Sequence record: PX393110.1 | DNA: 64,000 nucleotides | From: a phage | Strand: one strand, 5' to 3' | Part shown: positions 1 to 64,000 of the stretch, in pieces | How positions within the stretch are numbered: the first letter of the stretch is position 1 | Layout: each line of letters starts with the position of its first letter | Notes under the pieces: model-generated | Told to the model about the DNA's origin: nothing | Databases searched by the model: none | Seen by the model: the letters and a program-made list of their open reading frames with translations, nothing else | Translations under genes and position numbers: made by a program

Positions 1-16
1 CGGTACAAAAGAGCGG
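1..16 (-). promoter_or_regulatory. partial copy of conserved promoter-like motif, truncated by window edge
   Basis: ACAAAAGAGCGG matches the 3' half (plus-strand reading) of the motif seen in 7 other intergenic sites. Confidence 0.3.
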
Positions 17-18
17 TT

Positions 19-174
19 TTAAATCTTACATGCGTCCCCGCAGTCGTCGTCACCAGGCTGGCTGATAACTTCGTCTACGTTAACCATGCGATCTTCGACA
101 CGCTTAGATGCTTCGTCGAGTTCTTCCTGAGAAGGAATATTATTGAAGTCCAACTCTTCAGCAGATTTGCTCAT
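19..174 (-). CDS. small acidic hypothetical protein (52 aa from internal ATG)
   Basis: ORF track 19..387; ATG at 172-174 preceded by GAGGAA RBS; upstream part overlaps another frame. Confidence 0.35.
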   Translation of the reverse strand: MSKSAEELDFNNIPSQEELDEASKRVEDRMVNVDEVISQPGDDDCGDACKI

Positions 175-181
175 AGTTTCC

Positions 182-517
182 TCATAAGAACATTTTGACA
201 AGATGTTTAGTACCGTTGATAGCAGCTTTCTTAGCAGCCGACTTAACATGAGCTTTAACTTTCTTATGTAAAGTCTTGGACTTAGCCTTATTTTTAAGGA
301 GTCGTCCGGCAGCTTTAGCCCTACGCTTGATTCTGTTAGCTGATTCGGAAATAGCAATACCTTCCTCATCAGTAACATCATCAACATTAGACGAAGCTAT
401 CATCAGTAACTGATCATCGGTTAAACCAGCTGCTATGGTTTTGACGAATATTCCTTCATCGACATCACCAACAGCATTAAGGAGATCCTGTGATTTTGAC
501 ATAATCTTCCCATACAT
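182..517 (-). CDS. hypothetical protein with Lys-rich basic C-terminus (start probably ATG at 500-502)
   Basis: ORF track; coherent acidic N-terminus and basic C-terminus. Confidence 0.4.
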   Translation of the reverse strand: MYGKIMSKSQDLLNAVGDVDEGIFVKTIAAGLTDDQLLMIASSNVDDVTDEEGIAISESANRIKRRAKAAGRLLKNKAKSKTLHKKVKAHVKSAAKKAAINGTKHLVKMFL

Positions 518-971
518 TAATTACTTCCTTACCCAGAGATTTAGCATGGGTTACACAGTTACCTGTACCACCCTTGCTGCCATCCCATAAGGCTAATCCC
601 TTCTGACTACGGTTAACCATGTAACGGTTACGCACCATCATCTTGAAAGAATCATACCCAGGCTCGGAAACTATAATTGTGCGACGACTTCTCCTGCAGA
701 GCTCAGTCCATTTTTCTACATCTGCAGATCGCCACATCTTGGGCTGGTCAATCATAGGGACTGCTGCGAAATATGGTATTCCGAGGTTAGCACATGCTTG
801 AGCACATGCCATGTCCCATCCTAAAGCCATACCCACGAACCAGCAGTCGACCTTATTTTCTTCGGTCAACCTCTGGATATGATGTTCGGCAAACTGGGTA
901 AGCTGATCATGGCTAAAGATATCCCAGCCACCCAGTTTATCTGGCCTATGACCAGTGACGAACATAAACAT
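477..971 (-). CDS. hypothetical protein, possible Rossmann-like (SLOG/DprA-like) nucleotide-binding fold
   Basis: 164 aa ORF; glycine-rich GSKGGTGN and GxxxG motifs; family assignment is weak inference. Confidence 0.4.
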   Translation of the reverse strand: MFMFVTGHRPDKLGGWDIFSHDQLTQFAEHHIQRLTEENKVDCWFVGMALGWDMACAQACANLGIPYFAAVPMIDQPKMWRSADVEKWTELCRRSRRTIIVSEPGYDSFKMMVRNRYMVNRSQKGLALWDGSKGGTGNCVTHAKSLGKEVINVWEDYVKITGSP

Positions 972-1312
972 TACTTCTTCTCTATCTTGGCCTGCTTAGC
1001 CTTAACTAAAGCCAATGCGTTAGCCAGTTTAGCAGAAGTATCCTGCGGACCATCTTCTTCGAGCTGTTTCTTCAGGGACTCCATACGATCGGTAGTCCCT
1101 TTAGTATCCATCTCGATTAATTCGTTGATGGTCGACCCGCCGACGTTAGGTAACTTGCCGAGTTGCGACAAATCCTTAACTTCGGGGATCTTAACGTGAA
1201 GTTGAATAGACTGGGATGCTCTCGCGAATGACCCAGCACGACGATTGTCTCCTACCTTATTATATAGGGAAGATAGGTTACCCAGGAACGTAATGATATC
1301 AGCAGTTTTCAT
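971..1312 (-). CDS. helix-hairpin-helix motif protein
   Basis: ATG at 1310-1312 with GGAGG RBS; LPNVGGSTINEL resembles an HhH DNA-binding motif. Confidence 0.45.
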   Translation of the reverse strand: MKTADIITFLGNLSSLYNKVGDNRRAGSFARASQSIQLHVKIPEVKDLSQLGKLPNVGGSTINELIEMDTKGTTDRMESLKKQLEEDGPQDTSAKLANALALVKAKQAKIEKK

Positions 1313-1330
1313 ATTTGATTCCTCCAACGG

Positions 1331-1366
1331 TTTAACAGCCTTTGGACCTTACAAAAGAGCGGTTTT
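1331..1366 (-). promoter_or_regulatory. conserved promoter-like motif (plus reading TTTAACAGCCTTT-N-ACAAAAGAGCGG)
   Basis: one of 8 near-identical intergenic copies, each 20-30 nt upstream of a minus-strand start codon. Confidence 0.5.
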
Positions 1367-1508
1367 TATTCAAAAAGAGTGTTAAAATTAGGTTTTTGAG
1401 CTTTACAGGACGCCCCTGCGCTCTAAAGATAGGCCTCAAAAGGGTGTTTTTGTGAAGGTTGTCCGAGCCCCGTCCGGGACGTCTTCAACTATAAACAGGA
1501 GAAATACA

Positions 1509-1982
1509 ATGGGCGAGTTAGCTAAGCAAAACTTAAGTACTATTCAAAAGGGTCTTTCCTTAGTTAATTCGGAGGGTTCTGAATCCGTTAACGTCAAAGC
1601 CCTACAAGGTAAAGAGATAGGCTTACAGATTCTCCAGCTAGGTCTGGCTGAGTCTGAGGCTAACCGAGTAGCCAAGCTTAACGGGATTATCGAGATCCTC
1701 GAAAAGAAAATCTTTGATCCTGAGCGTCTGGACAGACTCACCGAGAAGGAGCAGATCGAGAGATATCAACTGGCATTAGCTAGTGCATCTCAGTCGGCAG
1801 CATTCGTTAAATCGACCATTGGTTCGATTAACTGGACAGCTATCGAAGTATCTCTGCTGAGTCTGGCTTCCGCCATAGAGACTGCCAATGAAGGTCAGTC
1901 TCCTAAGGATCGTAAAGATATGTCTACTATCGCCAATAACTTGATTAAGCAATTGGCGGAAGGCATTGGTCCTAAGGGGTAA
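1509..1982 (+). CDS. putative terminase small subunit
   Basis: ATG at 1509 with AGGAG RBS; immediately upstream of large terminase; 157 aa helical protein. Confidence 0.5.
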   Translation: MGELAKQNLSTIQKGLSLVNSEGSESVNVKALQGKEIGLQILQLGLAESEANRVAKLNGIIEILEKKIFDPERLDRLTEKEQIERYQLALASASQSAAFVKSTIGSINWTAIEVSLLSLASAIETANEGQSPKDRKDMSTIANNLIKQLAEGIGPKG

Positions 1983-1985
1983 ACC

Positions 1986-3812
1986 ATGACTGATGCATTA
2001 GATGAGTTTATTGAAGCATGTGGCTCTAGACTCGAAGCTATGCATCAGTTAGCGTTGATGAGTGGCTACGAGGAGCGGGTTCCGACGATCCAGGATTTCA
2101 TAATGGATCCGTACTACCTGGGTAAGTCTCTGGTAGATGCTGACGGTGTCTGCTCGGTCTATCCTATATGGATGGATGCTCTAGCTAAGATTTACCCTAC
2201 TCCTTACACTTCACCAGCTGTAGAGATTTATCTAACTGGTGGTATCGGTCTGGGTAAGTCAACTGCTGCTAAGATTATCACTCTCTACGACCTGTGCAAA
2301 TTGCTATGTCTTAGAGATCCTCGCGCTCATTTTAAACTTCTGCCATCCACAGTAATTCGTTGGATGTTGATGAACGCCACTAAAGGTCTATCCTACGATG
2401 TACTCTACGCAGAGATCATCGAGTGGATAGAGAACAGTCCATTCTTCAAAGGTAAGATGACTGGTGGTAAGAATCCTCGTACTTTGTTCATTAAGAATGT
2501 GGACTTAGGATTCGGTTCTCGTGGTCAGGATGCTCTGGGGCAGGCTACCGTAGGTGCTATCTTCTCAGAGATAAACGACATGACCGTAGTTCATGGTCAG
2601 GCAGAAGATAACTTCGACACCATCTATACTCGTATGAACTCTCGTTTCGGGGGTAAAGGGGTAGAGATGATTGGCCACTTGATTCTAGACTCTTCGAATA
2701 AGGGAAACCGTTCCTTTATCGATGTTCGTCTAGAGGATAAAGCCAAGAAAGGAATTAACGACTATCTGTTATTCAGATATGCCCACTGGGAAGCTAAATG
2801 GCACCTCGGAGGGTATTCTGGGGAAATGTTCTACGTCTATGCTGGTGACCAGTATCGAGATCCGTTTATCTTTGATGAGAATACTCTCAAGATTAAAGAC
2901 GGTCTGGAGCCATCTCGTATTATCTCTGTACCTGTTGAACATAGACAGGAATTCGAGACTAACATTGTTAAGTCTCTCAGGGATCTTGCTGGTGTGTCTA
3001 CATTCGGTACATGGTCGTTCATCTCGTCCTACGAGGTGCTTAACCGAGCAGCTGACCACATTAACCCTACTGAATCTAACGTGGTAGTTCTGGACTTCTT
3101 CGATAAGGAGCAGACTCTTCACCAGACTATAGATGTCCCCAGACTTGCCTTCCTTAATAAGAAGGATCGGTTCATCCATATTGACTTGGGTCTTAAGAAC
3201 GACTCAACTGGTATAGCCTGTTCTTATCTCGATGGTTATGTAGACCAAGAGACCTATGATCCTCTGACCAGTACTCGCATGGTTACTCGTGAACCTAAGA
3301 TTGTTACTGAGTGGGCATTAGAAATTACCTGCCAGCCTGGTCAGGAAGTCCCTATCTACAAGATTAAGAACTTCTTAATAGAAGCATCTCAGCAAGGTTA
3401 CCCAATTAAAATGGTAACCACAGATGGATACCAATCCACGAACTTACGTCAGGATTTAACTCTGGCTGGGTTCGAGACTGCTCTGCTATCTGTAGACCGG
3501 ACTAAAGACCCGTATAACTACTTAAGAAACTCGATTCTCGAAGGTCGCAGCACTATTCCTGCTGTACCTAAACTGATCAAGGAGCTTAAAGAGTTGGAGG
3601 AAGGAGAAGGTAAGTTCGACCACCCTCCGTCGGGGAGTAAAGATATCGCGGATGCTGTCTGCGGATCTCAGTGGTCAGTTAAAGAGAATATCCATAAGAT
3701 AGGGTCTACTGCCACGGTTGAAGATCTTCAAGTTGCACTCCACGAACTTAATAAGTCTAGGGATGCGAAGGAGATGTTTCGGAACATTATTAAGCAACGA
3801 GTGGGTGGCTAA
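1986..3812 (+). CDS. terL: terminase large subunit
   Basis: 608 aa; Walker A-like LTGGIGLGKST; ATPase plus nuclease-sized architecture; precedes portal. Confidence 0.85.
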   Translation: MTDALDEFIEACGSRLEAMHQLALMSGYEERVPTIQDFIMDPYYLGKSLVDADGVCSVYPIWMDALAKIYPTPYTSPAVEIYLTGGIGLGKSTAAKIITLYDLCKLLCLRDPRAHFKLLPSTVIRWMLMNATKGLSYDVLYAEIIEWIENSPFFKGKMTGGKNPRTLFIKNVDLGFGSRGQDALGQATVGAIFSEINDMTVVHGQAEDNFDTIYTRMNSRFGGKGVEMIGHLILDSSNKGNRSFIDVRLEDKAKKGINDYLLFRYAHWEAKWHLGGYSGEMFYVYAGDQYRDPFIFDENTLKIKDGLEPSRIISVPVEHRQEFETNIVKSLRDLAGVSTFGTWSFISSYEVLNRAADHINPTESNVVVLDFFDKEQTLHQTIDVPRLAFLNKKDRFIHIDLGLKNDSTGIACSYLDGYVDQETYDPLTSTRMVTREPKIVTEWALEITCQPGQEVPIYKIKNFLIEASQQGYPIKMVTTDGYQSTNLRQDLTLAGFETALLSVDRTKDPYNYLRNSILEGRSTIPAVPKLIKELKELEEGEGKFDHPPSGSKDIADAVCGSQWSVKENIHKIGSTATVEDLQVALHELNKSRDAKEMFRNIIKQRVGG

Positions 3813-5390
3813 ATGGCAGAAAACGAAGTGGTCTCTAAGCAAGACTTAGATGACAAACCTGGTTCTCGCCAGGAGGTCTTAGCAAAGTTGCTAGACGATA
3901 CCATCACTATGAAGCATAGCGATGGATTGTTGGGCACGGTACAGGCTTACCTTACCGATCGCCTTACCAATATGGTAACCACTCGTGAAAAGTATTTCAA
4001 CGAGCTGGCGAGATTTCGCTATAACTATATCACAGCTGGTATCTATGATATCATCTGTAATGACGTGCTCACCAATACGGATGATGGTGGATTCGTCATA
4101 GAAATTGAAGGTGATGAAGAACTGACTCGGGAGGCAAATGAGCTAATTAAAGCTCTAGCTATCCCAGACTTCCTCACTTCCATTTTGCCGGAGTTACTGC
4201 ATTATGGATCATACCCCTTAAGACCGTCACTGGAAGATGGCGAGGGATTGATTGGGTTGGTGGATGATTTTGATCCTCGTGATGTTATCGCAGTAACTGA
4301 TTCATCCGGCCTTCCTATTTTCTTCTTCGTAAACTATACGACGAAGGATGCTGGGTATATAGACTATGAGTCTCGTCAGAAAATGGAGTATCTAGGCCCT
4401 CAAGAGGTATCTTACCTCTCTCTGGATCAGAACTTCATTAAGCTGCCGATTCCCGATAAAGTCACTGCCCAGATGAAGCGTAAAATCACGGAAGAGCTGG
4501 GTGAAGATGAACCCATGGTTAAGCTCATGGGTAAGTCGATTAAAATTCGTTCGTCCTTATCATTCTTATGGGGATCTCTGGATAAGCTCAAGAATATCTT
4601 GATGCTGGATAAGGTTAACGTCTATAAGACGCTGGCTAACCTCCTAAGTCCGTCTGTAATCGGTGTTCCTCTTCCGAACAATAACGACATTAAGCAGATG
4701 AAGTCTATAGTCAACGACTATGACCAAATCATTAACAGTACTAACCTGTTTGCTGCTGATATGAGTAACCTCCAGTTTAATCTGCAGGATATCGTATCAG
4801 TTAAAGTCGTTCCTATCTCTGGAGATCGGTCTGTACCTCAGATCCTGGATACTGGTAAGTCGGATAACACTATCGATCCGGAGAAGATCAGATCCGAGTT
4901 AGAGGTTCTGTTACAGTCCTATGGTATTCCTCTGGAATTATTCCTTGGAAGCCTTTCCTCTAAGGATAACCTAAGGACGAATATTCGTTACGCTAAGAAG
5001 ATCAAGCGCATCGGTAAGAGTCTGTGTAAATGGCTGCAGTATCTGCTGCTGTTACACTTCGGCTTTAAATACGAAAATCTGGATCTAGAGTTATCTGAAA
5101 TTAAGGTAACCCTGAAGTCCTCGATTAACGTAGATGCTCTTGAGAATATGGAGACTCAAGATCTTCTTATCACAAGTATTAATGGTATGACTGGAATGCT
5201 GGATTCTCTGAAGAACGAGATCGAGAACTCCAATTATACTATTGATAACGATGCTCTGCTTAAGGTAGTCGCGGATACTCTCGCAGATATAGGCTCTCCG
5301 TTCCATGGAGTAATTAAGCTTAAGTCTGAGGTACCAGTAACCCAGCAGACTCCTCCTGCTCCCCCAGAAGATGGTGAAGAGAATGAATAA
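3813..5390 (+). CDS. portal protein
   Basis: 525 aa ORF directly after terL, start abuts terL stop; acidic C-terminus. Confidence 0.7.
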   Translation: MAENEVVSKQDLDDKPGSRQEVLAKLLDDTITMKHSDGLLGTVQAYLTDRLTNMVTTREKYFNELARFRYNYITAGIYDIICNDVLTNTDDGGFVIEIEGDEELTREANELIKALAIPDFLTSILPELLHYGSYPLRPSLEDGEGLIGLVDDFDPRDVIAVTDSSGLPIFFFVNYTTKDAGYIDYESRQKMEYLGPQEVSYLSLDQNFIKLPIPDKVTAQMKRKITEELGEDEPMVKLMGKSIKIRSSLSFLWGSLDKLKNILMLDKVNVYKTLANLLSPSVIGVPLPNNNDIKQMKSIVNDYDQIINSTNLFAADMSNLQFNLQDIVSVKVVPISGDRSVPQILDTGKSDNTIDPEKIRSELEVLLQSYGIPLELFLGSLSSKDNLRTNIRYAKKIKRIGKSLCKWLQYLLLLHFGFKYENLDLELSEIKVTLKSSINVDALENMETQDLLITSINGMTGMLDSLKNEIENSNYTIDNDALLKVVADTLADIGSPFHGVIKLKSEVPVTQQTPPAPPEDGEENE

Positions 5391-5637
5391 ATCTGAGCTG
5401 CTTATGCAAGCTGTTGATGAGTCTGCTGCTACTACGTACACGCTGACTCGCCTTGCAAAAGATAACAGCGATACCGTAAATGGTGTGCTGGATAACTTCC
5501 TCCGTGACGTGCAGATCCACGATGCTGGCGCTACTGCATCTATCGATGACAATGGCGATCTCATAGTAACTACTCGCCTCGGCGATGGTCTGACTTATAT
5601 CATGGAAAAGTACGGCTTCGGCTACACTAAGTCGTAA
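5383..5637 (+). CDS. small head-module hypothetical protein
   Basis: ATG overlapping portal stop; 84 aa. Confidence 0.4.
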   Translation: MNKSELLMQAVDESAATTYTLTRLAKDNSDTVNGVLDNFLRDVQIHDAGATASIDDNGDLIVTTRLGDGLTYIMEKYGFGYTKS

Positions 5638-5649
5638 TAAGGAACCGCT

Positions 5650-7086
5650 ATGGAAGTAGTAGACTCGGTCAATGCTGTTGACTTAGTTGAGGTATCCGAG
5701 GCAGTCCAATTCGACGTAGTTGAAAATGCATCCGAAGTTGATGGAAAATACGTCCTAGCTAAAGCCGTAGGTCCTGCGTTCTTTCCTGGTCAAACCTCTG
5801 GTAATAAAGTTTATTACCCAGAGGCGCTCTGGGAAAAAGTGCTGGCTGATGGGGACGTTAATTCCCGGCTGCAAAACCGTACCATGTTTGGTACGATTGG
5901 TCACGACATTGAAGATATCAATGACGAGGTCATCCGTCGAGGCGAACTGTCTCATATCGTAACTAAACTTTTTGTAGATGATGCTGGTGTAGGTCGAGCT
6001 GAGTATCTGGTAGTCAATACCCCGACTGGTCAGATTCTCAACACGCTACTCCGAGCAGGCTCTAAGCTGCGGGTGTCTACAAAGGCTAAGGGAGCGCTAT
6101 CCCATCCAGATGAGAATGGGGTCAAAACTCTCAGAAGCTACTATCTTAAAAGGATAGACTTCGTACTTACCCCCGGATTCGAGCAGGCACTGCCCGAAGT
6201 AGCAGAGTCTCTGAACAAAATCCGTAACCAACTACCAGATCCCGTCGAGGAGAGTAAAATGGAACAGAACGAATTCATTGAGCACCTTAAGACTGAGAAT
6301 GCTCAGCTGAAGGCTCAGGTTGATGAATCTAAACAGGCCAATACGGTCCTGAAAACTCAGCTGGAAGAAGCGAAGACCCAACTGGCTACCGCTACCACCC
6401 AGCTGGCCGAAGTTAGCGAGTCCCTGGCTAAATACCAGACTCTGGGCACCTTCGAGCAGGTAGATGAGGCATTGACTAAAGGTGCTGAAACTATCACTTC
6501 TCTGAAAGAATCTCTGAACGAGACTATTGAAGAGTCTGCTCACGACATCCACGATCTGGAAGTCGTAGAAGAAGCTCTGGAGAAATATAAAGAGCTGGGT
6601 ACTCCAGAAGAGATCTCTGAAGCTATCGCCACCCTGAATGGACTGATCGAAGAGAAAGAGACCCAGGTCTGCGAATCTCTGGCCAAGAAATTCAAACGTA
6701 GCCCTAACATGATTAAAACCATGCAGACTGCGTTGGGTGGTCTGGATAAAGTCGAAGAAGCTCTGTTAGCCGAAGCTGCTGAACTGGGCATCAAAATCGA
6801 CGAATCCGACGATGGCGAAGATAAAGGCGACGGTAAAGACGATAAGGGTGATGACAAATCCGACAAGAAAGATGGTGGGGATGACAAAGGCGACGACGCT
6901 GATGAATCCAAGAAAACTCCATCTAAAGTCGAAGAGTCTCTGAATCGCGTAAATCGCCTGGGTTCTCTGATGTCTACCAGACAGATCCGTACCAATCTGA
7001 TTAATACTCAGAAAGTAGACGAGTCTGCCGGTAAAACTGCCGACGCACCTCAATCTCGTGCCGGTAAACTGATGTCTCGTCGATAA
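5650..7086 (+). CDS. scaffolding protein, possibly with N-terminal prohead protease domain
   Basis: 478 aa; long coiled-coil segment with Q/E/L heptads; acidic KGDD low-complexity tail; sits between portal and capsid. Confidence 0.55.
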   Translation: MEVVDSVNAVDLVEVSEAVQFDVVENASEVDGKYVLAKAVGPAFFPGQTSGNKVYYPEALWEKVLADGDVNSRLQNRTMFGTIGHDIEDINDEVIRRGELSHIVTKLFVDDAGVGRAEYLVVNTPTGQILNTLLRAGSKLRVSTKAKGALSHPDENGVKTLRSYYLKRIDFVLTPGFEQALPEVAESLNKIRNQLPDPVEESKMEQNEFIEHLKTENAQLKAQVDESKQANTVLKTQLEEAKTQLATATTQLAEVSESLAKYQTLGTFEQVDEALTKGAETITSLKESLNETIEESAHDIHDLEVVEEALEKYKELGTPEEISEAIATLNGLIEEKETQVCESLAKKFKRSPNMIKTMQTALGGLDKVEEALLAEAAELGIKIDESDDGEDKGDGKDDKGDDKSDKKDGGDDKGDDADESKKTPSKVEESLNRVNRLGSLMSTRQIRTNLINTQKVDESAGKTADAPQSRAGKLMSRR

Positions 7087-7141
7087 CAGACTCAGTATCC
7101 GTAAGTGTAATTTGACTTTCCATGATTAAGGACTAATTTTC

Positions 7142-8569
7142 ATGACTAAGCAGAATATCGTGCTGTCTAACGTCGACGAGGCTTCCGCAGATGTAATGGC
7201 TAACGCCTACTTCGACAAATACAGCGAACAAATGGATGCATACGCATCTAACTCCATCCTGGCTCGCGTTAACGAAAGCCTGTCTCCGTTCGAAATGATC
7301 GCTGTAGGTCAGACTCTGGACCAGTACCAAGGTTACCAGAAGTATGTCAACGAATCCATGAGCGGCCTGGCATCTATGGGTGCTATTCCGGCAATCGCTC
7401 TGGATGTTATCACCGCATCTGTCGGTAACTCTATCCTGCCTCTGGTCTGCTCTATCCAGCCGATCCCTGAAGAGCATGGTATTGTTTACTATCGCCAGAT
7501 TAAAGCATCCCAGACCTCCGGCGGTTACACTGCAGGCGACGTGATCCGTGATCCGCTGTCTCGTGATAATCCTGGTGAAGGTACCCTGGGTGCCCAGCGT
7601 CGTCAGCAGGTAATTGGTACCGGTAACGGCAGCGAAACTAACTTCGCCGCTACTCTGGAACTGTATCCGGTTCGTCCGAACATGGTCTTCGTCAACATCC
7701 CTGGTGTTGGTAACGGTCAGGACGACGGTAACGGTAAGATCCTGGGCTTCGGCTTCGATGGTACCATCAACTACAAAACTGGCGCGATCACTATCGCAGC
7801 TAAAGCAGCTGTTCCTAACACTGCTCAGGTTGCTGTTCGCTTCGACGTTGATGTTGATCTGCTGGATAACCTGGATAAAATCCAGGCTGGCCTGATCTCC
7901 AAAGATATCCGTGCGGAAATCTGGACCCTGGCTGCTGATATCGGTACCTTCGCTAACTTCGCCTTCCAGAACCGCTTCGGTCGTTCTGCAGAAGATGAAG
8001 TCGCATCCGATCTGTCCAACGAAATCACTAACGTTCTGAACGTTCGTGCTATCAAACAGATCGCTGCGATGGCTATCGGCGAAACTATCTGGGATCAGAC
8101 TCCTCCTGCTGGTGTTTCCTATGCGGAACACAAACTGACTCTGGTTGATACCTTCGCTCGTGCTGAATCCGTGTTGCACAACAACGCTGGTGTAGGCTCG
8201 GTGAACCGTATCATCTGCGGTCGCTCTGCTGCTGCGGTATTCCGTGGTATGCCTGAGTTCACCCCAGCAGGTCAGTCTGTCGGTACTTCCGTATCTCTGT
8301 ATGGCTTCTACGACGGCGTGCCGGTAATTCGTGCAACTGGTGTTATCGAAGATAACGCTGCTTATCTGATCTGCAACCCGGACGGTTATTTCAACTGCCC
8401 GCTGGCATACTCTCCGTTCATGCCGCTGATCGTTACCGATACCATCCAGAACCCGAACAACCCGTTCCGCGGTACTAAAGCTGCTGGCGTTTGGGCTGGT
8501 ATGACCCAGCTGAACCCGAACCTGGTAACCAAACTGACCTTCAAACTGGCTAACTTCTCTGGTAGCTAA
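7142..8569 (+). CDS. major capsid protein
   Basis: 475 aa; strongly biased high-expression codon usage; follows scaffold; followed by strong terminator. Confidence 0.75.
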   Translation: MTKQNIVLSNVDEASADVMANAYFDKYSEQMDAYASNSILARVNESLSPFEMIAVGQTLDQYQGYQKYVNESMSGLASMGAIPAIALDVITASVGNSILPLVCSIQPIPEEHGIVYYRQIKASQTSGGYTAGDVIRDPLSRDNPGEGTLGAQRRQQVIGTGNGSETNFAATLELYPVRPNMVFVNIPGVGNGQDDGNGKILGFGFDGTINYKTGAITIAAKAAVPNTAQVAVRFDVDVDLLDNLDKIQAGLISKDIRAEIWTLAADIGTFANFAFQNRFGRSAEDEVASDLSNEITNVLNVRAIKQIAAMAIGETIWDQTPPAGVSYAEHKLTLVDTFARAESVLHNNAGVGSVNRIICGRSAAAVFRGMPEFTPAGQSVGTSVSLYGFYDGVPVIRATGVIEDNAAYLICNPDGYFNCPLAYSPFMPLIVTDTIQNPNNPFRGTKAAGVWAGMTQLNPNLVTKLTFKLANFSGS

Positions 8570-8595
8570 GATTTGATGCGTTAAGTTGGCATTAG

Positions 8596-8628
8596 CTACG
8601 GCCTCTTATTGAGGCCGTAGTTTTTCTT
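8596..8628 (+). terminator. rho-independent terminator after capsid gene
   Basis: 10-bp perfect stem CTACGGCCTC/GAGGCCGTAG with TTATT loop followed by TTTTT. Confidence 0.8.
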
Positions 8629-8718
8629 GTTTTAATTTACTTTGACATATCTCGATTAGTCAAACTAAATTTAGTCAGGACGACACACTAGCACTAACCA
8701 CCAACCAAAGAGGTAGAT

Positions 8719-9429
8719 ATGTATAAGGTAACTAATAAGTCCGAGTACACTGTTCAAGCTAACCTGTCCGCAGACGGTCCGGTAAGCATCGCTCCTAAAG
8801 AGAGTCTGACCATTCGTAACCCGTCTCGCGATTTCGTTAAAGAGATCGGTCGCGTATCTAACCTGCTTTCCTATACGGAAGTAAGTGGTGATGCGTCTGG
8901 CGATCAGACCGATAAAGACGAAGTGGTCGCAGCTGAGCCTGAACATCCGAACTCTCTGGACAAAGAGCCAGGTACTGTTATCCAGGGTACTGCTCTGACC
9001 AAAGAAGAAATTAACACTGCTGCTGAGCGCTCTGATCATAAGATCAATGACAAAGTGCCCGATACTGCGGTAGTTGGCGCTAACCAGGATGCTGCTGCAC
9101 CTAAAACTGGTGGCGAGTCTAACGTCGCTCCTAAAGAAGTGACCGACGCAGAATTAAATAACGCTGGCGCTGCTGCTGGTGGTGAAGATCAGGGTGCTGG
9201 TAATGCGGAAGATGCTTCTGCAGATAAATCCGACTCTGGCATCCGTCAGTTTACCGGTGAAGAACCCACCAAATCTGAAGAAGATGGCGAAGGTGAGCAG
9301 TACACTCGCGAAGAGCTGGAATCTACTCACTGGGCCACCGTTAAGAGCATCGCGGAATCTAACGGTATTGATTACACCAACAAAGGTGAAGCGATCACCG
9401 CTATTCTGGATGCTAAAGTAACCAAGTAA
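8719..9429 (+). CDS. head-associated protein with C-terminal Rho-N/SAP-like motif (possible decoration protein)
   Basis: 236 aa; acidic low-complexity middle; C-terminal helix-hairpin resembling Rho N-terminal domain; own promoter-like TTGACA-N17-TAAATT upstream. Confidence 0.45.
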   Translation: MYKVTNKSEYTVQANLSADGPVSIAPKESLTIRNPSRDFVKEIGRVSNLLSYTEVSGDASGDQTDKDEVVAAEPEHPNSLDKEPGTVIQGTALTKEEINTAAERSDHKINDKVPDTAVVGANQDAAAPKTGGESNVAPKEVTDAELNNAGAAAGGEDQGAGNAEDASADKSDSGIRQFTGEEPTKSEEDGEGEQYTREELESTHWATVKSIAESNGIDYTNKGEAITAILDAKVTK

Positions 9430-9462
9430 TAGCTAAAATTCAACGAGCCTACGGAGCATAGT

Positions 9463-9999
9463 ATGGATATTCGCAGTTTAGTTCTCCAGGGAACAGATAC
9501 TCTCAGGAAGAATCAATATCCTACTGGTAAAGTAGGCTCGTTCGATTTTAACTATGTTATGAGAAATAAACAGCTCATCGTTAAATCTCAGGCACGCCCT
9601 TCCAGTGGTGAATCGTATTCGGCATATCAGTCCCAGATTGTATTCTCTGGAGTAGGTTATTCTGATGTTCCGTCTCCTGATTTCCCTCTGACGTACAATT
9701 CTCCTAACGGGAAGATTTATCTTCAGAAGCCTACCACTCGGAATACTGTCCAGATCAGATGTTCTTGTAAGGACGATTATTTCATGTGGCAGTACCCTAA
9801 TAAGTCTAAGGGTGCTCTCCTGGGTAGATTTAAGCCGTATGTACGTAAAACAACGGATCGTCCTCCTAGAAACCCAGGCAACGTACCAGGAATGTGTAAA
9901 CATGCTCTGGCTCTCGTGAAGAATCTGTTTTCTATGGGAGTTCTCCAGCCTGATTCTCAGGTACAAGAGTACTTATCAAGACCAACTAGGAGTATATAA
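9463..9999 (+). CDS. hypothetical protein with SWIM-like zinc-finger motif
   Basis: 178 aa; CxC...CxH arrangement (CSCKDD ... CKH). Confidence 0.45.
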   Translation: MDIRSLVLQGTDTLRKNQYPTGKVGSFDFNYVMRNKQLIVKSQARPSSGESYSAYQSQIVFSGVGYSDVPSPDFPLTYNSPNGKIYLQKPTTRNTVQIRCSCKDDYFMWQYPNKSKGALLGRFKPYVRKTTDRPPRNPGNVPGMCKHALALVKNLFSMGVLQPDSQVQEYLSRPTRSI

Positions 10000-10286
10000 T
10001 GGTAACTGCAGCAGAAGTTCTTTCGTCTGTTGACGAAGCCACTTATACGATCAAGCGCATCAAACAGATTCGTGACGGTCGTCTGGTGATTCGTCAGAAG
10101 CGTCAGTACGCTGGTCCGGCACCTAAGCCAGGATTTAAGCGTAATCCTCAGACTGGCAACATCGAGAAGATGACAGCTACTGAGCACCGTAAGCGTTCTA
10201 AAGCTGTCCGTAAGGTACAGCGTAAGGCCACGGTTAAGCTGAAACGCGCTAAATCAATTCGTCGCAGAGAGGCTATGGGGTTATGA
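9999..10286 (+). CDS. small basic hypothetical protein
   Basis: 95 aa Lys/Arg-rich ORF, start overlaps previous stop. Confidence 0.45.
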   Translation: MVTAAEVLSSVDEATYTIKRIKQIRDGRLVIRQKRQYAGPAPKPGFKRNPQTGNIEKMTATEHRKRSKAVRKVQRKATVKLKRAKSIRRREAMGL

Positions 10287-10912
10287 GTCTGAGCTATGAT
10301 GAACTCGTTGAATCGTTCCTGTTAGAATCAGGGCAATTTATTCTGGATAGTCTGGATGATACTGCTCTTACGCAGGACCGAGTGGAGCTTATCATAGCTA
10401 AAGAGCTGGCCACCTACTCCAGATATAAACCTAATCTGGTTACTGGAGCTTTGAATCTCTGGAATAACCGAAGATTTACTGGTAAGGATGAGCACGGTAA
10501 TCCTGAGCCCATCCCTATCGTAATTCACCGACTATTCGTTAATGGTGGTTTTACTCGCTTGATCACCAACAATAGATTCGGTACCATCTCCCAGAACTAC
10601 TGGCGCTTCGATAACGGGGTGTTCAATATGTATATGGAAGATGGGCAGTACTTGTGTGAGTATGCAGTAGCGCACGCCTATAATAAAGAAACTAAGTTAA
10701 TCGACTCCTTAGACTTAACAGCAACTACGTTCATGAGCATGGTTCATGGTAAGATGATGCAAGTCTTAGGCAGGTCCCGACGAGCCTTCCAGATTAGTGA
10801 TAGTCCTATACTGATGGATGGTGATGCACTAATAGCGGACGGCCAACAGATGTATGATCAGGCTATGGAAGATCTTAAAACCCAGAGCGATTACATGTTG
10901 GCTTCTATGTAA
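10283..10912 (+). CDS. putative head-tail connector/neck protein
   Basis: 209 aa ORF in head-to-tail transition region; position only. Confidence 0.45.
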   Translation: MSLSYDELVESFLLESGQFILDSLDDTALTQDRVELIIAKELATYSRYKPNLVTGALNLWNNRRFTGKDEHGNPEPIPIVIHRLFVNGGFTRLITNNRFGTISQNYWRFDNGVFNMYMEDGQYLCEYAVAHAYNKETKLIDSLDLTATTFMSMVHGKMMQVLGRSRRAFQISDSPILMDGDALIADGQQMYDQAMEDLKTQSDYMLASM

Positions 10913-10921
10913 GAGGCTTTT

Positions 10922-11485
10922 ATGGAGAAGAGAACTCACCAGGATAGACTGGAGGAGGCTTCCCGCAAGTTCGCATTAGTTCAAATACCGTTAGCAGTGA
11001 AAACTGCTGGTATATATTGTCGGTTGTACCGTAAAGTCAACGACCTACGTGATGAGGTCTACGGCAATTACGGCGGAGTCGACGAACTAATCCCCATTAC
11101 AGCGAACTCGGTGTATTCTGGCATGGATAATGCCGTTGCATCGGCATCAGGTTCGTCGCTGGACTTATCCAGCTTGGGTACTTTAGAGGACGGTGCGCTA
11201 GCTCAGAACGAAATAGACGTCTCTTCTGGCTACGAAGTAGAAGACGAGTTCCGAGTACTGCTTACCGCATCTCAATGGCGAATAGTAGCGGGCTATGAGG
11301 GAGGCTTCCTCGAGGATAGCGGATATGCTTTTGCTCTTACCTCAAAGGACTTAAAGACAGGTGATGTCGTAGAGTTCGATAGGAAAGACGGAGCTCTCGC
11401 GAGATTCCGAGTAATTAAGCCGGTATCTCTTGGTCGTAAGGTGGATATCGTAACCAGATTTCAATTATCGAACATAGGGGATTGA
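10922..11485 (+). CDS. putative neck/head completion protein
   Basis: 187 aa ORF; position only. Confidence 0.45.
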   Translation: MEKRTHQDRLEEASRKFALVQIPLAVKTAGIYCRLYRKVNDLRDEVYGNYGGVDELIPITANSVYSGMDNAVASASGSSLDLSSLGTLEDGALAQNEIDVSSGYEVEDEFRVLLTASQWRIVAGYEGGFLEDSGYAFALTSKDLKTGDVVEFDRKDGALARFRVIKPVSLGRKVDIVTRFQLSNIGD

Positions 11486-11486
11486 T

Positions 11487-12152
11487 ATGTCTAGCTTGTC
11501 AATTACCCCAGCTGATGTAGTGGCTGCTCTTAATAAGTGGATAGCTTTAAACTATAAAACTGTTAGGAGTATTGTGTTCGATCCTATGGCTGGTTACGAG
11601 ACTTCCATAGAGAATGTAAGGTCCACGAGTGTCCAGCTGAATAAATATCGTGAACCTAAATCCACGATGCCTATTCTGTCGTGGAACCGGACGCCCTTCC
11701 GCAGAGGAGATATGGGTAAGACCATAACTCAGAAGATGAAAGGTGCCGATGGCAAATGGTACAACGTAACTGTAGCCATGATGAAGATGGACTACAGATT
11801 CGTATTCTTCGCCACGAATATGAAAGATGTTGAGCAGTTTGAGGTTGACTGGTTAACGCAGCGTGGGTTAAACGGGATTACGAATGCTACAGTGAACATG
11901 GGGCAGTCGCTAGGTGAATTTACCTTCGCCTTAAACTGGGGCATGTCTCTGGAAGATATAACCTTTAATCTGGAGACTAATTACTACAAAGCCTTAACTG
12001 GCTCTGCGGAGATTAGTGGACCGGTTATATCAGCCACGGAACTGGGTGAGGATGACCTCAATAACCTTATCGAGGTGGTTGAGTTCCAACTCCAGTCCTG
12101 TAATGGCGGAGTACTTCCGGATAAGTTTACAATTACAGATCTCGGAGATTAA
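11487..12152 (+). CDS. putative neck/tail completion protein
   Basis: 221 aa ORF; position only. Confidence 0.45.
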   Translation: MSSLSITPADVVAALNKWIALNYKTVRSIVFDPMAGYETSIENVRSTSVQLNKYREPKSTMPILSWNRTPFRRGDMGKTITQKMKGADGKWYNVTVAMMKMDYRFVFFATNMKDVEQFEVDWLTQRGLNGITNATVNMGQSLGEFTFALNWGMSLEDITFNLETNYYKALTGSAEISGPVISATELGEDDLNNLIEVVEFQLQSCNGGVLPDKFTITDLGD

Positions 12153-12153
12153 G

Positions 12154-12345
12154 ATGTCTGAACAAAATAAAACCGACGCCCCAGTTAGCGAAAAGGTTCG
12201 CCTGTTCTCTATTGTGGATCATGACGTCGAGATCACCATTAAAGGTGGTCAAACTATCCTCGTTCCTCCGAAGGGCATCCTGAAAGATGTTCCTAAAGAG
12301 TGGCTGGAAGATGTCAAACTTCCCGCTGGCGTTAAGATGAAATAA
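12154..12345 (+). CDS. small hypothetical protein (63 aa)
   Basis: ATG at 12154 just after previous stop; the longer track ORF 12016..12345 overlaps the upstream gene. Confidence 0.4.
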   Translation: MSEQNKTDAPVSEKVRLFSIVDHDVEITIKGGQTILVPPKGILKDVPKEWLEDVKLPAGVKMK

Positions 12346-12355
12346 GGAGATTTAA

Positions 12356-14155
12356 ATGTCTGCACCACGCGTAAGCTATGCGGAGCGCGATCTGAGTGCG
12401 TACGTTCCTGCTACTGAGACTATTTATGCGGCTATCGTAGTTGATGCTGTTAAAGGTCCGGTAGAGAAACCGATCGTGCCTGGCAATGCTCCCAACTTCC
12501 TGAAAATCTTTACGCCAAATGAGCAAATCGACATCGGTATGTCTACTGCGCACTTCTCTGCGCTGACCGTGTTGGAGAAATACTCCAGCGTGGTAGTAGT
12601 CCGTGCTGCCTCTGCTGATGCTCGCTATTCCGGCGCTCTGGTAAATAACGACGGTACCGTCGTTACCGCCAGTGATATTAAAGATCCGTCTGCAGTGGAT
12701 ATGGACGATGAGTCCTTCCTGATTGCCGCAGCTAACCAGGGTCTTTGGGGTGATGAACTCCGCTTCCAGGTACTCGGCTATAAAGCTACTGAGACTGTCT
12801 CTGTAACTGGCGGTATTCTTAAGTCTACCCAGAAATGGGGTGCTGGTTATCCGGTTAAGTTGGCTGGGTCTAACCTGCCTGCTGAAGTAAATGATTATAC
12901 CACTTACTTCGCAGTTCCGGCTACCGGTGGTATTAAACTGGCTACCAGCCGAGCTAATGCTACTGCATCTACTCCGGTCACACTGACCGTGTCCGATGCC
13001 ACTGGCGTTATCGTATCTCCGGCTGTGGAGTACACCAAGACTCCTAATACCTTCAATCTGCGGGTATTTAAAGCAGACGATCTGGTTAATCCGGTGCTGG
13101 ATGTAATCGGTTCTAAGATCAATGGTCTTAAGGATCCGGACAATAAGTCTCTGTACATCGAAGATGTTACTGCCGACAATATCTATGCTCAGGTGTTTAA
13201 CAACCCTCTGAATACTGATCCGGTAGCCGACATCGTTATCCCAGCAGCATTGGGTGGTGGTTCTAACGGATCTCCGGTTACCGATGGCGACTGTATTCGT
13301 GCTCTGAACAAGCTCAACAACCCTCGTGAATTCGCCATTAAAGTGATCATGAACGGTGGCCGTACTTCTCAGGCTTACGGTTCGGCAATCATCGCTCTGG
13401 CAGAGTCCCGTGCTGACTGCGTCGGTATTACCTCGGTTCCTCTGACTGCACAGGGTGGCGTATCTCCTGCTCAGTCTATGGTTAACTATCGTAAGCACGA
13501 CACTAACTGGGATACCAGTTATGCTGCCATGTATGCGCCTCACGTTAAGATCTACGATCGTTACAACGACCGTAATCTGTGGGTATCTCCGGACGGTGTT
13601 GCGACGAAGGCTATCTTCGATACTGCGTCTAACTTCGAGATCTGGTACCCAGTTGGTGGTAACAAGCGCGGTGTGGTTAACGTGCTGGATACGTACGTAC
13701 ACCTGCTCGATTCTGACCAGGATCTTCTGTATGATGCGGGTATTAACCCTATCGTATTCGAAGAAGGCGAAGGTATCAAGATCTGGGGTCAGAAGACTCT
13801 TCAGTATGCCAGCTCCATGCTGGATCGTCTGAACGTCCGACTCCTGCTGGTTACCATCGGTCCGGCTATCCGTAAACTGTTGGCGAACTTCCTGTTCGAA
13901 TTCAACGATGCGGATACTCGTGCACTGGCTAAAGGTATGGTCGATACCTATATGGATTCGATCATGGCTCGTCGTGGTGTTACTAAGTACGTCACTATCT
14001 GTGATGATACCAACAACACTGCAAGCGATGTGGATAACCATATCCTGAGAGTAAGCCTGCTGGTTTGCCCGAATAATTCGACCGAATACATCCCTCTGAC
14101 TATTGGTATTACCAATAACAGTGTGGACTTCGATCTGGCCGCGGAAGCACTGTAA
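12356..14155 (+). CDS. tail sheath protein
   Basis: 599 aa; RBS AAGGAG; biased codon usage; directly followed by tube-sized gene. Confidence 0.7.
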   Translation: MSAPRVSYAERDLSAYVPATETIYAAIVVDAVKGPVEKPIVPGNAPNFLKIFTPNEQIDIGMSTAHFSALTVLEKYSSVVVVRAASADARYSGALVNNDGTVVTASDIKDPSAVDMDDESFLIAAANQGLWGDELRFQVLGYKATETVSVTGGILKSTQKWGAGYPVKLAGSNLPAEVNDYTTYFAVPATGGIKLATSRANATASTPVTLTVSDATGVIVSPAVEYTKTPNTFNLRVFKADDLVNPVLDVIGSKINGLKDPDNKSLYIEDVTADNIYAQVFNNPLNTDPVADIVIPAALGGGSNGSPVTDGDCIRALNKLNNPREFAIKVIMNGGRTSQAYGSAIIALAESRADCVGITSVPLTAQGGVSPAQSMVNYRKHDTNWDTSYAAMYAPHVKIYDRYNDRNLWVSPDGVATKAIFDTASNFEIWYPVGGNKRGVVNVLDTYVHLLDSDQDLLYDAGINPIVFEEGEGIKIWGQKTLQYASSMLDRLNVRLLLVTIGPAIRKLLANFLFEFNDADTRALAKGMVDTYMDSIMARRGVTKYVTICDDTNNTASDVDNHILRVSLLVCPNNSTEYIPLTIGITNNSVDFDLAAEAL

Positions 14156-14165
14156 GGAGATCAGG

Positions 14166-14690
14166 ATGCCGCCTATTACTTTGGATCAAGTCCGCAATCT
14201 GGGAGACTTCGCCACGATCGTCGACTGGGAATTACAGTTCATCACTGTACCTTCCGGCCTGAATAATCTGTCGGATGCAGTCTTCCTGCGTTGCGAATCT
14301 TCGGATATTCCGAAAAAGACTGGTACTTCCACATCTATCCAGATTCGTGGTCTGGTACCGGTTAAACAGCCTGGGATTTACGCTCCTCCGCAGACTCTTA
14401 CACTCACCTGTAACGAAACTGTGGATAACGCAATCGCTCAGCAGATTGCTAACTGGCGTGAAATGTGCTATCAGACTGGTACTGGCGTTGCTGGTCGTAC
14501 TCAGGATGTTAAGGCGAAACTGCGTCTTAAACGTCTGAATCGTCAGAAAGTCGGTATCTGGTATTATGATCTCGAAGGTGTATTCCTGGAAGATTATGAT
14601 GCTGGTGGCCAGCTGGGCTCTACTTCGGCTGACGTACTGAAACCAGTCCTGACGTTGTCCTACGACGACTTCAAGGAAGGAGCTCTTTAA
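14166..14690 (+). CDS. tail tube protein
   Basis: ATG at 14166 with AAGGAGA RBS; 174 aa; follows sheath. Confidence 0.6.
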   Translation: MPPITLDQVRNLGDFATIVDWELQFITVPSGLNNLSDAVFLRCESSDIPKKTGTSTSIQIRGLVPVKQPGIYAPPQTLTLTCNETVDNAIAQQIANWREMCYQTGTGVAGRTQDVKAKLRLKRLNRQKVGIWYYDLEGVFLEDYDAGGQLGSTSADVLKPVLTLSYDDFKEGAL

Positions 14691-14704
14691 TAGAGAGGTA
14701 GACC

Positions 14705-15181
14705 GTGTTTTTGAATAATGTTCAACAAGTACGGTCTATCGAATGGGGACAAATGCACTTATGGGATGTAAGATTCCCTGATGCTCCGTCCCCATTCTCC
14801 GACTGGTTTCCTGCTACGGATTATCAGTTGAACTCAGTAACTGGGCTAGCTATGTCTCAGCAGTTTTACATGCGAGATTTTAAGTTCCCCCAGAGTAAAG
14901 GATCTCCGGATTTAACTTTCCAGGTATTGGACGATGAGAAGATGACACTCCACGAGTGGTATCATCATTGGTTCGACGAAATATACCAGGAGTCTTCCGG
15001 AGTACTTACTTTAGCTGAGTGCGTTAGACCAGTTATAGTAGCTACCCTAAATCGTCAGAGACAGAGAGTGTTGTTAGAGACATTCTATGTATTCCCAGAC
15101 GGTGCGGTAAATAGAAGTGGCTCGTCCAATTCGGACCAAGTCAACTTCACAATGAACTTCATCATAGCAGGTAAGAACTAA
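14705..15181 (+). CDS. putative tail assembly chaperone
   Basis: 158 aa ORF between tube and tape measure; GTG or internal ATG start. Confidence 0.4.
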   Translation: MFLNNVQQVRSIEWGQMHLWDVRFPDAPSPFSDWFPATDYQLNSVTGLAMSQQFYMRDFKFPQSKGSPDLTFQVLDDEKMTLHEWYHHWFDEIYQESSGVLTLAECVRPVIVATLNRQRQRVLLETFYVFPDGAVNRSGSSNSDQVNFTMNFIIAGKN

Positions 15182-15187
15182 GGATCA

Positions 15188-16018
15188 ATGATGGAAACTG
15201 TATCTCGTGAAGAATTAGCGTCCCAGAAGGCTTCCGAGGAAGTCGTTGCTGCGACTCCTGTAGTCGATCCGGCTACGTCAGACTCTACTGGTATTCTGAT
15301 TACCGCGGAACAGCTTCCGTCTAGGTTCTTAGCTTACCCTGCTGGTACCACTATTTCGTATAAGCCCTACAGCTTCGGCGAAGTAGAAAGATGGTCCCAC
15401 GGTAAGATGACTCTTGAGCAGAAGATTGAACTAACCTTCGCCAACATCGAAACTCGCGGTATCACTAAGGGACAGATCGTATTCGAAGATCTCCTCCTTA
15501 TTATGGTACTCCGTAAGTTAACCACGTTTTCTAAGAACGAGTGGCGTCTTTCCTACACATGCCCAGGTTGCCAGGAATATATCTCCTCTAGCCGTAGCTT
15601 AAGCGAGATTATCTTCCAGGACTTAACCGAAATAGAAGAATTGCCTATTATCCTCGATCTTCCTAATGGGGATACTCTGGAATTCACTCCGTTTACTGTT
15701 GATGATATGATGGTGTGCCGTCGTATCTCTCCAGAGCGCTCTGCGGAAGTAGAGTTGCCTAAGATGGTCCGTAATAAGACCTACGAAGAAGCCAAGAAGA
15801 TTATCCTCGAGAATAAAGACTCTGATGTAATTCAGGCTCTCCAGATGATCGACGAAATTCTTGACTTTGGTCGCCAGTATATCGAATGTGCTTGCCCTAA
15901 GTGTGGACATAAGGCCGAAGTAACGGTCAAGGGGGTAAGCCAGCTGGCGGAACCGTTTCGTAGAGATGAAGTCTCTATTAAACATCTCATCTCTTTTGGC
16001 AAGAAGAAACATGGTTGA
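15188..16018 (+). CDS. tail assembly protein with zinc-ribbon motif
   Basis: 276 aa; two CxxC pairs (CPGCQEY, CPKCGHK); position upstream of tape measure. Confidence 0.45.
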   Translation: MMETVSREELASQKASEEVVAATPVVDPATSDSTGILITAEQLPSRFLAYPAGTTISYKPYSFGEVERWSHGKMTLEQKIELTFANIETRGITKGQIVFEDLLLIMVLRKLTTFSKNEWRLSYTCPGCQEYISSSRSLSEIIFQDLTEIEELPIILDLPNGDTLEFTPFTVDDMMVCRRISPERSAEVELPKMVRNKTYEEAKKIILENKDSDVIQALQMIDEILDFGRQYIECACPKCGHKAEVTVKGVSQLAEPFRRDEVSIKHLISFGKKKHG

Positions 16019-16096
16019 TCTTTACCACGTGAAAAGGATGGACTTTTCCGAGGCATTCCACCATTATCAAGAAATAGTTGCTGCGGAGAGTAAATA

Positions 16097-19018
16097 ATGG
16101 TTAGCATAGTTAGAGGCATATCTGGGATTGCTCGTACAGAAGCTACCGATCCGGTTAAGGATGCCTCTGATTACGAGCATGCCAGGTCTAAATTGGAAGA
16201 AGATCTTATCGGGATTCGTTCTACTGTTAAGATACTCTCCAGCAACGATGTAGATGTAGGTCTTAGCTCTGATGAAGTTAAGACCCTGAATACACTGATG
16301 GGTAAGTTTTATGGTAGGGCTAAGTTCTCTACCCAGGAAGCTGAGCAGCTGATCTCCTTAAGAGATAAAGTCGGCCAGGTTGCGGATATGTACGCTACTG
16401 CCGAGGATCAAAAGGCCATCGCTGCAGAATCTTTACTCGACACCTATCAGTCAATACTGAATGACTCTAGACTTACTCGTGGCGTCCGTATGACTGCTAT
16501 GAGAGAACTGAGTGGGTTACTTCGGGTACTTAACGTATCCAATTCCTCACTCAGTACTATCAATATGCGGAAGAATAACCGCATTATTGAGCAAGCTAGA
16601 GCCGAGTTAGCCAACCAGAACGTAAAGATTAAGTATTCTGATACGGTAAAAGTTGCTAACTTAACGAACAGGAGTAAGGATGAGAGGGATACTCTTGACA
16701 GATTTAACATACGTCAAACTGGCCGTAATTTAAGGGACTCGTTCCTTAATACCCCATCGCAGTTTTCCGTAGGTTCTGTCCGCAAGGAAGCACTCTCATC
16801 TGGTCTAGGTGCCCTAGGTTTAGGAGACCTGGATAGTGTATTCGGTATATCTGATAAATTGGATGGTGCTATATCATCCATGTTCCGTAAAAGGAAAGAT
16901 GAACCGGATACTACTGACGAAGAATTAAAGGCCATATCTCGAGAGATTCTTAAATCGGAAAATAAGCCCGATGGAGAATCTTCCACTGAGGCCTCTGCTA
17001 AAGTTGACGGTAAAGAGACTAAGGTCGAGATTACCACTCCAGATGCTACTGTAAATCCAAAACCCAGTTTCGGCCCTACTCCAGAAGAGGAGCAGAATCA
17101 GAAGCTGGATGAGATTAACAATAGCATTCGAGAGTTAATTAATGAGACTAGGTCTGGTCAGGACGAAATGTCCCGTAAGCAGACTCAGCTAATTAATGGT
17201 CAGTCTACTTTGGTGGATATCGACGAGCAATTGGTGTCGGTAACCAGAGCTAATGGAAGAGCTAACCATGAAGAAATTGATCCTTTCGCTAACGAACAGA
17301 AGCAGGGTGCTGCTGATTCTATCTTTGATGATCTTCTCGGTGGTGATGAGCGTGGCCGTAGAGGTAGAAGAGGTCGTGGAAGAAGAGGCAGGACTCGTCT
17401 CGGTCGTGGACTCAGTAAGTTCGGTAGACTCGGTAGGATGGCAGGCGGAGCAGTCGACGCAGCTGCCACCGGAGGACTTGCGAGAGGTGCTGCTCGTGGA
17501 GGCGGCGCGCTTCTGAGAGCTGGTCTTAAGGGAGCTAAGTTCATCCCAGGAATAGGGTTAGCCGTAACTGCTGGTATGGGAGTTTACGATGCTGTCTCTG
17601 GATGGGATGGAGATAAGGCTAAAGAGCTATTCGGTAGGGACGATAACTGGGCTAAGGCTGGCTCGTCGGCAGCTTCATTAGCGTCTGGGTTAACTTTCGG
17701 GTTAGCATCTCCAGAGGATGTGGTGAATGTCGCTAAGTCTGCTGTAGATACTGTACAGAAGACATACGAAGGTGCGGTTAATATTGCAAATAACCTGACG
17801 GCATCATTCTCGGGGATGTATAAGAATGCATCTGACTGGCTTTCCCAGACCGCCTCCGATACATCTAAGTGGTTCTCCGATAAGTATAATGATTCAGCTA
17901 ACTGGTTATCCAGTAAGATGGATGATACGACTAAATGGTTTTCCGATAGTTACGATTCGGTAACCAAGTCCATAACAGGAGAAATCAGTGAATTATCTAA
18001 CTTGGTTACAGAATTTATCAATGACCCTATGAAGTCTATAGGCGAGGGTATTGGTGGATTGTTCGACTGGCTATCAGACTTACCAGTAGTCGGTGACTTC
18101 TTTAAAGGACTTAAGAAAGGAGCTGCTGCGGTATCCAATGGGATTATCGGAGCAGGTGCCTCCATAGTTAATGGCGCAAGAACTGTTGGTGGTATAATCT
18201 CCAATGGTTATGATAGTGCTGTTGATGCTGGTGGCGGTATCCTACAGTCCGCTATGCAGAATGCCTCTCGATACCTCCCCAGCTCTAAAGAGCAGACGGA
18301 GCGTAAGAATAATCTGGCAGAGTATGCTAAGCAGCAAGGAATCGACGATAAAGAACTGGCTCTATTCATGGGTCAGGTTCAGCACGAATCTGGTAACTTC
18401 CGTTATAATAAAGAGCTAGCCTCTGGTAGAGCGTACGAAGGTCGTAAAGATCTGGGTAATGTAAATGCTGGTGACGGGGTTCGTTATAAGGGTCGTGGAT
18501 GGATACAGCTGACTGGTAGAGCTAATTACCAGAAATATGGTAAGATGCTGGGTATAGATCTCGAGAATAATCCTGAGATGGCCGAAGATCCCGAAATCGC
18601 CAATAAACTGGCGGTCGCATACTGGAAAGACCGTGTGCAACCTCAGCTGGAGAAGAAAGGAGCTACTGTTGAAGTGGCAACTAAGGCAGTCAATGGTGGG
18701 TATAATGGGTTAGCAGACCGTGCTGCATACACTGCAGAATGGATGAAGAATGGCTCTGATGCTGAGGCATCTAAGTCAGGAGCTACCCAGGTTGCTCAGA
18801 ACGTACCTCTCGAGGTTCCTAAAGCTCCTACCCCTACAGACGATGTTAATAAACAACGTCAAGATCAGAATAATCAATTGGCTGCTATGGCTGCTGGTTC
18901 CACCAGGAACCAGGATCCTGCTGCTACAACTCCTAACGTACCATCAGTGGTTACGGATAAGAGTGACACTATTGATGACTATGGTCTGGCGTTCTTCAAC
19001 AAGATGGTGTTCTCATAA
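16097..19018 (+). CDS. tape measure protein with C-terminal GH19 lysozyme-like domain
   Basis: 973 aa; Arg/Gly-rich tract; C-terminal QHESGNF...GRGWIQLTGRANY motif of GH19 chitinase-like lysozymes. Confidence 0.7.
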   Translation: MVSIVRGISGIARTEATDPVKDASDYEHARSKLEEDLIGIRSTVKILSSNDVDVGLSSDEVKTLNTLMGKFYGRAKFSTQEAEQLISLRDKVGQVADMYATAEDQKAIAAESLLDTYQSILNDSRLTRGVRMTAMRELSGLLRVLNVSNSSLSTINMRKNNRIIEQARAELANQNVKIKYSDTVKVANLTNRSKDERDTLDRFNIRQTGRNLRDSFLNTPSQFSVGSVRKEALSSGLGALGLGDLDSVFGISDKLDGAISSMFRKRKDEPDTTDEELKAISREILKSENKPDGESSTEASAKVDGKETKVEITTPDATVNPKPSFGPTPEEEQNQKLDEINNSIRELINETRSGQDEMSRKQTQLINGQSTLVDIDEQLVSVTRANGRANHEEIDPFANEQKQGAADSIFDDLLGGDERGRRGRRGRGRRGRTRLGRGLSKFGRLGRMAGGAVDAAATGGLARGAARGGGALLRAGLKGAKFIPGIGLAVTAGMGVYDAVSGWDGDKAKELFGRDDNWAKAGSSAASLASGLTFGLASPEDVVNVAKSAVDTVQKTYEGAVNIANNLTASFSGMYKNASDWLSQTASDTSKWFSDKYNDSANWLSSKMDDTTKWFSDSYDSVTKSITGEISELSNLVTEFINDPMKSIGEGIGGLFDWLSDLPVVGDFFKGLKKGAAAVSNGIIGAGASIVNGARTVGGIISNGYDSAVDAGGGILQSAMQNASRYLPSSKEQTERKNNLAEYAKQQGIDDKELALFMGQVQHESGNFRYNKELASGRAYEGRKDLGNVNAGDGVRYKGRGWIQLTGRANYQKYGKMLGIDLENNPEMAEDPEIANKLAVAYWKDRVQPQLEKKGATVEVATKAVNGGYNGLADRAAYTAEWMKNGSDAEASKSGATQVAQNVPLEVPKAPTPTDDVNKQRQDQNNQLAAMAAGSTRNQDPAATTPNVPSVVTDKSDTIDDYGLAFFNKMVFS

Positions 19019-19653
19019 TGGCAGTATTAGACATCGAGAAGCTATACGCGAATCCAGATGCTAGAATTGTCTTAGTCCATCCTGGTAACAAAGCCCGTAC
19101 TGTAGGTCTGATAGAGACGGATTTCGGATTCGATATTTCGTCTCTGTTTGAATCTGGTGAGAACCTGATGGCTGGCACCTTAACTCGTGGTGCTAATGCG
19201 GTAGCTAATACCGTAGGTATGGATCAGATGGTTATACGAAATATTCGTGAGACCATCGCTCAGTGGCGTGGGAGTACTAAACCGGTATTCCCTATACCTC
19301 TGACAATTATCTCATACAATCCATCCATCAGACCTCTGGACATAGTTAAAGAGTTCCTGGCTGGGGTAACTTACACCACCAGGAACGGACTTATGTTCGG
19401 AGCTCCTAATGGGTACTCTGTAACCAAGGCGACTGGTAATTTCAATCCGGATACCGCTATAACAGGTACATGGACTCTGCAGATCGGCCAGTGGTTCAGG
19501 GCAACTAGCCTTATACTCGTGAACGTGTCGACTCAGTACAGCAAGGAAATAGCTCGCTCTACTGGTCAGCCGTTATGGGCTAAGGTTCAACTGTCCTTTA
19601 CCCCAGCATATCTGCCGGATGAGGATCATGTAAGATCCTGGTTTATTAAATAG
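19018..19653 (+). CDS. putative baseplate/distal tail protein
   Basis: 211 aa ORF; start overlaps tape-measure stop. Confidence 0.45.
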   Translation: MAVLDIEKLYANPDARIVLVHPGNKARTVGLIETDFGFDISSLFESGENLMAGTLTRGANAVANTVGMDQMVIRNIRETIAQWRGSTKPVFPIPLTIISYNPSIRPLDIVKEFLAGVTYTTRNGLMFGAPNGYSVTKATGNFNPDTAITGTWTLQIGQWFRATSLILVNVSTQYSKEIARSTGQPLWAKVQLSFTPAYLPDEDHVRSWFIK

Positions 19654-19660
19654 GTGACTT

Positions 19661-20038
19661 ATGTTCAAGATAGACTCAGACAAATTGGCTCAGAGATATG
19701 ATATCTCTAAATTCATGTCTAATGAGAATGGGTCTATCTTGGACTCTGTCGATTCTGAATTTATGTACAAACTGAAGAATCTTTCTCGGTATGGTACATA
19801 TACAGTGATCTCAGAAGTGGGTAGACCCGACCTCCTCTCAGAACGAATCTATGGTGCTGGATTGACTCAGTACTGGTGGATTCTTATGATGGTGAATGAG
19901 TTGCGGTTCCCATGGGACTTAACCATGAACTTAGTTCTGAGATATCCACTGATTGACGATCTGGAAGATATTTACTTCTCGCTAACTCCAGATGTGTCAT
20001 CTGTCTCCGCTACTGCTAAAGTGGAGAGCTTATCATGA
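19661..20038 (+). CDS. LysM-like tail protein (P2 gpX-like)
   Basis: 125 aa; size and position typical of tail protein X; family call is inference. Confidence 0.45.
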   Translation: MFKIDSDKLAQRYDISKFMSNENGSILDSVDSEFMYKLKNLSRYGTYTVISEVGRPDLLSERIYGAGLTQYWWILMMVNELRFPWDLTMNLVLRYPLIDDLEDIYFSLTPDVSSVSATAKVESLS

Positions 20039-21159
20039 TAGGTGTAAAAGGTCAATATGTTGCCATGTTCAAGATTGGCGACTTTAAAGACTTCATCGGC
20101 CCTAGAGATCTTATCCAGTTTAAGATCATCGAAGAGGCTGGTAACGTTATGCCTACATATGAGCTAGTTTTCGAGTGCCGAGATGAGCAAATAGTTTCGG
20201 TACTTAAGGAAGGTAACTTCATTTATGCTAGTTTCGGTCGTAACGAAGCCAGCATGATTAACGTTAAGTTAGCTATCCTAAAACGTCAGAAAACTAATTT
20301 CGGCGTAGGGTCTCAAATCCTCAGAGTCCTGGGAGTCTTCGGAGCTGTTCCGTACAGAATAGATTCCCAGGCAGCAAGTCATACTGGTACCTCGATAGAG
20401 GTAATGAAGTCTATAGTCTCTAAGTATTTTAAGGCTGACTTCAACTGCCCAGCATCTGATAACAAGATGAACTGGTTGCAGAATAACATTAACGATCGAG
20501 ATTTCGTTAACCAGTTATGGCTTCACAGTAATTTAAACTCCGATACGCCATTGGTGGGTATTACTACCGATGGTTTGTTTAGGGTCCGGTCTATCTCTAC
20601 AGCAGTGGACAGGAATAATCCTAACTGGAAGTTAACTTCCCTAGAGACCAAAGATGCTGGTGCTATCTATTATGACAAGCCACCTAACATCTATAGCGAT
20701 TCAGGGGCAGTAAATGCTCTTGGTGGCTATGCCAAATCCAGGATTGTTCACAATCAGAGCGACAATCAGTCGTTCTACTCCACTCCTCAGGGATCCCCTA
20801 TCCTATCAGTATCGAGTAATCAGGAAGTCTCGGATACGGGACGGCGTCTGGGAGGAGTGTCTATCCTTAATGAGAATGTACATTCTTCCTACCATTCGTC
20901 CTTCGATTACAACATCCGAAACCTCCTCCGATTATCCATGATGAAAGCTAAAGTCGAGATTACTGGGTATTATTTCAACATCCGAGTTCTCGATTCTGTA
21001 TTACTTAAAGAAGACTCCGATGCTCGTCGTAAGGAAGCCAACATGGATTCGTCAGGTCTTTGGCTAACCCAGAAGGTGTGCAGGATCTTCACTAATAAAG
21101 ACTTATGTACCGTCCTTACGTTGTGCAGAGATGGGATGAATAATTCCAGAGAGGTTTAA
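20035..21159 (+). CDS. putative baseplate hub protein
   Basis: 374 aa ORF; position between gpX-like and spike. Confidence 0.45.
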   Translation: MIGVKGQYVAMFKIGDFKDFIGPRDLIQFKIIEEAGNVMPTYELVFECRDEQIVSVLKEGNFIYASFGRNEASMINVKLAILKRQKTNFGVGSQILRVLGVFGAVPYRIDSQAASHTGTSIEVMKSIVSKYFKADFNCPASDNKMNWLQNNINDRDFVNQLWLHSNLNSDTPLVGITTDGLFRVRSISTAVDRNNPNWKLTSLETKDAGAIYYDKPPNIYSDSGAVNALGGYAKSRIVHNQSDNQSFYSTPQGSPILSVSSNQEVSDTGRRLGGVSILNENVHSSYHSSFDYNIRNLLRLSMMKAKVEITGYYFNIRVLDSVLLKEDSDARRKEANMDSSGLWLTQKVCRIFTNKDLCTVLTLCRDGMNNSREV

Positions 21160-21161
21160 GT

Positions 21162-21821
21162 ATGATAAATATGATAGACCTCATGCGCAATGGTCAGGAT
21201 CCTCTGAAGGCCATCCATAAGGGAGTAGTCGTTGATAATAACGATCCTGCCCAAAAGTGTAGAGTAAAGGTTAGGGTTCCTGGGGTACTCGATGGCGAGG
21301 GTATCCCATGGGCCATGCCTATTGCATCTGCATTCCTGGGGGATGGGGAATCTGACCGTGTGGAAATACCAGAAGTAGGTACCGAGGTATCTGTATCGTT
21401 CCCCACGGGAGATCAGCATTTCCCATTCTACACTGGGAGATGGCACTCTAAGGAAGTGCCAGAAGAGTTTAAAGAGAATTATCCTAACAGGTACGGATTT
21501 AAGGATTCTACCGGCACTGTATTCTATATAGATAAAGTGTCTAAGGAAGTTCATTTTAAGCACTGTTCTGGATTTCAGTTCGATATTGACCAAGAGGCTA
21601 ATTGGACTCTCACCACTCCAGGAGGAGGTAAGGTCGATATCGCTAAAGCTCTGGAGATAATCGCCAAAGAGCATATCAAACTGGATACTCCTCTTGTCGA
21701 TGGAACAGGAGAGATCAAGGACAAGGTTCGCAAGATGTCGGAAGATCGCGCTATCTACAACGGTCACGATCATGTTGGCGATAGTGGTGGTAGCACATCT
21801 CCGCCTAACTCTAAACAGTAG
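21162..21821 (+). CDS. baseplate central spike protein (gpV/gp5 OB-fold-like)
   Basis: GVVVDNNDP...RVKVRVPG...PEVGTEVSVSF motifs typical of gpV-family spikes. Confidence 0.65.
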   Translation: MINMIDLMRNGQDPLKAIHKGVVVDNNDPAQKCRVKVRVPGVLDGEGIPWAMPIASAFLGDGESDRVEIPEVGTEVSVSFPTGDQHFPFYTGRWHSKEVPEEFKENYPNRYGFKDSTGTVFYIDKVSKEVHFKHCSGFQFDIDQEANWTLTTPGGGKVDIAKALEIIAKEHIKLDTPLVDGTGEIKDKVRKMSEDRAIYNGHDHVGDSGGSTSPPNSKQ

Positions 21822-21825
21822 GTTC

Positions 21826-22197
21826 ATGATGGTTCAGCCAATTTATCGAGATATAGACCAGACTCTTAAGCGTAACTCGCTTAAGGATGGTGATGCAGTA
21901 TTTCAGTCCATAGTTAATGTACTGAAGACTCGCAAAGGTACCAGAATGTTTAATATGGAGTTTGGTTCTAATCTCGAAGATATCATCATGGAACCATGCG
22001 ACGATATAACTGGTCTGCAGGTTTACGCAGAGGTGGTCGACGCTGTTACGAGATGGGAGCCAAGAGCCCTGTTAGACAGAGGTAAAACTAAGGTTACTCC
22101 TGATCCGGATAATCACATATTCTGGGTAGACTTATGGTTCTCTGTTAAAGGAATCGATGGTCAAGAATTTAACTATGAGGTGGGTCTGAAACGATGA
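21826..22197 (+). CDS. baseplate wedge protein (gp25/gpW-like)
   Basis: ATG at 21826; 123 aa; size and position match gp25-like proteins. Confidence 0.6.
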   Translation: MMVQPIYRDIDQTLKRNSLKDGDAVFQSIVNVLKTRKGTRMFNMEFGSNLEDIIMEPCDDITGLQVYAEVVDAVTRWEPRALLDRGKTKVTPDPDNHIFWVDLWFSVKGIDGQEFNYEVGLKR

Positions 22198-23567
22198 ACA
22201 TAATTCAAGATTCCTCTCTATCCTTCGACCAGATCAGAACGGATTTAGAGAACTATATTAAGTCTCTGCCAGATTATGAGACTAAGTGGAAGGACTTCTA
22301 CGAAGCTGGTGCTGGTGAAACGGTACTTAATACTGGTGCTGGTATTACCGCATTCCTGGCCTATGCTGCCTATATGAACCGCCGAGATTCATTACTGGAT
22401 TTCGGCAACATGACTTCGACCATCGTGTCGATTGGTTCAGCATTAGGTTATGTATATAATCGTAAATCTGCTCCTCTTCTCCAGATTACGTTCACATCTA
22501 CGGAGCAAGTTTACTGGGATAAGGAAGATCCCATCGGTAACTACATGGGCCGCTCCATGGTTCTCACCAGCTCTACCCAAATAGAAGTCGGTGTGAATAC
22601 TATTGTAGTTGCTATCGGTGATTGGGTCTCTCAAGAGATAACCATCACAGATGCTAAGGATTTTAAAGGTATCAACGTACCTATCCAGCCTGATAACAAC
22701 CTGGTTAACCTGTATATTGATGGAGAGAAGATCTCCTACACTACAGCTGCTGAAGATATGGATTCGGATAATGTCCTAATTCGTTCTTACTTCTCGGGAA
22801 TATTCATTATCTTCGGGAACGGCGCACTGGGCAGGAAGGCTGCTGTTAACCAGGTACTTAAGATAGAGTACGTTGCTCCTGCTGATAAATTAGATGGGTT
22901 AACTCTGGATCCTACCAAGATTCAGTTATACGTTGAAAATACGAGTAACTCATCTGAAGTTAAATACCCTGGATCAGATCCTGATAGTCCTGAGAAAATC
23001 GTCGCTATTGCTCCTGGTTATTATTCAGCCAAGAGACGTCTGGTTACTCTGGACGATTACGCCTCGATAGGTGCTTCTTATCAGGGTGTGGTAAGTGCTA
23101 ACGCTGCTCTTCCGACTACTTCTTGCTGCTCGGTTAACGTCTCGTACCTACGAGCCGACGAATTAACCATGAATGATGCTATGAAGGCAGATTTCGAGAA
23201 GTACATGCTTCAGTACGCCATGTTGGGTTCTAATATAAATGTTATAGACCCTATCAGGATCATGGTCGATGTTAAGATGCGAGTGGTTATTGATTCCGGA
23301 GCTGATACGGACGCCATTACCAAGAAGATTCGCGAAACCATCAATAAAAAGTGCATGACTAGCGGTGCATTCTTTACGGTTAACGATATGACTCTGCCAG
23401 AGTCTCTTCGCGTTAGACGTATCTACATTAAGCAGCCTATTCTCGACAGACAGGCTAAGTACAATGAGTACTATAAGCTCCGCAAACTGGAGATAAGTTA
23501 TACGGAAGATCGAACTCTGGTAGATTCCGGAGGCACAGATAAGAATGCGGGGTATGAGTATGGCTAA
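22194..23567 (+). CDS. baseplate wedge protein (gpJ/gp6-like)
   Basis: 457 aa; follows gp25-like gene with overlapping start. Confidence 0.6.
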   Translation: MNIIQDSSLSFDQIRTDLENYIKSLPDYETKWKDFYEAGAGETVLNTGAGITAFLAYAAYMNRRDSLLDFGNMTSTIVSIGSALGYVYNRKSAPLLQITFTSTEQVYWDKEDPIGNYMGRSMVLTSSTQIEVGVNTIVVAIGDWVSQEITITDAKDFKGINVPIQPDNNLVNLYIDGEKISYTTAAEDMDSDNVLIRSYFSGIFIIFGNGALGRKAAVNQVLKIEYVAPADKLDGLTLDPTKIQLYVENTSNSSEVKYPGSDPDSPEKIVAIAPGYYSAKRRLVTLDDYASIGASYQGVVSANAALPTTSCCSVNVSYLRADELTMNDAMKADFEKYMLQYAMLGSNINVIDPIRIMVDVKMRVVIDSGADTDAITKKIRETINKKCMTSGAFFTVNDMTLPESLRVRRIYIKQPILDRQAKYNEYYKLRKLEISYTEDRTLVDSGGTDKNAGYEYG

Positions 23568-25038
23568 GTTCAACACTCTAGATTACTTCTCTCCTAACCT
23601 TAGAGGGAACGAGTTATATAAGTTCTTCTCGCAGGTGCTGGATCATGGTCTAGAGACTGTTGTCTTTCCGGAGATGGATAAAAATACGGCGATTTATGAT
23701 CCTAGTAAACCGTCGTATGATCCGATTTACATCCTGGAGCTACTGGGTCAACCAGACTTAGCAGATCTCATAACTACCGAGGTAGACCAGAACTCAGTAT
23801 CTGTACTCCTCCCAAGTATCCTAGATAATAAGGGTATGAAGGATGGGGTTGATCTTATCTTTAAACTGATAAATGTAGAGATAGACGAGATCCTGTATCA
23901 GAAGACTCCGGAAGGGTGCTCACTAGCAACCATCCTGCTTCCTAAGAACGTGATCTTGTCTACTCGACAAATTAAGCTAATTGATCGTCTGTCGCGTAAG
24001 GTATTTCCGATATGCGTCAGACTTACCGGTATCGCTAACTGTCTTCCAGATGGTGTTGAGTCTCTCGGAAGCGCCTCGCTGGACACCAGCTGGTTGTTGG
24101 ACACATCAATCCTGGATGGTTCGGTAGGTATACGAGTACCTGATATTTCAGATACTCTATGGTTAAGATTCTGTCTCGACATTATGTCAGAGATGGAAGT
24201 ACCTCTTGAAGTGCTGATTGATCGCTTCTCGGATCGTCTGATTAACTCTTATCTGACCGTATTCGACAGAAGAACTATCAGATTGGATAATGGTCTTATT
24301 CTGGACATGGGTACGTACTATGATCTCCAGAATACTGACACTACTCATAGCAGGCTTTATAGCTCATTAGCTGAGTTTAATGTCGATTTAAGCACCGACT
24401 CTAGAACTACCGAGATTGAGTCCTTACTGGACTTATCAGACCTGGTAGCTGGTCTGGAGTTTAAGTCCTCTATGCTGCGTGAGATCTTCCTATTCTTGGA
24501 TATCGACCTCTCAGAGTTCGGATTCGGGAATTACATGGATAGGAAGATAGAGCACTTATCCAAGGGGATAGAGCAAGTAAATTACGGCTATGAGGGTGGT
24601 AATTACGCTGATGGTTACGATTTAACTAACTATCAGAGTTTCGAATACGAGAACTTATACGTAATCCAATCTCATCATGATGGCCAAACTCAGCGTAGCG
24701 GGATGGCTTATTACGGATTGCCGGAAATAGACTGGCTACACTTCGAAGGTATGGACTTCATTAATGGGTCTTACCTGCTGGATGGTACTCGCTATCTTCA
24801 CCAGGAGTTCATTAAAAAGATCAAAGTGTACGATTGGTATACTCATTGGTCTAGCTACCGAGAAGCTATGTTCCTAACCACTCATAAGACCGAAAGACTC
24901 TTAGAGAAACGGGATGGGACTATTCTCCATGACGGAACTTATAATCGCGGTGAGAAAGTAACTCGTTACGGATTCGAACCTCTGTACAACGACGTTATTA
25001 GTCACGATGATACTTACTATCGCGATGCCAATCTATAG
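23560..25038 (+). CDS. baseplate/tail fiber attachment protein
   Basis: 492 aa; ATG at 23560 overlaps previous stop. Confidence 0.45.
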   Translation: MAKFNTLDYFSPNLRGNELYKFFSQVLDHGLETVVFPEMDKNTAIYDPSKPSYDPIYILELLGQPDLADLITTEVDQNSVSVLLPSILDNKGMKDGVDLIFKLINVEIDEILYQKTPEGCSLATILLPKNVILSTRQIKLIDRLSRKVFPICVRLTGIANCLPDGVESLGSASLDTSWLLDTSILDGSVGIRVPDISDTLWLRFCLDIMSEMEVPLEVLIDRFSDRLINSYLTVFDRRTIRLDNGLILDMGTYYDLQNTDTTHSRLYSSLAEFNVDLSTDSRTTEIESLLDLSDLVAGLEFKSSMLREIFLFLDIDLSEFGFGNYMDRKIEHLSKGIEQVNYGYEGGNYADGYDLTNYQSFEYENLYVIQSHHDGQTQRSGMAYYGLPEIDWLHFEGMDFINGSYLLDGTRYLHQEFIKKIKVYDWYTHWSSYREAMFLTTHKTERLLEKRDGTILHDGTYNRGEKVTRYGFEPLYNDVISHDDTYYRDANL

Positions 25039-25046
25039 GTGATTAG

Positions 25047-25814
25047 ATGAGCAATTATACTGGGGCATTTAACTTCCCTGCTCAGGTGTACCAATTTGAA
25101 GAGAGTGATGTGGTTAAAGGTGGTCCGGACGGCGTTGATAACGTGCCTCTTACCCAGCTTTCCGACCGTACGTTTTATCTTAAGGCTCTTGCAGATTTCA
25201 CATTCCTTAAGCTGTTCAATCTGAACCCTCTCGGATCATTCAAAGAAGGATTCCAGATTAACGTGGCTGGGTATGCAGTCTTCGACGAGGCCTCCGGTAA
25301 GTGGTTTAAGTGGACAGGATCTCTGCCTAAAGTGGTGGTTAAGTCTTCTAAGCCCGAAACTACTGGCGGTATCTATGATCCGGTCACTAATCCGAGCGGT
25401 AAGTGGGTGGCTATTGACTTCAGTGTTCTAGACCTTGGCGCTGGGGTTAAGATCCCTACAGCAGCTGCTCTTGGTAATCTGTATAGCGGTAAGTACAATC
25501 CTGCCTTCGTTAAGATTGAGAATGTCTCCAATCTGGACATAGCAGAAGCTACATATACCCGACTCGGGAATGTAGTTACTGTTAATGGCAAGATCACTGC
25601 TTCTGCTACTGATGCTGGAGAAGTAATGAAAATCGGAATTGGCTTACCTATTAACTCTACCTTCTCAGATGACTCAAGTCTCTCAGGAGTTGGTGTTGGT
25701 GTAGTAGCTGGTCAGATTTATGCCGATGTGGACAGTAGCGTGGCTGTTCTTGAGATTAATCAGGGTAGTACAGACGAGCTGTCTCTGAGATACACGTTCT
25801 CTTACACTGTATAA
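25047..25814 (+). CDS. short tail fiber-like protein with conserved N-terminal anchor module
   Basis: 255 aa; N-terminus shares the GGxDGxDNVP...L.DRT.YL motif with the next two tailspike genes. Confidence 0.55.
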   Translation: MSNYTGAFNFPAQVYQFEESDVVKGGPDGVDNVPLTQLSDRTFYLKALADFTFLKLFNLNPLGSFKEGFQINVAGYAVFDEASGKWFKWTGSLPKVVVKSSKPETTGGIYDPVTNPSGKWVAIDFSVLDLGAGVKIPTAAALGNLYSGKYNPAFVKIENVSNLDIAEATYTRLGNVVTVNGKITASATDAGEVMKIGIGLPINSTFSDDSSLSGVGVGVVAGQIYADVDSSVAVLEINQGSTDELSLRYTFSYTV

Positions 25815-25826
25815 TAGGATATCGAA

Positions 25827-28736
25827 ATGGGTGCTTATCAGGGTAAAAATCAGTACGTAGAGGACATCTATACCTTCGAACGTACTGACAAAGTGTCGGG
25901 TGGAGATGACGGTATTGATAACGTACCCATTAAGAATCTCACCGACAGAACTACATATCTCCGTAGTTTAGCATTGAATTCATTCCTGGATATCTATGGG
26001 GTTAATCCTGTAGGTACTTTCGGAATAGGGTTTGATCTTCAGGAATCTGGGGACGGAGTGTACGATGAGGTATCTGGCAAATGGTATTACTGGCTGGGCT
26101 CCTTCCCCAAATCTGTTGCCGAGAACTCATCTCCGGAAGATACTGGAGGTATTTTCGACCCAGAAAGTAATCCTGATGGGTTATGGACTGAGGTAATTCC
26201 GGTAAACCAGCGTCAGGTGGACATGATAGCTCGGGCATTCAGAGTTAAGACAGAGGAAGTCCAGTTCATGAAAGTAGGTCGTCCTCTCGACGGCTTTCGT
26301 GTACTGTATGACTTAACTTCTCAGGAAGCCTATCGTTTGCCGATGGATATTCCAGAAGGATCAACTGTCGTCAGTCTAACAGCTGGTGGATGGCTCGTAC
26401 ACAGCAATGGTGGGGTGGACTTATCTGCCTATGCTGTTGAATTAGAAGAGTACAAGCACTTTACTGGGGGAGACTTCAGTACTGGCTTTACTCTACGTCA
26501 GAACCACTGCGTAGTTATGTATGACGGTGTTATGTATCGCTGGGATGGGGATTTTCCTAAAACAGTAAATGACAACAGTACTCCCGAAGAAGATGGTATC
26601 GGTGAAGGTAAATGGGTGGCGGTGGGTCCAAATTCCAAATTGCTTTATAACATTACCTGGGATGGATCATATCCAGATCAACCAGTTATGGACGACCGCA
26701 CCCAGAGATTAAATCTACCACTACCGGTTCAAACTAATAAACTGGTGGATGACGTTGTACGTCTGCGCGAGACCATTTCAACTCTGGACGAGAAGGTGGC
26801 TACCGTTGGAAACGATGGTAAGATCCCGGTCGAGCAGATCCCAGCAGTAGCTATAACTGAAACATTTCCTGTCTCGAGCCAGGATGAGATGTTGGCTCTC
26901 AATGCCCAGAAGGGAGACATTGCCATCCGTGACGACAATAGCCTGAGCTACATTCTGATGAATGAGCCAGCTTCCACGTTGGAAAACTGGAAGAAGTTCA
27001 AGAATGACGCTCTGGTGCAGTTAGGTAAGAACGGCGGTGTGAATCTGGTTAGTGGAGCTATCCATGCAGCCACGGATCAGGATTCACTTACTTTCGAGAA
27101 CATAACAATTTCCGGTGAAGTATATAGTCACGACCCTAGCATATCTGGATTGGTTGAAGGATTCTCTGTCTATAACGGTAATTTATATCTCACTCGCAAT
27201 CAGATATCTTACAAGCTGTTGTCCAAAAGAAATAAGTTGCGCTGGCCTGGTCTGTACCTCTCTGGTGTAACTGATATGAAATCTTCGATTGAGGCCATTA
27301 TGAGCCATGGCCTCCACGTTGATCTTGATGGGAATGCTATCAGCGTATCTACCTTAAATATCACCAAAAATCTTTATAATGGTGAAATCATTGCTACTGG
27401 AGATACCGGCTCGTTCATTACTGTGAACTCGTGCAAGCTGCTTAGAACCAGGATCAACTGTAACAATAAGGCTATACGCCGTGCTGTGCATCTGAAAACT
27501 GGTTCAATCCGTCCTACTTTGAAAAACACTGAGATTTTTGACAGTTCCGGAGCTACTAATGCAAATGGTGTCTTTATTGACGCGAATAACATCACCGATT
27601 TCCTAGTAGAGGGCGTGTATGTCCATAATCTCACCTCTGTAGCTAATGGATCACAGGGAGATGCAGATGGTCCGTGCCGTGGGATTATCGTTGGCACGGC
27701 TCTTGACCCAGCGCCATCTGAGGCCACGGTATCTAGCGGAGAAATTAATAATGTACGTATCCGCGACTTGGCACCTTTCGAGGACTGCGATGGTGTTGTG
27801 GTTCAGATTTACGATGCCTCGTCTGTAATGCTTAGAGCATCTAAAATCCGCGTCAAAAACGTTGATACTCACAATGTCAGGAAGAGAGCCGTCAAGATTC
27901 AGGCGAACGATGTCACCGTGAGCAACGTCTATGCTTATTGCGATACAACCGATACAGCAATGTATTCAATCGTCAGTCTATATGGTGATAATGGGTATGC
28001 TGAGAATGTCACCGGACGAGGACGCATCAGTAATGGCATAGATTGCGCTTACGGCTTCAACAGAGTTAGCACACTTCACCTTAAAACCGAACGCACGGGT
28101 GCCGATACCCTTGCTGGGATTGGAGCAGGGTTGCTTATCAACTCCGGGCAAGTGGAAGCCAGTGGTATCTATTCCGAAGGTGCGGAATATGTTCTTGCTA
28201 TCAGGGATGCCCTTGGCGTGACACCTTACGTCAAAGTCTCTGGTCTTCGCGGGCAGGGTTACAGCGGAGTGGCTCGTTTCCAGATACGAGCCGGAAACTC
28301 TATCGGCAGCGTTTACATTGACGACGTTTCGGCAAATTCCTCGGCAACAAATAAATCGGCGATATCCGTAGACATAACGTCCAATGGAATAGGACTGGTA
28401 AATATCTCGGACGTGAAACGACTAAGTCAGCCATTCACCGGAGCAGACATTAATATGTCTGGGGCTGTCACGGAGGCAATTTTCCGCGATTGTATTCTAA
28501 ATTCTGGAAGCTCTACTGTTGGTATTTCCATGGCAACAGGAAAACTGACTGTTGAGAATATCAGTGCCCCTAGTAAGACGTATGCAGTTCAAGCTGTTCA
28601 GACGAGTAATTCATGGCTGAATAATATCGACGGAATAGTGCGTCTTGAGAATACGGCGAACACCAGACTTGGCCTCTATCGCGGAGTTTCTTCAGCTGGC
28701 ACAAACACTGGTCTTCTCACGTTGAATTATGCGTAA
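25827..28736 (+). CDS. tailspike protein 1 (beta-helix-type putative depolymerase)
   Basis: 969 aa; N-terminal anchor module; repetitive N/G/S/T-rich beta-strand segments in C-terminal half. Confidence 0.65.
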   Translation: MGAYQGKNQYVEDIYTFERTDKVSGGDDGIDNVPIKNLTDRTTYLRSLALNSFLDIYGVNPVGTFGIGFDLQESGDGVYDEVSGKWYYWLGSFPKSVAENSSPEDTGGIFDPESNPDGLWTEVIPVNQRQVDMIARAFRVKTEEVQFMKVGRPLDGFRVLYDLTSQEAYRLPMDIPEGSTVVSLTAGGWLVHSNGGVDLSAYAVELEEYKHFTGGDFSTGFTLRQNHCVVMYDGVMYRWDGDFPKTVNDNSTPEEDGIGEGKWVAVGPNSKLLYNITWDGSYPDQPVMDDRTQRLNLPLPVQTNKLVDDVVRLRETISTLDEKVATVGNDGKIPVEQIPAVAITETFPVSSQDEMLALNAQKGDIAIRDDNSLSYILMNEPASTLENWKKFKNDALVQLGKNGGVNLVSGAIHAATDQDSLTFENITISGEVYSHDPSISGLVEGFSVYNGNLYLTRNQISYKLLSKRNKLRWPGLYLSGVTDMKSSIEAIMSHGLHVDLDGNAISVSTLNITKNLYNGEIIATGDTGSFITVNSCKLLRTRINCNNKAIRRAVHLKTGSIRPTLKNTEIFDSSGATNANGVFIDANNITDFLVEGVYVHNLTSVANGSQGDADGPCRGIIVGTALDPAPSEATVSSGEINNVRIRDLAPFEDCDGVVVQIYDASSVMLRASKIRVKNVDTHNVRKRAVKIQANDVTVSNVYAYCDTTDTAMYSIVSLYGDNGYAENVTGRGRISNGIDCAYGFNRVSTLHLKTERTGADTLAGIGAGLLINSGQVEASGIYSEGAEYVLAIRDALGVTPYVKVSGLRGQGYSGVARFQIRAGNSIGSVYIDDVSANSSATNKSAISVDITSNGIGLVNISDVKRLSQPFTGADINMSGAVTEAIFRDCILNSGSSTVGISMATGKLTVENISAPSKTYAVQAVQTSNSWLNNIDGIVRLENTANTRLGLYRGVSSAGTNTGLLTLNYA

Positions 28737-28743
28737 CAGTGCC

Positions 28744-28761
28744 CCCGCTGCTTGGCGGGGT
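28744..28761 (+). terminator. GC-rich hairpin after tailspike 1 (no U-tract)
   Basis: CCCCGC-TGCTTG-GCGGGG stem-loop 8 nt after the stop codon. Confidence 0.3.
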
Positions 28762-28951
28762 CCCACCAACCGGAGGTCAACTACACTTATGAATAAGGTA
28801 TCCATAAAGTTTAGTAGCCTGATTTATGGCAGGTTCACGCTATCTACAAAAAGTGAAAATCATAGTCATAATGTAGGTGATTATGATTTTAACCAAGAGG
28901 AACTTACTCTCTGGTTTGGGAATTAGTATATAATATATTATAGGTGAATAA

Positions 28952-31936
28952 ATGTCTTATAATCCGATCTTAGAAGGATCAACCTGGCCGGAGACTATTC
29001 GTCGCTTAGAAAAGACGGATAGGGCGGAAGGTGGGCCACTAGTTACTAATTCTGAGGATGAACCAGTATCTGGACATATTAATCATCCAATAACTCAGTT
29101 AGCTACCAGAACTTCCATTTTAAAAAAGTATAATTTATCGATAATTAATAACACTAAAGAACAGTGGAAATTATTACTCGGTGACTTAGGACTAACTCTT
29201 GTTGGTACTTTTGAAGAAGGCGCTACTACTAACAGCAAGACTGATGCTGTTTGGCATATTGCTGGTGGTCAGTGTTACGTGTGGGGTGGTTTACTCCCTA
29301 AGACTGTATATGCTAACTCCACACCGCTAACTACTGGTGGTATCTCTGCTGATGCTTGGGTTAGTATTGGTGATGCCGCACTGCGAGGGCAAATATCAGA
29401 CCCGGACGGTGCGACAAAATACCCTGAATTGCAGATTGCTAGATGGCGTGACACTTTTGACCCTCGCGGTTGGGGAGCTAAAGGTGATGGATTAGTTGAT
29501 GATACTGTGGCTCTTAATAATCTGTTAAACGCTGCGCCAGTGGGTCAGAAAATTAATGGTAACGGTAGAACCTATAAAGTATCTGTGCTTCCAGATATTA
29601 GCCGATTCGTCAACACTCGTTTCGTTTATGAGCGTATTCCTGGCCAGACGCTTTATTATGTGTCTGACGAGTTTGTTCAGGGTGAGTTAATTAAAATAAC
29701 CGACACGCCTTATTACAATGCCTGGCCGCAGGATAAAGCGTTCGTTTACGACGATGTTATTTACTGTCCGTTCATGGCTAGCGATCGGCACGGGGTTAGC
29801 AGGCTGCATGTATCCTGGGTTCGCTCAGGTGATGACGGACAGACCTGGACGACCCCGGAGTGGCTAACCGACCTGCACCCTAATTACCCGACAGTTAACT
29901 ATCACTGTATGAGTATGGGTGTGATGCGCAACCGCCTATTTGCGATGATTGAAACCCGTACATTGGCATCTAACGCACTGGTGACTTGCGAGTTATGGGA
30001 TCGGCCCATGTCCCGTAACTACCATCCGACAGGTGGCATCACAAAAGCCGCCAACCAGCCTGTGGCTGTAATTACCATCCCTGAACACGGTCTTTTTGCT
30101 GGGGATTTTGTTAACTTCTCAAACTCTGGGGTGACTGGCGTTTCAGGGAATATGACTGTAACTTCAGTTATTGACCGCAACACGTTTACAGTTACCACGC
30201 CAAATCAACAAGCATTCGACCAAAATAACTCTACCAGCCGCTGGCATATGGGGACATCGTTCCATCAGTCACCATGGCGTAAAACCAGCCTTGGATTGAT
30301 CCCCATGGTTACCGAGGTTCACAGTTTTACCGCCATCAATAACGATTCATTCATGATGGGATATCACCAGGGTGATGTTGCTCCGCGTGAAGTCGGTATG
30401 TTGTATTTTCCGGATGCGTTCAACAATCCTGGGCTTTATCAGAAACGGCATATTCCTGCTGAATATGAGCCAGATGCGGCAGAACCCTGCGTTAAGTATT
30501 TTGACGGTGTTCTTTATGTTGTAACCCGTGGAACCAGGTCTGATCGTCTTGGTAGTTCTCTGCATCGCAGTAGCGACCTGGGGATTACCTGGCAATCACT
30601 GAGGTTTCCGAATAACGTCCACCACTCTACCCTGCCATTCGCTAAGGTAGGAAACGAACTGATTCTTTTCGGCACCGAACGCGCCGACAACGAGTGGGAA
30701 GCAAACGCACCGGATCAACGATATTTCAGTTCTTACCCACGGACGTTCTACACGAGAGTGAACCTCGACACCTGGAACCTGAATAATACTCAGTGGGTAA
30801 ATATCACTGATCAGATTTATCAGGGTGGTATTGTTAACTCTGGCGTCGGTGTCGGATCGGTCGTCGTGAAAGATAGTTATATCTATTACATGTTCGGTGG
30901 GGAAGACCATCTGAACCCATGGACATATGGAGATAACTTAGAGAAAGACCCATTCAAATCAGACGGTCATCCCTCAGATTTGTATTGTTACAAAATGCAG
31001 ATCGGTCCAGACAATCGTGTTTCTCGTGATTTCAGGTACGGTGCTGTACCTGACAGAGCGGTTCCAGTGTTTTTTGATACGAATGGAATTCGCACTGTTC
31101 CTGCGCCTATGGAGTTCACCGGTGATTTAGGGTTAGGTCATGTGACCATTAGAGCCAGCACCAGTAATAACGTTCGCTCTGAAGTTTTAATGGAAGGTGA
31201 GTATGGGTTTATTGGGAAATCTGTACCTACTAATAACCCAGCAGGACAGCGCACCATATTTTGCGGTGGCGAAGGAACCAGTTCTTCTACTGGTGCACAG
31301 ATTACGCTTTATGGTGCTAATAACACAGCTTCTCGCAGGATAGTTTACAACGGAGCTGAGCATCTGTTCCAGACTGCTGACGTTAAGCCTTATAACGATA
31401 ACGCGATTGCGCTCGGTGGGCCTAGCAACCGATTCACTACTGCATACCTCGGAAGCAACCCTATTGTTACTTCTAACGGGGAGAAGAAAACAGAGCCGGT
31501 ATTTTTTGACGATGCTTTTTTAGATGCTTGGGGCGACGTTCATTACATCATGTACCAGTGGTTGGATTCTGTACACTTGAAAGGAAATGACGCTAGAATT
31601 CATTTTGGCGTAATTGCTCAGCAGATCCGCGATGTATTCATTGCTCACGGTCTGATGGATGAGAATAGCACGGATTGCCGCTATGCCGTTCTGTGTTACG
31701 ACAAATATCCTCGCATGACAGACATGGTGTTCTCTCACAATGAAATCGTTGAACACACTGACGAGGAGGGTAATGTAACTACCACGGAAGAACCTGTATA
31801 CACCGAGGTGGTTATTCACGAAGAGGGTGAGGAGTGGGGTGTGCGGCCTGATGGAATTTTCTTTGCTGAGGCAGCATTCCAGAGAAGAAGACTGGAGAGA
31901 ATCGAAGCCAGACTTTCCGATCTTGAAAAGAAATAG
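28952..31936 (+). CDS. sialidase-like tailspike (endosialidase-like) with C-terminal intramolecular chaperone domain
   Basis: 994 aa; two Asp-box motifs (SGDDGQTW, SSDLGITW); GAKGDG motif; C-terminal S74-like chaperone region; distinct codon usage. Confidence 0.7.
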   Translation: MSYNPILEGSTWPETIRRLEKTDRAEGGPLVTNSEDEPVSGHINHPITQLATRTSILKKYNLSIINNTKEQWKLLLGDLGLTLVGTFEEGATTNSKTDAVWHIAGGQCYVWGGLLPKTVYANSTPLTTGGISADAWVSIGDAALRGQISDPDGATKYPELQIARWRDTFDPRGWGAKGDGLVDDTVALNNLLNAAPVGQKINGNGRTYKVSVLPDISRFVNTRFVYERIPGQTLYYVSDEFVQGELIKITDTPYYNAWPQDKAFVYDDVIYCPFMASDRHGVSRLHVSWVRSGDDGQTWTTPEWLTDLHPNYPTVNYHCMSMGVMRNRLFAMIETRTLASNALVTCELWDRPMSRNYHPTGGITKAANQPVAVITIPEHGLFAGDFVNFSNSGVTGVSGNMTVTSVIDRNTFTVTTPNQQAFDQNNSTSRWHMGTSFHQSPWRKTSLGLIPMVTEVHSFTAINNDSFMMGYHQGDVAPREVGMLYFPDAFNNPGLYQKRHIPAEYEPDAAEPCVKYFDGVLYVVTRGTRSDRLGSSLHRSSDLGITWQSLRFPNNVHHSTLPFAKVGNELILFGTERADNEWEANAPDQRYFSSYPRTFYTRVNLDTWNLNNTQWVNITDQIYQGGIVNSGVGVGSVVVKDSYIYYMFGGEDHLNPWTYGDNLEKDPFKSDGHPSDLYCYKMQIGPDNRVSRDFRYGAVPDRAVPVFFDTNGIRTVPAPMEFTGDLGLGHVTIRASTSNNVRSEVLMEGEYGFIGKSVPTNNPAGQRTIFCGGEGTSSSTGAQITLYGANNTASRRIVYNGAEHLFQTADVKPYNDNAIALGGPSNRFTTAYLGSNPIVTSNGEKKTEPVFFDDAFLDAWGDVHYIMYQWLDSVHLKGNDARIHFGVIAQQIRDVFIAHGLMDENSTDCRYAVLCYDKYPRMTDMVFSHNEIVEHTDEEGNVTTTEEPVYTEVVIHEEGEEWGVRPDGIFFAEAAFQRRRLERIEARLSDLEKK

Positions 31937-32056
31937 TAAATAAAGCTTTTTTACCGTAGGTAGGGGGGCTTCAATTTAAGATTTAACTTAAACCAATTAC
32001 CACTCTAAAGTTACTAAGTATTTGTACATCATGTAATATTTTTATGGAGATCACCA

Positions 32057-34678
32057 ATGGGCGGTCGTTCTAGGTTATTTAGCGAACTGGGCGGAGCTCC
32101 TCTTAATACTTATCAGCATGATAATCAGACTCTCGATATTCGCGAGTTAGAGAGTCAGCAGAAAGTATTAGACGAGACTCTTGCCGAAACAATCGGCGAT
32201 GTTAGCGAACTACAGCAGACTGCTGGACAGTCTATGTATATCCTCGGTAACTACGCTGCTGGAATGGTGATCGAGAACGACCGCCAGTACGTCAGACATG
32301 AGAATCTGCTGTACTACTGGACTGGTCCTGTACCGTTTACCACTACTGGTAACTTCTACGAAGAATCCTACTGGACTGGTGGGGTGCAGAGTGGTATCGA
32401 ATGGAGCTACGAAGTACAGGAAGATGGTGAGTTTGAGTTTGAAGTACCATACTCCTTCACCAGCGTACGCCTGTTCGTGGGTGGCGCTCGCCTTACTCGC
32501 GTAGAAGATTACACTATCGATGTGATTAATCGCAAGATCACTCTGACTAAGATTAAACTGTCGAAGGGCGTCCTGGTAACTGCCGAGCTGAATTCTCGTG
32601 ATGCTCTCAGCGTTACCCAGGATCGCATCGATAGCCTTACCAGAGAGATCTCAGAGAAAGTAGGCTTTGTTAACTACAAACTTACTGATCTGTCGGAAGG
32701 TCAGAGCCTTACCCTAACTACCAGAGTTCAGACTGTAAGCTTCTCACTAAATGGGGAGTATTACAAATGGGATGGTGTTCTTCCTAAAGTCGTTAACTAT
32801 GGAGATCCGGAACCAGCTCAATCTGAGCAGGGTACTGGTAAGTGGATTCCTGTAGGTTCTGGCGCCTTGAAATCAGAACTGGGCAAAGTCAGCGACACTA
32901 CTGGAGCGGTTCTTGTAGCTCTACCACAAGGCGGTAACGTGGCGAACGGTATTCGCTATGTAACTCCCGAAATGGCTGGTGCTAAAGGAGATGGTACCAC
33001 TGATGACACCACAGCCGTTCGTAACGTTGTAGCTCTCGCCAAATTAACTGGTCTTAAAATCACCGGTGGAGCGAACTATAAGATCTCGAATGCTTCAATC
33101 GATATCTCTGGTACTGTCATTGAGAACCTACGTCTTAAAGGAAGTGGGTCTAGCTCTATACTGCTAGTTAATGGCAATACTGCCATATCTAATCTAACCC
33201 TAAATAGGGTAGGTATTAGACACACTAACGGTATCTTAAACCTGGACAAATTTGAGATCAATGACTGTAGTGCTACTGCGGCTATTTTAAGCCTTCAGCT
33301 AACATCACCTGGACAAATATTTCTCACCAATGGTGTTATGCGTCGTTGTAATTACGGTTACCTTCGTCAGGGATCTCCAGCTTCTTCCCAGCCGCTGACT
33401 ACTTCATTACTTCGGAATTTACAATTCTTCGATATGAAGGGTGATCCAATCGAGATCAATCTGGCGATAGCTGATACCAACACTACTATCGATCAAATAA
33501 CCATAGATAACGTGGACTCCACAGCTACCGGGAATACTAACTGGGGTATTGCTATAGGCTTAGCTGGGATGGGTAACTACTCACCCACTGCCGCAGACTC
33601 AGAGTACATGTCTGATGTAACCATAAGTAATATTAAGATTACCGGAGCCAAACAGTGTCTGCACTTGGAGAAATGCAGAAACATTAGAATCAGAAATATC
33701 GACATACATCCGGATTCCACTAAGTCAACCGGAGTTGGGTTGGATACTGGTGGTTTCATAGCTTATGGATGTAAAGAGATATACGTGGATGGTGTAACTG
33801 GGTCTCCAACCAACGGAACGGAAGATATGATTCGTTTCGCTTGGGGATCTGTTAACAATGCGTTTACCTTCGCTCATCGAAATGTGCACTTAAGAAACGT
33901 CAATGTAACAGGTACTGTTAAAGTGGAGGTTAGCTGTTCTGATACCCTAGCTTCGACTGTAGAGATGAGAAATATCAATGCAACAACGATATCTCTCCAA
34001 GGCATGGCGTCTGAATACCAGCTGTCAGATTGGTCCGCTGAGAAGATGGTGTTGGATTTCAGATATGTTAGCGGAGATGCTAGAGATAATTACCGTAGAA
34101 ATGCGTGGTCAATTGCTACCATCAGTAATTTGAAATGCCTGAATTCTAACACTGGCGCTCCTGAGGTTACTGTACAGAACATCACTGTGGATACATTGGA
34201 AGTTTCTGGGTGTAACTTCCCTATCCAGAAGACTTTAACTGCTACCCATTGGAGAGGAACTCCTGCATGGCGGCAGAATGGTATTATTTACCACTCTAAG
34301 ACCGGAACTCCTTATGGCATGGCTCTTCTTGCTGGTGACACTATCGTTGCTAGTGACGGAACTATGTTCACGGTGACCTCCCCTGGAGCTCTGTTCTACT
34401 CAAACGAAACTGTTGCGGCCGCTACTGCTGGGTCTAACGCTATTCGTTCTAAAACTAACCTTAACTGGACTGGTCAGTATTATAAGACTGCTGGGTGTAA
34501 GGTTAAAATAGCAGGAGGTGGAGGTGCTGACGGCTCTGATTACATCGGTACTATTGTCCGCAGTGGTTATATTAACAGTGGTAATTACTACTTTGATGTT
34601 TACCCACCACTTCAGTCTAACGTACCTGATGGCGCAGTATTAACTTCCGTAGAAGTACCAGCCTTTAAAACAGTTTAA
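32057..34678 (+). CDS. tailspike protein (pectate-lyase-like beta-helix)
   Basis: 873 aa; GAKGDGTTDDTTAV motif typical of pectate_lyase_3-type tailspikes; internal YKWDGVLPK module. Confidence 0.65.
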   Translation: MGGRSRLFSELGGAPLNTYQHDNQTLDIRELESQQKVLDETLAETIGDVSELQQTAGQSMYILGNYAAGMVIENDRQYVRHENLLYYWTGPVPFTTTGNFYEESYWTGGVQSGIEWSYEVQEDGEFEFEVPYSFTSVRLFVGGARLTRVEDYTIDVINRKITLTKIKLSKGVLVTAELNSRDALSVTQDRIDSLTREISEKVGFVNYKLTDLSEGQSLTLTTRVQTVSFSLNGEYYKWDGVLPKVVNYGDPEPAQSEQGTGKWIPVGSGALKSELGKVSDTTGAVLVALPQGGNVANGIRYVTPEMAGAKGDGTTDDTTAVRNVVALAKLTGLKITGGANYKISNASIDISGTVIENLRLKGSGSSSILLVNGNTAISNLTLNRVGIRHTNGILNLDKFEINDCSATAAILSLQLTSPGQIFLTNGVMRRCNYGYLRQGSPASSQPLTTSLLRNLQFFDMKGDPIEINLAIADTNTTIDQITIDNVDSTATGNTNWGIAIGLAGMGNYSPTAADSEYMSDVTISNIKITGAKQCLHLEKCRNIRIRNIDIHPDSTKSTGVGLDTGGFIAYGCKEIYVDGVTGSPTNGTEDMIRFAWGSVNNAFTFAHRNVHLRNVNVTGTVKVEVSCSDTLASTVEMRNINATTISLQGMASEYQLSDWSAEKMVLDFRYVSGDARDNYRRNAWSIATISNLKCLNSNTGAPEVTVQNITVDTLEVSGCNFPIQKTLTATHWRGTPAWRQNGIIYHSKTGTPYGMALLAGDTIVASDGTMFTVTSPGALFYSNETVAAATAGSNAIRSKTNLNWTGQYYKTAGCKVKIAGGGGADGSDYIGTIVRSGYINSGNYYFDVYPPLQSNVPDGAVLTSVEVPAFKTV

Positions 34679-34702
34679 TAGATTAAACTGAGGAGATTAT
34701 TG

Positions 34703-36154
34703 ATGTCCACCCAATTGCCAGATAGTCTGCAGCCAAGCAGCCTTAAGTATAAAGGTGACTATGCGGCTGGTATTTACCTTAACGGAAACCACTGCATCCT
34801 TCGCTTTGTACGCACTGATGGTAAGAAGGTGTTGGTTAAGTGGGTGGGGGAAGTCCCCCACACCACCGACGGCGAGACTCCGTATACCGATACCGACCAA
34901 ACTACTCTTAAAGCTGGTTACGAGCTCTTCTCCCAGACGAATGCAGTAGACTTCATTATTTCAATGTTCAGTTCCTCCACATCCTGGCGCTATATCGGCC
35001 AGGTTAACTCTGTGGAAGATCTGAAGACTATCACTCCTAAGGATGGCGATCGAGTGATAGTTAAAGGCTACTTCGGGGAAGGTACTCCCGGAGGTGGTGA
35101 GTTCCGAGTTAAGACTACCAATGACTCTATTCCTTCGGACAGTAAGGATGTAGTCAATGGTTGGGTACGAGTTCGTCGTAGCAAGGAGTATCACGCTACC
35201 GAGTTTGGTGCTGTTCCTGATAAGTTAACTGACTCTACTGGTCAGGTTCAGGATATGCTCACTACTATCACCACTGGTCTGGCTATAATTGATCCTGGTG
35301 TTAAGTATACCCTAGCTAACTTAACTATCAAGCCTGGCGTCCAGATTCTGGATATGTCTGGATGGGACGGTAGTTCATGGACGGCTGCAGTGAGATTCAT
35401 CAGTAACTCTACTGATGGGTTGATAATCTCTTCTGCATCCAATGCTAACCTTAACCTCAACAGTAACAACGGGTTAGCCAGAGCTAAGGTATCTTACAGC
35501 GTAAGCGGAACTAAGATCTGGGAATCGGGTATGAGCGATGACTCTAACCGAGACTGGCATGTTCTTCGAGGATCTGAGTCTCGTTACCGTGTGGTATCTG
35601 CTTCCCAGGCTCACGCATGGAACAGAGATACCATAGTTGAAGGTGTCGATTACCACTACGGTAAGAGAGCATCTGAGAATCATGTTCTTCGCTACGATGC
35701 AGTGAGTACTGGCTATGATATCATTCATACCTATTACCACGGTACCACTCTCACCTCTAAGATAACCCATAAAGGCGATGGATCAGTAATCCTGACCCAG
35801 AATGGTAAGGATACCATCAAGATAGTAGATGGTGTAATGACTGGTGCCCTGAAGAAGATCATCACGTCTACAGCTAACGTAACTCTTACTGCAGCTGATA
35901 CTGGTGCTATTTGCACTACTGATGGTGCCACTTCTTCGGTTACCATTACCCTGCCAGTAGCTGTTCCTGGTATGACCTATGATGTACTCGTAGGTGCCAA
36001 CTACAGCGTATCAGTGAAAACTGGCGGTACAGATCTCTTCCGTAATGGGAACGCTACTGTTTCTAACTCGGATAAGGGATCCTGGTTACGCTTAGTTTGC
36101 GCTATCTCCGGTTACTGGGAGATGGATACTGTTCAGGGTACCTGGGCAAGTTAA
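34703..36154 (+). CDS. tail fiber/tailspike protein
   Basis: ATG at 34703 after GAGGAG RBS; 483 aa; beta-rich, anchor-like N-terminus. Confidence 0.55.
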   Translation: MSTQLPDSLQPSSLKYKGDYAAGIYLNGNHCILRFVRTDGKKVLVKWVGEVPHTTDGETPYTDTDQTTLKAGYELFSQTNAVDFIISMFSSSTSWRYIGQVNSVEDLKTITPKDGDRVIVKGYFGEGTPGGGEFRVKTTNDSIPSDSKDVVNGWVRVRRSKEYHATEFGAVPDKLTDSTGQVQDMLTTITTGLAIIDPGVKYTLANLTIKPGVQILDMSGWDGSSWTAAVRFISNSTDGLIISSASNANLNLNSNNGLARAKVSYSVSGTKIWESGMSDDSNRDWHVLRGSESRYRVVSASQAHAWNRDTIVEGVDYHYGKRASENHVLRYDAVSTGYDIIHTYYHGTTLTSKITHKGDGSVILTQNGKDTIKIVDGVMTGALKKIITSTANVTLTAADTGAICTTDGATSSVTITLPVAVPGMTYDVLVGANYSVSVKTGGTDLFRNGNATVSNSDKGSWLRLVCAISGYWEMDTVQGTWAS

Positions 36155-36170
36155 TTAAACGGAGACTACT

Positions 36171-36992
36171 ATGTCCTTTATGGTATTGGCCGAAAGTGGC
36201 CACATAGCTTTAGCTAAAACGGTGCATGATGCAAATCTGCACTTTGCATGGGGCACCATCCCAGATGCTGTAGCTGCTCCAGAAACCATGTCTGCCTCCG
36301 CGGTAGATGGTGGTACTCTGGATCCTGCCACGTATACTTATGTGGTTACTGCAGCCAACAAATTCGGTGAAACCACCGCATCCATGGCTGCTACTGCTAC
36401 TATCGTTGCTTCGGCTTCTCAGCAGTCTATTCAGTTAAACTGGGGTGCATCTGCGAATGCTGAGAAATACATCATCTATCGCCAGGGCACCAACTCCTAT
36501 GATAAAATTGGTGAGTCTACTTCTAATACTTTTACTGATAACGGCAGCACTACTCCAGATAGCTCGGTTAATCCTCCTACGACGAACACTACATTCCCGT
36601 CTGCATGGACTAAACCAGCACCTAACCCGGACCCGTCGCTACCTGATATGTATGCTGAAGTCGGACGCCGTAAGATCCTCACCAAGGAATATGTGAAACA
36701 GGATCCTAATGGTACCATCGAGACTTCAGAAGGAAAGTGGTCTATCTCCGATAAGCCAACTAAGCATCTGTATCTGCATGTTCAGTTTAACTATACTGAT
36801 GCTCCAGATGACATGATCTACCAGTTCGCTATCTTCATAGGGACTGTACCTACTGATGGTAATGAGAATGCTCTTTACCTCACCCCAGATATGATTAAGG
36901 AAAAGGGAGAGATGCTCGGAATTGAGAACCATACCCTGATTATTCGTGAGTCCACTACCCGCGAAGGTCATTCCGTCATCCTCACGTTCTAA
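36171..36992 (+). CDS. tail fiber-associated hypothetical protein
   Basis: 273 aa; S/T/P-rich linker; lies within the fiber array. Confidence 0.45.
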   Translation: MSFMVLAESGHIALAKTVHDANLHFAWGTIPDAVAAPETMSASAVDGGTLDPATYTYVVTAANKFGETTASMAATATIVASASQQSIQLNWGASANAEKYIIYRQGTNSYDKIGESTSNTFTDNGSTTPDSSVNPPTTNTTFPSAWTKPAPNPDPSLPDMYAEVGRRKILTKEYVKQDPNGTIETSEGKWSISDKPTKHLYLHVQFNYTDAPDDMIYQFAIFIGTVPTDGNENALYLTPDMIKEKGEMLGIENHTLIIRESTTREGHSVILTF

Positions 36993-37003
36993 CGGAGTAA
37001 TAA

Positions 37004-40000
37004 ATGGCAACTTTACCGTCTGATTACTTTAACAGATTCGCGGCTAAGAAGAACTATGCCAAGCATCTGTTTATCGCGGACAGACCGCTCCAGAGCTCGG
37101 AGCTAAATGAAATTCAGGATCAGCAGCTCAATAACGTCTCTACACTGTCCGGCTTCTTGGTCGGTGATGGTGCCATTACTGATGGGGCGGATATTTCCGC
37201 TCTTGGGGACGGTGTGATCTCTATCACTGAGGGTACGTTAATCTATGCCGGTATGGCTATGAACGTACCCGCTGTTACGGATGCATCGTTCCCGACTGCT
37301 GGAGAGGCTGTTTTAGGTGTATCTATCTCTGATAAGGTAATCACCTATCTCGATGATCCTGAGCTTCTCATGCAGTATCAGAACTCTCCGAGCTATGGTT
37401 CAGCTGGTGCTGACCGTCTCCAGAAGGTGACTACTTGGCTGTTAGCCGATGATGTCCCAGAGGGAGATACCTTCTTCCCAGTATTCTACTTCAAGAATGG
37501 CGTACTGGTAAAAACCACTAAGTCTCGTAACGATCTCGACCAGTTCTCTGGTCTTCTGGGTCGCTACGACTCTGATACCCATGGTAACTACGTACTGGAT
37601 GGCCTTACTCTGTCCTATGCAGGTATCGATGGTTCCACCCAGCAGATCATGTTGAACATGGCTGCGGGCAAGGCTCGTGTACTTGGCAACGAAGCACTGT
37701 TCGCCTATGAAAGTACCGTGCGTCTGGACCCTATCAACGATACCGGTAACGTAGCTTCCGAGCCGTATGTGTTTACAGCAGGTACTTATACCTATCAATT
37801 GCGCTACTCTGTAATTGATCAGGTAACTGCTGTTTCTGGTACTAAGCAGGTAACTCGTACGGTAACTCATGGCTCCGCAACGGGTTCGTCTGACTTACTT
37901 CCGGATACTCCTGTTCTGCAGATTATTTCTGTGCAGCAGGGTGGTACTGTCTACGTTAAAGGTAGTGACTATGTACAGAACGGGGACTCTGTAGACTGGT
38001 CACCTACTGGTAACGAACCATCTCCTGGTTCTACTTATCAGGTTACGTACCAGTACATTGACCAGTTCATCCCGACCTGGAACGATACCTCTATCACTAT
38101 TTCCACCAGTGATGCTCTGGTATCTGGGTCTACGTTCTACGTAACCTACTCTTACTTCCTGTCTCGCTATGACCGTGTATCTATCGATGCCTCCGGCGCG
38201 GTGCAGATTACTAAGGGTATTCCAGCAATCCTGGCGAATGCTCAGTTGCCAGGTACTTCCGCTACGTTGCTGTCCATTGCAACTATTCGTCTGACTAAAG
38301 GTCAGGATCCGGTCATCAACAATGATCGTATCGAAGTAGTTACTTATAATGAGCTGAAAGATCTGATGTCTCTGGTAAGCGACATGCAGTACAACATCGC
38401 CCAGCTTTCGCTTCGTGATGAAACTCGCTCTACCGATCCGACTACGACTAAGAAAGGTGTGGTAGTTGACTCTCTGCTTAACGGTAACATGCGTGATGAT
38501 GGTCTTACCAACAACGCCATCGTTGATGAAGGTCAGCTGTTCATCGGAGCATCTTTCTCTCGTCAGTCTAGCCTGGCTCCTGATGGTCTTATGTTATCGT
38601 TTACCGATACCGTAATTCAGTCTCAGGAATTCCGTACCAAGGATACTCGCATCAACCCGTATGCTGGTTCCGGCCAGGTACCTCAGGCGATGATCTCTGT
38701 GTCTCCAGCTAAGATCGATACTCGTGGCTTCTGGTCGTACTTCCATGGTGGATTCCTGCCAGTGGATACTACGATTACGATTAAGCTGTCTGGGTATGCT
38801 GCTAATGAGCAGATTGATCTTACGTTCCGTAACCTCGCAGTGGTTACCTTGGTTGCGGATGACAACGGTACAGCACAGTATGCTCATATGCTATCTGGTG
38901 GCTTGATTAACGGTACGTATCAGTATGTTGCTACCGGTAAGACTACTAAGGCTGTGACTCGCGGTACAGTAACCATCTACAACTCCGGTAGGGTCGACTA
39001 CGGTCAGAACTGGACTGGTGGTGCTGTGCCATGGGGTTACGACCCAGTAGCTCAGACTTTCACTATCCAGGCTACTCGTGATATTAACGCAGTGTCTATC
39101 TACCTAACTGAACTGCCTACTAACACGCTCCAGATTAAACTGGTTCCGACTAAGGTCGGTATTCCGGACTCTACCCAGCTTTACGGCTTCGGTGAAGTTC
39201 CGGCTAATAAATGCGTGCTGGGATGGAACAAGATCAATCTTCGTTATCCAGTAACGGTAACTGGCGGTACTGAGTACTCCATCATCGTCGCTACGGCTAA
39301 CTATCAGGGTAAGGTGGCTACAGCTAAGATTAACGGGTACGATACCGATAAGAAACAGTATGTAGTGAATCAGCCAGCGCAGGGTGTACTGTTAACTTCT
39401 GCGAACGAATCTACCTGGTCTCCGGTTCAGGATGAAGACTTGATGTATCGTCTCCATGCCACTAACTATGGCTCTACCCGTACCGTGAACTTAGGTTCTG
39501 TAACAGTAGCTAGCAATACCAACAGTCTGTCACTGACTGCTGATATTGAGACTCCGGCAAATACCTCCGTGAGATTCTACCTCACTAACGGTACTGATAA
39601 CATTAACCTCAACGTTAACTCTGAAACGTACACTGAGAACTTCTCTGGTACTTTCAGTCTGATGGCAGAGTTTAATACTGGTGATCCTACTGTATCTCCG
39701 AAGGTCTTCGGTGGCGTCATCTTCCGTTCTGGCACTACTGATACTCCTGGGGTATATACCCAGCGTCAGTTCAGTATTCCTAACGGTAACGTTACTCCGG
39801 TAACGCTTAACGTCATCCTGGATCAGTATGTGCCATCTGGTGCCAGCGTAACTGTTCAGTACCAGAATGGTAGTAACTGGGTAGCCTTGACTGGGGGCAC
39901 CGGAACCGCTCTGGGAGATGGGTGGTATACCGTACCTTACAAACTGTCAGGAGTCAATGTGGCTAATACCCGCATCCGTATCATCCTGTCTCTGTCTAAC

Positions 40001-40048
40001 CCAGTTAACCGTCCGTTCGTTAAGAACGTTCGCGCATACTTTAGCTAA
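37004..40048 (+). CDS. large tail fiber/baseplate attachment protein
   Basis: 1014 aa; long beta-rich G/T/S/V-rich protein at end of fiber array. Confidence 0.55.
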   Translation: MATLPSDYFNRFAAKKNYAKHLFIADRPLQSSELNEIQDQQLNNVSTLSGFLVGDGAITDGADISALGDGVISITEGTLIYAGMAMNVPAVTDASFPTAGEAVLGVSISDKVITYLDDPELLMQYQNSPSYGSAGADRLQKVTTWLLADDVPEGDTFFPVFYFKNGVLVKTTKSRNDLDQFSGLLGRYDSDTHGNYVLDGLTLSYAGIDGSTQQIMLNMAAGKARVLGNEALFAYESTVRLDPINDTGNVASEPYVFTAGTYTYQLRYSVIDQVTAVSGTKQVTRTVTHGSATGSSDLLPDTPVLQIISVQQGGTVYVKGSDYVQNGDSVDWSPTGNEPSPGSTYQVTYQYIDQFIPTWNDTSITISTSDALVSGSTFYVTYSYFLSRYDRVSIDASGAVQITKGIPAILANAQLPGTSATLLSIATIRLTKGQDPVINNDRIEVVTYNELKDLMSLVSDMQYNIAQLSLRDETRSTDPTTTKKGVVVDSLLNGNMRDDGLTNNAIVDEGQLFIGASFSRQSSLAPDGLMLSFTDTVIQSQEFRTKDTRINPYAGSGQVPQAMISVSPAKIDTRGFWSYFHGGFLPVDTTITIKLSGYAANEQIDLTFRNLAVVTLVADDNGTAQYAHMLSGGLINGTYQYVATGKTTKAVTRGTVTIYNSGRVDYGQNWTGGAVPWGYDPVAQTFTIQATRDINAVSIYLTELPTNTLQIKLVPTKVGIPDSTQLYGFGEVPANKCVLGWNKINLRYPVTVTGGTEYSIIVATANYQGKVATAKINGYDTDKKQYVVNQPAQGVLLTSANESTWSPVQDEDLMYRLHATNYGSTRTVNLGSVTVASNTNSLSLTADIETPANTSVRFYLTNGTDNINLNVNSETYTENFSGTFSLMAEFNTGDPTVSPKVFGGVIFRSGTTDTPGVYTQRQFSIPNGNVTPVTLNVILDQYVPSGASVTVQYQNGSNWVALTGGTGTALGDGWYTVPYKLSGVNVANTRIRIILSLSNPVNRPFVKNVRAYFS

Positions 40049-40057
40049 GGAGTAAAC

Positions 40058-40234
40058 ATGTCTAGCAACGAACCATGGTTCAAGACTGGATTCGAAACCG
40101 AGATACCGGCCGTAGCGCCGGTAAACTCAATCTTCCAGTCCTTACAGGGTAAAAGATGGAGATTTGATGGCCAGGGATGGGTCGAAATAGAGTCTCTACA
40201 GGCGGCTCTCCAGAGAAAACAGGCTCAGAAATGA
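40058..40234 (+). CDS. small hypothetical protein (58 aa)
   Basis: AAGGAG RBS 6 nt upstream of ATG; below the ORF-track length cutoff. Confidence 0.35.
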   Translation: MSSNEPWFKTGFETEIPAVAPVNSIFQSLQGKRWRFDGQGWVEIESLQAALQRKQAQK

Positions 40235-40258
40235 GTCTTAACTAGGTAGGGGTATAAT

Positions 40259-40906
40259 ATGGGCGTTACACTTGACCAGCTGAAGAAGTTCCTCCCAACG
40301 ACTTCAACGGAAGTACTGGAAAAGCTACTGCCTGCCATTAATACTACTATCGAGCGTTACGGTATCAATACCAATCGTCGTCTGCGCTATTTTATGGCGC
40401 AGACTGCTTTTGAAACTCGGGACTACACTAAATTTGTGGAGTCCCTGTATTATACCACTGCGTCTCGTCTGGTAGATGTATGGCCGAGCAGATTTACTCT
40501 TCGTGGCGAGCCTGGGAAGCTTAATGCGACTGCTTATATACGCGATTCAGAGAAATTGGCTAATCAGGTATATGCTAATCGCATGGGTAACGGGAATCCG
40601 GCCAGTGGTGATGGGTACAAGTACATTGGTCGTGGCGCGATGCATCTAACTGGCAAAGCAAACTATCGTGAAGCCTCATTGGATATCTTCGGCGATGACC
40701 GTTTGGTAGAAGACCCAGAGTTAGTCGCGACGGATTTCGAGACGATCATGCTTACTGCAGGATGGTTCTGGGATAAAAATAAATTAAATCAATTAGCAGA
40801 TCAGGACGCATTCACCAAAGTAACCCAGAAGATAAATGGGTCTGCTGCGACCGTACCTGACCGACTGCCTGTACTACGCAGAGCAAATCAGACTTTAACT
40901 CTTTAA
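40259..40906 (+). CDS. endolysin, GH19 chitinase-like lysozyme
   Basis: 215 aa; FMAQTAFETRDY...GDGYKYIGRGAMHLTGKANY motif. Confidence 0.7.
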   Translation: MGVTLDQLKKFLPTTSTEVLEKLLPAINTTIERYGINTNRRLRYFMAQTAFETRDYTKFVESLYYTTASRLVDVWPSRFTLRGEPGKLNATAYIRDSEKLANQVYANRMGNGNPASGDGYKYIGRGAMHLTGKANYREASLDIFGDDRLVEDPELVATDFETIMLTAGWFWDKNKLNQLADQDAFTKVTQKINGSAATVPDRLPVLRRANQTLTL

Positions 40907-40920
40907 TATGGTGATCAATA

Positions 40921-41337
40921 ATGGACAATATCCTGGATGTAATTGATGGCACCAAGATCGATGATTACATCGCTCTTGCACTAGCCATCATCGGCTTCGC
41001 ATCAGTGCTGGTGCAAGCTCTGGAGAAGATCGCTAAGATCACTCCTAATACTAAAGACGACGAATACATTGGGGTAATTAAGAAATACCTCGGTTATGCA
41101 TCGTCCATCTTAAACTTCGTCGCTCTGAACTTGCCTAAATCAGCTGCCAGGGTAGATAAGAAAGCTGCCGCTCAGGATGAGCAGAAAGTGCAGACCATGG
41201 ATAAAGCTAAGCAGGTTCTTTCCGACGTAGTCCAAACTCAGGATGATCCGCACCTAGTGAGTAAGGCTACCCAGGCTATTGATGCCCTTGATTACGGTAA
41301 GTCTCTGATCAAAAATCCAGAGGGTAAAAAGGAGTAA
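40921..41337 (+). CDS. putative holin / membrane protein
   Basis: 138 aa; hydrophobic helix IALALAIIGFASVLV; directly downstream of endolysin. Confidence 0.4.
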   Translation: MDNILDVIDGTKIDDYIALALAIIGFASVLVQALEKIAKITPNTKDDEYIGVIKKYLGYASSILNFVALNLPKSAARVDKKAAAQDEQKVQTMDKAKQVLSDVVQTQDDPHLVSKATQAIDALDYGKSLIKNPEGKKE

Positions 41338-41340
41338 GGT

Positions 41341-41571
41341 ATGAAAGCTCTTACTCTTATTCTTCAGCTTATTACCCTACTCGTATCTGCTATGCAGACT
41401 CGCTCTCGGGAGAAGAAAGATGAAGAAATTAAAAATGACCCTACTGGTGCTTGGGAGTCTAAGTTTGGTAAGCTGCAACAGCCTACCGGTACAGATGCAG
41501 ACGCCGAAGGTAAGGTGCGACCGTCCACCGATAGCAGCGATAGCGGAAAAAGACGGGATCAGGATTCCTAA
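41341..41571 (+). CDS. putative i-spanin-like protein (N-terminal TM)
   Basis: 76 aa; N-terminal hydrophobic segment; contains embedded lipoprotein ORF in another frame. Confidence 0.35.
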   Translation: MKALTLILQLITLLVSAMQTRSREKKDEEIKNDPTGAWESKFGKLQQPTGTDADAEGKVRPSTDSSDSGKRRDQDS

Positions 41572-41629
41572 CGCTGAATTAGCTAAATTGGTATCTTATA
41601 TAGATTGCCTAGAGAGCAATCAGAAGTGA
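41420..41629 (+). CDS. putative o-spanin outer-membrane lipoprotein
   Basis: signal peptide with lipobox LVSC; 69 aa; overlaps upstream gene in another frame. Confidence 0.5.
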   Translation: MKKLKMTLLVLGSLSLVSCNSLPVQMQTPKVRCDRPPIAAIAEKDGIRIPNAELAKLVSYIDCLESNQK

Positions 41630-41639
41630 GGAATCTTGT

Positions 41640-41972
41640 ATGCGCGAGAGGGAAGAGTCTGAGTTCGGTGGACACCAACTCGATAGGCTAGCGAGACTTG
41701 AATCTAACCAGAAGTTTCAGGGAGTAATCCTTGATCAACTTATGGAGTCTTCTCGTAAGCAGACGGAGATATTAGCGGATATCCGTGAGCTAGTCGTTGC
41801 ACAGAATTTCATGTCTAAGAAGATTTCTGACCTTGAAGATGAGCAGGATGATCTAAGGAAGGAGATTAAGGAAGTAAATGACAAGATTAAATTCTGGAGT
41901 GGTGCGTTAGCAATTATTAGTGTACTGGTAGGATTGTTTAACGACGCCATCATCGGCATCTTTAAGCACTAA
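41640..41972 (+). CDS. coiled-coil protein with C-terminal transmembrane anchor
   Basis: 110 aa; heptad-rich helix then hydrophobic ALAIISVLVGLF. Confidence 0.45.
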   Translation: MREREESEFGGHQLDRLARLESNQKFQGVILDQLMESSRKQTEILADIRELVVAQNFMSKKISDLEDEQDDLRKEIKEVNDKIKFWSGALAIISVLVGLFNDAIIGIFKH

Positions 41973-42013
41973 ATAAATGGGACTCACTCGTGATAGAGTG
42001 AGTCCCATTTTTG
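41971..42013. terminator. bidirectional rho-independent terminator at convergence of plus and minus transcription
   Basis: 11-bp perfect stem GGGACTCACTC/GAGTGAGTCCC, flanked by A-rich on the left and T-run on the right. Confidence 0.8.
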
Positions 42014-42024
42014 TGTAGATTAAT

Positions 42025-42267
42025 TTAGTTATGACGATTCCACATCTCGACCATAAGCCCCAGCTCACGATCAGCAACTGCTTCATCTTCCATATCTAAA
42101 TCAGTAACCACTTCATGGTCGTCCCATTTACAGTTAGGACACTCCAGATGTAAGTGGTTATTCTCGTCAAGACGTAGAGTGGGGTGCTCTTTACAGTTAT
42201 AGCATACCTTCACTATCCCTGCCTTACACACTCCCTCTAGTTTGATGTTTAATTTCATCAAGTCCAT
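42025..42267 (-). CDS. zinc-ribbon protein
   Basis: 80 aa; CxxC ... CxxC (CYNC, CPNC). Confidence 0.5.
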   Translation of the reverse strand: MDLMKLNIKLEGVCKAGIVKVCYNCKEHPTLRLDENNHLHLECPNCKWDDHEVVTDLDMEDEAVADRELGLMVEMWNRHN

Positions 42268-42821
42268 CAGATACTCCGTACAAATAATTCCCGGAATGGT
42301 TTAATTACCTTCTCTACTTCAGCATCCATCTTGGTTTCTGACTTACCAGATAAGATATTGAAAAGAGATACACGAACGGCCTCCCGAACCGACTCTTGAG
42401 TCATATCGACCTTGCCTTCATACGCTGAATAAATAGTCTGGCAGTTGCTAAGTAAAAATACTAGCTCTACCGCCTGATGAACGACTTCTTGATACTGCTG
42501 GTCGCGCTCGATAGCTTCGTTCATCTTAGGAGTGTGTGGATTATCGCAGATTTCCCAGGTCTTTACGATATCAGGATTAGCGAATACATCGGACGATTTA
42601 ATACCTATCGACACTTTAAGTAGACGGTGCTTAATACCGTTATTGGTAATAGTCAGATCGTGCATAGCATGACGAAGAGCTTGCTCGAATTCAAAGCTAG
42701 ACTCTCGGACTACTATATCATAGCTCTCAGCCTGGTCGATAGGACGGACTGTTAGAACGAGTACTGCTGTACCTCCCAACATACCGATTAGGTTGTCTAT
42801 ATCCATATTACTCAAAGTCAT
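42267..42821 (-). CDS. hypothetical protein
   Basis: 184 aa ORF, overlapping start/stop with neighbours. Confidence 0.45.
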   Translation of the reverse strand: MTLSNMDIDNLIGMLGGTAVLVLTVRPIDQAESYDIVVRESSFEFEQALRHAMHDLTITNNGIKHRLLKVSIGIKSSDVFANPDIVKTWEICDNPHTPKMNEAIERDQQYQEVVHQAVELVFLLSNCQTIYSAYEGKVDMTQESVREAVRVSLFNILSGKSETKMDAEVEKVIKPFRELFVRSI

Positions 42822-43180
42822 TTCTTTACCTTCTTATAGAACTTGTGGTCGCCTATTCTGGCTGTCATTCTATAGCCCTTCCAGTTAGGCCTAACCTTTA
42901 CATTATGAAAGTGAGTAGCCCCGAATGTGGGATCTTCACTGTATTTAACTCTTGCCGCAATATGAATAGCAGATGCCTTAGATTTAGGATCTTTCATATT
43001 CTGGTAAGAGATGTGACGGTACCACGGAAAGGTATTCCTGTTTTTAACTACCTTACATGGGCTTATACCGTATTTCTTCGCTCGGTTGAGTACCACGTGG
43101 GCTACAGCTAACTGCCCACGTTCCGACTCTCCCCTGGCCTCATAGTAGACGACCATAGCTACGCAATCGGCAGAAGTCAT
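42818..43180 (-). CDS. SleB-like cell wall hydrolase
   Basis: VVYYEARGESERGQLAVAHVVLNR matches hydrolase_2/SleB signature. Confidence 0.6.
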   Translation of the reverse strand: MTSADCVAMVVYYEARGESERGQLAVAHVVLNRAKKYGISPCKVVKNRNTFPWYRHISYQNMKDPKSKASAIHIAARVKYSEDPTFGATHFHNVKVRPNWKGYRMTARIGDHKFYKKVKK

Positions 43181-43211
43181 AGTTCATTCCAAATTAATCA
43201 TCCGTGACGGA

Positions 43212-43589
43212 TTACAGAGATTTCTCTGTGGTGGGCTCTTCCAGTAGCCCACCCAGAGCTGAGAATACCATGTTCACCGAGTCGTCAATCTCTTTGATTA
43301 ACGATTGGAGATTATTGGTATCTGCGACCATGCCTCTGACCTGGTCGCTAATATCAGCCGCACCCAACTTAGTACCTTCACCAGCCAGACTGTCGATTAA
43401 ACGAACTTTGGCCTTATTTAACTGGTCGATTTTATCCTGGATAGCAGCTTTACGCTGATTACATGCCAGAACTATGATTTGTTTTAAATCAACCTGGCTA
43501 GCATAGCTCTCGCGGAAGCGCTTTACCAGATTAGCTTCGTCGATTACCGGCAGAGCCTCTGGATGAGGTCCGTTGAATGCGTTGTACAT
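43212..43589 (-). CDS. hypothetical protein
   Basis: 125 aa ORF. Confidence 0.45.
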   Translation of the reverse strand: MYNAFNGPHPEALPVIDEANLVKRFRESYASQVDLKQIIVLACNQRKAAIQDKIDQLNKAKVRLIDSLAGEGTKLGAADISDQVRGMVADTNNLQSLIKEIDDSVNMVFSALGGLLEEPTTEKSL

Positions 43590-43601
43590 AATTTCTCCTA
43601 A

Positions 43602-44225
43602 TTAGAAACGATCGCGACCTATGATTGGTGCGACTGGTTTAAAGTCAGTCTGGTCGTAACCTTTGTAAAGGTCGTAGCCACCACCAGCAACCTCAGTAAA
43701 GTAAATCTGACCGATGCGCATGTTAGAACGCAGTCGGATAGTGTTAGGGCTTAGGTTAACAATCTCTAGAGTAAATGCTCCCTTGAATCCAAAGTCCCCG
43801 AAACCTGCACTGACATGGCTCAGTATTCCCAGACGACCCATAGTGCTGCGACCGTCGTAATGCTGACAGAATGCCACACCACGGTCTACAGTGCTGTTAC
43901 GGTATCGTGGGTCATAATGCTCGAACCACTTCTCAGGCAACATGGTAGTACAGTCGATACGTTCAGATGCTGAGCCTAAGATGAACTCCCCAGGTTTAAG
44001 ATCGTAGTATAGTGCCTCTACCTCGCGATACTCCGGAAGAGTACATGGTTTATAGGGATCTACTACATGGCCATCAGGCATCTTTTGAGGAACCAGGAAG
44101 AACGGAGCTAAGCGTACATCTACACTATTCTGTCCGATTCGTGGTTCCTGATTGTCCAGATAACTGTGATAGGTCCATAATCCTTGAGTAATTGCCTGCT
44201 CAATATAAGATTTACCAAGGATCAT
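43602..44225 (-). CDS. dCTP deaminase-like protein (dUTPase superfamily)
   Basis: 207 aa; size and motif layout of Dcd family. Confidence 0.55.
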   Translation of the reverse strand: MILGKSYIEQAITQGLWTYHSYLDNQEPRIGQNSVDVRLAPFFLVPQKMPDGHVVDPYKPCTLPEYREVEALYYDLKPGEFILGSASERIDCTTMLPEKWFEHYDPRYRNSTVDRGVAFCQHYDGRSTMGRLGILSHVSAGFGDFGFKGAFTLEIVNLSPNTIRLRSNMRIGQIYFTEVAGGGYDLYKGYDQTDFKPVAPIIGRDRF

Positions 44226-44427
44226 TACGGATGCTCCAGCATGTTCTTAACAGATTCTTCATCTGTAGCTTCTACAGTAGCATTATTATTATTATTATTA
44301 TTATTATTCTTGAATGTGCCCCAGATATCATCAGACACGATCATAGTCTTGGGAGCTAAGTGCTCCGAACGAATAACCGTAATCTGGTTACGATTAAGAT
44401 CCTTAGTTAGTTGCTCAATATCCATCA
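44225..44427 (-). CDS. small protein with poly-Asn tract
   Basis: ATG at 44425-44427 with GAGGA RBS; contains 9 consecutive Asn from (ATT)9. Confidence 0.4.
44282..44308. repeat. (ATT)9 trinucleotide microsatellite
   Basis: 27 nt perfect ATT repeat read directly. Confidence 0.95.
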
Positions 44428-44455
44428 TATTCCTCGGTTCTATGGTAGAATAACA

Positions 44456-44479
44456 TTGACCTCTCCGCAAAGAGGTCAA
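44456..44479 (-). terminator. hairpin downstream of dUTPase gene
   Basis: 9-bp stem TTGACCTCT/AGAGGTCAA; U-tract weak. Confidence 0.35.
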
Positions 44480-44510
44480 TAGTAATTACCGTAGTCTAAC
44501 TACCCCAGGA

Positions 44511-44981
44511 TTACTTAATCCCGGAATGGCCAAACCCACCGTCGCCACGTTCAGAAACATCAGAGAATTTATCCACAAGCTGGAGCTCTGGATGGATAAC
44601 GGGAAGAAACACCATTTGAGCGATACGGTCGCCGTGGTTAATAACGAAAGATTCGTTACTACGGTTCCACACAGACACCATCAGTTCTCCTTGATAGCCG
44701 GAGTCGATAAGACCAACCAAGTTACCCAGTACGATGCCATTTTTATGGCCGAGGCCGCTGCGGGGAAGAATCACAGAAGCGATGTTCGGATCGCCGATGT
44801 TGATCGCTAGACCGGTAGGGACCAGGATAGTTTCGCCAGGATTTACAGCGATTTTATCGATTTCGTCAGTCTTAATCATCGCACGAAGATCAAGACCAGC
44901 ATCACCAGCTTTAGCGTATTTCGGTAACTCCAGAGAGTCGTCCCAGTTAATAGTTTTCTTTACTTGAACTACGGTCATCAT
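44511..44981 (-). CDS. dut: dUTP diphosphatase
   Basis: 156 aa; [39 protein letters not shown] motifs of trimeric dUTPases. Confidence 0.85.
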
Positions 44982-45358
44982 GATGCCCTTTTGTACTGTT
45001 TAATGAATGCTGCGCAGATGCTGGTGAAGAGGTGATCTTTGACTCGATGCTCTTCCGGCAACCGTGAATATGGAACCATACACGGGTGCGTCTTAGCTGC
45101 GAGATCTTTGATTTCTCCATACTTCCAGCCCTGCTCCTTTTTAGTTTTAACCCAGAATTCATGGGACTCTTCTGGGCTGATACGGTTATTGTGTAAGCAG
45201 TTATACGCTCCATCAATAGCCGACTGTTTTATTTCATCGGATGTTGCTTCCCAGCTTAATTGGGTGAAGTCTCCGATAGAATGGCAGTATGCACGATTAG
45301 CTTCGTGACACACCTTAGCCACCATCAATACGATTTCTTCTCGGGTCATATGAGACAT
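44978..45358 (-). CDS. RyR-domain protein
   Basis: [20 protein letters not shown]...[20 protein letters not shown] resembles RyR repeat. Confidence 0.5.
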
Positions 45359-45582
45359 TATTTACCCTTGTGACGTTGCTTATTAACCTTACGGCCTTTA
45401 GCCTTCTTAGCCGCACGCTTTAATGCAGATGCTGTAGTAGTCTTAGGGCAGCTTACCTTGGTACAGGCGCGACGGAATCCGTCATAGCCTTTAGCAGACA
45501 CTGCTGGGGTGGGCCACATATGACCTAATCCAGCCAGAACCATACCGATACCGCTTAACAAACCAATACGACGTGATTGCAT
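45358..45582 (-). CDS. small membrane-anchored basic protein
   Basis: 74 aa; N-terminal hydrophobic helix, Lys/Arg-rich C-terminus. Confidence 0.45.
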   Translation of the reverse strand: MQSRRIGLLSGIGMVLAGLGHMWPTPAVSAKGYDGFRRACTKVSCPKTTTASALKRAAKKAKGRKVNKQRHKGK

Positions 45583-45602
45583 AGAGATTTCCTTTCCAAC
45601 AG

Positions 45603-45634
45603 TTTAACAGCCTTTGGAGGCTACGAAAGAGCGG
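45603..45634 (-). promoter_or_regulatory. conserved promoter-like motif
   Basis: TTTAACAGCCTTTGGAGGCTACGAAAGAGCGG, about 20 nt upstream of start at 45582. Confidence 0.5.
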
Positions 45635-45944
45635 AATCTTCGTCAGGTAATGAATTAACGAAGTCAGCTATAACTTGAGCATGACATGGTAACGGTAAGC
45701 AGGAGCACCCTAAAGTCTTACCCTTAAGAGTCCGTAAGTAGGAGATGCTTATGTGGCCATCTTTTACTTGCTGGTGGAACCATAGTCTGTATTTCGCGAT
45801 GGCTAATGTTCGGGAACCTACGTTAATAGCGTTAGGTAAATCTTTATGGCTCCACTTATTCCCGAATATAGTACCTCTCCCAACATATAAATCGTAGTTA
45901 GGATTGGTACGTATATTAACCACCCGACAAAGCTTACTCTCCAT
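45621..45944 (-). CDS. DUF4326-like protein
   Basis: YVGRG...GNKW...GKTLGCSCLPLPCHAQV layout recalled from DUF4326. Confidence 0.5.
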   Translation of the reverse strand: MESKLCRVVNIRTNPNYDLYVGRGTIFGNKWSHKDLPNAINVGSRTLAIAKYRLWFHQQVKDGHISISYLRTLKGKTLGCSCLPLPCHAQVIADFVNSLPDEDSALS

Positions 45945-46647
45945 CTTCCACAGAGTTACCCTGCATAGCAATCATGGTATTCACCTCGTGCTCCAGATCC
46001 TGTAACTCTTTTACACGATTGATGGTGCGAACCCAAGTCTTAGCTTCCAGCATCGCATCGAACAATGCATGGTGATCAGACATAGACTCGTGCTGGCTAC
46101 TCAGTTCTTCTTTAATCATGCGACGATCATCGAATGAGATCAGCTGCAGACTAGCCAGAGTGCGGTAATCTCGATTCATCCAGTGTAGGAACGGGGTCTT
46201 ACGTCCTTTAGCCTTAAAGTACCAATCCAGGAATCCCTGGTCGAACTCTGGTGCGTTACCGATGAAGTTCAACATCTGGCAACCAGGATCCTGTAGTACC
46301 TTAGCTACGTACTCTTCGATGATATCCAGAGCTTCGTCAACAGATACTGGATTAGCATATGCAGCATCACGGACGGGTTTCGGGAGAGTGTTGAGCCATT
46401 CAACTACGTTAGGGTCAGACTTCATACCCAGAGCCAGCGACTCTTCTCGATCAATAGTGAAGTAGACGTGGGAGTAGTGATCAGGACCAACCGTCACCAT
46501 ACCTACAGATAGAACTACCCCAGGCTCTTTAAAATCGAGATACTCGGTCTCGATGTCAATTGCGCAGTGGTAGGAGTCGTGATATGACAGGAATCGGTTA
46601 AACAGTTTATTCGGAGCCAGATGGTGTGGCATCATCTTAGTAGACAT
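45934..46647 (-). CDS. 3'-5' exonuclease, DEDDh (DnaQ/RNase T-like)
   Basis: AIDIETE (Exo I), FDQGFL (Exo II), HHALFDA (Exo III) motifs. Confidence 0.7.
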   Translation of the reverse strand: MSTKMMPHHLAPNKLFNRFLSYHDSYHCAIDIETEYLDFKEPGVVLSVGMVTVGPDHYSHVYFTIDREESLALGMKSDPNVVEWLNTLPKPVRDAAYANPVSVDEALDIIEEYVAKVLQDPGCQMLNFIGNAPEFDQGFLDWYFKAKGRKTPFLHWMNRDYRTLASLQLISFDDRRMIKEELSSQHESMSDHHALFDAMLEAKTWVRTINRVKELQDLEHEVNTMIAMQGNSVEDGE

Positions 46648-46677
46648 CGGTTATCCTTATCAGTTGAGGTGCAACAA

Positions 46678-46708
46678 TTTAACAGCCTTTCGAGGGTAAG
46701 AAACGGCG
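46678..46708 (-). promoter_or_regulatory. conserved promoter-like motif (degenerate copy)
   Basis: TTTAACAGCCTTTCGAGGGTAAGAAACGGCGG upstream of exonuclease gene. Confidence 0.4.
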
Positions 46709-46711
46709 GAA

Positions 46712-47065
46712 TTAATCCTTATCCACAGTATACCCTAGACTGGTTAATAATGTATCTACTTCAACGGCATCATATACTGGAGATGCCTTACCTATTGTGA
46801 TATGATCTGTGTAATGAATTTTAGGGGTAGTTACTTTACGCTCTCTACCCGATAGGAATTTTACTGCATCCTCAACATTACTATTATGATCACCAGTCCA
46901 GCCATCATCAATAGCCATCTGAATAATACGATGATGCATAGCTCGGTTTTCAGCATTCTCTACTCTAGCCTTACTCAGATTAGCCTTAGTAGTGTCTAAT
47001 TCCTGTCGTACTGAGTTATATCGATCTTCCCAGCGTCCGTCATGAATCCCAGTATCTTCAGCCAT
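46712..47065 (-). CDS. hypothetical protein
   Basis: internal ATG at 47063-47065; 117 aa. Confidence 0.4.
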   Translation of the reverse strand: MAEDTGIHDGRWEDRYNSVRQELDTTKANLSKARVENAENRAMHHRIIQMAIDDGWTGDHNSNVEDAVKFLSGRERKVTTPKIHYTDHITIGKASPVYDAVEVDTLLTSLGYTVDKD

Positions 47066-47297
47066 TACGTGCCTTCTTAAGATGCCATTGTGCGACCCAC
47101 CAGAATGTAGTTCCTGGTGCAGAGTAGTTATTGAAGACCCCACCATTACTAAGCAGACTCTTAGCTGCTCGACGATGACCACGACGCTTCTTGCGAGGAT
47201 CGAGTTTAACTGATTGAGCTACTTGCTCATAGGTATCATAACCCACGATCTGCATGCTCCCAACCGCATTAGTTACTGCTTGGATAGGTTGTTCCAT
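47058..47297 (-). CDS. hypothetical basic protein
   Basis: ATG at 47295-47297 with GGGAG RBS; 79 aa. Confidence 0.4.
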   Translation of the reverse strand: MEQPIQAVTNAVGSMQIVGYDTYEQVAQSVKLDPRKKRRGHRRAAKSLLSNGGVFNNYSAPGTTFWWVAQWHLKKARNG

Positions 47298-47312
47298 AAT
47301 TACTCCCAACAT

Positions 47313-47344
47313 TAAATAAAAATAGCGCTCCCTAAAGAGCGCTA
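47313..47344 (-). terminator. rho-independent terminator after NADAR gene
   Basis: 8-bp stem TAGCGCTC/GAGCGCTA followed (minus sense) by TTTTTATTT. Confidence 0.7.
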
Positions 47345-47351
47345 AGATAGG

Positions 47352-48011
47352 TTAGTCTTCTTCGCCCCACTCATCGTCGTAGGCCTGCTTAGGGGTCTTA
47401 CCTTCATCGTAATCATCCCGCCAGGCTTCCGCATCAGCAGCGCTACCGCCACGAGACTGAGCGTATTGGTGCAGCAGTTTATGCCACTCCGCAAACGATC
47501 CTGTCTCCTTGGTCATTTGTTCCATAACTAACTCCTCCCGAAGTTTCATCAGTAATCGTCCGAGCATATTAATACCAGTGAGGACGGACTTGTACTCCTC
47601 ACGAGTCATACCCCAGAAGGAATCTCCGTGGGTATTTCCTTCGACCAGCTCCTTAGGCCAAGTATCGGTCAATTTTTGAGCTAGCTCCCCACCTTTCGCG
47701 AATTTAATCCGGAGTAGGTGTTCCATCACATCTACTCTCTGTTCCTTCCACGATTCAGTAATGGGCAGCTTACGTCCATATCTCTTGGCCTCACCAGGAG
47801 TATGAAGTCTAGCTATGATAAGACGATGGGCTAGTGATGGAGACTTAGATGCTTGATAGGCATGCTCCACACTAGGGTAAGTAAGGGAGGGAAGAGTCTC
47901 GTTCCCGTAAGGATTCTTATCCTCAATAGGAACAGGATAAAAGTTAGATAGGAATCGGTACTCTCCGATAAACTCCAGAATAGAGTTCTTGTCGGTCCAG
48001 ATCCGCATCAT
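47352..48011 (-). CDS. NADAR (YbiA-like) domain protein, putative ADP-ribosyl N-glycosidase
   Basis: YRFLSNFYP, VEHAYQASK, KRYGRK...WKEQRVDVMEHLLRIKF, LVEGN..D.FWG colinear with E. coli YbiA. Confidence 0.75.
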   Translation of the reverse strand: MMRIWTDKNSILEFIGEYRFLSNFYPVPIEDKNPYGNETLPSLTYPSVEHAYQASKSPSLAHRLIIARLHTPGEAKRYGRKLPITESWKEQRVDVMEHLLRIKFAKGGELAQKLTDTWPKELVEGNTHGDSFWGMTREEYKSVLTGINMLGRLLMKLREELVMEQMTKETGSFAEWHKLLHQYAQSRGGSAADAEAWRDDYDEGKTPKQAYDDEWGEED

Positions 48012-48586
48012 CCCTCCATAAATGCACGTTCAATACGGCACACATCACATAGGTCCTTACCCAGCTGACGAGTGCCATGCTTCTCACAATATCCAGTACG
48101 GGATTCACGAGTTAATTCACGTAAGATACGCTTGGCTTCCAGATCAGCACATCCCTTATCCAGCTCAGCACTAAACTGTTCGGCACTCATAATCCCTAAC
48201 GACATCTCCGCCAGCTGTTCCCTATTTAACTGGCTATTTCCTCCGCCAGTTAGGAACCAGTCCTTAACCCACCAGTAACGATAGTGGTGCTTGGGATGAC
48301 GATTATGTATTTCCATACAGTCGTCCAGAGTAAGGAACTTAACCTGCTTATCTTTCCAGATGAATGGCTTATCGAACGGTATGTCGTCACGATTATCATA
48401 GCATGCCCACTGAGGAACTGGGCAGCCATCGCCATCTATCATCTGGTAGTGGAACTCTACTTGCATCTGTAGCATTTCTACTCGGGAATAGAATCGCTCG
48501 TGGTAGAAGACTACTACGCTCTTACCATGCTCTGGTACAAAGTCTTCAAGACTCTGCATACTGAAATTAATTGGCATGTTTCTCAC
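48008..48586 (-). CDS. hypothetical protein
   Basis: 192 aa ORF; Cys-rich C-terminus. Confidence 0.45.
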   Translation of the reverse strand: MRNMPINFSMQSLEDFVPEHGKSVVVFYHERFYSRVEMLQMQVEFHYQMIDGDGCPVPQWACYDNRDDIPFDKPFIWKDKQVKFLTLDDCMEIHNRHPKHHYRYWWVKDWFLTGGGNSQLNREQLAEMSLGIMSAEQFSAELDKGCADLEAKRILRELTRESRTGYCEKHGTRQLGKDLCDVCRIERAFMEG

Positions 48587-48821
48587 CGAGATCGCGGAGG
48601 TAGTGGAACCCTTTCGTGCAAGCTATTTCGGCCAGTTTAGTTATGATAACTGCCACGATCACGAAAGGGATTAACGGCCAAAATACCGTAGCCAATACTG
48701 TGTAGCCACCATGCTTAATACGGAATCTGCCAGTAACATAAGCAGCAATCGGATAAACGATGATCCCACCGATGACATAAGCAATCATCAGTCCTACGAT
48801 CATATTATCAGTAAAGTACAT
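48567..48821 (-). CDS. small membrane protein (2 predicted TM helices)
   Basis: 84 aa; two hydrophobic segments. Confidence 0.45.
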   Translation of the reverse strand: MYFTDNMIVGLMIAYVIGGIIVYPIAAYVTGRFRIKHGGYTVLATVFWPLIPFVIVAVIITKLAEIACTKGFHYLRDLGEKHAN

Positions 48822-48830
48822 AATTATTCC

Positions 48831-49052
48831 TTATCTTTTCAGGACGTATTGTTTACATGGGTAATTCTTTACCTTCTTGCCAGATCCGCAGTAGCAATCT
48901 TCGTTAGCCTTACTACGCTTAATTACTTTCGGCTCTCCAGTAAACTCAGCCTCTTTCTTAGCATCCTTAGCTTTGTAATATTCCCAACTCGCCATCCAGA
49001 CACCATCTAGACAGAGAGCATTAATCTGTACGGGATTACTCCTCGTCATCAT
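48831..49052 (-). CDS. SEC-C motif protein
   Basis: C-terminal CYCGSGKKVKNYPC resembles the SecA C-terminal zinc-binding motif. Confidence 0.5.
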   Translation of the reverse strand: MMTRSNPVQINALCLDGVWMASWEYYKAKDAKKEAEFTGEPKVIKRSKANEDCYCGSGKKVKNYPCKQYVLKR

Positions 49053-49174
49053 CGGAGCCTCCTCCCATAGCCTGCTCTTCGATTACCTGCATACAGGTAA
49101 GACATACTGGTTCGAGACCATACTCCGACATATCGATAGGAGTCTCATCCTTATGTTGTTTACACCAGGAGCAC

Positions 49175-49369
49175 TTAAACTGTGGCATCTGTCATATCCT
49201 TAGTGATATAGTCAAACAGAATCTCTTCTCTAGATGTCCGCCAGCATTCATGGCCATCTTTCATGCAGATCAATTCGTTAGTCTCTTCATCATACTCCCA
49301 GTAACAGGAAGCAGAGATAGGACCATGAACCTGATTGTACATATGGATCATCTTTTCTTCAGTAGTCAT
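49175..49369 (-). CDS. hypothetical protein (64 aa)
   Basis: ATG at 49367-49369 with AGGAG RBS, leaving the promoter motif upstream. Confidence 0.4.
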   Translation of the reverse strand: MTTEEKMIHMYNQVHGPISASCYWEYDEETNELICMKDGHECWRTSREEILFDYITKDMTDATV

Positions 49370-49397
49370 AATTTCTCCTAACAGTAGTTCTGACACC

Positions 49398-49428
49398 TTA
49401 ACAGCCTTTCAGCACCTAAAAAGAGCGG
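49398..49428 (-). promoter_or_regulatory. conserved promoter-like motif
   Basis: TTAACAGCCTTTCAGCACCTAAAAAGAGCGG. Confidence 0.5.
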
Positions 49429-49429
49429 C

Positions 49430-49663
49430 CTACGAATCTTCCAGATCTACTAAGTATTCGATCTTGAGTCTGAATGGCCCCATATACTGGGTAATAGCCA
49501 TAATCCTGCCATTCTCCTTTTCCCATATCCATGGTGCTGGTGGCTTAGGAGTGTCCTTAGGAACATAACCCATATTGGTTAGTTTAGCTATTGCTACTCT
49601 TCCAACAGCCTTCCCACCAGCCTTAGACTGGGAGGTAATATACTCTTCAGTAACTACGATCAT
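49430..49663 (-). CDS. hypothetical protein
   Basis: 77 aa ORF. Confidence 0.45.
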   Translation of the reverse strand: MIVVTEEYITSQSKAGGKAVGRVAIAKLTNMGYVPKDTPKPPAPWIWEKENGRIMAITQYMGPFRLKIEYLVDLEDS

Positions 49664-50192
49664 TAATAGTGTTCCTCAACATAATCAAATAATAACTCCT
49701 AAACTAATGGACGTAGGAACTACCGGCCCCTTATCTAATTTAACCAATTGGAGTGTAGCGGCGGCTGGCAGAGCCGCCGCGTACACGAGACTAAGCTCCT
49801 CCGGAGACTCTGACCTTGCCCACCCGAGCCTCCCCCTGGGATTCGCTCCCTAAAGCCACTTTGGGCTTTAACTCGCTCACCCTACGCGTGACGCAAGGTA
49901 TACTACGTAGATGCCCCTAAGAATGTTGAGAGGGTATAAACCTTAGTGTAGTTCGCATCAGTCCCCACTAAGGTCTCGACAATACCTTCATCCTCTATCC
50001 AGTTCCGGACAATCTGAATAGGGACACTACCTAACTATTCGTAATGCAACCATAGCCGGAGACGTAACTTAATCGTGCCCTATGTATACGCATTACTTAA
50101 TGAGAGTATATAGCTGCTCTTCCCAGACTATCGAATCTGTTTTACGGAAGAGCAACTATTAGGCCGTTAGGTGCCTTAATAGAACTCAGCTA
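49664..50192. other. ~530-bp non-coding region with multiple strong hairpins (candidate structured RNA or replication/regulatory element)
   Basis: no ORF above 60 aa on either strand; 9-bp GC stem GCGGCGGCT/AGCCGCCGC at 49759-49781; 11-bp stem at 50113-50158; nested inverted repeat at 50041-50096. Confidence 0.4.
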
Positions 50193-50363
50193 TTAGTAAA
50201 GTTTCACTACTTTGTTAGATACCCAGGACTGAGGGTTGGCAGATTCCACCATTTTGTCGTAGGCACGATCTGCTTGATCTTTAGTCTCAAATTCCGCAAT
50301 TACCGAGTGAACTGATGGAGCATCCCGAGCAACAATACTACTTATAATAAGTAACTTAAACAT
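50193..50363 (-). CDS. small hypothetical protein (56 aa)
   Basis: internal ATG at 50361-50363; longer track ORF overlaps the upstream gene. Confidence 0.35.
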   Translation of the reverse strand: MFKLLIISSIVARDAPSVHSVIAEFETKDQADRAYDKMVESANPQSWVSNKVVKLY

Positions 50364-50715
50364 GAGCCATCCTCCTGGAGCGGTCGCAGGAGTCCCAGAT
50401 TGCGTTATATACTCTCTTACCATCTTCGTAAGATAGACCGTAAGCATCACCATTACAGTCAATTAACGCACTTACTCCTCCCAGCTTAACTTCCGGACCG
50501 TAAATATCGTTATAGACATGGATTACACCATTAGCGCTTACCCAAGTCCATGTATCTTTACGAATCATCCGGATTTCGTCATTATCCAACATTCTGATAA
50601 ATTCGGTAGGGTCCCCAGTACGGATCATATTCTCATAAGCTAGTCGCTCTTCCGATTTAGTCAGTAAGGGAATTGCTGGAACAGTTTTAAATATAGATTT
50701 TAATTTCTCAAACAT
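50356..50715 (-). CDS. hypothetical protein
   Basis: 119 aa; preceded by tandem duplicated SD sequence. Confidence 0.5.
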   Translation of the reverse strand: MFEKLKSIFKTVPAIPLLTKSEERLAYENMIRTGDPTEFIRMLDNDEIRMIRKDTWTWVSANGVIHVYNDIYGPEVKLGGVSALIDCNGDAYGLSYEDGKRVYNAIWDSCDRSRRMAHV

Positions 50716-50740
50716 ATCTTAATATCTCCTAATATCTCCT
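50714..50740 (-). repeat. tandem 10-bp direct repeat forming duplicated Shine-Dalgarno
   Basis: AATATCTCCT x2 on plus, i.e. AGGAGATATT AGGAGATATT in sense orientation. Confidence 0.8.
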
Positions 50741-50752
50741 AAGACTATTCAC

Positions 50753-50776
50753 ATAGAGCACCATCAGATGCTCTAT
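50753..50776 (-). promoter_or_regulatory. conserved intergenic stem-loop (ACATAGRGCACC family)
   Basis: 7-bp stem ATAGAGC/GCTCTAT with 10-nt loop. Confidence 0.45.
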
Positions 50777-50793
50777 AGGAATAACCTCTACAG

Positions 50794-50825
50794 TTTAACA
50801 GCCTTTTGACCGTACAAAAGAGCGG
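50794..50825 (-). promoter_or_regulatory. conserved promoter-like motif
   Basis: TTTAACAGCCTTTTGACCGTACAAAAGAGCGG. Confidence 0.5.
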
Positions 50826-50827
50826 TT

Positions 50828-51061
50828 TTATTTAGTATACTTATTTCTGGCTAAGTCTACCCCAAGGGAAGTAAGCATACACATGTTACGGTCATCATAA
50901 ATCTTAGGGCAGAGATTATTACCCTTAAACCAGGCAGCTAATCCTTTATCTACCAAGCCAGATGCTCCAGATTTAGATGGTAGGTCTCCGTCTGCTGCTG
51001 GTCCGAACCAGAATAATTTGTACAGAACATCTTCTTCTGCACCATTTAACTCTTTATCCAT
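50828..51061 (-). CDS. hypothetical protein
   Basis: 77 aa ORF. Confidence 0.45.
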   Translation of the reverse strand: MDKELNGAEEDVLYKLFWFGPAADGDLPSKSGASGLVDKGLAAWFKGNNLCPKIYDDRNMCMLTSLGVDLARNKYTK

Positions 51062-51071
51062 TTTAAGCTCC

Positions 51072-51383
51072 TTAATACTCTTTATCTATCGTTATGTTGA
51101 TATGGATAAGCTCAGGATCTACCAGCTTAATTATGTTCACGGAGCCTAGTTCCCAGTTAGATAAACGTAGGGAATTACGGCATCTTGCAGCTAAACCGAA
51201 CAGATTTAGCTCATCCAGACGGTCATAACTAAGCAAAGTAGCCTTATCTTTATCTAAAGTCCAGTCTTCTTCATTAACAGGACCTAAAATGCAGTAGGCA
51301 GTTCTCCAGTTAACGTCCCCCTCCGGAGGGCGTTCCCCGATATCTGCGCTCCATATCTTTAATTCAATGCGGAACTGTTCCAT
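51072..51383 (-). CDS. hypothetical protein
   Basis: 103 aa ORF. Confidence 0.45.
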   Translation of the reverse strand: MEQFRIELKIWSADIGERPPEGDVNWRTAYCILGPVNEEDWTLDKDKATLLSYDRLDELNLFGLAARCRNSLRLSNWELGSVNIIKLVDPELIHINITIDKEY

Positions 51384-51610
51384 TATCTGTCCTTAGGAGG
51401 AGCAGCAACCTCCCCAGTTGGTGTGGTATTCTCTGGGTGACCAACAGACTTAGTTTCCTTATACTTAACAGAACTAAGATTGAATACCAATAGCCCAGGT
51501 ATAGCCGACCACCATGATGCTCCCATATAATAAAGGCCCAATACTAGAACAGTCATGCAGATAAGGGTTACAATATTTTCGAGTATACCCATCATCATTA
51601 TTTTATTCAC
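51383..51610 (-). CDS. small membrane protein
   Basis: 75 aa; two hydrophobic segments. Confidence 0.45.
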   Translation of the reverse strand: MNKIMMMGILENIVTLICMTVLVLGLYYMGASWWSAIPGLLVFNLSSVKYKETKSVGHPENTTPTGEVAAPPKDR

Positions 51611-52161
51611 TGAGGCATGTCTCCTATGCTACCAACATAATCGGTCCCATATCCAGGCTCGGTTGCTGGTTTAATGGACCCTACCATACCCTTATTGTCG
51701 ATGGTGACAGTGTGTGGGGCAGGGACATATTTAGCGGACCATCCATGCCAATCCATGAATGCGCAGTAGTTAGCCACGTCGACAGGATCACCCTTATCGA
51801 TATGGTGGCTAAATGCGATGATGCACTGGGTAGGGTCTTCGAACTGATCATTACCCTTAGCCGTATCCCAGTTAGGATGACGCCATCCGTTGGTGAATCC
51901 ATACTTAACCTGGGCTTTATGTAACTTCTTAGCCATCTTCCCAGCGAAGTCCAGAACCAACTCACGAGTATCAGGATGCAGACCATCAGGAATAGCGACG
52001 CAGTTATTCGTGATAGACATCTTCACGTGATTGAGGATGTCTGCTACTTCTTTACGGCTCATGGTGAACTCCATAGCATTGAGATCACCACTTAATTTAC
52101 TGCGGAAGAGATTGTTGATTAAGTCCAGAGTCTCTTCCACTACATTACGATTACTACTCAT
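51607..52161 (-). CDS. hypothetical protein
   Basis: ATG at 52159-52161 with AAGGAAG RBS; avoids overlap with upstream gene. Confidence 0.45.
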   Translation of the reverse strand: MSSNRNVVEETLDLINNLFRSKLSGDLNAMEFTMSRKEVADILNHVKMSITNNCVAIPDGLHPDTRELVLDFAGKMAKKLHKAQVKYGFTNGWRHPNWDTAKGNDQFEDPTQCIIAFSHHIDKGDPVDVANYCAFMDWHGWSAKYVPAPHTVTIDNKGMVGSIKPATEPGYGTDYVGSIGDMPQ

Positions 52162-52171
52162 AGATACTTCC

Positions 52172-52741
52172 TTATTTCTTATTGCAATGAGGACATACCA
52201 TATGCTCAATACCGAGCTCGCCATGGTCTATCACTGCTTGACCAGCACCACCGCAGCGGTTGCATCCGATCTCTTCAATTACCTCATCTCTCTGAATCTG
52301 TAACTTAACTGCGGATAAGAGATCGAATAGTACCTCTTCGTTTACTGAGCAACTCATTACCGCGAAGTTAGATGCCATACCAGCATCGATGGGAGTAAAC
52401 GATAAATCTGAGAAGGAGAACTCCTCATCGTTACCATAGCCACGGAAGTCTCTCATGACTACCTTAACATCCGGACGAGATTCTAGTAGTTTGTAATCTT
52501 CTGCAGTAATTACGGCATTTACTTCCCAGCTACGCCAAGACCATGTTGCCTGATAAAACTGAGGAGCGGGTCTGGTATGTGGATGGTCCGGCTCTACGTA
52601 TTGATCCACTACCTTAGCCAGATGTGTACGGAGCTGCTGAGTCTGGCCATAAGTCATTACGGCATCCATCAACTCTTTCAGCATTCTATTGTACAGATGA
52701 GGAGCTAACCTAAGTTTACTGTTCATCATCAACTCCTGCAA
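52172..52741 (-). CDS. hypothetical protein with C-terminal zinc ribbon
   Basis: 189 aa; CNRCGG ... CPHC. Confidence 0.45.
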   Translation of the reverse strand: MQELMMNSKLRLAPHLYNRMLKELMDAVMTYGQTQQLRTHLAKVVDQYVEPDHPHTRPAPQFYQATWSWRSWEVNAVITAEDYKLLESRPDVKVVMRDFRGYGNDEEFSFSDLSFTPIDAGMASNFAVMSCSVNEEVLFDLLSAVKLQIQRDEVIEEIGCNRCGGAGQAVIDHGELGIEHMVCPHCNKK

Positions 52742-52904
52742 TTATAGATACATTATTATAACCAGCATCGAAGGTAACATCGATATCACCTTCAATGTTC
52801 TCTACATCTTTCAGCTTGGCGATCAGCTTAGAGATAGGACCACTCCAGTCGTCTAACTCTTCTAAAATTCGTTTAGCCTCGTCAGATATATCTAACGTAT
52901 GCAT
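52716..52904 (-). CDS. small acidic hypothetical protein
   Basis: 62 aa; AGGAG RBS. Confidence 0.4.
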   Translation of the reverse strand: MHTLDISDEAKRILEELDDWSGPISKLIAKLKDVENIEGDIDVTFDAGYNNVSIIAGVDDEQ

Positions 52905-52931
52905 TTGATTACTCCTAACGTTAACATTTCA

Positions 52932-52957
52932 CATAGGGCACCGAAATACCCTATAGG
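52932..52957 (-). promoter_or_regulatory. conserved intergenic stem-loop (ACATAGRGCACC family)
   Basis: 6-bp stem ATAGGG/CCCTAT with 10-nt loop. Confidence 0.4.
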
Positions 52958-52962
52958 CTATG

Positions 52963-53178
52963 CTAACCGTACAGTGTTCCTGGTCTAGGTTCCACCATGG
53001 TTGTTGCGTCTACATTCTCGAATATAACATCGTCATTAGCCACGGAACATGTAGCGGTGTGTTCGTCCATAACCAGGCTACCACGTACCATACAGACCAT
53101 CTCTCCGTTATATTCAAAATGCATACCAGTAGTCATATGAATCGGAATCTTATCTACCATAACGGATGAATCTCCCAT
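52963..53178 (-). CDS. hypothetical protein
   Basis: 71 aa ORF. Confidence 0.4.
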   Translation of the reverse strand: MGDSSVMVDKIPIHMTTGMHFEYNGEMVCMVRGSLVMDEHTATCSVANDDVIFENVDATTMVEPRPGTLYG

Positions 53179-53259
53179 CCCATAGCTACACAGAATGAGC
53201 AGAAGAGCAATCCCAGGAAGAATCCGATCACTATAAGAAATCCAGCGCCGTCCAGCATA

Positions 53260-53550
53260 TTAGTCATCCAGTCTGATTACATTACCAGCTAACCATCCTC
53301 CGCATACTGCTCCTGTTACTTTGGTGCCAGTAGGACTAGTTGCTGAAAATTTAGTGGAGAACATACCATTCTTGGAGCACTTAAACCAGGATCTCCCATG
53401 TATCGTTACATTGGTGAATCCACTGTTATTTAGGGTTTTAGTTGCTCCAGATTCGTCGTAACACCTGCTTAAAATGAAGATGCTTAAAATGAAGATTATA
53501 ACGATCACCATAATTACCGGTAGAAACCCACCAATAGCTGATAATTTCAT
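53260..53550 (-). CDS. membrane-anchored/secreted hypothetical protein
   Basis: ATG at 53548-53550 with GGGAG RBS; N-terminal hydrophobic helix. Confidence 0.45.
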   Translation of the reverse strand: MKLSAIGGFLPVIMVIVIIFILSIFILSRCYDESGATKTLNNSGFTNVTIHGRSWFKCSKNGMFSTKFSATSPTGTKVTGAVCGGWLAGNVIRLDD

Positions 53551-53551
53551 A

Positions 53552-53839
53552 TTACTCCCAGCAGTGATATTCGGCGAAATCGCAGATCTGGAAGAATGGA
53601 CCATGACGAATCCATGGTTTATCCGGAAGGGTTTCCCATAGATGGTGACACCATTTCGCGAACCTCTTAGCGGACTCCAGATCAGTAACCTTATCAGTGC
53701 GAATATCGAATCCGGTCCGCTTAGCTACTGTATCCCAGTCAGTCCACCCCTTCCATACCTCGTTAATGTAAGGCATGATTCGTCCAGATTCGATCAATTT
53801 TTGAGCTTCAGATACGATGTTCTCATCTAAGATCTGCAT
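53552..53839 (-). CDS. hypothetical protein
   Basis: 95 aa ORF. Confidence 0.45.
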   Translation of the reverse strand: MQILDENIVSEAQKLIESGRIMPYINEVWKGWTDWDTVAKRTGFDIRTDKVTDLESAKRFAKWCHHLWETLPDKPWIRHGPFFQICDFAEYHCWE

Positions 53840-54029
53840 CGTTACTCCTTAATATGTTTCCATGTTGCTGATTCAATATCGTAGTCGTCTAGGCATGGGT
53901 TATCCAGTCTCATACCTCCACATTCTCCGAACTCCACATCTACAAAGTCCTTAATATCGGAATCGGATGCTGTGTCTGGTACTTCGACGACTACGGTTAC
54001 TTCTATAAGTTTGCGGTCCACAGTAGCTC

Positions 54030-54248
54030 CTACTTATTCGGAGTAATGATGCATGGTGCCGCAGCAGTGATCACTACTGGATTACCACTACTGTCCCAGA
54101 TGGTGGTTGCCGCAGTCTCGATTACATAGCGTTGAGCATTAGGCTCACTATACAGAGACCGACCATCCGGACCGAAGCATTCGATATTTACTGATGCGCT
54201 AGCCATTCCGCTTGTTGCAAGAAGAGCAACTACAAGAATCTTTTTCAT
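54030..54248 (-). CDS. small secreted protein
   Basis: N-terminal signal peptide MKKILVVALLATSGMASA. Confidence 0.45.
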   Translation of the reverse strand: MKKILVVALLATSGMASASVNIECFGPDGRSLYSEPNAQRYVIETAATTIWDSSGNPVVITAAAPCIITPNK

Positions 54249-54408
54249 CGTTAGTTCCTTTCGTTTTACGTAAATCGTTACACTTACCCAGCAAAGTCTT
54301 AACGGAATTAAGATCTGAGTTTAGCTTAGATAAGCGATCTTTTAATAAAGCCAATCTGAACAGGAGTATCATAACTACCCCTATCAATACTCCTATCGTT
54401 ATAGCCAT
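54199..54408 (-). CDS. small membrane protein
   Basis: 69 aa; N-terminal TM helix; overlaps downstream gene by about 50 nt. Confidence 0.35.
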   Translation of the reverse strand: MAITIGVLIGVVMILLFRLALLKDRLSKLNSDLNSVKTLLGKCNDLRKTKGTNDEKDSCSCSSCNKRNG

Positions 54409-54410
54409 GG

Positions 54411-54743
54411 TTACCCCAGTTCGATGAATATCCTCTCGTTGCGGTAGTTAGAGGACATAGAGTAGCTTACCTTAAATCCTAGAGCATGGTACAGATTAGA
54501 CAGCACCGTAGTGTTGGTAGTCTTGCCATCCTTATTCAGGAGTGCTCGGTCTCCCTTAAATGCTTCGTCCAGCTGGGTAAGATGTACATCCGCACTGAAG
54601 TGAGTGATCAGCATCTTATTGATAGCGTCGAAACCATCGTTCCAGTGTTCGTCCAGGAACTTCAGGGCATTCTCTTTATCTACCTGCTGCTTATGTTCAC
54701 GAGCCAGACGTACGTGTTCTGCAGTTGCAATAATGTTGCTCAT
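54411..54743 (-). CDS. hypothetical protein
   Basis: ATG at 54741-54743 with AGGAG RBS. Confidence 0.45.
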   Translation of the reverse strand: MSNIIATAEHVRLAREHKQQVDKENALKFLDEHWNDGFDAINKMLITHFSADVHLTQLDEAFKGDRALLNKDGKTTNTTVLSNLYHALGFKVSYSMSSNYRNERIFIELG

Positions 54744-54804
54744 AATATCTCCTAAGATTAACAGCAATATTAATAGATGGCACTCGTAAGTACCATCGAT
54801 AATA

Positions 54805-55050
54805 CTACTCAGAGAAACTAACGCCTAACCTCTCCAGCTCTAGTCGCTTATCATCAATACGGCGAGATAACTCGGCAAGAACTGCTGGACGTATTGCATC
54901 AATGAAGGCATCGTCCTGGTACTGAGACTGGATAGTGATACCCAACGCCACATGACCAGTACTTTCTTCGATGATATTGTACTGCCTTTCCAGTTCTTTA
55001 AGAGCCTGCATACCGTAGTGAATCTTATCTACATCGGCTGCCTTAACCAT
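54805..55050 (-). CDS. hypothetical protein
   Basis: 81 aa ORF. Confidence 0.45.
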   Translation of the reverse strand: MVKAADVDKIHYGMQALKELERQYNIIEESTGHVALGITIQSQYQDDAFIDAIRPAVLAELSRRIDDKRLELERLGVSFSE

Positions 55051-55051
55051 A

Positions 55052-55249
55052 TTACCCTATTTTAGTAAATCGCCCATCCTCCATCTCGGAGGCGCGTCGG
55101 ACCCATTTCTTAAAGTCCTTACCACGATAGACATAGGCACGCTCATTAGTTTCTTCCAGATATACTTCATCATCCAGAATATGATAATGATTACCAGACT
55201 TCTCGTGTAGGACTTTATCCCCAGGATTAAACATGCTCATTATGTGCAA
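55052..55249 (-). CDS. hypothetical protein
   Basis: 65 aa ORF. Confidence 0.4.
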   Translation of the reverse strand: MHIMSMFNPGDKVLHEKSGNHYHILDDEVYLEETNERAYVYRGKDFKKWVRRASEMEDGRFTKIG

Positions 55250-55425
55250 TGTGCTCCCACTTCACGAATAATGACATCCTGCTGTTCCGGAGTCATGGGA
55301 TTAGCAATAGCGCTAGCCATCTCTCCGAAGTTACCGATTAACTCATGGCCTACCTGCATCTGGGTAAGTAGCTCTGATAACTTAACATAGTCATCAGTCT
55401 TTACTCTGATCTGCACAAACTTCAT
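55240..55425 (-). CDS. hypothetical protein
   Basis: 61 aa ORF. Confidence 0.4.
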   Translation of the reverse strand: MKFVQIRVKTDDYVKLSELLTQMQVGHELIGNFGEMASAIANPMTPEQQDVIIREVGAHCT

Positions 55426-55679
55426 TTACGGAGATCCGTGTAGACATAGTTCTGATGCTCGGTACGAGTTACCAGACCCAGCTTACCTTTACTGGTGACT
55501 GCGTACTGAACACCATCTTCGTTGATCAGTTTGTAGTTATCAGCACGTACCCTCTCGCCACGTTTATCTTCAGGCTCAAGAATAGTTGCTTCTATGGTGT
55601 TATTGGGATGAATGATGGCTTTCTCCACCACCATATCCACATGTACCGATACACCTAATCGGCCACCAAGAGAAGGCAT
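55422..55679 (-). CDS. hypothetical protein
   Basis: 85 aa ORF; start may be internal ATG. Confidence 0.4.
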   Translation of the reverse strand: MPSLGGRLGVSVHVDMVVEKAIIHPNNTIEATILEPEDKRGERVRADNYKLINEDGVQYAVTSKGKLGLVTRTEHQNYVYTDLRK

Positions 55680-55842
55680 GTAATTTAACTCCCATCTTTT
55701 GGTATTTCTTGCGGATCTTCTGAACTACGCGATCCTGGTTACGTCTGGTATTCTTACGCATACCATTAATAGCTTCTTCCATCTCACGATGCATAGCGCT
55801 ACGCATCTTATCGTTAAGAGTCAATTCCTGACGTTCTCCCAT
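55600..55842 (-). CDS. hypothetical basic protein, first gene after promoter motif
   Basis: 80 aa; AGAGGAGG RBS; 3' end overlaps next ORF so true extent is uncertain. Confidence 0.4.
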   Translation of the reverse strand: MGERQELTLNDKMRSAMHREMEEAINGMRKNTRRNQDRVVQKIRKKYQKMGVKLHAFSWWPIRCIGTCGYGGGESHHSSQ

Positions 55843-55862
55843 GTGTCCTCCTCTTTGAACAC

Positions 55863-55894
55863 TTTAACAGCCTTTGGAACCCTATAAAGAGCGG
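55863..55894 (-). promoter_or_regulatory. conserved promoter-like motif
   Basis: TTTAACAGCCTTTGGAACCCTATAAAGAGCGG. Confidence 0.5.
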
Positions 55895-55896
55895 TT

Positions 55897-56526
55897 TTAT
55901 TTAGGGATCCATGAATACTTTAAATTCCATGGCCTAGGGGTACCATGGAAACAAACTACTGCAACCCCATTAGGCACCGACCCGTTTCCGGTAGACCTGT
56001 GACAGTAATGCTCCTGGTCAGGACCTACTACTGATACCTTGTAGGAACAGAATTTACCTGGGTAGAGATCTTGTATGCGAGGTACTCCATTAAAGAATGG
56101 GCAGATAAACTCCTGATCACCACCTACAGAGTGATTAGCCATGAATCTATCTGGACTAACTATCCAAGCATTCCAGATGCGCTCAGCTAAGATAGGCTCA
56201 ACACGCATCACGCTACTGTTAACCATCCCAGTATGGTACCAGTCTCGGAGAATAGTTGATTCGTCACAGTTCAGCAGGAATGTGATATCGTCGATAATTG
56301 CTGTATCTAAATCGAAGAACACGAATGGCTCCTGGATAGTGAATAGCTCCATCTTACTCCACCAGCCAGGATAATCATGCTTCATAGGTATCCACTCAAC
56401 TCCTTCGATAGGCTCTTTAGAGATACATGCATATCTTGTACCTTCTGGGAGTTGTCTACCTACCCATTTAACGTGATCTTCTGTGAAGTCCTTACCCTTA
56501 CGAAATACCGTAACCACTAGCGACAT
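55897..56526 (-). CDS. putative glycosyltransferase (DxD-containing)
   Basis: 209 aa; FDLDTAIIDD possible DxD motif; in glycosyltransferase cluster. Confidence 0.4.
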   Translation of the reverse strand: MSLVVTVFRKGKDFTEDHVKWVGRQLPEGTRYACISKEPIEGVEWIPMKHDYPGWWSKMELFTIQEPFVFFDLDTAIIDDITFLLNCDESTILRDWYHTGMVNSSVMRVEPILAERIWNAWIVSPDRFMANHSVGGDQEFICPFFNGVPRIQDLYPGKFCSYKVSVVGPDQEHYCHRSTGNGSVPNGVAVVCFHGTPRPWNLKYSWIPK

Positions 56527-57485
56527 TTAGTCTTCTCCATATGTTTAAATCCCTGGATCATGTTCTTAGCCACGTTATCCCAGGTACAATCTTTAACCTT
56601 ATCAGCAATCTTGGTTCTGTTAAGCTTAAGGAGTATTTCGTCCCAGTTTATCTTAGAGCCAACTATGTGATGCTCCACAGATTCCAGACGATCTTTAGGA
56701 ATAAGCCCTTCCTTAGTTACTATCAGAGCTCCGCACCGAGCCGCTTCCAGGACAGTAAGGCCTAACGACTCCTTATGAGTAACTATGAAGATGTCGCAGC
56801 ATCTGATTAATGCAGCGAACTCCTGACTGCTTACTCCTCCACGACGATACTCCTCAACACTTATATTCTCCTCGTCGATAACGCATAATCCATTATCGGT
56901 AAGAGTGTAAGATACGTGAGGAACCGGAATATGCTTAAGGTTCATCATCATGGTTAGGGAGTAATCGAAGTCCGACAGGTCAAATAGCGGATGGTCTACG
57001 AATATCCTAAGTACACCATCCGACATCTTCTCTGGGTAGAATAGCTTATCATCAGCTGCCCACCCTACCTGCCAGTTATTATCCAGATGCCTTTTCAGAC
57101 GACTCGGATTGTCTAAGTACTTATAGGTATCGTCCCGAAGAGTGAAAGTTACGTCTACCTGTTTACAGTCTAGCATCGAACCATCATAGATATGGGTAAC
57201 TAATCCCTTAAAGTGCTTCTTAAGGTATTCTCCTATTTCTAGAGGAATCTGAGTAAACGGACGTACTCCCACATATAAGATATGATCGCACTTCTCTTCC
57301 CGAGCTATTTCTAATACTTGATCAGCATAGACATGAGGATTAACCGAATCGTGGTACTCTGGCCATAATACTAACTCTACTCCATTAGCCTCCAGAGCGC
57401 CTCGGAGATGATATTTCCACATGGTACTGAAGTTAGTTATCTGATGTGAACTACCAGGACAATTTGCTATATACAGTAACTTCAT
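56517..57485 (-). CDS. GT-B fold glycosyltransferase (GT4-like)
   Basis: 322 aa; ESLGLTVLEAARCGALIV matches the E-x7-E motif. Confidence 0.65.
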   Translation of the reverse strand: MKLLYIANCPGSSHQITNFSTMWKYHLRGALEANGVELVLWPEYHDSVNPHVYADQVLEIAREEKCDHILYVGVRPFTQIPLEIGEYLKKHFKGLVTHIYDGSMLDCKQVDVTFTLRDDTYKYLDNPSRLKRHLDNNWQVGWAADDKLFYPEKMSDGVLRIFVDHPLFDLSDFDYSLTMMMNLKHIPVPHVSYTLTDNGLCVIDEENISVEEYRRGGVSSQEFAALIRCCDIFIVTHKESLGLTVLEAARCGALIVTKEGLIPKDRLESVEHHIVGSKINWDEILLKLNRTKIADKVKDCTWDNVAKNMIQGFKHMEKTKCR

Positions 57486-58086
57486 TCACCCATTCCTCAA
57501 CAGTAGTTTTACGAGTCCCACCAATCCCTGATAGCGACTGTATATTTATCTTTTCTGTAGCCGACTTAATTAAAATAGGAAGATGGCTAAGGTTATTTGG
57601 TACCCCACCAGATACTCTTGGTTCTGGGCTACCATCTACCCCAACCAACAAGAGATCAGTGTGACCCATATGATAAGCTAATCCGATCGCCCCATAAGCG
57701 CTATTCCCGGAACTGATTACATCAGGATCCTCAGATAACCCAGGAACTGCTCGCCATCTCCACAGCCACCATAGAGGAGTACCATAGATAGGCTCCTCCC
57801 CACGATGTTCGTCCCGCTTAAGTAAGTGTGCTTTATAACCAGAATATAGATGCATATCTGCTTCGTCCACAGCAAGGTAATAACGAGTACCCATCCTAGG
57901 ATTCTGGATACGGCATAGATTAGCTTGGCTAGGATCCAGAGTAAAGAAGTAATTAGCTCTGGGTAACCACTCTATGGCACCATTAACCGCAAATATCGGT
58001 ATCTCATGTGGAGGAGTGAATCCTCTTGCCGATGGTCCATCTGCTACAATTATGGCAGGTCTTCTATACTTAGCCTCTCGAAGCAT
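57451..58086 (-). CDS. CstII/Maf-like (GT42/DUF115 superfamily) putative glycosyltransferase
   Basis: ADGPSA ... SSGNSAYGAIGLAYHMG ... LLVGVDGS layout; paralog of next gene. Confidence 0.45.
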   Translation of the reverse strand: MLREAKYRRPAIIVADGPSARGFTPPHEIPIFAVNGAIEWLPRANYFFTLDPSQANLCRIQNPRMGTRYYLAVDEADMHLYSGYKAHLLKRDEHRGEEPIYGTPLWWLWRWRAVPGLSEDPDVISSGNSAYGAIGLAYHMGHTDLLLVGVDGSPEPRVSGGVPNNLSHLPILIKSATEKINIQSLSGIGGTRKTTVEEWVNEVTVYSKLSW

Positions 58087-58586
58087 GTTATTTTAGTCCT
58101 TCTGGTACAATTGATTATAGTAATACTATCTGGAAGGTATCTCTGGACCAAGTAATAGTCCTCAATCCATTTAGCAACTGTTTCAAGATCTGGATTAGTT
58201 AACCCACCAGTATGATCTCCATGGAAATGGCTACCATCTGAAATATCACAGTCATAGCCGAGAAGTACTATCTCTTTAGGAGCAAATACGCTGGCCAAGA
58301 AGATAGCTTGAGCGCCCGAGCTATAACAACTATTCAAGTAGAAGAACTGTTTTACATCTGGGTGATTCTCTACAGGAAGATGGCTGTACTTAGAGCATGT
58401 GCTTGGGACATTATTATAATTATGCTCCCACCAGATAGGATCGAATCCATAAACTATATTGGGAGGTCTGGATGAGAACATGGCGTTATTAGCGCTAATA
58501 ACCAAGTCGGACTTACTAGCAAGTAGTAAATAATCCTCCTCGGTTAGAGAAGGACCGCTAGCTACACACATTATTCTCTTTATCAT
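58050..58586 (-). CDS. CstII/Maf-like (GT42/DUF115 superfamily) putative glycosyltransferase
   Basis: ASGPSLTEEDY ... YSSGAQAIFLASVF ... LLGYDCD layout resembles CstII-type sialyltransferase. Confidence 0.5.
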   Translation of the reverse strand: MIKRIMCVASGPSLTEEDYLLLASKSDLVISANNAMFSSRPPNIVYGFDPIWWEHNYNNVPSTCSKYSHLPVENHPDVKQFFYLNSCYSSGAQAIFLASVFAPKEIVLLGYDCDISDGSHFHGDHTGGLTNPDLETVAKWIEDYYLVQRYLPDSITIINCTRRTKITCFERLSIEDLP

Positions 58587-59290
58587 AAGTACTGTCTAAC
58601 CTCTGGGCTAAGGACCGTATCCATAATAGCTGAAGTGCATTCCCCATCAACCCAGTCACCAAGTACTTCAGTAAGTGCTGAGTTAATTGCGGTAGTCATG
58701 TACTCTTTAAGGAGTAATGCCTCTTCGTTAATGTAGTCGGTTACGTCCTTAACGAAAGTAGCTACCGACTCAAAAGCACCATCCAGAGTATCCTTAAGTT
58801 CCTGAGCCTTAACCAGAAGATCTTCGGTATCGTCCAGGCCCAGGAACTCCTCAATGCTGTTAGCTGCTTCCCCAACGGCCTCTGTGACTGTATTCAGTGC
58901 TCGTTGGCCAATACCACCCACGATACCCATCACAGAGTTAAATGGGGTACATGCCGTAGCTACACCGAATTTATCCATGGCTGCTGCATAGTTCTTGGCT
59001 ATGTTAATTCTGGAGTACATGTTCTGTACAGATTCATCACCGTAGGCAACTAGCGTAGAGATGCTGGATAAGTTACCCTCCATAGCTATCTGGGCTGCGT
59101 TGATATAGGCTGGATCTATACCGGCCTTATTAAGAGCTTCTGCCTTAAGTGCCGAAGGATTCTGTAGCTGGCTTAATCCGCTAACTACAGACTGGGTTTT
59201 CTCACCAGCTACAGCGCCTACATCGCTGAGTGGGTTAATAGTACCACGGCCAGCTTGCAGAACCTGGAATACTTTATTCTTATCAACCAT
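58583..59290 (-). CDS. hypothetical protein
   Basis: 235 aa; GGAG RBS; immediately downstream of terminator. Confidence 0.5.
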   Translation of the reverse strand: MVDKNKVFQVLQAGRGTINPLSDVGAVAGEKTQSVVSGLSQLQNPSALKAEALNKAGIDPAYINAAQIAMEGNLSSISTLVAYGDESVQNMYSRINIAKNYAAAMDKFGVATACTPFNSVMGIVGGIGQRALNTVTEAVGEAANSIEEFLGLDDTEDLLVKAQELKDTLDGAFESVATFVKDVTDYINEEALLLKEYMTTAINSALTEVLGDWVDGECTSAIMDTVLSPEVRQYL

Positions 59291-59305
59291 CGTTAAACTC
59301 CATAC

Positions 59306-59333
59306 GTAAAAATAAGGGAGACCGAAGTCTCCC
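59306..59333 (-). terminator. rho-independent terminator
   Basis: 7-bp stem GGGAGAC/GTCTCCC with CGAA loop; minus-sense U-tract TTATTTTTA. Confidence 0.7.
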
Positions 59334-59382
59334 TATGATTATTTTATTCTAGTAGATTACATGTACCAGTATCTAATAAGCA

Positions 59383-59649
59383 TTATCTTTGTTCATCGTA
59401 CTTCTCCAATGTATAGTTACCGCTGCTGCTGGGGTAGAGGTGAATAACTCCTTCAGGAAATCCCCTGTGACCTCTTAATTCGTCTTCGGTCTGAGGAGCT
59501 TTAACGCAGTCTTTAGGGCTAACCCTATATAGCTGGCATAACCTGTGGAATGATATATGATGCATATCACCATCGGCACTTAACACAGGACCTGGGTGAA
59601 CTACATATTTAACCATTATTTTATCCTCAATGATACCGACATAGGACAC
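59383..59649 (-). CDS. hypothetical protein
   Basis: 88 aa ORF. Confidence 0.45.
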   Translation of the reverse strand: MSYVGIIEDKIMVKYVVHPGPVLSADGDMHHISFHRLCQLYRVSPKDCVKAPQTEDELRGHRGFPEGVIHLYPSSSGNYTLEKYDEQR

Positions 59650-59664
59650 CCGAAGATGTCCTAT
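59641..59664 (-). promoter_or_regulatory. conserved intergenic stem-loop (ACATAGRGCACC family)
   Basis: 8-bp stem ATAGGACA/TGTCCTAT with 8-nt loop. Confidence 0.4.
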
Positions 59665-59670
59665 AGCTTA

Positions 59671-59925
59671 TCACTGGTTCAGAACTGCCACGATCTTTTC
59701 TGCCACCTGCTCCAGAGTATCGTCGCTATCATAGTCGAAGTCTGGAATACTGTCTTCCATACCCAGTTCATCTTCAACACGCATGATGATCTCCACTTCA
59801 TCCAGAGAATCTGCACCTAACTGCTCACCGGTAGTAGTTTCAGTTACTTCCAGAATATCAACCATCATGATGTCAGCTACTGCAGATCGCAGTGCATCTT
59901 TAACCTGTTCCAAAGTTACAGACAT
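59671..59925 (-). CDS. acyl carrier protein homolog
   Basis: 84 aa acidic; LGADSLDEVEIIMRVEDELG matches ACP phosphopantetheine-attachment motif; start shares one nt with ligase stop. Confidence 0.75.
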   Translation of the reverse strand: MSVTLEQVKDALRSAVADIMMVDILEVTETTTGEQLGADSLDEVEIIMRVEDELGMEDSIPDFDYDSDDTLEQVAEKIVAVLNQ

Positions 59926-61868
59926 TATTCAGCTCCAATGATTTTACGGAATTGATCTTCGGTAACGATCTTGGTACCCTTAGCTTCGGCAGCCTTAAAC
60001 TTACTGGACTGACTTGGTTTATCGCATACCAGATATTCTGCGTCGCCGATACCGACTTCGACTACGCCATATTTGATCCAGGAGTTAACCAGTTCGCTAC
60101 GAGGCTTACTAAGCTTACCAGTTAAGCAGATCTTGAACTTTCCTTCCGGAAGCGGTTCCTCTACCTTAGAGGCCACCCAGTTCAGAGGAAGATTCAGCAC
60201 CTTCAGGATTACTTCCTGATTCTCTACAATCTTCTTAGCTACGGAACCCATGCATGCATCATAGATTGCCTTACAGATTTTGTAGTCCTCGGTATTGACC
60301 TGGATACCGTCATTAACCATGTCGTGGAAGCTATTGTTACGCAATACACGAATCATCTGGTCGCGAGTCACCGCAGTGGCAATACGCACTCCTGTTGCAT
60401 AACCAAGGCCATCCGTCCAGGTACAGGTCAGCATGTGGTCCATAGAGATAGGACGATCCTTCATATTGAAGAAGGACTGACGAGTAAGCTGGAGAGGGCC
60501 ATCGTACATCTCTACCATACTGAATACTGGATGAGATGGACCAGTCTCGATGATATCGTTCAACATGGCAACATCATCTAGTTTAGCCTGCTCGGCAAAC
60601 TTGTTGATATTCGTCCCACCGAGACCCTTAGGAGCGAAGTCACGGATTATCGTACGAATAACCATCGGGTCTAACTTAGTCTTGATGCGAATATGCACGC
60701 CATCCCAGAAAGTACGTACCCCATCGACGAATTCAGGAATTACCGCAGTGACGGGTTCCACGACTTCTTCGATATGAGGAATTACCTCGTTACGGCGACT
60801 GATCTTGATCTTAGCACCAGGTCCGATACCAGCACTCTTGATGTACTCAGCATTCCATCCGGATGCATAAGTTACATTAACTCCACTCATGTCTACCGTC
60901 TCGAACTCAACAGTAGGCACGACTCGGCCGTAACCACTAACTACCCAGTGTACCTTAACCACGGTAGTGTCATAGAATGCTGATTGGTACTTGATCTTAT
61001 AGTGGACAGTATTCTTGCCCAGCATATTCTCATCCCAGTCAACATTCAGAGATCCCAGAACTACGCCATCCAACAGGTAGTTGCAGACCGGATCTTCGCG
61101 GAACTTAGATGGTGGGTTAGCCACTAGCCAAGTATTGACATAACCAGCAGGAAGAACGAAGTACTTAACTACTTTGAACCCAGCCTTACTTAAACATAGT
61201 AGCAGCTGGTTGTAGTCATCCATCCATGTCTCGTGATCCACATCCTCGTAGAATGCAGTTACCGAATATGCAACCACATCCAGCAGTTCCATTAATGCAG
61301 GATCACTGTATTTAGCCAGAGCAATACCAGAAGCAGCATTACGCTGGTTACTGTACTCGTGGCTGATCCGCTCGAACTTATCATCGGGAATAACGATTTC
61401 GCAGCGGACTTCTTTAATACCTTTAGGAACCTGGCGAGGAAACTCGGCACACTCCAGACTCTTCGTGATGTCCAGACCAGTGACGCCGTCGTGACGAGTT
61501 AAGCCACGGACGAAGTTACCGTCGTAGTCGTAATACAGAACTACCGAGATGCCGTCCAGTTTAGCCGAAGCGACGAATCCCTTAACTTCTTCGTGACCAT
61601 GGAGGAAGTTAAATCCCTCTTCCACAGCACCGATCTTAACCTGGTCAAGACCACCCACGAATGAACCATGTGGGCACTTAGCCAGATGTTCAGCAGCTTC
61701 GGTTACTCCCCAGCCTGGGGTAGTGAGGAGTGGGTTAGTAGGATCCAGCTCAGCTAATTTCTCGGTAAGAGCATCGAACTCTTCGTCCGTAATAATGGGC
61801 TGGTCACCATTATAATATGCATTAGCCGCATTCTTAATTTGCTCTATCAGAGCAGCGACTTTTTCCAT
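59925..61868 (-). CDS. ligA: NAD-dependent DNA ligase
   Basis: 647 aa; KLDG adenylation motif in context colinear with E. coli LigA; C-terminal BRCT-like region. Confidence 0.85.
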   Translation of the reverse strand: MEKVAALIEQIKNAANAYYNGDQPIITDEEFDALTEKLAELDPTNPLLTTPGWGVTEAAEHLAKCPHGSFVGGLDQVKIGAVEEGFNFLHGHEEVKGFVASAKLDGISVVLYYDYDGNFVRGLTRHDGVTGLDITKSLECAEFPRQVPKGIKEVRCEIVIPDDKFERISHEYSNQRNAASGIALAKYSDPALMELLDVVAYSVTAFYEDVDHETWMDDYNQLLLCLSKAGFKVVKYFVLPAGYVNTWLVANPPSKFREDPVCNYLLDGVVLGSLNVDWDENMLGKNTVHYKIKYQSAFYDTTVVKVHWVVSGYGRVVPTVEFETVDMSGVNVTYASGWNAEYIKSAGIGPGAKIKISRRNEVIPHIEEVVEPVTAVIPEFVDGVRTFWDGVHIRIKTKLDPMVIRTIIRDFAPKGLGGTNINKFAEQAKLDDVAMLNDIIETGPSHPVFSMVEMYDGPLQLTRQSFFNMKDRPISMDHMLTCTWTDGLGYATGVRIATAVTRDQMIRVLRNNSFHDMVNDGIQVNTEDYKICKAIYDACMGSVAKKIVENQEVILKVLNLPLNWVASKVEEPLPEGKFKICLTGKLSKPRSELVNSWIKYGVVEVGIGDAEYLVCDKPSQSSKFKAAEAKGTKIVTEDQFRKIIGAE

Positions 61869-61898
61869 CTTTGTTATTCCTTACGGTTGGATTGACAC

Positions 61899-61930
61899 TT
61901 TAACAGCCTTTTAGCACCCTAAAAGAGCGG
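61899..61930 (-). promoter_or_regulatory. conserved promoter-like motif
   Basis: TTTAACAGCCTTTTAGCACCCTAAAAGAGCGG, 30 nt upstream of ligase start. Confidence 0.5.
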
Positions 61931-61932
61931 AA

Positions 61933-62706
61933 TTAGCGATTCTCAGGTTCTACGTATTCCAGACCAAGCAGCTGATACAGTTCTTCCTCAGAGGAATTAG
62001 TATCCACACGTTCACCGGTCTCTACATTAAACAGGCCATACTCATTAAGAGTCATGCCCATACGCTTAGCCACCGAACGCATGTGTACGTTATTCTGCAT
62101 TGATCCTGTGGAGTGAAGTAAGCACGCGTTCCAGGATTCTTCTGGACAGATCTTGATATCAAATTCCATACCAGTATTAGTATGGACGAATCGGATCTTT
62201 TTATCCTTACCATACAGTTCCTCCATACCGGTAAGACGGAAAGCATGGCGAACTATTTCTGGAGGGAAGGTAGTAAGCAGGTCTACGTCGCGAATCCACA
62301 TCTTACCACGACGTACCGAACCAGCTGTAGAGATACGACCAGAGCTACCCTCGGCAAGACTCAGTTTGGTCACTTCCGTTAGGTAGGACTCAATGATATC
62401 CTTAACCTCAGTGGAGTAAGCAACACGACCTTCTGGGACTTTAGACATAAGTTCAATGAACTTAGGAGTCATGGTGCCATACTTAGCGAAGGCTTCTAAC
62501 TCGCTAGCAATCCCAGCACCTATCCATGGGATTGTAGTGAAGTTCATCTGGGAAGTTACACCATACGGGTAATCATCCAAGGAACGGGCTGCACGATCAT
62601 ACGCCCTAACATGCCACACGGAATCACCATGGGCTTTCTTAAGCTCGGCTATTTGGCGAAGGTGGCGAACAGCATCAATACGGAAGGTCATCCTAACAGG
62701 CTCCAA
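61933..62706 (-). CDS. DNA polymerase X family (Pol beta-like) nucleotidyltransferase
   Basis: GSVRRGKMWIRDVDLL nucleotidyltransferase motif; C-terminal region colinear with Pol beta thumb. Confidence 0.7.
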   Translation of the reverse strand: MEPVRMTFRIDAVRHLRQIAELKKAHGDSVWHVRAYDRAARSLDDYPYGVTSQMNFTTIPWIGAGIASELEAFAKYGTMTPKFIELMSKVPEGRVAYSTEVKDIIESYLTEVTKLSLAEGSSGRISTAGSVRRGKMWIRDVDLLTTFPPEIVRHAFRLTGMEELYGKDKKIRFVHTNTGMEFDIKICPEESWNACLLHSTGSMQNNVHMRSVAKRMGMTLNEYGLFNVETGERVDTNSSEEELYQLLGLEYVEPENR

Positions 62707-62856
62707 AACAGAGTTCTAAAAGTGGCGAATCCGCTGATAATGATGGTGGCCAACACCACCATCCAGAAATACTTTTTAGGGATATTCCAGACCAGACGAC
62801 GGATCACCGTGTGCATTGCTGTGGTGAGTAATTGATCAAGAGTCGGAATTTTCATT

Positions 62857-63228
62857 TTATCGTACCTGAACTTGCTCTAGACCCACAATTCCTTCCAGGC
62901 TCGGAAGGAGCATCGACATCAGCTTGATATAACGAGCTGTGTCGCCTTCGCTAAGATCAACACACCAGAGATTCGGAGAACCGAAGATGCCTGGCCACTT
63001 AGGAGTGCGAGGACCGTATGTAACCATCAGGCCAGTATTAGCTTTTGAGGCTTCGTGGATTTTAGCCTTCCACTCATCATAGACTTCTGGGTTAGCTTTA
63101 GGATCCATCACGAAATAGGCGAGGCAGTGACTTCCCTCCAGATAAGTGGAGTTAGACAGCATTGTACGCTTACCAGGCTGGTAAGAATCAACACGACAAA
63201 CGGTAACGTCTTTTTCTAAGTTAGTCAT
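62857..63228 (-). CDS. hypothetical protein
   Basis: 123 aa ORF. Confidence 0.45.
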   Translation of the reverse strand: MTNLEKDVTVCRVDSYQPGKRTMLSNSTYLEGSHCLAYFVMDPKANPEVYDEWKAKIHEASKANTGLMVTYGPRTPKWPGIFGSPNLWCVDLSEGDTARYIKLMSMLLPSLEGIVGLEQVQVR

Positions 63229-63406
63229 GATAGAGTTCCTTATGCGAAGTGGAAGATAGCAACAACAGCAGCCCAGAATGCAAAGCTCAGACCAAATACC
63301 AGAGCCCAGCTGTAACGATCTACGAAGCGGATGAGTTTAGTTGACATTATTTTCTCCAAAATTAGATTATACTAAGTTAGTGGACTGGAGCCGCCGGAGC
63401 CGCCCC

Positions 63407-63435
63407 ACCCAAAAGAACGGGCTTTAAACCCGTTC
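63407..63435 (-). terminator. rho-independent terminator
   Basis: 7-bp stem GAACGGG/CCCGTTC; minus-sense U-tract; adjacent GAGCCGCC direct repeat. Confidence 0.6.
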
Positions 63436-63461
63436 ATAATTCGTTTATTTGAAAAATAATT

Positions 63462-63704
63462 TTACCACTGCTCGATAGACTTCTCTACTGCTTGTGGAAA
63501 GAGAGTCTTAGCCTTTTCCATAGCCATCTGGGATGGTCCACTATGATCCCAATTAGGCAGCAAGTGCATCTCAGTAGGCTTAGGAAATAGACCACGTAGC
63601 TTATTAACACAGCTGGCGTAGACAGCATCAGAGCGAGTAAGGTGCTTGGCACGGATGTAGTCGTTATACTGCCGTTGATCTTTGGCGAATACCAGAATGG
63701 CCAT
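63462..63704 (-). CDS. hypothetical protein
   Basis: 80 aa ORF. Confidence 0.45.
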   Translation of the reverse strand: MAILVFAKDQRQYNDYIRAKHLTRSDAVYASCVNKLRGLFPKPTEMHLLPNWDHSGPSQMAMEKAKTLFPQAVEKSIEQW

Positions 63705-63994
63705 TATTTATAATCCCTAATTAATTTTAAGATATCTTCGTTTAATACAGATGCGAGGTTAGGCTTATCTTCCAGAATACGTTTAGCATTCAGGATCTCA
63801 GACTTCCTCTTAGATAGAGGCTTATCCCGATTAATGAGGTAAGCCAGTTTCTCCTGGGTATCGACTAAGATACCAGTAAGAGTCGGATGGAACCACTTAA
63901 CCTGCTTGTCATATGCATCCTGTTCAGTGGTTCCGTGGAAGAGTAATCCTTCACTCACCAGCTTAAGGCAGGTAGAGATGTTTGCCATGTTCAC
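63704..63994 (-). CDS. hypothetical protein
   Basis: 96 aa ORF; start overlaps next gene's stop. Confidence 0.45.
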   Translation of the reverse strand: MNMANISTCLKLVSEGLLFHGTTEQDAYDKQVKWFHPTLTGILVDTQEKLAYLINRDKPLSKRKSEILNAKRILEDKPNLASVLNEDILKLIRDYK

Positions 63995-64000
63995 AGAATT

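Follow-up and report, generated by a model that had tools for sequence, protein, structure and literature searches.

A perfect (ATT)9 microsatellite lies inside a small minus-strand gene of the 64-kb stretch of phage DNA that was analysed (hereafter the window). The neighbours of this small ORF are nucleotide-metabolism genes. The features of the locus are as follows:

43602..44225, minus strand: dCTP-deaminase-like (DCD-like) gene, 207 aa, downstream of the small ORF; match to Pfam DCD (PF22769, E = 9.5e-24)
44223..44227, minus strand: TAATG stop/start overlap from the small ORF to the DCD-like gene; nucleotides invariant in relatives
44228..44425, minus strand: small ORF, 66 aa, stop codon at 44225..44227, alternative ATG at 44428; recognised by orthologues, dN/dS and PHROG 23599
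44234..44237, minus strand: GGAG box of the DCD-like gene, within the last codons of the small ORF
44264..44320, minus strand: hypervariable linker that holds the repeat, from the invariant Trp35 codon to a conserved V-E; bounds approximate, the low end perhaps overshooting by ~9 nt, since a count of 15 codons on from Trp35 leads to 44273
44282..44308, minus strand: (AAT)9 on the coding strand, (ATT)9 on the plus strand, encoding Asn40-Asn48 of the small protein
44431..44435, minus strand: Shine-Dalgarno-like GAGGA, conserved in IME392 and EP_H11
44454..44481, minus strand: 12-bp stem-loop in the gap between the dUTPase gene and the small ORF; conserved, terminator-like, with a weak U-tail
44511..44981, minus strand: dUTPase gene, 156 aa, upstream of the small ORF; match to Pfam dUTPase (PF00692, E = 1.9e-35)

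The first-pass annotation had described nine uninterrupted ATT units giving nine Asn in a minus-strand ORF, and this was confirmed both by direct reading and by TRF (period 3, 9.0 copies, 100% matches). It had also given the ORF as 44225..44427, of which the stop end holds and the start does not. The entry holding the tract in the list of open reading frames runs from 44225 to 44479 on the minus strand, and the first ATG within it is at 44428. The second ATG, at 44425, is likely to be the true start, since GAGGA lies 5 nt ahead of it and only 2 nt ahead of ATG 44428, since one relative (L012) reads ATA ATG at this position, and since the recorded 60/61-aa relatives begin at MDIEQ.

That the tract sits within a genuine protein-coding gene, as first proposed, was upheld by the low dN/dS of the blocks flanking it, the conserved ribosome binding site (RBS) and the stop/start overlap. 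The flanking blocks gave a dN/dS of ~0-0.2 (36 allele pairs; window against 8 other distinct DNA alleles), and against L012 the window showed 18.5 synonymous and 6.5 non-synonymous differences across them. This pattern of substitution indicates that the small ORF is a real gene under purifying selection. Orthologues of its product were found as P0001-P0004 and as EP_H11 protein WBU87718.1. The N-terminal core of the small protein (residues ~14-44) also resembles PHROG 23599, a phage family without known function, and the resemblance stops at the variable linker and poly-Asn. The alignment was reported for residues 15-64 against profile positions 6-54 of 60 (E = 7.1e-6, 26.9 bits), and the homologues P0001 and P0008 match the same profile (E = 4e-7 for P0008). 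Searches of the small protein against Pfam (E <= 10) and, by profile, against PDB returned no meaningful match. A profile search of 1.84 billion representatives returned P0002, the distant 59-aa homologue P0008, three long repeat proteins (P0005-P0007) and nothing more, and a profile scan of metagenome_contigs for the small protein added one distant homologue, on L137. The gene adjoining one distant homologue is presumably NinB-like, judged from sequence alone. The term 'early protein' in the first-pass annotation is a guess; the context it could draw on is that of nucleotide-metabolism neighbours and this presumed NinB-like gene. With the profile of the small protein the three repeat proteins reached E = 1e-6 to 1e-21, for example through TVTVQQSEHLSP set against ITVIRSEHLAP. 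These scores are sums of many short repeated chance matches; P0005-P0007 were rejected as homologues, and the case is a warning on E-values inflated by repeats.

On the downstream side, the TAATG overlap is predicted from its layout to couple translation of the small ORF to that of the DCD-like gene. The DCD-like protein shares 95.7% amino acid identity with the 'putative dCTP deaminase' of IME392 and 38.8% with YerA41_068. A small ORF occupies the same position upstream of the DCD-like gene in YerA41 (YerA41_067); it was considered as a counterpart and set aside, there being no detectable similarity. Acinetobacter phage Ab1-TPeters has no small ORF at the corresponding position. On the upstream side, the region of the stem-loop (96 nt) folds at -31.3 kcal/mol (z = -3.7), and the substitutions seen in IME392 and EP_H11 fall in loop bases only. 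The stem-loop occurs once in the window; termination, RNA processing and regulation are all possible roles for it. A search of 43000..46000 against Rfam gave no match, and no tRNA genes were found in the 64-kb window. Promoter-like matches are present inside the repeat itself; these are artefacts of AT richness.

The window aligns to Escherichia phage vB_EcoM_IME392 (MH719082) at 90.9-97.2% identity block by block over ~44 kb, and EP_H11 (OP688485) is also related. The window is thereby placed among the E. coli phages that form a group with vB_EcoM_IME392 and EP_H11. The phage collection held no relative closer than IME392, and an exact look-up of the small protein, the DCD-like protein and the dUTPase of the window in a large assembly collection returned no record. 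Both IME392 and EP_H11 are among the phages with a YerA41-like DNA polymerase in a 2025 paper, which also counts this dCTP deaminase in a possible route to thymidine hypermodification derived from 5-hydroxymethyl-dU (PMC12686479). The window carries genes for a dUTPase, a DCD-like protein, a glycosyltransferase, an NAD-dependent ligase and a PolX-like protein at 43602..44981 (minus strand), 56517..57485 and 59925..62706 (minus strand). As context to the finding, the phage group is suspected to carry hypermodified thymidine.

Several further observations concern the genome as a whole. The segment 30002..31944 (plus strand), in an ORF for a 994-aa tail protein (28952..31936), has ~88% nucleotide identity to endosialidase/tailspike genes. 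Its matches are to unrelated K1-capsule-specific phages (UE-S5a and K1F-like phages at ~81%), which suggests a horizontally exchanged K1-specific tailspike module. Around the small ORF, the nucleotide identity profile of 42818..45358 against three metagenomic contigs (L003, L010 and L139) is mosaic. The RyR-domain, 125-aa and hydrolase genes are 95-99% identical to those of the three contigs, the DCD-like gene merely 86-90% identical in all three, and the dUTPase gene 88-89% identical in L010 and L139 and 98% in L003. This mosaic suggests that recombination has occurred in the vicinity of the nucleotide-metabolism genes. Small accessory genes encoding RyR (PF02026), DUF4326 and NADAR (PF08719) proteins are clustered at 44978..45358, 45621..45971 and 47352..48011 (minus strand), and a gene for an Rv2179c-like 3'-5' exonuclease (45934..46647) adjoins the cluster. 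NADAR and DUF4326 are linked to ADP-ribose metabolism.

Within the window the tract stands by itself. It is the sole microsatellite of at least 12 nt with a period of 1-6, and the remaining trinucleotide tandem runs comprise 897 of 2 units and 19 of 3 units. When the window was simulated 200 times under a second-order Markov model, runs extended to at most 3 units in 144 simulations, 4 units in 55 and 5 units in one; a tract of nine units lies far beyond chance expectation. It also yields the only homo-amino-acid run longer than 4 residues in a crude gene set of ~19,600 codons. All nine of its codons are AAT, in a window with 45.6% GC whose genes use AAT and AAC almost equally (538:525). Nine Asn in 66 aa with ordinary flanks fall short of the tens of Q/N-rich residues of a prion-like domain. 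The TRF score of the tract is 54; the top-scoring tandem repeat of the window, at 62, is a perfect 15-nt tandem duplication at 53466..53496 (TGCTTAAAATGAAGA, 2.1 copies).

Related loci were compared at the site of the repeat. Seventeen were available: IME392 and EP_H11, ten contigs encoding P0001-P0004, and five reached through the cluster of the DCD-like protein. The tract has 9 units in the window and is absent from 16 of the 17 as read in DNA or protein; for the 17th (L141) its absence is deduced from an identical 68-aa gene call. At 13 of the 17 loci (IME392, EP_H11, the metagenomic contigs L003-L012, and L139) the site reads N-[H/Y]-N(-N). Site codons were read in 12 of these 13, L139 having been read as protein, and take the forms AAT CAT AAT GCT, AAT CAT AAT AAC GTT, AAC CAT AAT AAC GTT and AAT TAT AAC TCT. 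The other four loci (L138 and L140-L142) belong to a more distant lineage and have a different linker without an Asn run, as seen in the translated and aligned L138, L140 and L142.

In the closest relatives the sequence around the site is GG. GC. TTC AAG AAT CAT AAT GCT GCC, and in the window it is GGC ACA TTC AAG (AAT)9 GCT ACT. The two differ by an 18-nt insertion of pure (AAT)6 and one C-to-A change. The window is longer by 18 nt than IME392 and the other 60-aa alleles, and by 15 nt than EP_H11 and the other 61-aa alleles. Over the ~44 kb aligned with IME392 there are 16 small indels, among which the 18-nt insertion is the largest and the others are no longer than 8 nt. Two further indels of in-frame size, at 9166 and 17345, consist of GGCGCT and GGC absent from the window and fall in structural-gene territory. 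A DNA pattern of conserved flanks and a variable gap found no further alleles in viral_contigs or metagenome_contigs, and protein-based searches for the locus, using the small protein and the DCD-like protein in viral_contigs and also covering genome_contigs, found nothing. Comparison of repeat number among isolates, which had been put forward as a check on instability, thus gave presence or absence only. Because there is no allelic series over the 17 related loci, the tract is, on the alleles read, a private expansion of one genome and not a recurrently varying site.

The segment that received the expansion differs from the rest of the protein. Close relatives are near-invariant up to Trp35 and again from V-E on, and variation in both length and sequence is confined to the stretch between the two. 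In codon and protein alignments this linker is 15 codons long in the window, against 9-10 codons for relatives. In the distant homologues (P0008, the L137 protein and the L138-type allele) the N-terminal core VIR..HLAP.TM.VSDDI[WFY] is kept and the tails are unrelated. The L138-type allele retains the terminal MLEHP, five residues whose codons include the RBS and start of the DCD-like gene. An AF2 model of the small protein, built on a 5-sequence alignment, is of low confidence (mean pLDDT 56.7); it shows the tract as coil, preceded by a helix (residues 32-41) and followed by a second one near the C-terminus (56-64), and pLDDT falls below 50 over residues 43-50. The description 'disordered linker' comes mainly from sequence variability, the AF2 coil lending weak support. 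Judged by the alignments, the tract evidently occupies a weakly constrained, change-tolerant segment. Across lineages the small protein of the window is only 29% identical to that of the L138 lineage (L138:995-1201, L140 and L142 compared), and the DCD-like proteins of the two lineages share one cluster built at 90% identity. By these comparisons the rate of evolution of the small protein is far above that of the genes next to it.

Taken together, we consider it probable that the tract is a recent, lineage-private, in-frame expansion by slippage in a tolerant linker, and that it is neutral or nearly so. The ancestor would have carried AAG AAT CAT AAT GCT (K-N-H-N-A), a form still present in the closest relatives. 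One C-to-A change, from CAT to AAT, would then have yielded (AAT)3, and slipped-strand mispairing with a net gain of six units would have produced (AAT)9; this is the minimal path to an allele known from one genome only. The outcome would be six extra Asn that separate the conserved N-terminal core, ITVIRSEHLAPKTMIVSDDIW, from the acidic tail, VEATDEESVKNMLEHP, conserved at the C-terminus. The insertion leaves the reading frame, the embedded downstream RBS and the TAATG coupling intact, and for that reason would be neutral or nearly so. We infer the order of the mutational steps, and the neutrality, from this comparison. A gain of 6 residues in a 60-aa protein is a 10% change in length, and a lengthening of this size could matter functionally in so small a protein.

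The locus has the marks of a slippage microsatellite: identical codons, a proto-repeat (AAT CAT AAT) in the closest relatives, a difference of whole units and a weakly constrained segment. Copies made by slippage start out identical and remain so only until synonymous changes accumulate. The all-AAT purity of the tract, together with its absence from every relative, therefore suggests that the expansion is recent and followed the divergence from the IME392 lineage. The first-pass annotation had called the tract prone to slipped-strand mispairing. This holds for the type of sequence and for the orthologues, which differ from the window by 18 nt (the closest relatives) or 15 nt of pure AAT repeat; current instability we infer from the tract itself, which at nine pure units is probably more mutable in length than ordinary sequence. 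The accompanying statement that whole-unit (3-nt) changes keep frame is correct, as the tract is in frame within the ORF. Changes of this kind would merely lengthen or shorten a linker, with no on/off switching.

The label of contingency locus fares less well, as a 3-nt in-frame unit can switch neither this gene nor the coupled gene downstream. Nevertheless, the tract might be a hypermutable length-variation locus of contingency type, whose protein variants selection would retain for bet-hedging. Slippage is mechanistically plausible for a run of nine pure units, and the tract is already six units off its closest relatives. The small protein is 29% identical across lineages with conserved neighbours, a pattern known for phage-host conflict proteins. 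Moreover, contingency loci have recently been reported in phages, namely homopolymer simple sequence repeats (SSRs) in agt and rIIA of T2/T4 (Gomez, Barrick & Waters 2025 preprint, PMC12633550). Those loci, however, have 1-nt units that cause reversible frameshifts, with demonstrated phenotypes and measured heterogeneity (PMC12633550). They resemble the present tract in being SSRs inside a phage ORF and open to polymerase slippage, and differ from it in that the 3-nt unit here always keeps the frame. At 27 nt the tract is long enough to slip, yet its slippage switches neither frame nor promoter spacing.

Classical contingency loci act by reversible frameshift or promoter spacing, and poly-G tracts are found in the receptor-binding genes of Campylobacter phages. 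Another parallel in effect is offered by bacterial surface proteins, in which in-frame variation in repeat number changes length without phase-switching. As here, the frame is kept and the effect would be graded and not on/off. However, the repeats of surface proteins usually have longer units, lie in surface-exposed antigens and form clear allelic series between strains, whereas the present protein has 66 aa and no sign of surface exposure, and a single expanded allele is known. Against a maintained device also stand the lack of an allelic series (16 of the 17 related loci read without any repeat tract, L141 by deduction) and the lack of a known phenotype. A conserved device is impossible, because the tract is missing from every other member of the family. 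The poorly conserved segment and the nine identical codons make a recent tolerated event a better fit than a maintained device, and we regard the contingency reading as unlikely.

Selection could also have acted by fixing a longer poly-Asn spacer for the geometry or flexibility of core and acidic tail, for example towards a variant host partner, with the repeat as no more than the mutational means. The segment does differ between lineages (9, 10 and 15 codons, and wholly different in L138-type alleles), a sign that evolution acts on it, but an unconstrained segment would vary equally. The purity of the codons (9/9 AAT against usage of ~50:50) shows no age, and selection on a poly-Asn peptide is disfavoured because it would be indifferent to the synonymous codon. 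Nor has such an extension recurred independently in other lineages. Fixation of the longer spacer by selection is accordingly quite unlikely.

A more elaborate form of the length-variation idea, which we hold to be very unlikely, would make the tract an in-frame 'length dial' of very high mutability, set in a rapidly evolving accessory protein of phages suspected of hypermodified thymidine. Were it true, the number of Asn codons would often rise and fall, adjusting either the small protein or the access of Hfq or RNase to the mRNA; the affected mRNA would lie just upstream of the DCD-like gene, which supplies dU to the modification pathway. Unusual slippage behaviour of the YerA41-like DNA polymerase on a template with modified T in each base pair might likewise underlie the expansion.

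A role at the level of RNA or DNA, in which (AAU)9 alters mRNA stability or downstream translation or the 27-bp pure A/T tract acts in the DNA, draws on the A-R-N rule for binding at the distal face of Hfq (PMC3936774). Every triplet of (AAU)9 conforms to that rule. In the transcript the tract would be an AU-rich segment without structure, 54-81 nt ahead of the dCTP-deaminase start, and the genes are laid out like an operon with coupled translation. However, it lies within a translated ORF, where ribosomes would clear a bound protein, and being missing in all relatives it is not part of a conserved regulation. The region gave no match to Rfam, and the promoter-like hexamers are trivial consequences of AT richness. 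We consider such a role extremely unlikely. A sequencing, assembly or laboratory-passage artefact is hardly credible: the tract is known from a single genome, and its group is suspected of hypermodified thymidine, which disturbs sequencing (PMC12686479), with T in every base pair of the tract, but a 27-nt repeat is far below any read length and is not something that assemblers invent, the insertion, cleanly flanked, keeps the frame of a constrained gene exactly, and a mutation derived from passage would still be a real slippage event.

The preferred reading, a recent slippage expansion in a tolerant linker, makes this an ordinary type of event, a coding microsatellite giving a homo-amino-acid run, in a new place. 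Like other coding trinucleotide microsatellites, the tract consists of tandem identical codons in frame, lies in a non-conserved segment and has orthologues with a short proto-repeat. Poly-Asn runs from slippage are familiar in AT-rich genomes such as Plasmodium and Dictyostelium. In contrast to those genomes, that of the present phage has 45.6% GC and no other such tract, and the event is an isolated one, unusual for a coliphage of this composition. Runs of (ATT)9 or longer occur in more than 120 contigs of IMG/VR, many of them giant-virus MAGs, and SSRs have been catalogued in phage and virus genomes (PMC6426759, PMC3585866).

The significance of the tract as it stands is small, and would become greater only if heterogeneity in length were found together with a phenotype. 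It marks a spot where a small conserved protein tolerates insertions, and it may be used as a strain marker for the isolate. It also offers a simple natural substrate on which the unusual replication apparatus of the IME392/EP_H11 group could be assayed for slippage at trinucleotide repeats. The locus would represent a clean, datable birth of a microsatellite in a lytic coliphage, from a point mutation through (AAT)3 to (AAT)9.

Follow-up and report, generated by a model that had tools for sequence, protein, structure and literature searches.

The gene analysed here lies on the minus strand of a phage DNA stretch of 64,000 nucleotides (sequence record PX393110.1), referred to below as the window. 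It is an ATG-to-TGA open reading frame of 126 codons at 44978..45358 (the TGA stop included at the 44978 end) and encodes a protein of 126 amino acids. Codons 63–108 (45035..45172, minus strand) form the segment to which the Pfam RyR profile matches; in the predicted structure they span helix 3 and the hairpin and reach into the beginning of helix 4. Located within this segment are the putative ligand-contact residues H66, W69, K84, H91, K107 and D108, as mapped onto the phage proteins RyR Tad and RyDEP. Codons 1–62 (45173..45358, minus strand) make up helices 1 and 2, which lie outside the Pfam match and are conserved in phage homologues.

Upstream, the RyR gene is preceded on the same strand by an open reading frame of 74 amino acids (ORF74; 45358..45582), whose stop codon shares one base with the RyR start codon in the sequence TAATG (45356..45360). 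Downstream, it is followed by a minus-strand dUTPase gene (44511..44981; Pfam dUTPase PF00692, E = 1.9e-35; canonical trimeric type), the start codon of which overlaps the RyR stop codon as ATGA at 44978..44981. These two overlaps imply that ORF74, the RyR gene and the dUTPase gene are packed for translational coupling. A conserved hairpin was observed after the dUTPase gene.

In the annotation of Escherichia phage EP_H11, the RyR gene is a 'hypothetical protein' starting at M12, 33 nt later than the ATG given above, and in the record of Escherichia phage vB_EcoM_IME392 it is left unannotated. M1 is favoured as the probable true start because of the TAATG coupling, an AAGGG Shine-Dalgarno-like element shortly upstream of it and the alignment of helix 1 with the homologues; a synonymous change in codon 2 was also counted in support of it.

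At a larger scale, the window is organised in two converging arms, with structural and lysis genes running rightward from about 1.4 to 42 kb and a leftward arm running from 64 to 42.3 kb. The leftward arm, which holds the RyR gene, contains nucleotide-metabolism and replication genes; it encodes a NAD+-dependent DNA ligase (59925..61868), a PolX-like polymerase and a glycosyltransferase. Within 3 kb upstream of the RyR gene lie, on the minus strand, a NADAR gene (47352..48011), a Rv2179c-like 3′-5′ exonuclease gene and then a DUF4326 gene, followed by ORF74. Beyond the dUTPase gene, the arm continues with a small ORF (44225..44479), a dCTP-deaminase-like gene and a cell-wall hydrolase gene. 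Judged by this gene content, an early or middle expression class is plausible for the RyR gene; promoter-like and terminator-like matches in scans occurred at the frequency of shuffled sequence.

Family assignment, predicted fold and selection

A search with the Pfam RyR profile (PF02026) gave a match of 49.3 bits (E = 5.8e-13) over residues 63–108, well above the gathering threshold of 27.4. The first-pass annotation had proposed a RyR-domain protein at this locus together with a profile search as a check, and the assignment was confirmed. The RyR motif that it had quoted for the C-terminal half was likewise recovered, with residues 78–108 matching 16 of the 19 specified positions and departing from it at three (M instead of L, H instead of E, R instead of K). 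When all PDB sequences were searched with phmmer, the matches were exclusively ryanodine-receptor repeat proteins, the best being a chimera of Bacteroides thetaiotaomicron protein and human RyR1 Repeat12 (E = 2.4e-26), followed by RyR1-3 (E of about 1e-21 to 1e-23), the B. thetaiotaomicron 'putative ryanodine receptor' (E of about 1e-12) and the crystal structure 35tm of RyDEP from mycobacteriophage DyoEdafos (E = 6.6e-12). At the sequence level, the resemblance to RyR repeats is far beyond chance.

Homologues of the protein were found by tblastn in 295 phage records from many hosts. The matching PHROGs (5154, 11782 and 18865) are each of 'unknown function', and NCBIfam had no model for the protein. 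An alignment of 116 sequences was assembled from the query and 115 metagenomic homologues, every one of which carries PF02026. In this alignment H66, W69, K84, H91, K107 and D108 are conserved in 114–116 of the sequences. Conservation extends to the N-terminal half (codons 1–62), where a 10-residue motif is kept in phage homologues and H18 and N21 are invariant across the alignment.

Structure prediction, which the first-pass annotation had also put forward as a check, agreed with the family assignment. The AlphaFold2 model built from the 116-sequence alignment reached a mean pLDDT of 96.6 and a pTM of 0.88, with helices at residues 6–27, 41–56, 62–75 and 102–117 and a hairpin-like segment at about 78–91. 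Foldseek comparison of this model with the PDB returned RyR-family entries throughout the top 50 (probability 0.91–1.00, and 1.00 for the first 38), mostly Repeat12 domains of human RyR3 and RyR1, the B. thetaiotaomicron protein or chimeras of it, the remainder being a few RyR Repeat34 (phosphorylation) domains. The predicted fold is thus that of Repeat12, consisting of four helices plus a hairpin.

The likeness to the animal receptors is confined to this unit. The Repeat12 domain (RY12) of RyR1-3 is homologous in sequence and fold, and its H/W/H/D ligand residues are conserved in the phage protein; in the receptors these residues bind ADP, ATP and dantrolene (PMC13642953, PMC12627627, PMC13232231). 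In contrast, the receptors carry a covalent tandem of two repeats within a channel subunit of about 5000 amino acids, whereas the phage gene encodes one unit of 126 amino acids, which presumably dimerises. Channel, SPRY and transmembrane parts were absent from the 126-residue protein, a single soluble domain with one repeat unit, and a role in calcium signalling is therefore not expected. The cellular B. thetaiotaomicron protein (PDB 3NRT, 6UAG), to which no function is assigned in the PDB titles, is about 100 amino acids long and aligns with about 68 residues of the phage protein, which differs from it by its extra conserved N-terminal helices.

Selection on the gene was assessed in the coliphage lineage of the window, which has genomes of about 111–116 kb and is rare, with two records in the phage collection searched. 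The window was 94.7% identical over 4 kb to IME392 and 91.9% identical over 4 kb to EP_H11. In the RyR frame, all 17 codon changes relative to EP_H11 were synonymous (0 non-synonymous), and the five changes relative to IME392 comprised four synonymous ones and the conservative replacement I60V. We conclude from this pattern that the RyR gene is translated and under strong purifying selection. Constraint was tighter on it than on the dUTPase gene, with 14 synonymous to 3 non-synonymous changes, or on the DUF4326 gene, with 23 to 5, and its presence in the RyR frame implies that the overlapping ORFs in other frames are spurious. ORF74 is fast evolving, with 12 non-synonymous and 6 synonymous codon changes relative to IME392; its product is hydrophobic at the N-terminus, where it has an SRR motif, and very basic at the C-terminus, and Pfam and NCBIfam searches with it were without match.

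Relationship to anti-Thoeris proteins of phages

Thoeris, a TIR-based immune system, is widespread among bacteria. According to two preprints of mid-2026, phage proteins with a RyR or Repeat12 domain act as anti-Thoeris factors, either hydrolysing or sequestering the signal molecules 2′cADPR as well as 3′cADPR (PMC13232231; 10.64898/2026.06.04.730250). The first-pass annotation described the role of the domain in phages as not established, a statement that these reports supersede. The family has been known since then, and the 126-residue protein is an uncharacterised new member of it.

The first of these proteins, gp78 or 'RyDEP' of Mycobacterium phage DyoEdafos, was found in a biochemical screen and hydrolyses 2′/3′cADPR to ADPR (PMC13232231, preprint, May 2026). 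Its crystal structure at 1.65 Å revealed a homodimer formed via helices 1 and 4, with the ligand held by H75, W78, H100 and D117, and its gene lies inside a NARP1 NAD+-resynthesis operon (PMC13232231). When eight homologues from across the viral PF02026 tree (H1–H8) were assayed in the same study, binding of the signals was seen with six and cleavage with none; H4 from a Ruegeria phage and H7 from a Pectobacterium phage were sponges with nanomolar Kd and rescued phages from Thoeris in vivo (PMC13232231). Independently, gp68 of Pectobacterium phage CB1 was identified as 'RyR Tad' (10.64898/2026.06.04.730250, preprint, June 2026). For blocking type I Thoeris, its C-terminal Repeat12-like domain is sufficient. 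RyR Tad binds 3′cADPR with a Kd of 43 nM and releases it intact, and several NAD-derived molecules, including 2′cADPR and canonical cADPR, are bound with a Kd below 1 µM. RyR Tad likewise dimerises through helices 1 and 4, and the double exchanges H129A/W132A, K147A/H154A and K170A/D171A weakened binding about 100-fold (10.64898/2026.06.04.730250). We found CB1 gp68 and H7 to be identical at 181 of 183 positions, which means that two laboratories characterised essentially one protein as a sponge.

Every ligand-contact residue defined in these two solved phage homologues is present, by alignment, in the 126-residue protein. H129, W132, K147, H154, K170 and D171 of RyR Tad correspond to H66, W69, K84, H91, K107 and D108 (six of six kept), and H75, W78, H100 and D117 of RyDEP correspond to H66, W69, H91 and D108, the numbering being shifted by 9 throughout. 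RyR Tad (vB_PatP_CB1 gp68) and the window protein share the Repeat12-like four-helix domain and a location in a replication or early-type region. They differ in that the N-terminus of gp68 carries an additional beta-sheet domain of about 70–85 amino acids, dispensable for activity (10.64898/2026.06.04.730250), which is absent here; such an N-terminal domain is carried by H6, H7 and H8, whereas the window protein consists of the Repeat12-like domain alone. They also differ in locus: the gp68 gene is flanked by the genes for primase and SSB in an N4-like 'anti-signalling hotspot', and the RyR gene of the window lies between a small ORF and the dUTPase gene in a coliphage unrelated to CB1.

Taken together, these data suggest that the 126-residue protein is a homodimeric, single-domain cADPR sponge countering Thoeris, a reading to which we assign a probability of roughly 0.65. 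The broader statement that it binds and neutralises cADPR-type signals, be it as a sponge or as an enzyme, is the more probable of the two.

The choice between sponge and enzyme could not be based on the catalytic dyad. H66 and D108 are present in the window protein, but equally so in non-catalytic sponges, and the attempt to separate sponges from glycosidases by this dyad failed, since neither H nor D varies in either kind of protein. A RyDEP-type glycosidase that cleaves cADPR signals would fit the exact DyoEdafos spacing of the dyad residues, W69 and H91, and the NADAR and DUF4326 genes upstream, with a predicted role in ADP-ribose processing (PMC9503650), could in principle dispose of the resulting ADPR. 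However, homologues that bind without cleaving keep these residues too, and the eight non-cleaving homologues had been sampled from major branches of the family (PMC13232231).

Overall identity was determined to the nine tested proteins. A full-length alignment to H1 and H4–H8 was obtained. The 126-residue protein was 50% identical to H6 from a Salmonella Kuttervirus, 47% to H8 from an Erwinia phage and 42% to H7/gp68 from Pectobacterium phage (44% by BLASTP over 110 residues, E = 1e-36), followed by H5 from a Pseudomonas phage (38%), H1 from an Arthrobacter phage (37%), H4 from the Ruegeria phage (36%), H3 from a Ralstonia phage (33%) and H2 from a Stenotrophomonas phage (26%). Identity to the RyDEP glycosidase was 26% in the multiple alignment and 32% by local BLASTP, as compared with 42–50% to the closest non-catalytic homologues. 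RyDEP (gp78; PDB 35tm), an inverting cADPR glycosidase, shares the Pfam family and the four-helix protomer with the window protein. Yet H18, N21 and K73, which are invariant in the clade of the latter, and the nearly invariant C93 are replaced in RyDEP by Y, A, Y and D, respectively. In neighbour-joining trees with the nine tested proteins, the window protein grouped with RyDEP in 2% of bootstraps and with H6/H7/H8 in 37%, a weakly resolved position; this is enough to say that by sequence it falls outside a grouping with the enzyme, and the tree supports no more than that.

The NARP1 operon that surrounds RyDEP is absent from the window. Searches of the window and of the complete EP_H11 genome by tblastn, with DyoEdafos Adps and Namat as queries, yielded nothing at E < 1, and a NARP1 NAD+-resynthesis partner was consequently rejected. 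Stoichiometric sequestration is favoured over hydrolysis on the grounds of the 26–32% identity to the enzyme, the 2% of bootstraps, the differing clade residues and the missing NARP1 partners, and a glycosidase is considered unlikely.

Binding could also be directed at another immune or metabolic nucleotide, for instance canonical cADPR, His-ADPR, N7-cADPR or a further product of TIR proteins, in a defence beyond the tested Thoeris systems of types I and VI. The breadth of NAD-derived ligands bound by RyR Tad at a Kd below 1 µM (10.64898/2026.06.04.730250) would allow for this, Thoeris types are numerous and differ in their signals (10.64898/2025.12.03.692087), and the pocket-lining positions beyond the six core residues differ from those of gp68, in keeping with an overall identity of 44%. 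On the other hand, all residues shown to contact 3′cADPR are conserved and nothing points elsewhere, so that a different ligand appears rather improbable.

Genomic context of the domain

Synteny was analysed by tblastn with ten neighbours from the window, and Adps and Namat from DyoEdafos, as queries against 80 IMG/VR loci, namely the carriers of the closest RyR homologues, with 6 kb taken on either side. Within these 6 kb, neither the dUTPase, the dCTP-deaminase-like gene, the exonuclease nor NARP1 was found at any of the 80 loci (0 each), and NADAR and DUF4326 were found at one locus each. The Kuttervirus domain is part of a fusion protein of 290 amino acids whose gene adjoins a vWFA gene; in CB1, the domain gene lies between homologues of N4 gp43 and gp44; and in three metagenomic contigs it lies amid small unannotated ORFs. 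A functional link between the RyR protein and the dUTPase was rejected on the basis of the 0/80 loci and the other neighbours seen in Kuttervirus, N4-like phages and the contigs. Of the observation in the first-pass annotation that the gene sits immediately upstream of the dUTPase gene with overlapping stop and start codons, the arrangement itself (ATGA, 44981..44978) was verified, but a functional meaning was not upheld. Judged by synteny, the adjacency to dUTPase is lineage-specific and of no detectable functional meaning. The patchy, single-gene and context-free spread of the domain seems to be as expected for a mobile counter-defence gene.

These results also bear on the idea that the protein is an adenine-nucleotide sensor which responds to ADP, AMP or ATP and modulates the dUTPase, the dCTP-deaminase-like enzyme or the nucleotide pool, with no role in defence. 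RyR1 RY12 binds ADP and ATP, and viral homologues have tentatively been suggested to be nucleotide sensors (PMC13642953); translational coupling to the dUTPase gene and the proximity of the dCTP-deaminase-like gene would be compatible with this. However, PMC13642953 bases its suggestion solely on AF3 predictions, the tested phage homologues bind cADPR isomers at nanomolar affinity and counter Thoeris in vivo, and the dUTPase linkage is not shared by the related loci. We regard a sensor of this kind as very unlikely.

The proximity of NADAR and DUF4326 raises a further scenario, since DUF4326 (rhodanese-phosphatase-like, with ADPr phosphates as its predicted substrates) and NADAR are predicted ADPr-processing domains (PMC9503650). 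The RyR protein might then be the entry point to a NARP1-independent disposal of ADP-ribose signals, although we would place little trust in such a pathway. In it, the RyR protein would open cADPR isomers or hand them over, and NADAR and DUF4326 would degrade the product, a division of labour that seems just as doubtful. In a variant of this scenario, the coupling to dUTPase would reflect a physical complex. Occurrence of NADAR and DUF4326 at only one of the 80 loci each means that the scenario is unsupported by synteny, and the same scarcity speaks against their serving a RyDEP-type glycosidase. If true, the disposal scenario would constitute a new multi-enzyme module against TIR signalling.

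Proposed function and significance

For the preferred reading as a cADPR sponge, we infer a mechanism that includes dimerisation, the identity of the ligand, action as a sponge or as an enzyme, and when the protein is expressed. The RyR protein would homodimerise back to back by way of helices 1 and 4, and in each protomer helices 2 and 3 would border a pocket together with the hairpin. Within it, W69 would stack on the adenine, H91 and K84 would hold the phosphates, and H66, K107 and D108 would hold the terminal ribose. The pocket would thus capture the ribose-ribose-linked signals 3′cADPR and 2′cADPR that are made by the TIR protein ThsB upon infection, most likely by stoichiometric sequestration ('sponge') rather than by hydrolysis. 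With capture taking place in early infection, the Thoeris effector would stay off, NAD+ would be preserved and the phage could replicate. Preservation of NAD+ may be relevant to the phage itself, as its own DNA ligase is NAD+-dependent. As to the host, type VI Thoeris occurs in E. coli strains (10.64898/2025.12.03.692087) and is reported to use 2′cADPR as its signal (PMC13232231). The proposed logic is like that of Tad1, Tad2 and Sequestin, small phage proteins that sequester gcADPR signals; these are separate families, set apart by their descriptions in the literature (10.64898/2026.06.04.730250).

To a specialist in the field, the assignment will be unsurprising, and the 126-residue protein represents a clean additional test case rather than a new question. 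As a bare domain of 126 amino acids, it would be a convenient minimal construct for studying how Repeat12 recognises NAD-derived nucleotides and what distinguishes a sponge from a glycosidase, on a fold that is common to the phage protein and the human ryanodine receptors. Phage proteins that neutralise the cyclic ADP-ribose signals of Thoeris decide on the success of infection and thus bear on phage therapy and on host-range prediction. With the gene described here, the RyDEP/RyR Tad family is extended to a rare coliphage lineage with genomes of about 111–116 kb.

Genes upstream of the RyR gene

In the two close relatives, the counterpart of the gene for the predicted anti-Thoeris RyR-domain protein (44978..45358, minus strand) was found without any annotation in Escherichia phage vB_EcoM_IME392 (MH719082.1, locus L001, 7961..8341) and labelled 'hypothetical protein' in Escherichia phage EP_H11 (OP688485.1, locus L002, 5034..5381), where the gene is annotated to begin 11 codons after its probable start.

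An open reading frame of 74 aa (45358..45582, minus strand) shows translational coupling with the RyR gene; a family search with its product returned no match. Its N-terminus is hydrophobic and carries an SRR motif, and its C-terminus is very basic. The SRR-bearing N-terminus looks like a twin-arginine or signal sequence. The ORF is fast-evolving, with 12 non-synonymous and 6 synonymous codon changes relative to IME392 and 7 non-synonymous and 3 synonymous changes relative to EP_H11.

The stretch directly upstream of the RyR gene (45621..48011) holds minus-strand genes for a DUF4326 protein (45621..45971), an Rv2179c-like 3'-5' exonuclease (45934..46647) and a NADAR protein (47352..48011). Processing of ADP-ribose derivatives has been predicted for viral NADAR and DUF4326 proteins (PMC9503650), and these three genes together with the RyR gene may form an ADPr-centred counter-defence cluster. 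Among the 80 related IMG/VR viral loci with the closest RyR homologues, inspected over 6 kb on either side, the linkage of the three genes to the RyR gene was not conserved.

Hairpin and repeat downstream of the dUTPase gene

Directly after the dUTPase stop codon, a hairpin with a 12-bp stem was located (44454..44481, minus strand), whose stem is kept in IME392 and EP_H11, with variation confined to the loop. Lacking a clear T-run, it may be an RNA-processing element or a weak terminator.

A small minus-strand ORF (44225..44479) between the dUTPase gene and a dCTP-deaminase-like gene contains a perfect (ATT)9 trinucleotide repeat (44282..44308), which reads AAT on the coding strand and translates into a poly-Asn run. 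This run is an in-frame expansion, 5-6 codons longer than in IME392 and EP_H11, neither of which has a run of at least 4 copies at this site. Slippage during replication possibly produced the expansion in this small accessory protein.

Lysis, transcription and DNA metabolism genes

The window encodes two cell-wall-degrading enzymes. The rightward arm closes with a gene for a glycoside hydrolase 19 endolysin (40259..40906, plus strand), the leftward arm with one for a SleB-type Hydrolase_2 protein (42818..43180, minus strand).

Outside the window, the EP_H11 annotation (L008, 29676..31244) lists a gyrase B subunit and a 'DNA-directed RNA polymerase beta' subunit' of only fragment size. Phages of the ~111-kb lineage may thus possess a multisubunit RNA polymerase of their own.

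Within 56517..59290 (minus strand), a strong DUF7217 match (E 1.8e-77) is grouped with a glycosyltransferase-like ORF and two ORFs that resemble MptE weakly. Together with a thymidylate-synthase-like gene in the EP_H11 annotation, these genes may be a sign of DNA or nucleotide modification.

Also on the minus strand, the phage encodes a PolX-like polymerase (61933..62706) and an NAD+-dependent DNA ligase (59925..61868), for which the adenylation, OB and Nlig-Ia domains passed the threshold and BRCT gave a weak match below it. Because of this ligase, the phage would be sensitive to NAD+ depletion by Thoeris-type effectors.

Follow-up and report, generated by a model that had tools for sequence, protein, structure and literature searches.

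Johannesman et al. (2025) have shown that phage NADAR proteins, named AdfN, reverse the guanine ADP-ribosylation carried out by DarT1 (PMC11825919). T4 gp30.3, AdfN-Bas32 and AdfN-Bas60 strip the ADP-ribose (ADPr) written by DarT1 off DNA and restore phage growth on DarTG1 hosts, not on DarTG2 hosts; AdfN-Bas32 suffices alone to neutralise DarT1 and rescues the plaquing of RB69, T5 and Bas25 on DarTG1 hosts (PMC11825919). DarTG1 occurs in E. coli. Every NADAR subtype tested so far hydrolyses guanine-ADPr in vitro; Cihlova et al. (2024) demonstrated this for the four subtypes associated with E. coli, none of which acted on thymidine-ADPr (PMC11125620). Despite this in vitro hydrolysis of guanine-ADPr, neither YbiA nor T4 gp30.3 alone rescued cells from DarT1 (PMC11125620), and the phage and bacterial NADARs tested were inactive on the thymidine-ADPr of DarT2 and gave no DarTG2 rescue (PMC11825919, PMC11125620).

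Here we describe a NADAR gene found in a stretch of phage DNA of 64,000 nucleotides (sequence record PX393110.1), which was analysed as a whole and is referred to below as the window. The gene and its parts are laid out as follows.

47352..48011, minus strand: complete open reading frame (ORF) for a NADAR domain followed by a C-terminal module, 219 amino acids (218 if the start is the second ATG, at 48008).
47526..47990, minus strand: NADAR domain, residues 8-162, from Pfam, phrog_1017, sequence matches in the PDB and AlphaFold2/Foldseek.
47355..47516, minus strand: C-terminal module, residues 166-219, an acidic three-helix domain of the phrog_519 family.
47313..47344, minus strand: intrinsic terminator, a UAGCGCUCU-UUAG-GGAGCGCUA stem-loop followed by UUUUUAUUU, 8 nt past the stop codon.

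Two lytic phages of E. coli match the window closely over 5 kb, Escherichia phage vB_EcoM_IME392 at 96.7% identity and phage EP_H11 at 92.8%; in the records of both the gene is labelled hypothetical. Comparison of the major capsid protein gave a lineage made up of these phages only, the next relative being Ralstonia phage RP13 at 55% identity. The source phage, a lytic myovirus of E. coli, belongs to this rare IME392/EP_H11 lineage. Its plus strand carries the myovirus structural genes, including those for the tail sheath and a gp23-like capsid protein, and the NADAR gene lies inside a minus-strand block, from about 42 to 63 kb, of small ORFs and genes for nucleotide metabolism and replication (a dCTP-deaminase-like gene, a dUTPase, a DEDDh exonuclease, a glycosyltransferase, an NAD-dependent ligase and a PolX-like gene). 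This position is compatible with early expression, as in the 'early operon' of the original prediction, or with middle expression. Domain searches of the neighbouring ORFs found no ADP-ribosyltransferase (ART) or DarT domain, and with no ART toxin gene adjacent the protein would be an orphan hydrolase, like AdfN. PADLOC gave only a weak match, to the NADAR of a candidate system; the gene was not retained as a component of a defence system.

The original prediction had given the gene a terminator of its own, and this was confirmed. The hairpin (47344-47323) consists of a GC-rich 9-bp stem followed by a T-run (-14.1 kcal/mol, z -3.45), and the terminator is 100% identical in the three phages, whereas the coding sequence that flanks it has diverged by about 25% at synonymous sites. 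The next gene has a conserved ATG at 47297 and its own Shine-Dalgarno (SD) sequence; the longer ORF listed from 47312 rests on a base specific to the window.

The assignment of the enzyme to the NADAR family is secure. Pfam PF08719 matches residues 17-161 over profile positions 9-162 of 163, scoring 94.9 bits where 35.1 is the gathering cut-off (E 7.9e-27), and phrog_1017 matches residues 8-169 (E 4.9e-38). A phmmer search of PDB sequences retrieved only E. coli YbiA (2b3w, E 2e-14) and the Phytophthora NADAR (PnNADAR; 8bau, E 1.7e-10). The NADAR part and the module were modelled separately with AlphaFold2, the former from 67 homologues. The pLDDT of the NADAR model is mostly above 85, and the model predicts a YbiA-like alpha+beta fold: in a Foldseek search of the PDB only 2b3w (E 3.5e-8, TM 0.72 on the target) and 8bau (E 9e-7) came below E 9. 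BLASTP likewise aligns YbiA with the window protein (34% identity, amino acids 8-165 against 13-160, E 1e-19, 70.5 bits). The ORF was originally read as a YbiA-like NADAR protein colinear with E. coli YbiA, and both points hold.

Schuller et al. (2023) described the residues of NADAR proteins that touch ADP-ribose or are required for the hydrolysis of guanine-ADPr (PMC11543638). Their counterparts in the window protein are the following.

47865-47867, minus strand: E49, catalytic Glu, equivalent to PnNADAR E43 and E. coli C7 E88.
47844-47846, minus strand: K56, catalytic Lys, equivalent to PnNADAR K50 and E. coli C7 K95.
K76, equivalent to PnNADAR K75 and E. coli C7 K115.
R80, equivalent to PnNADAR R79.
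W88, equivalent to PnNADAR W89.
R92, equivalent to PnNADAR R93.
47640-47642, minus strand: E124, marker of the YbiA subfamily, equivalent to PnNADAR E125.
D130, equivalent to PnNADAR D130.
W133, equivalent to PnNADAR W133.

All the listed ADP-ribose-binding and catalytic residues thus have a counterpart in the alignments, where the original prediction had proposed to look for missing ones. Most of them are invariant or nearly so among homologues, E49 and K56 included, and E124, within the motif LVEGN, is invariant among the 67 homologues. At the position of PnNADAR E125 a Glu is characteristic of the YbiA subfamily, an Asp of the BC4488/DarG1 type and a His of the T4 type (de Souza and Aravind; PMC11543638), so that E124 points to the YbiA-type subfamily. 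Residue 128 is a His where more than 90% of homologues have a Trp (GNTWGD motif); PnNADAR likewise has His. The score against NCBIfam TIGR02464 (riboflavin N-glycosidase) is borderline, 73.5 bits, and below the cut-off of 73.7, and the protein is therefore not filed as a riboflavin N-glycosidase equivalog.

The experimentally validated proteins were taken from their genomes and compared with the window protein by BLASTP. AdfN-Bas32 is 44% identical over residues 11-161 (E 2e-30, 98.6 bits), AdfN-Bas60 is 22% identical (E 0.06), and AdfN-T4 gave no significant similarity. By this measure AdfN-Bas32 (bas32_0066, QXV80247.1; from the T5-like phages Bas32/Bas33) is the closest experimentally characterised relative. 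It is likewise an orphan NADAR of a phage with no adjacent toxin, the two proteins share the same catalytic residues with the Glu of a VEGN/IEGN motif, and both are without the N-terminal extension of DarG1. However, AdfN-Bas32 is a single-domain protein of 149 amino acids, whereas the window protein adds the 54-amino-acid acidic three-helix domain; it belongs to Demerecviridae and not to an orphan myovirus lineage; and anti-DarT1 activity has been demonstrated for it, while the window protein is known by sequence.

The other known NADARs are more distant in one respect or another. YbiA (PDB 2B3W), an N-glycosidase of riboflavin intermediates, has in common with the window protein its fold, colinearity and the YbiA-type catalytic Glu, but it is a chromosomal gene of the LexA-controlled dinG-ybiB region and has no C-terminal module. 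AdfN-T4 (gp30.3) and AdfN-Bas60 are also phage NADARs that counter DarTG1, although they are only remote sequence kin; in the T4 type a His replaces the Glu, and another T-even factor is needed for full activity. DarG1, the NADAR antitoxin associated with DarT1 (E. coli C7, Geobacter lovleyi), shares the superfamily and the Glu and Lys catalytic pair, with C7 K115 corresponding to K76. It differs in adjoining darT1, which the window gene does not, in having an Asp (C7 D171) where the window protein has the YbiA-type Glu, and in its basic N-terminal extension, a proposed binder of ssDNA; the NADAR core of the window protein begins at about residue 8 and has no such extension.

We lean, with moderate confidence, towards an active NADAR with an AdfN-like role against DarTG1, since AdfN-Bas32, the nearest of its characterised relatives, has been proven to counter DarTG1 without the help of other phage proteins. 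The gene product would be an ADP-ribosyl-nucleobase N-glycohydrolase of the NADAR family. As to its substrate, its counter-defence role and its timing, we infer that in the infected cell it would cleave the ribose-N2-guanine bond of modified single-stranded phage DNA and so let replication go on. The mark would be that written by DarT1-type (or pierisin/ScARP-like) ADP-ribosyltransferases, and the enzyme would act on the mark, not on the toxin. By analogy with the NADARs assayed, it would be expected to counter DarTG1 or other ARTs that modify guanine, not DarTG2. The original prediction of an anti-DarTG gene thus keeps its place as the best-supported function, given the 44% identity to AdfN-Bas32, but it has to be narrowed to DarTG1, and the idea that phage NADARs counter DarTG1 was already published in 2024-2025. 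Moreover, activity in vivo would not be guaranteed, to judge from YbiA and T4 gp30.3, which are active in vitro yet give no DarT1 rescue alone. Several observations count against an AdfN-like role: the YbiA-type Glu (E124), given that efficacy in vivo varies from one NADAR subtype to another; the missing basic N-terminal extension, which is the proposed ssDNA binder of DarT1-associated NADARs; the 73.5 bits against TIGR02464; the nearby DUF4326 gene; and His128. The enzyme half would be one more, rather ordinary member of the AdfN class, which it extends to a sparsely sampled lineage of E. coli myoviruses.

The only new feature is that this NADAR is fused to a small acidic domain of three helices whose family is widespread. 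The original prediction spoke of an extra acidic C-terminal tail. With a net charge of about -8 and a pI of 4.4 this part does deserve to be called acidic, but it is not a tail: AlphaFold2, run on an alignment of 28 sequences, predicts a folded three-helix bundle (pLDDT 91.7) with helices at residues 173-186, 194-202 and 207-215. The match to phrog_519 covers residues 157-219 (E 1.6e-19), and the phrog_519-type family is strongly acidic (pI 4.0-5.4). The module carries the motif F-x-EWH..L...A...GGSAADAxAWRxDYxxGKTPxxAxxDEWG and aligns end to end with stand-alone phage and prophage proteins at 54-66% identity, 25 columns being invariant across five sequences; its M166 is aligned to the start Met of Mecenats66 ORF8.

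A tblastn search of 50,697 phage records separates the two halves: hundreds of records match the NADAR part only, and another set, comprising Ackermannviridae (Det7, SE14), Morganella phage Mecenats66 and lambdoid phages, matches only residues ~150-219. The annotated genes beneath these C-terminal matches encode proteins of 53-64 amino acids. For phage 813R8 the tblastn match seemed to extend upstream (query residues 135-165), which proved to be a spurious K-rich stretch with stop codons. An exhaustive HMMER (phmmer) search of 1.84 billion representatives gave 41 clusters, nearly all of 48-85 amino acids, and a profile search of a 5.8-billion-protein collection gave 39 proteins of the module family. 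Of these, two uncharacterised proteins are longer, at 99 and 111 amino acids, and the metagenomic protein P0001, which is 99% identical to the window protein, is the sole member joined to a NADAR domain; the others have 49-65 amino acids, carry no Pfam domain and are entered as 'hypothetical' or 'prophage' proteins. In lambdoid prophages the protein (WP_000753060.1) is encoded in the nin-like region, and 1904 of 5426 complete E. coli genomes (about 35%) carry it. Indeed, WP_000753060.1, Det7 gp16 and Mecenats66 ORF8 match the module over their whole length and have the same invariant motif; these phrog_519-type proteins stand alone, at 49-65 amino acids and with no annotated function, whereas in the window the module is covalently joined to an enzyme.

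Pfam and NCBIfam gave no match to the module or to three of its stand-alone homologues, even at E 10. The 'DUF5419' label of the Mecenats66 record was not reproduced, and no paper mentioning DUF5419 was found. A relationship with AdfA (T4 gp61.2), the other known anti-DarT1 factor, was discarded, with an hhalign probability of 0.2%.

The fusion itself is rare. Full-length matches in the 50,697 phage records came from IME392 and EP_H11 only, and among 1,572 NADAR matches from a word-indexed search of the 5.8-billion-protein collection P0001 alone spans the full query. To judge from these searches, the NADAR-module fusion is confined to this small phage lineage. No NADAR was found within 4 kb of 80 stand-alone module loci, and the module is present at 0 of 55 other viral NADAR loci; this lack of linkage on both sides rules out a general two-gene system of NADAR and module. 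At the junction of the two halves we found a further element.

47523..47539, minus strand: internal SD sequence GGGAGGAG (47532-47539), a 6-nt spacer and the ATG of M163 (47523-47525).

Both GGGAGGAG and the M163 ATG are conserved in the window, IME392 and EP_H11, and M163 may be an internal start for a separate module protein of 57 amino acids. Codon K156 (47544-47546) reads TAA in the record of IME392, through one A-to-T substitution, which is why the annotated protein there has 154 amino acids. This stop would truncate the last helix of the NADAR domain ahead of the near-invariant R158, while the small ORF could still be translated on its own; between the window and IME392 the module shows no nonsynonymous change. 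The reading frame is open in the window, EP_H11 and the metagenomic P0001. The fusion probably arose by the joining of two adjacent genes, because M166 coincides with the start Met of Mecenats66 ORF8, an SD sequence and ATG are kept at M163, and the IME392 stop separates the two parts again. The small protein may still be made separately, alongside the lineage-specific fusion. IME392, with its stop at codon 156, could be a natural split or hypomorphic allele, comparable with the truncated adfN of RB69.

Since the module is linked to NADAR or ADPr genes nowhere else, the fusion could be functionally incidental: two neighbours would have been joined by the loss of a stop codon, the small protein would come mainly from M163, and the 219-amino-acid product would be a tolerated by-product or would be split in vivo, as it is in the record of IME392. 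The strong conserved SD and ATG at M163 suit such an account, although GGAGGAG may simply be the codons of the conserved R-E-E motif of NADAR. The TAA of IME392, followed by a module without nonsynonymous change relative to the window, also suits it; however, the near-invariant R158 would be lost with this stop, and the TAA may be an error of sequencing. Everywhere else the module stands alone, never near a NADAR, yet the open frame has been kept in three independent sequences (window, EP_H11 and P0001), and no relative with the two genes separate, intact and adjacent was found. We consider a meaningless fusion unlikely, although it deserves serious consideration.

Where the fusion is taken as functional, we infer that the module would give the enzyme partner binding, localisation or a second anti-host activity, not catalysis. 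In the fusion an enzyme that removes ADP-ribose is tied to an uncharacterised acidic protein widespread in phages and prophages, which offers a concrete first hypothesis for the function of the small protein. A more specific proposal, to which we give a small chance of being correct, is that the module is an anti-defence or targeting element, for example a DNA-mimic-like binder of DarT-type ARTs or of an ssDNA-handling protein. If this were true, the fusion would be a phage counterpart of the two-domain DarG, the hydrolase erasing the mark and the module engaging the toxin or the damage site. The DarG of DarTG2 (a macrodomain hydrolase with a C-terminal DarT-binding domain) resembles the window protein in architecture only; its fold and sequence are unrelated, and binding of a toxin by the module would be a matter of analogy. 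By Rosetta-stone logic, and on the same condition, the stand-alone homologues of Ackermannviridae and of the prophages in about 35% of complete E. coli genomes would join the conflict over ADP-ribosylation.

Concerning the substrate of the enzyme, a different proposal starts from a gene about 1.4 kb downstream.

45621..45971, minus strand: DUF4326 gene, Pfam PF14216 (E 2.5e-17).

Iyer et al. (2022) reported that in viruses DUF4326 is often fused to NADAR, Macro and SLOG domains, and predicted that it processes ribose-linked phosphates of ADPr derivatives (PMC9503650). For most phage NADARs, Iyer, Burroughs and Aravind proposed an action on soluble ADPr (PMC9503650). In the present phage the substrates of the NADAR would then be small soluble derivatives of ADP-ribose, such as immune signals made from NAD or ADPr metabolites that are toxic, and the enzyme would work together with the DUF4326 phosphatase-like protein encoded on the same strand. 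The links between NADAR and DUF4326 support this proposal: a NADAR homologue of 291 amino acids (P0009) has a second Pfam domain, PF22751, whose Cys/His motif looks like that of the window DUF4326, as judged by eye only, and tblastn found DUF4326 homologues near NADAR at the viral loci L097 and L126. These are, however, only 2 of 55 viral NADAR loci, and in the window the terminator stands between the NADAR gene and the DUF4326 gene downstream. Furthermore, all NADARs assayed so far act on base-linked ADPr in nucleic acids, and AdfN-Bas32, at 44% identity, neutralises DarT1 unaided. We therefore regard an action on soluble derivatives, the main rival explanation, as doubtful and retain the DNA-directed, AdfN-like role as the preferred one.

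The enzyme could also reverse the ADP-ribosylation of RNA or of cytidine, written not by DarT1 but by ScARP/pierisin-like toxins, interbacterial effectors or an RNA-targeting defence. NADARs, including those of the YbiA type, remove ADPr from RNA guanosine and cytidine, and the mark is their target whichever enzyme wrote it. No phage defence system of E. coli is known that targets RNA at guanine or cytidine, though, and this possibility overlaps the AdfN-like explanation rather than excluding it; as a separate explanation we hold it to be improbable. A housekeeping-type YbiA N-glycosidase directed at reactive intermediates of the riboflavin pathway, as an auxiliary metabolic gene, is very improbable: E124 is the YbiA-subfamily Glu, identity to YbiA is 34%, the TIGR02464 score is only 0.2 bits under the cut-off and homologues are often labelled 'ribA/ribD-fused uncharacterized protein', but the equivalog cut-off is missed all the same, no riboflavin genes were found near the NADAR gene, AdfN-Bas32 is closer (98.6 bits) than YbiA (70.5 bits), control of metabolite damage would bring little gain in a short lytic cycle, and YbiA itself also hydrolyses guanine-ADPr.

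The ATG of the NADAR ORF and the stop codon that ends the upstream ORF (48008-48586) overlap as ATGA. A GGAGGG SD sequence lies immediately 5' of the ORF start, and its spacing is better for the second ATG (48008) than for the first (48011); P0001 is likewise called from the second Met. Across the window, IME392 and EP_H11 the pN/pS ratio is about 0.05-0.08, and it is about 0.05 in either half of the protein; between the window and EP_H11 the NADAR part has a pN/pS of 0.021/0.252 and the module one of 0.014/0.278. Both the NADAR part and the module are under strong purifying selection.

Codon 128 of the NADAR gene (47628-47630) encodes His, at a position within the GNTWGD motif, beside the catalytic Glu, where more than 90% of homologues carry Trp. 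A His is likewise found at this position in PnNADAR, the Phytophthora NADAR of known structure.

The copy carried by the E. coli phage IME392 is interrupted by a single A-to-T change that converts codon K156 into TAA (L001:7548-7550 of MH719082.1, corresponding to 47544-47546 in the window). The gene is thereby split into a shortened NADAR of 154/155 residues, which lacks the near-invariant R158, and a small ORF that can be translated separately. This TAA could be either a genuine allele or a sequencing error. The arrangement resembles that of adfN, the phage NADAR anti-DarT1 gene, in RB69, whose copy is naturally truncated and hypomorphic. The lineage of the window phage is very sparsely sampled, its GenBank members being IME392 and EP_H11 only, and the IMG/VR contigs yielded nothing closely related to its NADAR gene. 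By capsid, the next phage after these members is Ralstonia phage RP13, with 55% identity.

A stand-alone homologue of the C-terminal module fused to NADAR is encoded in E. coli prophages (WP_000753060.1, L011:3501-3677); of 5426 complete E. coli genomes, 1904 carry this gene. Within lambdoid prophages it occupies the nin-like region, with replication genes on one side and hokD, rusA and Q on the other, and is annotated only as hypothetical.

The gene block that holds the NADAR gene also includes:

48008-48586, minus strand: upstream ORF of 192 aa, translationally coupled to the NADAR gene
45621-45971, minus strand: DUF4326 protein gene, 1.4 kb downstream of the NADAR gene
44978-45358, minus strand: RyR-domain protein gene (PF02026, E 5.8e-13)

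The sole domain match of the upstream ORF is a sub-threshold one to DUF5662, and its EP_H11 annotation is longer (269 aa). For the ORF listed as 47058-47312 (minus strand), the initial ATG is specific to the window, which reads AATG where IME392 and EP_H11 read AACG; the conserved start is the ATG at 47297, with the Shine-Dalgarno sequence GGGAG. Viral DUF4326 has been described in fusion with NADAR, Macro and SLOG domains (Iyer et al. 2022, PMC9503650). DUF4326 homologues also occur close to NADAR in two IMG/VR loci (L097 and L126), while the 291-aa NADAR homologue P0009 bears a second domain, PF22751, that is DUF4326-like as judged by eye. A homologue of the RyR-domain protein (39% identity) is encoded about 4.5 kb from a NADAR gene on an unrelated viral contig (L141:10565-10915).

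The same minus-strand block also holds two groups of genes:

within 43602-44981 and 56517-59290, minus strand: dCTP-deaminase-like protein, dUTPase, glycosyltransferase and DUF7217 protein
59925-62706, minus strand: NAD-dependent DNA ligase (647 aa) and adjoining PolX-like protein (HHH_8 and Pol beta thumb domains)

The capsid also shows a very distant resemblance to that of Bacillus phage SP-15; this and the first group together hint at possible synthesis of modified DNA bases by the phage. Regarding the second, the pairing of such a ligase with a PolX-like neighbour is uncommon among E. coli phages.

Follow-up and report, generated by a model that had tools for sequence, protein, structure and literature searches.

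The region described here lies within a 64,000-nucleotide stretch of phage DNA (sequence record PX393110.1), analysed at its full length and referred to below as the window. Positions 49664..50192 are the largest ORF-poor stretch of the window, and had been singled out as a gap in a packed genome in a preliminary description of the sequence. This gap is bounded by the start of a 77-aa gene (49430..49663, minus strand) and by the stop of a 56-aa gene (50193..50363, minus strand), and its entire non-coding length is hereafter referred to, on the minus strand, as the RNA-1 interval. The GC content is 52–57% at 49700–49999, versus ~43% in the flanks.

The preliminary description also stated that no ORF of 60 aa or more is present on either strand. 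This proved incorrect: a 92-aa ORF with a TTG start codon, on the plus strand (49575..49853), overlaps the interval. It is missing from the related loci L018 and L024 and is cut to only 35 aa in L019, and is therefore not a gene. Between 49854 and 50192, no ORF of at least 40 aa is found on either strand, and stops are present in all six frames of the interval. A cross-lineage comparison identified no ORF common to all lineages, and no small protein gene in the interval is conserved among the relatives.

Comparison of the syntenic regions revealed that the gap is kept in every relative retrieved (15 of 15 related loci), and RNA-1 is present in all of these: two phage genomes (IME392 and EP_H11) and ~13 metagenome contigs. 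Identity across lineages is 75–99%, with two lineages at only 75–78%. The core of the element (defined below) is 76% identical to that of L018, versus 70% for the flanking 119-aa and 56-aa genes. Conservation therefore equals or exceeds that of the neighbouring genes, which argues against a functionless spacer. A decayed coding sequence, or a spacer whose hairpins are incidental, might account for the 92-aa ORF that extends into the region in the window clade, but the interrupted frames, the level of conservation and the compensatory changes, far above controls (see below), make this barely credible.

The two neighbouring genes differ in their association with the element. The 56-aa gene, which ends in TAA TAG, is always directly 5′ of RNA-1 and recombines independently of it; in L024, this gene is 97% window-like, while the RNA is 75% window-like and 92.6% L018-like. 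The 77-aa gene has its own Shine-Dalgarno (SD) sequence and ATG, and is not an obligatory partner: an unrelated 62-aa ORF replaces it in L024, and its Seuratvirus homologues (86% aa identity) stand alone, with no such RNA upstream. Recombination joints are found at both ends of RNA-1. No Pfam domain was identified in the neighbouring proteins, which match only PHROGs of unknown function.

RNA-1 lacks its own promoter. A promoter-like motif of the phage, CCGCTCTTT-N10-AAAGGCTGTTAA, is located ~590 nt upstream (50795..50825, minus strand) and probably starts a unit composed of the 119-aa gene, the 56-aa gene, RNA-1 and the 77-aa gene. The motif occurs in at least 13 copies in the genome; the next copy (49398..49428, minus strand) marks the start of the following unit, and a copy after the RNA unit is conserved in L018, L024, L019, L032 and L033. 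A sigma-70-like match within the interval (TCGATA-18 nt-TATACT, 50105..50134, minus strand; 9 of 12 positions) is a weak lead only, such matches being fewer across the RNA-1 region than in shuffled sequences.

Domain architecture of RNA-1

RNA-1 is read on the minus strand, like the surrounding genes, and positions in the RNA (p) correspond to window coordinates 50193-p. From 5′ to 3′, it consists of a long hairpin, domains A and B, domain C, a small hairpin and a terminal GC hairpin. A full-length, diverged paralogue (hereafter RNA-2) is encoded in the sister phage EP_H11, just outside the window. The portion of RNA-1 that aligns with RNA-2, from AUACUCUCAUUAAG to the end of the GC hairpin (49753..50109, minus strand; RNA positions 84–440), is probably the functional core, and the RNA would be roughly 360–440 nt in size. 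The transcript itself, its ends and its stability are those I infer from the sequence. The dyad symmetries listed in the preliminary description do correspond to real hairpins, although their coordinates were off by 1–3 nt.

At the 5′ end, a hairpin AGGC-ACCUAACG-GCCU (50161..50176, minus strand) is invariant, and is beyond covariation testing because it never varies. It is followed by the long 5′ hairpin (50110..50159, minus strand), previously reported as an 11-bp stem at 50113..50158. The stem is present, but its arms are 14 nt long (50110–50123 and 50146–50159), and the 22-nt loop between them contains a 6-bp hairpin, so that the outer (14 bp) and inner (6 bp; 50124–50139) stems are separated by an asymmetric internal loop of 6 nt. 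Eleven of the 14 outer pairs are changed on both sides, in three different stem sequences, and at pair 38/79 of the RNA, U-A, U-G, C-G and C.A are all seen within the close clade. No counterpart is present in RNA-2. In the predicted fold, this element is possibly a processing or insulating hairpin.

Domain A (50028..50108, minus strand) comprises a closing helix, a helix GUAAUGCG/UGCAUUAC (50041–50096) and a helix CAUAG/CUAUG (50051–50084); the latter two, nested, are the inverted repeats that had been noticed at 50041..50096. The CAUAG/CUAUG helix encloses an invariant loop, GCACGAUUAAGUUACGUC, which reappears in RNA-2 as GACUUAAGCUAAGUC. The middle helix of the domain shows two compensatory pairs, and the fold of domain A is also predicted from the L018 sequence alone.

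Domain B (49930..50025, minus strand) contains the helices GUCCCUAUUCAG/CUGGAUAGAGGAU (49990–50025) and GA-GGUAU/AUACC-UC (49930–49989), as well as an 11-bp hairpin (49938–49976), and is the most sequence-constrained part of RNA-1. Four compensatory pairs are found in the 11-bp hairpin, and the remaining helices are nearly invariant; like the closing helix of domain A, these most conserved helices of domain B are beyond covariation testing because they never vary. Two CCGG sequences, in the domain A loop (50056..50059, minus strand; 5′ partner) and in a hairpin loop of domain B (50005..50008, minus strand; 3′ partner), could form a kissing-loop pairing. The CCGG/CCGG combination of the window clade is replaced by CCGA/UCGG in L018 and L024, and the pairing is considered tentative because a single substitution event supports it. 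Overall, in 12–14 close relatives, RNA positions 1–268 include only three variable columns outside pair 38/79.

Between domains B and C, a hypervariable 4-nt linker (49921..49924, minus strand; AUUC, ACCU, GCUC or ACUC) is located between invariant CUCUCAA and UUAGGGG sequences. In the structure predictions, an alternative, mutually exclusive pairing of GUGUCCCUA with UAGGGGCAU is equally possible.

Domain C (49813..49899, minus strand) is variable and prone to swapping. Its outer stem, ACCUUGC/GCAAGGU in the window, exists in three further versions, all of them paired: AGGUUGC/GCAACCU, GGUUAGUC/GACUAACC, and GCCUGCG/CGCAGGC in RNA-2. The central hairpin UUAAAGCC-CAAAGU-GGCUUUAG (49850–49871) is conserved, and the interior of the domain is predicted to fold either as one long hairpin or as a three-hairpin junction. 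Within the close clade, domain C holds ~55 of the 71 variable columns, and the 3′ domain is a hot spot for module swapping, in contrast to the almost invariant 5′ two-thirds.

Downstream of this is the small hairpin CUCC-GGA-GGAG (49796..49806, minus strand), in which UCCGGAGGA is invariant in RNA-1 and the C-G closing pair is replaced by A-U in L018 and L024; RNA-2 possesses AUCC-GGUA-GGAU in its place. The GC-rich bulged hairpin (49753..49786, minus strand) spans 14 bp, with a core at 49758–49780. The 9-bp stem and 5-nt loop attributed to it earlier are correct, but the arms are at 49758–49766 and 49772–49780 rather than within 49759..49781, and the stem is not pure G+C, as the core includes eight G-C pairs and one U-A pair. 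Its outer stem changes from GUGUA/UACAC to GAGUA/UACUC in L018 and L024. A terminator scan found no intrinsic terminator in 49664–50192; the sequence following the GC hairpin is UCCAAUUGG, with no U-tract. The GC hairpin is a probable 3′ end or stabiliser of RNA-1.

The paralogue RNA-2 and the leader hypothesis

RNA-2 resembles domain C at 80% identity over 76 nt by blastn (E = 3e-12), and the global alignment of the two RNAs scores 203.5, versus 112 ± 9.4 for shuffled sequences (z ∼ 9.7). Its start aligns with RNA-1 position ~76–84, and the two RNAs have in common domain C, the small hairpin and the GC hairpin architecture; at the equivalent position, RNA-2 has another GC hairpin, of 15 bp, with a further CCGCTCTTT box ~45 nt on. 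RNA-2 is found directly behind its own copy of the phage promoter motif, and its primary transcript would be expected to begin ~7 nt after TGTTAAATT. It is not inside any gene, a tRNA-Met is located ~350 nt away, and ~180 nt of AT-rich spacer separates it from the next gene. Between EP_H11 and IME392 it is 99% identical, though the flanks diverge. The promoter motif of its own and the tRNA-Met beside it argue for a free-standing RNA gene, rather than a leader, an intron or an origin.

This bears directly on the possibility that RNA-1 acts in cis, as a giant riboswitch-like leader, or as a protein- or temperature-responsive 5′ UTR, gating the SD of the next gene. The tail of RNA-1, which includes the 5′ UTR of the 77-aa gene (49664..49752, minus strand), offers some grounds for this, since its conserved UCCU/GUUCCU (GUUCCU at 49715–49720) is able to pair with the downstream SD, GAGGAA (49672–49677). 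This sequestering pairing is predicted in all lineages, despite the SD being 25 nt further away in the window clade. A tail hairpin shows two compensatory pairs, and two mutually exclusive pairings, around UUAGGGG and GUCCCUA, could form a switch. However, the gene to be controlled is not constant, being a 77-aa gene in most lineages and an unrelated 62-aa ORF in L024, and the 77-aa gene works without the element in Seuratvirus phages. RNA-2 runs from promoter to hairpin and is followed by its spacer, not directly by a gene. Moreover, the tail is poorly conserved, and with 52% identity to L018 and a 25-nt indel, is the least conserved part of RNA-1; the size and number of domains are far above those of known riboswitches, and no Rfam model matches. 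A leader function is therefore unlikely.

Covariation and fold statistics

The minimum free energy of RNA-1 is −185 kcal/mol, compared with −161.8 ± 6.1 for dinucleotide shuffles (z = −3.8), and none of 100 shuffles is as good; folding of the plus strand gives z = −3.1. L018 folded alone possesses the same helices, with z = −3.2. Of the 140 pairs proposed by RNAalifold, 25 are changed on both sides. A long-range helix included in this prediction (23–32/478–487) was dropped, as it is broken in L018 and L024.

In the curated structure (16 sequences), 97.7% of the cells are paired, versus 34–45% when the partner is slid, and ~27 of 124 pairs are doubly changed and still pairing, versus 2–7 in the slid controls; none of 500 shuffles attains these values, the structure having been derived from the same alignment that was used for counting the pairs. 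Only ~5 independent lineages of RNA-1 and two sequences of RNA-2 exist; MAFFT misaligned the 5′ halves of the two RNAs, so that covariation in domains A and B was counted on RNA-1 alone. The preliminary description had included a structured non-coding RNA among its candidates, and the compensatory changes, the lack of a conserved ORF and the paralogue with its own promoter strongly support it.

The consensus energy is −135 kcal/mol for the minus strand, compared to −119 for the plus strand. In the minus-strand reading, G-U is found in 25 pairs, and A.C in seven; substitutions keep G-U pairs on one strand, indicating selection on RNA. The long unpaired blocks are more strictly conserved than the stems, as is typical of a folded RNA.

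These observations are pertinent to a DNA-level role, such as an origin of replication, a site for packaging or recombination, or DNA that forms cruciforms. The strong dyad symmetries fit such an element, and the loop of the GC hairpin (49767–49771) is found in both orientations (CTGCC/GGCAG and CCGCC/GGCGG), from which it follows that this palindrome undergoes inversion at the DNA level. Yet no iterons and no AT-rich unwinding element are present, no family of direct repeats exists beyond chance 10–15-mers, the region is GC-rich, and the cumulative GC skew is monotonic through the interval, with no shift. A DNA element would also leave unexplained why the helices accept G-U but only rarely A.C on one RNA strand, why unpaired blocks are kept more strictly than stems, and why a paralogue lies behind a promoter. 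The origin or packaging site put forward in the preliminary description is thus highly improbable.

Distribution, proposed function and known systems

A blastn search against phages, plasmids and E. coli genomes returned nothing beyond IME392 and EP_H11. Scans of IMG/VR for exact or degenerate conserved blocks gave no match, and no locus related by the proteins flanking RNA-1 was found there. A pattern scan for the GC hairpin gave only chance matches, in GC-rich contigs; a scan of JGI metagenomes gave three chance matches, two of them inside an enoyl-CoA-hydratase-like gene, and a scan of GTDB genomes gave none, then four chance matches encoding ‘EDEGIV’ in unrelated proteins. I built two covariance models, R1 for domains A and B, and R2 for domain C, the latter from both RNA-1 and RNA-2. 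The models detected no further copy in the window, in the rest of EP_H11, in a 6.3-kb stretch of Pseudomonas phage QdP_Psa3, or in the 80 kb covered, out of 110 kb, of Acinetobacter phage Ab1-TPeters, which is the closest relative when judged by terminase.

Rfam 15 (4227 models) yielded no match at the gathering score in the whole window. At E ≤ 10, the sole match in 49400–50500 was a chance snoRNA in a neighbouring gene; at E ≤ 5, no match fell within the element in L018, L024 and L032, the divergent copies, and the stretch of EP_H11 containing RNA-2 matched tRNA only. ARAGORN identified no tRNA or tmRNA gene in the window. On this sequence evidence, the RNA-1 class appears confined to a rare group of E. 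coli phages, with no match to a catalogued RNA family. Hypermodified thymidine DNA is also predicted for the clade carrying RNA-1 and RNA-2, which has an RNAP beta′-like gene as well.

The same searches bear on the degraded mobile intron suggested in the preliminary description, that is, a self-splicing group I or II intron left without its ORF and exon surroundings, or some other RNA that is mobile or cleaves itself. The size, phage residence and multi-helix fold with long-range pairing of RNA-1 resemble those of phage group I introns (T4 td, nrdB, Twort; RF00028), and the swapping of domains suggests mobile parts. However, at E ≤ 10 neither the window nor the divergent copies match the RF00028 core (P3–P9), group II introns or any self-cleaving ribozyme family. 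The flanking ORFs are complete and independent, with their own stop and start, relatives without the element show no split gene, RNA-2 is outside genes, and no homing endonuclease or reverse transcriptase is found nearby. An intron relic is therefore very unlikely.

I consider it most plausible, with a probability of about 60%, that the interval encodes, on the minus strand, a large structured non-coding RNA of several domains, which acts in trans as a freed core. RNA-1 would be transcribed from the upstream promoter motif together with the 119-aa and 56-aa genes, and the ~20-bp 5′ hairpin, missing from RNA-2, would serve as the processing or insulating signal that frees the core, with the GC hairpin forming or protecting the 3′ end. 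The freed core (~360 nt) would then act as a stable folded RNA, whether on its own, in oligomers formed by pairing of the covarying CCGG loops, or together with a protein, after the manner of ROOL and GOLLD. Its function would reside mainly in domains A and B, with domain C as a peripheral module that can be exchanged. The conserved loops are complementary to the remainder of the window only at chance level, and the analysis identified neither a partner protein nor a target.

A further, tentative proposal, which I regard as possible but on balance doubtful, is that RNA-1 and RNA-2 represent a new class of ‘ornate’ RNA with two paralogues per genome, in a rare coliphage clade. Under this proposal, a catalytic or assembly core would be formed by domains A and B, which might oligomerise via the CCGG loops, and domain C and the linker would confer specificity, with a phage-host arms race driving their diversifying selection.

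New classes of large structured RNA are rare, and the few known (ROOL, GOLLD, OLE and raiA) turned out to form unexpected RNA-only architectures. Although the very narrow distribution of RNA-1 and the few sequences available are limiting, its presence in the cultivable E. coli phages EP_H11 and IME392 makes the role of large phage RNAs testable in the best-understood host, and structure and function can be approached through the pair of paralogues, the naturally swapped domains and the hypervariable linker.

Some elements of RNA-1 have partial counterparts in other phages. RNase III processing hairpins occur in the early mRNA of T7, for example R1.1. The predicted long 5′ hairpin (50110–50159) resembles these in its ~20-bp stem and asymmetric internal loop, and in its location within a polycistronic transcript, where it follows a coding region and precedes the next functional unit; this likeness is structural only, and limited to this sub-element. 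The packaging RNA (pRNA) of phi29, ~120–174 nt in length, is found in small podoviruses whose genomes are protein-primed, and requires a 4-nt loop-loop pairing for its function. Like RNA-1, it is a phage-encoded structured RNA, with action in trans (proposed for RNA-1) and a covarying 4-nt loop-loop pairing (a candidate in RNA-1), but it differs from RNA-1 in fold and size.

The length of ROOL and GOLLD is roughly 580 to over 800 nt, and RNA-1, at ~360–440 nt, is smaller. Neither of the two Rfam models is matched in sequence or structure, even at permissive thresholds. RNA-1 lies inside an operon of small genes rather than in a tRNA island, and there are two paralogues per genome. ROOL and GOLLD are large ‘ornate’ RNAs of phages and prophages, classified as Rfam families and characterized by cryo-EM, and are often located near tRNA genes (PMC12286853), as is RNA-2 beside tRNA-Met. 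Like these, RNA-1 is phage-encoded and several hundred nucleotides long, with many helices, conserved loops and, as a candidate, loop-loop pairing, and in neither case is a protein partner known. As a large phage RNA with covariation, a candidate loop-loop contact and a paralogue neighbouring a tRNA, RNA-1 would thus fit the description of the ROOL/GOLLD type, by likeness of kind and not by homology, and my best guess is that it is a stable trans-acting RNA of this sort.

The structured RNA of the ORF-poor gap

The gap at 49664–50192 (minus strand) holds RNA-1, one of two paralogues of a conserved, strand-specific, multi-domain, non-coding RNA fold, the other of which lies behind its own promoter motif. 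It is flanked by minus-strand genes, a 56-aa ORF ending at 50193 and a 77-aa ORF starting at 49663, within a minus-strand block that encodes a NAD-ligase, a PolX-like protein, a glycosyltransferase, a dCTP deaminase, an Rv2179c-like exoribonuclease, a NADAR protein and a putative dUTPase (annotated in EP_H11 and IME392). No larger ORF-poor stretch exists in the window, and the GC content of the gap is 52–57% against ~43% around it.

The preliminary description was largely right in its observations, and the first of its three proposals, a structured non-coding RNA, was correct. The dyad symmetries it reported are real, displaced by 1–3 nt: the GC stem has the 9 bp and 5-nt loop described (49758–49780) and contains one U-A pair, so that it is not purely G+C; the stem with a long loop is present, with 14-nt arms (50110–50123/50146–50159) around an inner 6-bp hairpin; and the nested inverted repeats are nested helices at 50041–50096. 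Its statement that neither strand carries an ORF of 60 aa or more does not stand, as a plus-strand 92-aa ORF with a TTG start (49575–49853) overlaps the gap. This ORF is missing in the related contigs L018 and L024, and truncated in a third, L019. Six-frame translation shows abundant stops in all frames of the gap, and no ORF in it is common to the lineages.

At the nucleotide level the window shares 76% of the RNA core with L018, compared with 70% of the two upstream genes and 80% of the 77-aa gene, which is highly conserved. Conserved sequence takes the form of long blocks without variation (GCACGAUUAAGUUACGUC, AGUUAGGUAGUGUCCCUAU, UAGAGGAUGAAGGUAUUGUCGA, UUAUACCCUCUCAA and UUAGGGG), interspersed with stems in which both sides change in concert. 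The outer stem of the 5′ hairpin has three wholly distinct sequences across lineages, that of domain C four versions (the paralogue RNA-2 included), and L018 folded singly adopts the same helices. RNAalifold gave 140 pairs, 25 with compensatory change. In a curated structure of 124 pairs on a 16-sequence alignment, 97.7% of cells are paired (34–45% with slid partners), 27 pairs are doubly changed (2–7 in the slid controls) and none of 500 shuffles equalled the observed values; the structure was derived from the same alignment used for counting, counts and shuffles are not probabilities, and the covariation counts rest on ~5 independent RNA-1 lineages. That the gap is junk or decayed coding sequence, contradicted by both this conservation and the compensatory changes, is the least probable reading of all.

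Both strands fold better than dinucleotide shuffles (z = −3.8 for the minus strand, −3.1 for the plus). The consensus folding energy is −135 kcal/mol on the minus strand versus −119 on the plus, and G-U occurs in 25 helix pairs against only 7 with A.C, which is consistent with an RNA read in the same direction as the genes. Judged from these patterns, the gap is a structured RNA, neither a gene nor a DNA site.

Anatomy and variability of RNA-1

RNA-1 is read on the minus strand, RNA position p corresponding to window coordinate 50193 − p. It begins with a 5′ hairpin that never varies (RNA 17–32; 50161–50176), followed by a long hairpin of ~20 bp with an asymmetric internal loop (34–83; 50110–50159), domain A, which surrounds the invariant loop GCACGAUUAAGUUACGUC (85–165; 50028–50108), and domain B, the most constrained part (168–263; 49930–50025). 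Next come a hypervariable linker (269–272; 49921–49924), the invariant UUAGGGG (273–279; 49914–49920), a hairpin of lineage-dependent length (280–294; 49899–49913) and domain C, a swap-prone module (294–380; 49813–49899). The 3′ part consists of the hairpin CUCC-GGA-GGAG, whose UCCGGAGGA is invariant in RNA-1 (387–397; 49796–49806), a bulged 14-bp GC hairpin with no U-tract after it (407–440; 49753–49786) and a poorly conserved tail (441–529; 49664–49752). A candidate kissing pair joins CCGG in the domain A loop (50056–50059) to CCGG in the domain B loop (50005–50008), and becomes CCGA/UCGG in L018 and L024; the pairing is tentative, because this is one substitution event. Around GUCCCUA and UUAGGGG, two mutually exclusive pairings are possible.

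Of the 71 columns that vary among 12–14 close relatives, domain C accounts for ~55, the linker for 4 and the GC-hairpin loop for 5, and RNA positions 1–268 have only 3 outside one stem pair. The linker, which sits between two invariant blocks, has four alleles (AUUC, ACCU, GCUC, ACUC) in genomes otherwise 98–99% identical. The gaps of contigs L032 and L025 match the window apart from one replaced block, and that of L019 is 94.7% identical with its changes bunched in one domain: domain C has been exchanged entirely in L032 (L032:925–1060) and L025, and in L019 it carries many substitutions, against ~99% identity over the remainder of RNA-1. This pattern points to module swapping or diversifying selection within an RNA gene.

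The GC-hairpin loop (49767–49771) is found in both orientations in near-identical genomes (CTGCC/GGCAG, CCGCC/GGCGG), so the loop sequence is not constrained. The flip reads as the trace left by inversion across a perfect palindrome; it is the sole point in favor of a DNA element, which is very improbable.

A paralogue, relatives and neighbors

A match to domain C of RNA-1 was identified in EP_H11 (OP688485, ~101,016–101,500; ~517–1000 (+) of the extracted stretch L049), ~2.5 kb past the left end of the window, with 80% identity over 76 nt (E = 3e-12). Global alignment of this paralogue, RNA-2, to RNA-1 scores 203.5, against 112 ± 9.4 for shuffles, and also matches up the domain A loop, the A/B junction and the GAUGAA block. 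The 3′ halves have in common a compensated outer stem, a central hairpin, GGGG(G/U)AGGCUCGGGUGG and a small hairpin; both RNAs possess a GC-rich terminal hairpin, with unrelated sequences. Between EP_H11 and IME392, RNA-2 keeps 99% identity, while the neighboring DNA diverges. A promoter motif copy (L049:481–516) immediately precedes it. RNA-2 provides the strongest argument for the element as a free-standing RNA gene. Its start corresponds to RNA-1 positions 76–84, so that the two 5′ hairpins are lacking, and it ends with its GC hairpin. This comparison suggests that the RNA-1 core spans ~84–440 (50109–49753), in which case the long 5′ hairpin would be an accessory of the copy needing release from a polycistronic transcript.

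A tRNA-Met lies ~350 nt upstream of RNA-2. In the same stretch (L049:98–353; EP_H11 100,597–100,852), two T-arm-plus-ACCA-like elements come after it: CCTCGGTTCGACTCCGAGGAATCACCA and another of ~75 nt ending AGGGTTCGATCCCCTACGTGGCACCA. Both are uncalled by ARAGORN and Rfam and may be odd tRNA-like genes or minihelices.

DNA searches found the RNA-1 element in IME392 and EP_H11 only, and not in plasmids, 5,426 E. coli genomes, IMG/VR, JGI metagenomes or GTDB genomes, any matches there being chance ones inside unrelated genes; no E. coli host sequence resembles it. About 13 more contigs (Logan and ENA assemblies) were reached via the flanking proteins and all keep the gap, L018 and L024 carrying the truly divergent copies (75–78% identity). 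Covariance models of domains A+B (R1) and of domain C (R2) found exactly two copies per genome, RNA-1 and RNA-2, and none in 80 kb of Acinetobacter phage Ab1-TPeters or the Pseudomonas phage QdP_Psa3 stretch. In Ab1-TPeters, the annotation of a ~3-kb stretch (L046:16800–20200) consists solely of tiny ORFs in both orientations; the stretch carries tRNA-Arg and tRNA-Met, and is probably a non-coding RNA islet over-annotated with ORFs. It matches neither model.

The window DNA is 97–99% identical to Escherichia phages vB_EcoM_IME392 and EP_H11 (111–116 kb), whose records have no annotation within the gap. These are grouped with SP15/YerA41/RP13-like phages, with known or predicted hypermodified thymidine (PMC12686479; bioRxiv 10.1101/2025.03.26.645540), and the closest other phages by terminase are Ab1-TPeters (59% aa) and Ralstonia RP13 (58%). 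IME392 is ~5 kb longer than EP_H11, and terminase-to-RNA-locus coordinate sums (window 3812–49664) differ by ~2.2 kb between the window phage and EP_H11, indicating a ~2.2-kb indel somewhere in the structural/early region.

The neighbors of RNA-1 are not constant. In L024, a 56-aa gene of window type (97%) is joined to an RNA of L018 type (92.6%), and the downstream ORF is a different one; L018 has an additional 93-aa gene upstream. The 77-aa protein (49430–49663) has a Seuratvirus counterpart (86% identity) without such an RNA beside it; among Queuovirinae (GottfriedDienst, WildeMaa, phiG7) the homologue lies between the DpdA 7-deazaguanine module and DNA polymerase genes, which suggests recent horizontal transfer of this gene between unrelated phage groups. 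QdP_Psa3 has a distant homologue of the 119-aa protein among tightly packed genes, with no gap. From these arrangements, the RNA behaves as its own module. The predicted sequestration of the next gene's Shine-Dalgarno in all lineages speaks for a cis-acting leader, a rather unlikely reading against which the variable downstream gene and RNA-2 count.

Transcription, proposed function and known RNAs

The motif (A/T)(A/T)CCGCTCTTT-N10/11-AAAGGCTGTTAA(A/G)nnGT has seven copies in the window, all on the minus strand and each 20–85 nt upstream of a start codon, with AAGGCTGTTAA starting at 61910, 55874, 50805, 49408, 46689, 45614 and 1342. The genome has at least 13 copies, and the motif is kept in divergent contigs. 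I interpret it as resembling an extended −10 element with an upstream box. EP_H11 carries an annotated RNAP β′-like protein (29676–31244), so the motif may be read by a phage polymerase, possibly an RNAP modified or encoded by the phage. Copies at 50795–50825 and 49398–49428 flank RNA-1, which gives the probable unit promoter–119 aa–56 aa–RNA-1–77 aa. No motif copy belongs to RNA-1 alone, a weak sigma-70-like match (TCGATA-18-TATACT) lies at 50105–50134, and the gap has no intrinsic terminator. In the 5′ UTR of the 119-aa gene (50716–50800, minus strand), TATAGAGCATC..GATGGTGCTCTATG forms a perfect hairpin, and the Shine-Dalgarno lies within a tandem duplication, TAGGAGATAT-TAGGAGATAT. A second gap without ORFs (63229–63461, minus strand) contains a hairpin resembling a terminator (AACGGGTTTAAAGCCCGTTCTTTT), a G-rich run and a −10 element of the TAGTATAAT type; it probably represents an early promoter region of the host type.

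I propose, with a probability of about 0.6, that RNA-1 is processed at its 5′ hairpin, freeing a core bounded by the GC hairpin that would accumulate as a stable RNA acting in trans, with domains A and B as the active core and domain C as an exchangeable periphery. No partner protein was found, nor any complementary target within the window. RNA-1 belongs to no Rfam 15 family. A relic of an intron or ribozyme is improbable, as core match, split gene and endonuclease are all absent.

RNA-1 and RNA-2 make up a family of large structured phage RNAs that is new and restricted to one clade, each genome having two members. Its distribution is narrow and the supporting lineages few; it occurs in cultivable coliphages and is experimentally tractable. 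The 5′ hairpin is like T7 RNase III sites in shape only. The phi29 pRNA, which shows loop-loop covariation, is a looser functional analogy on that account. Closer comparisons are ROOL and GOLLD, which are large RNAs of phages or prophages, of unknown function, whose elaborate folds are supported by covariation and include kissing loops; they often lie near tRNA genes, and both form RNA-only cages (PMC12286853). These are the nearest in kind to RNA-1, which departs from them in sequence, fold, size, host clade, operon context and the possession of two paralogues.
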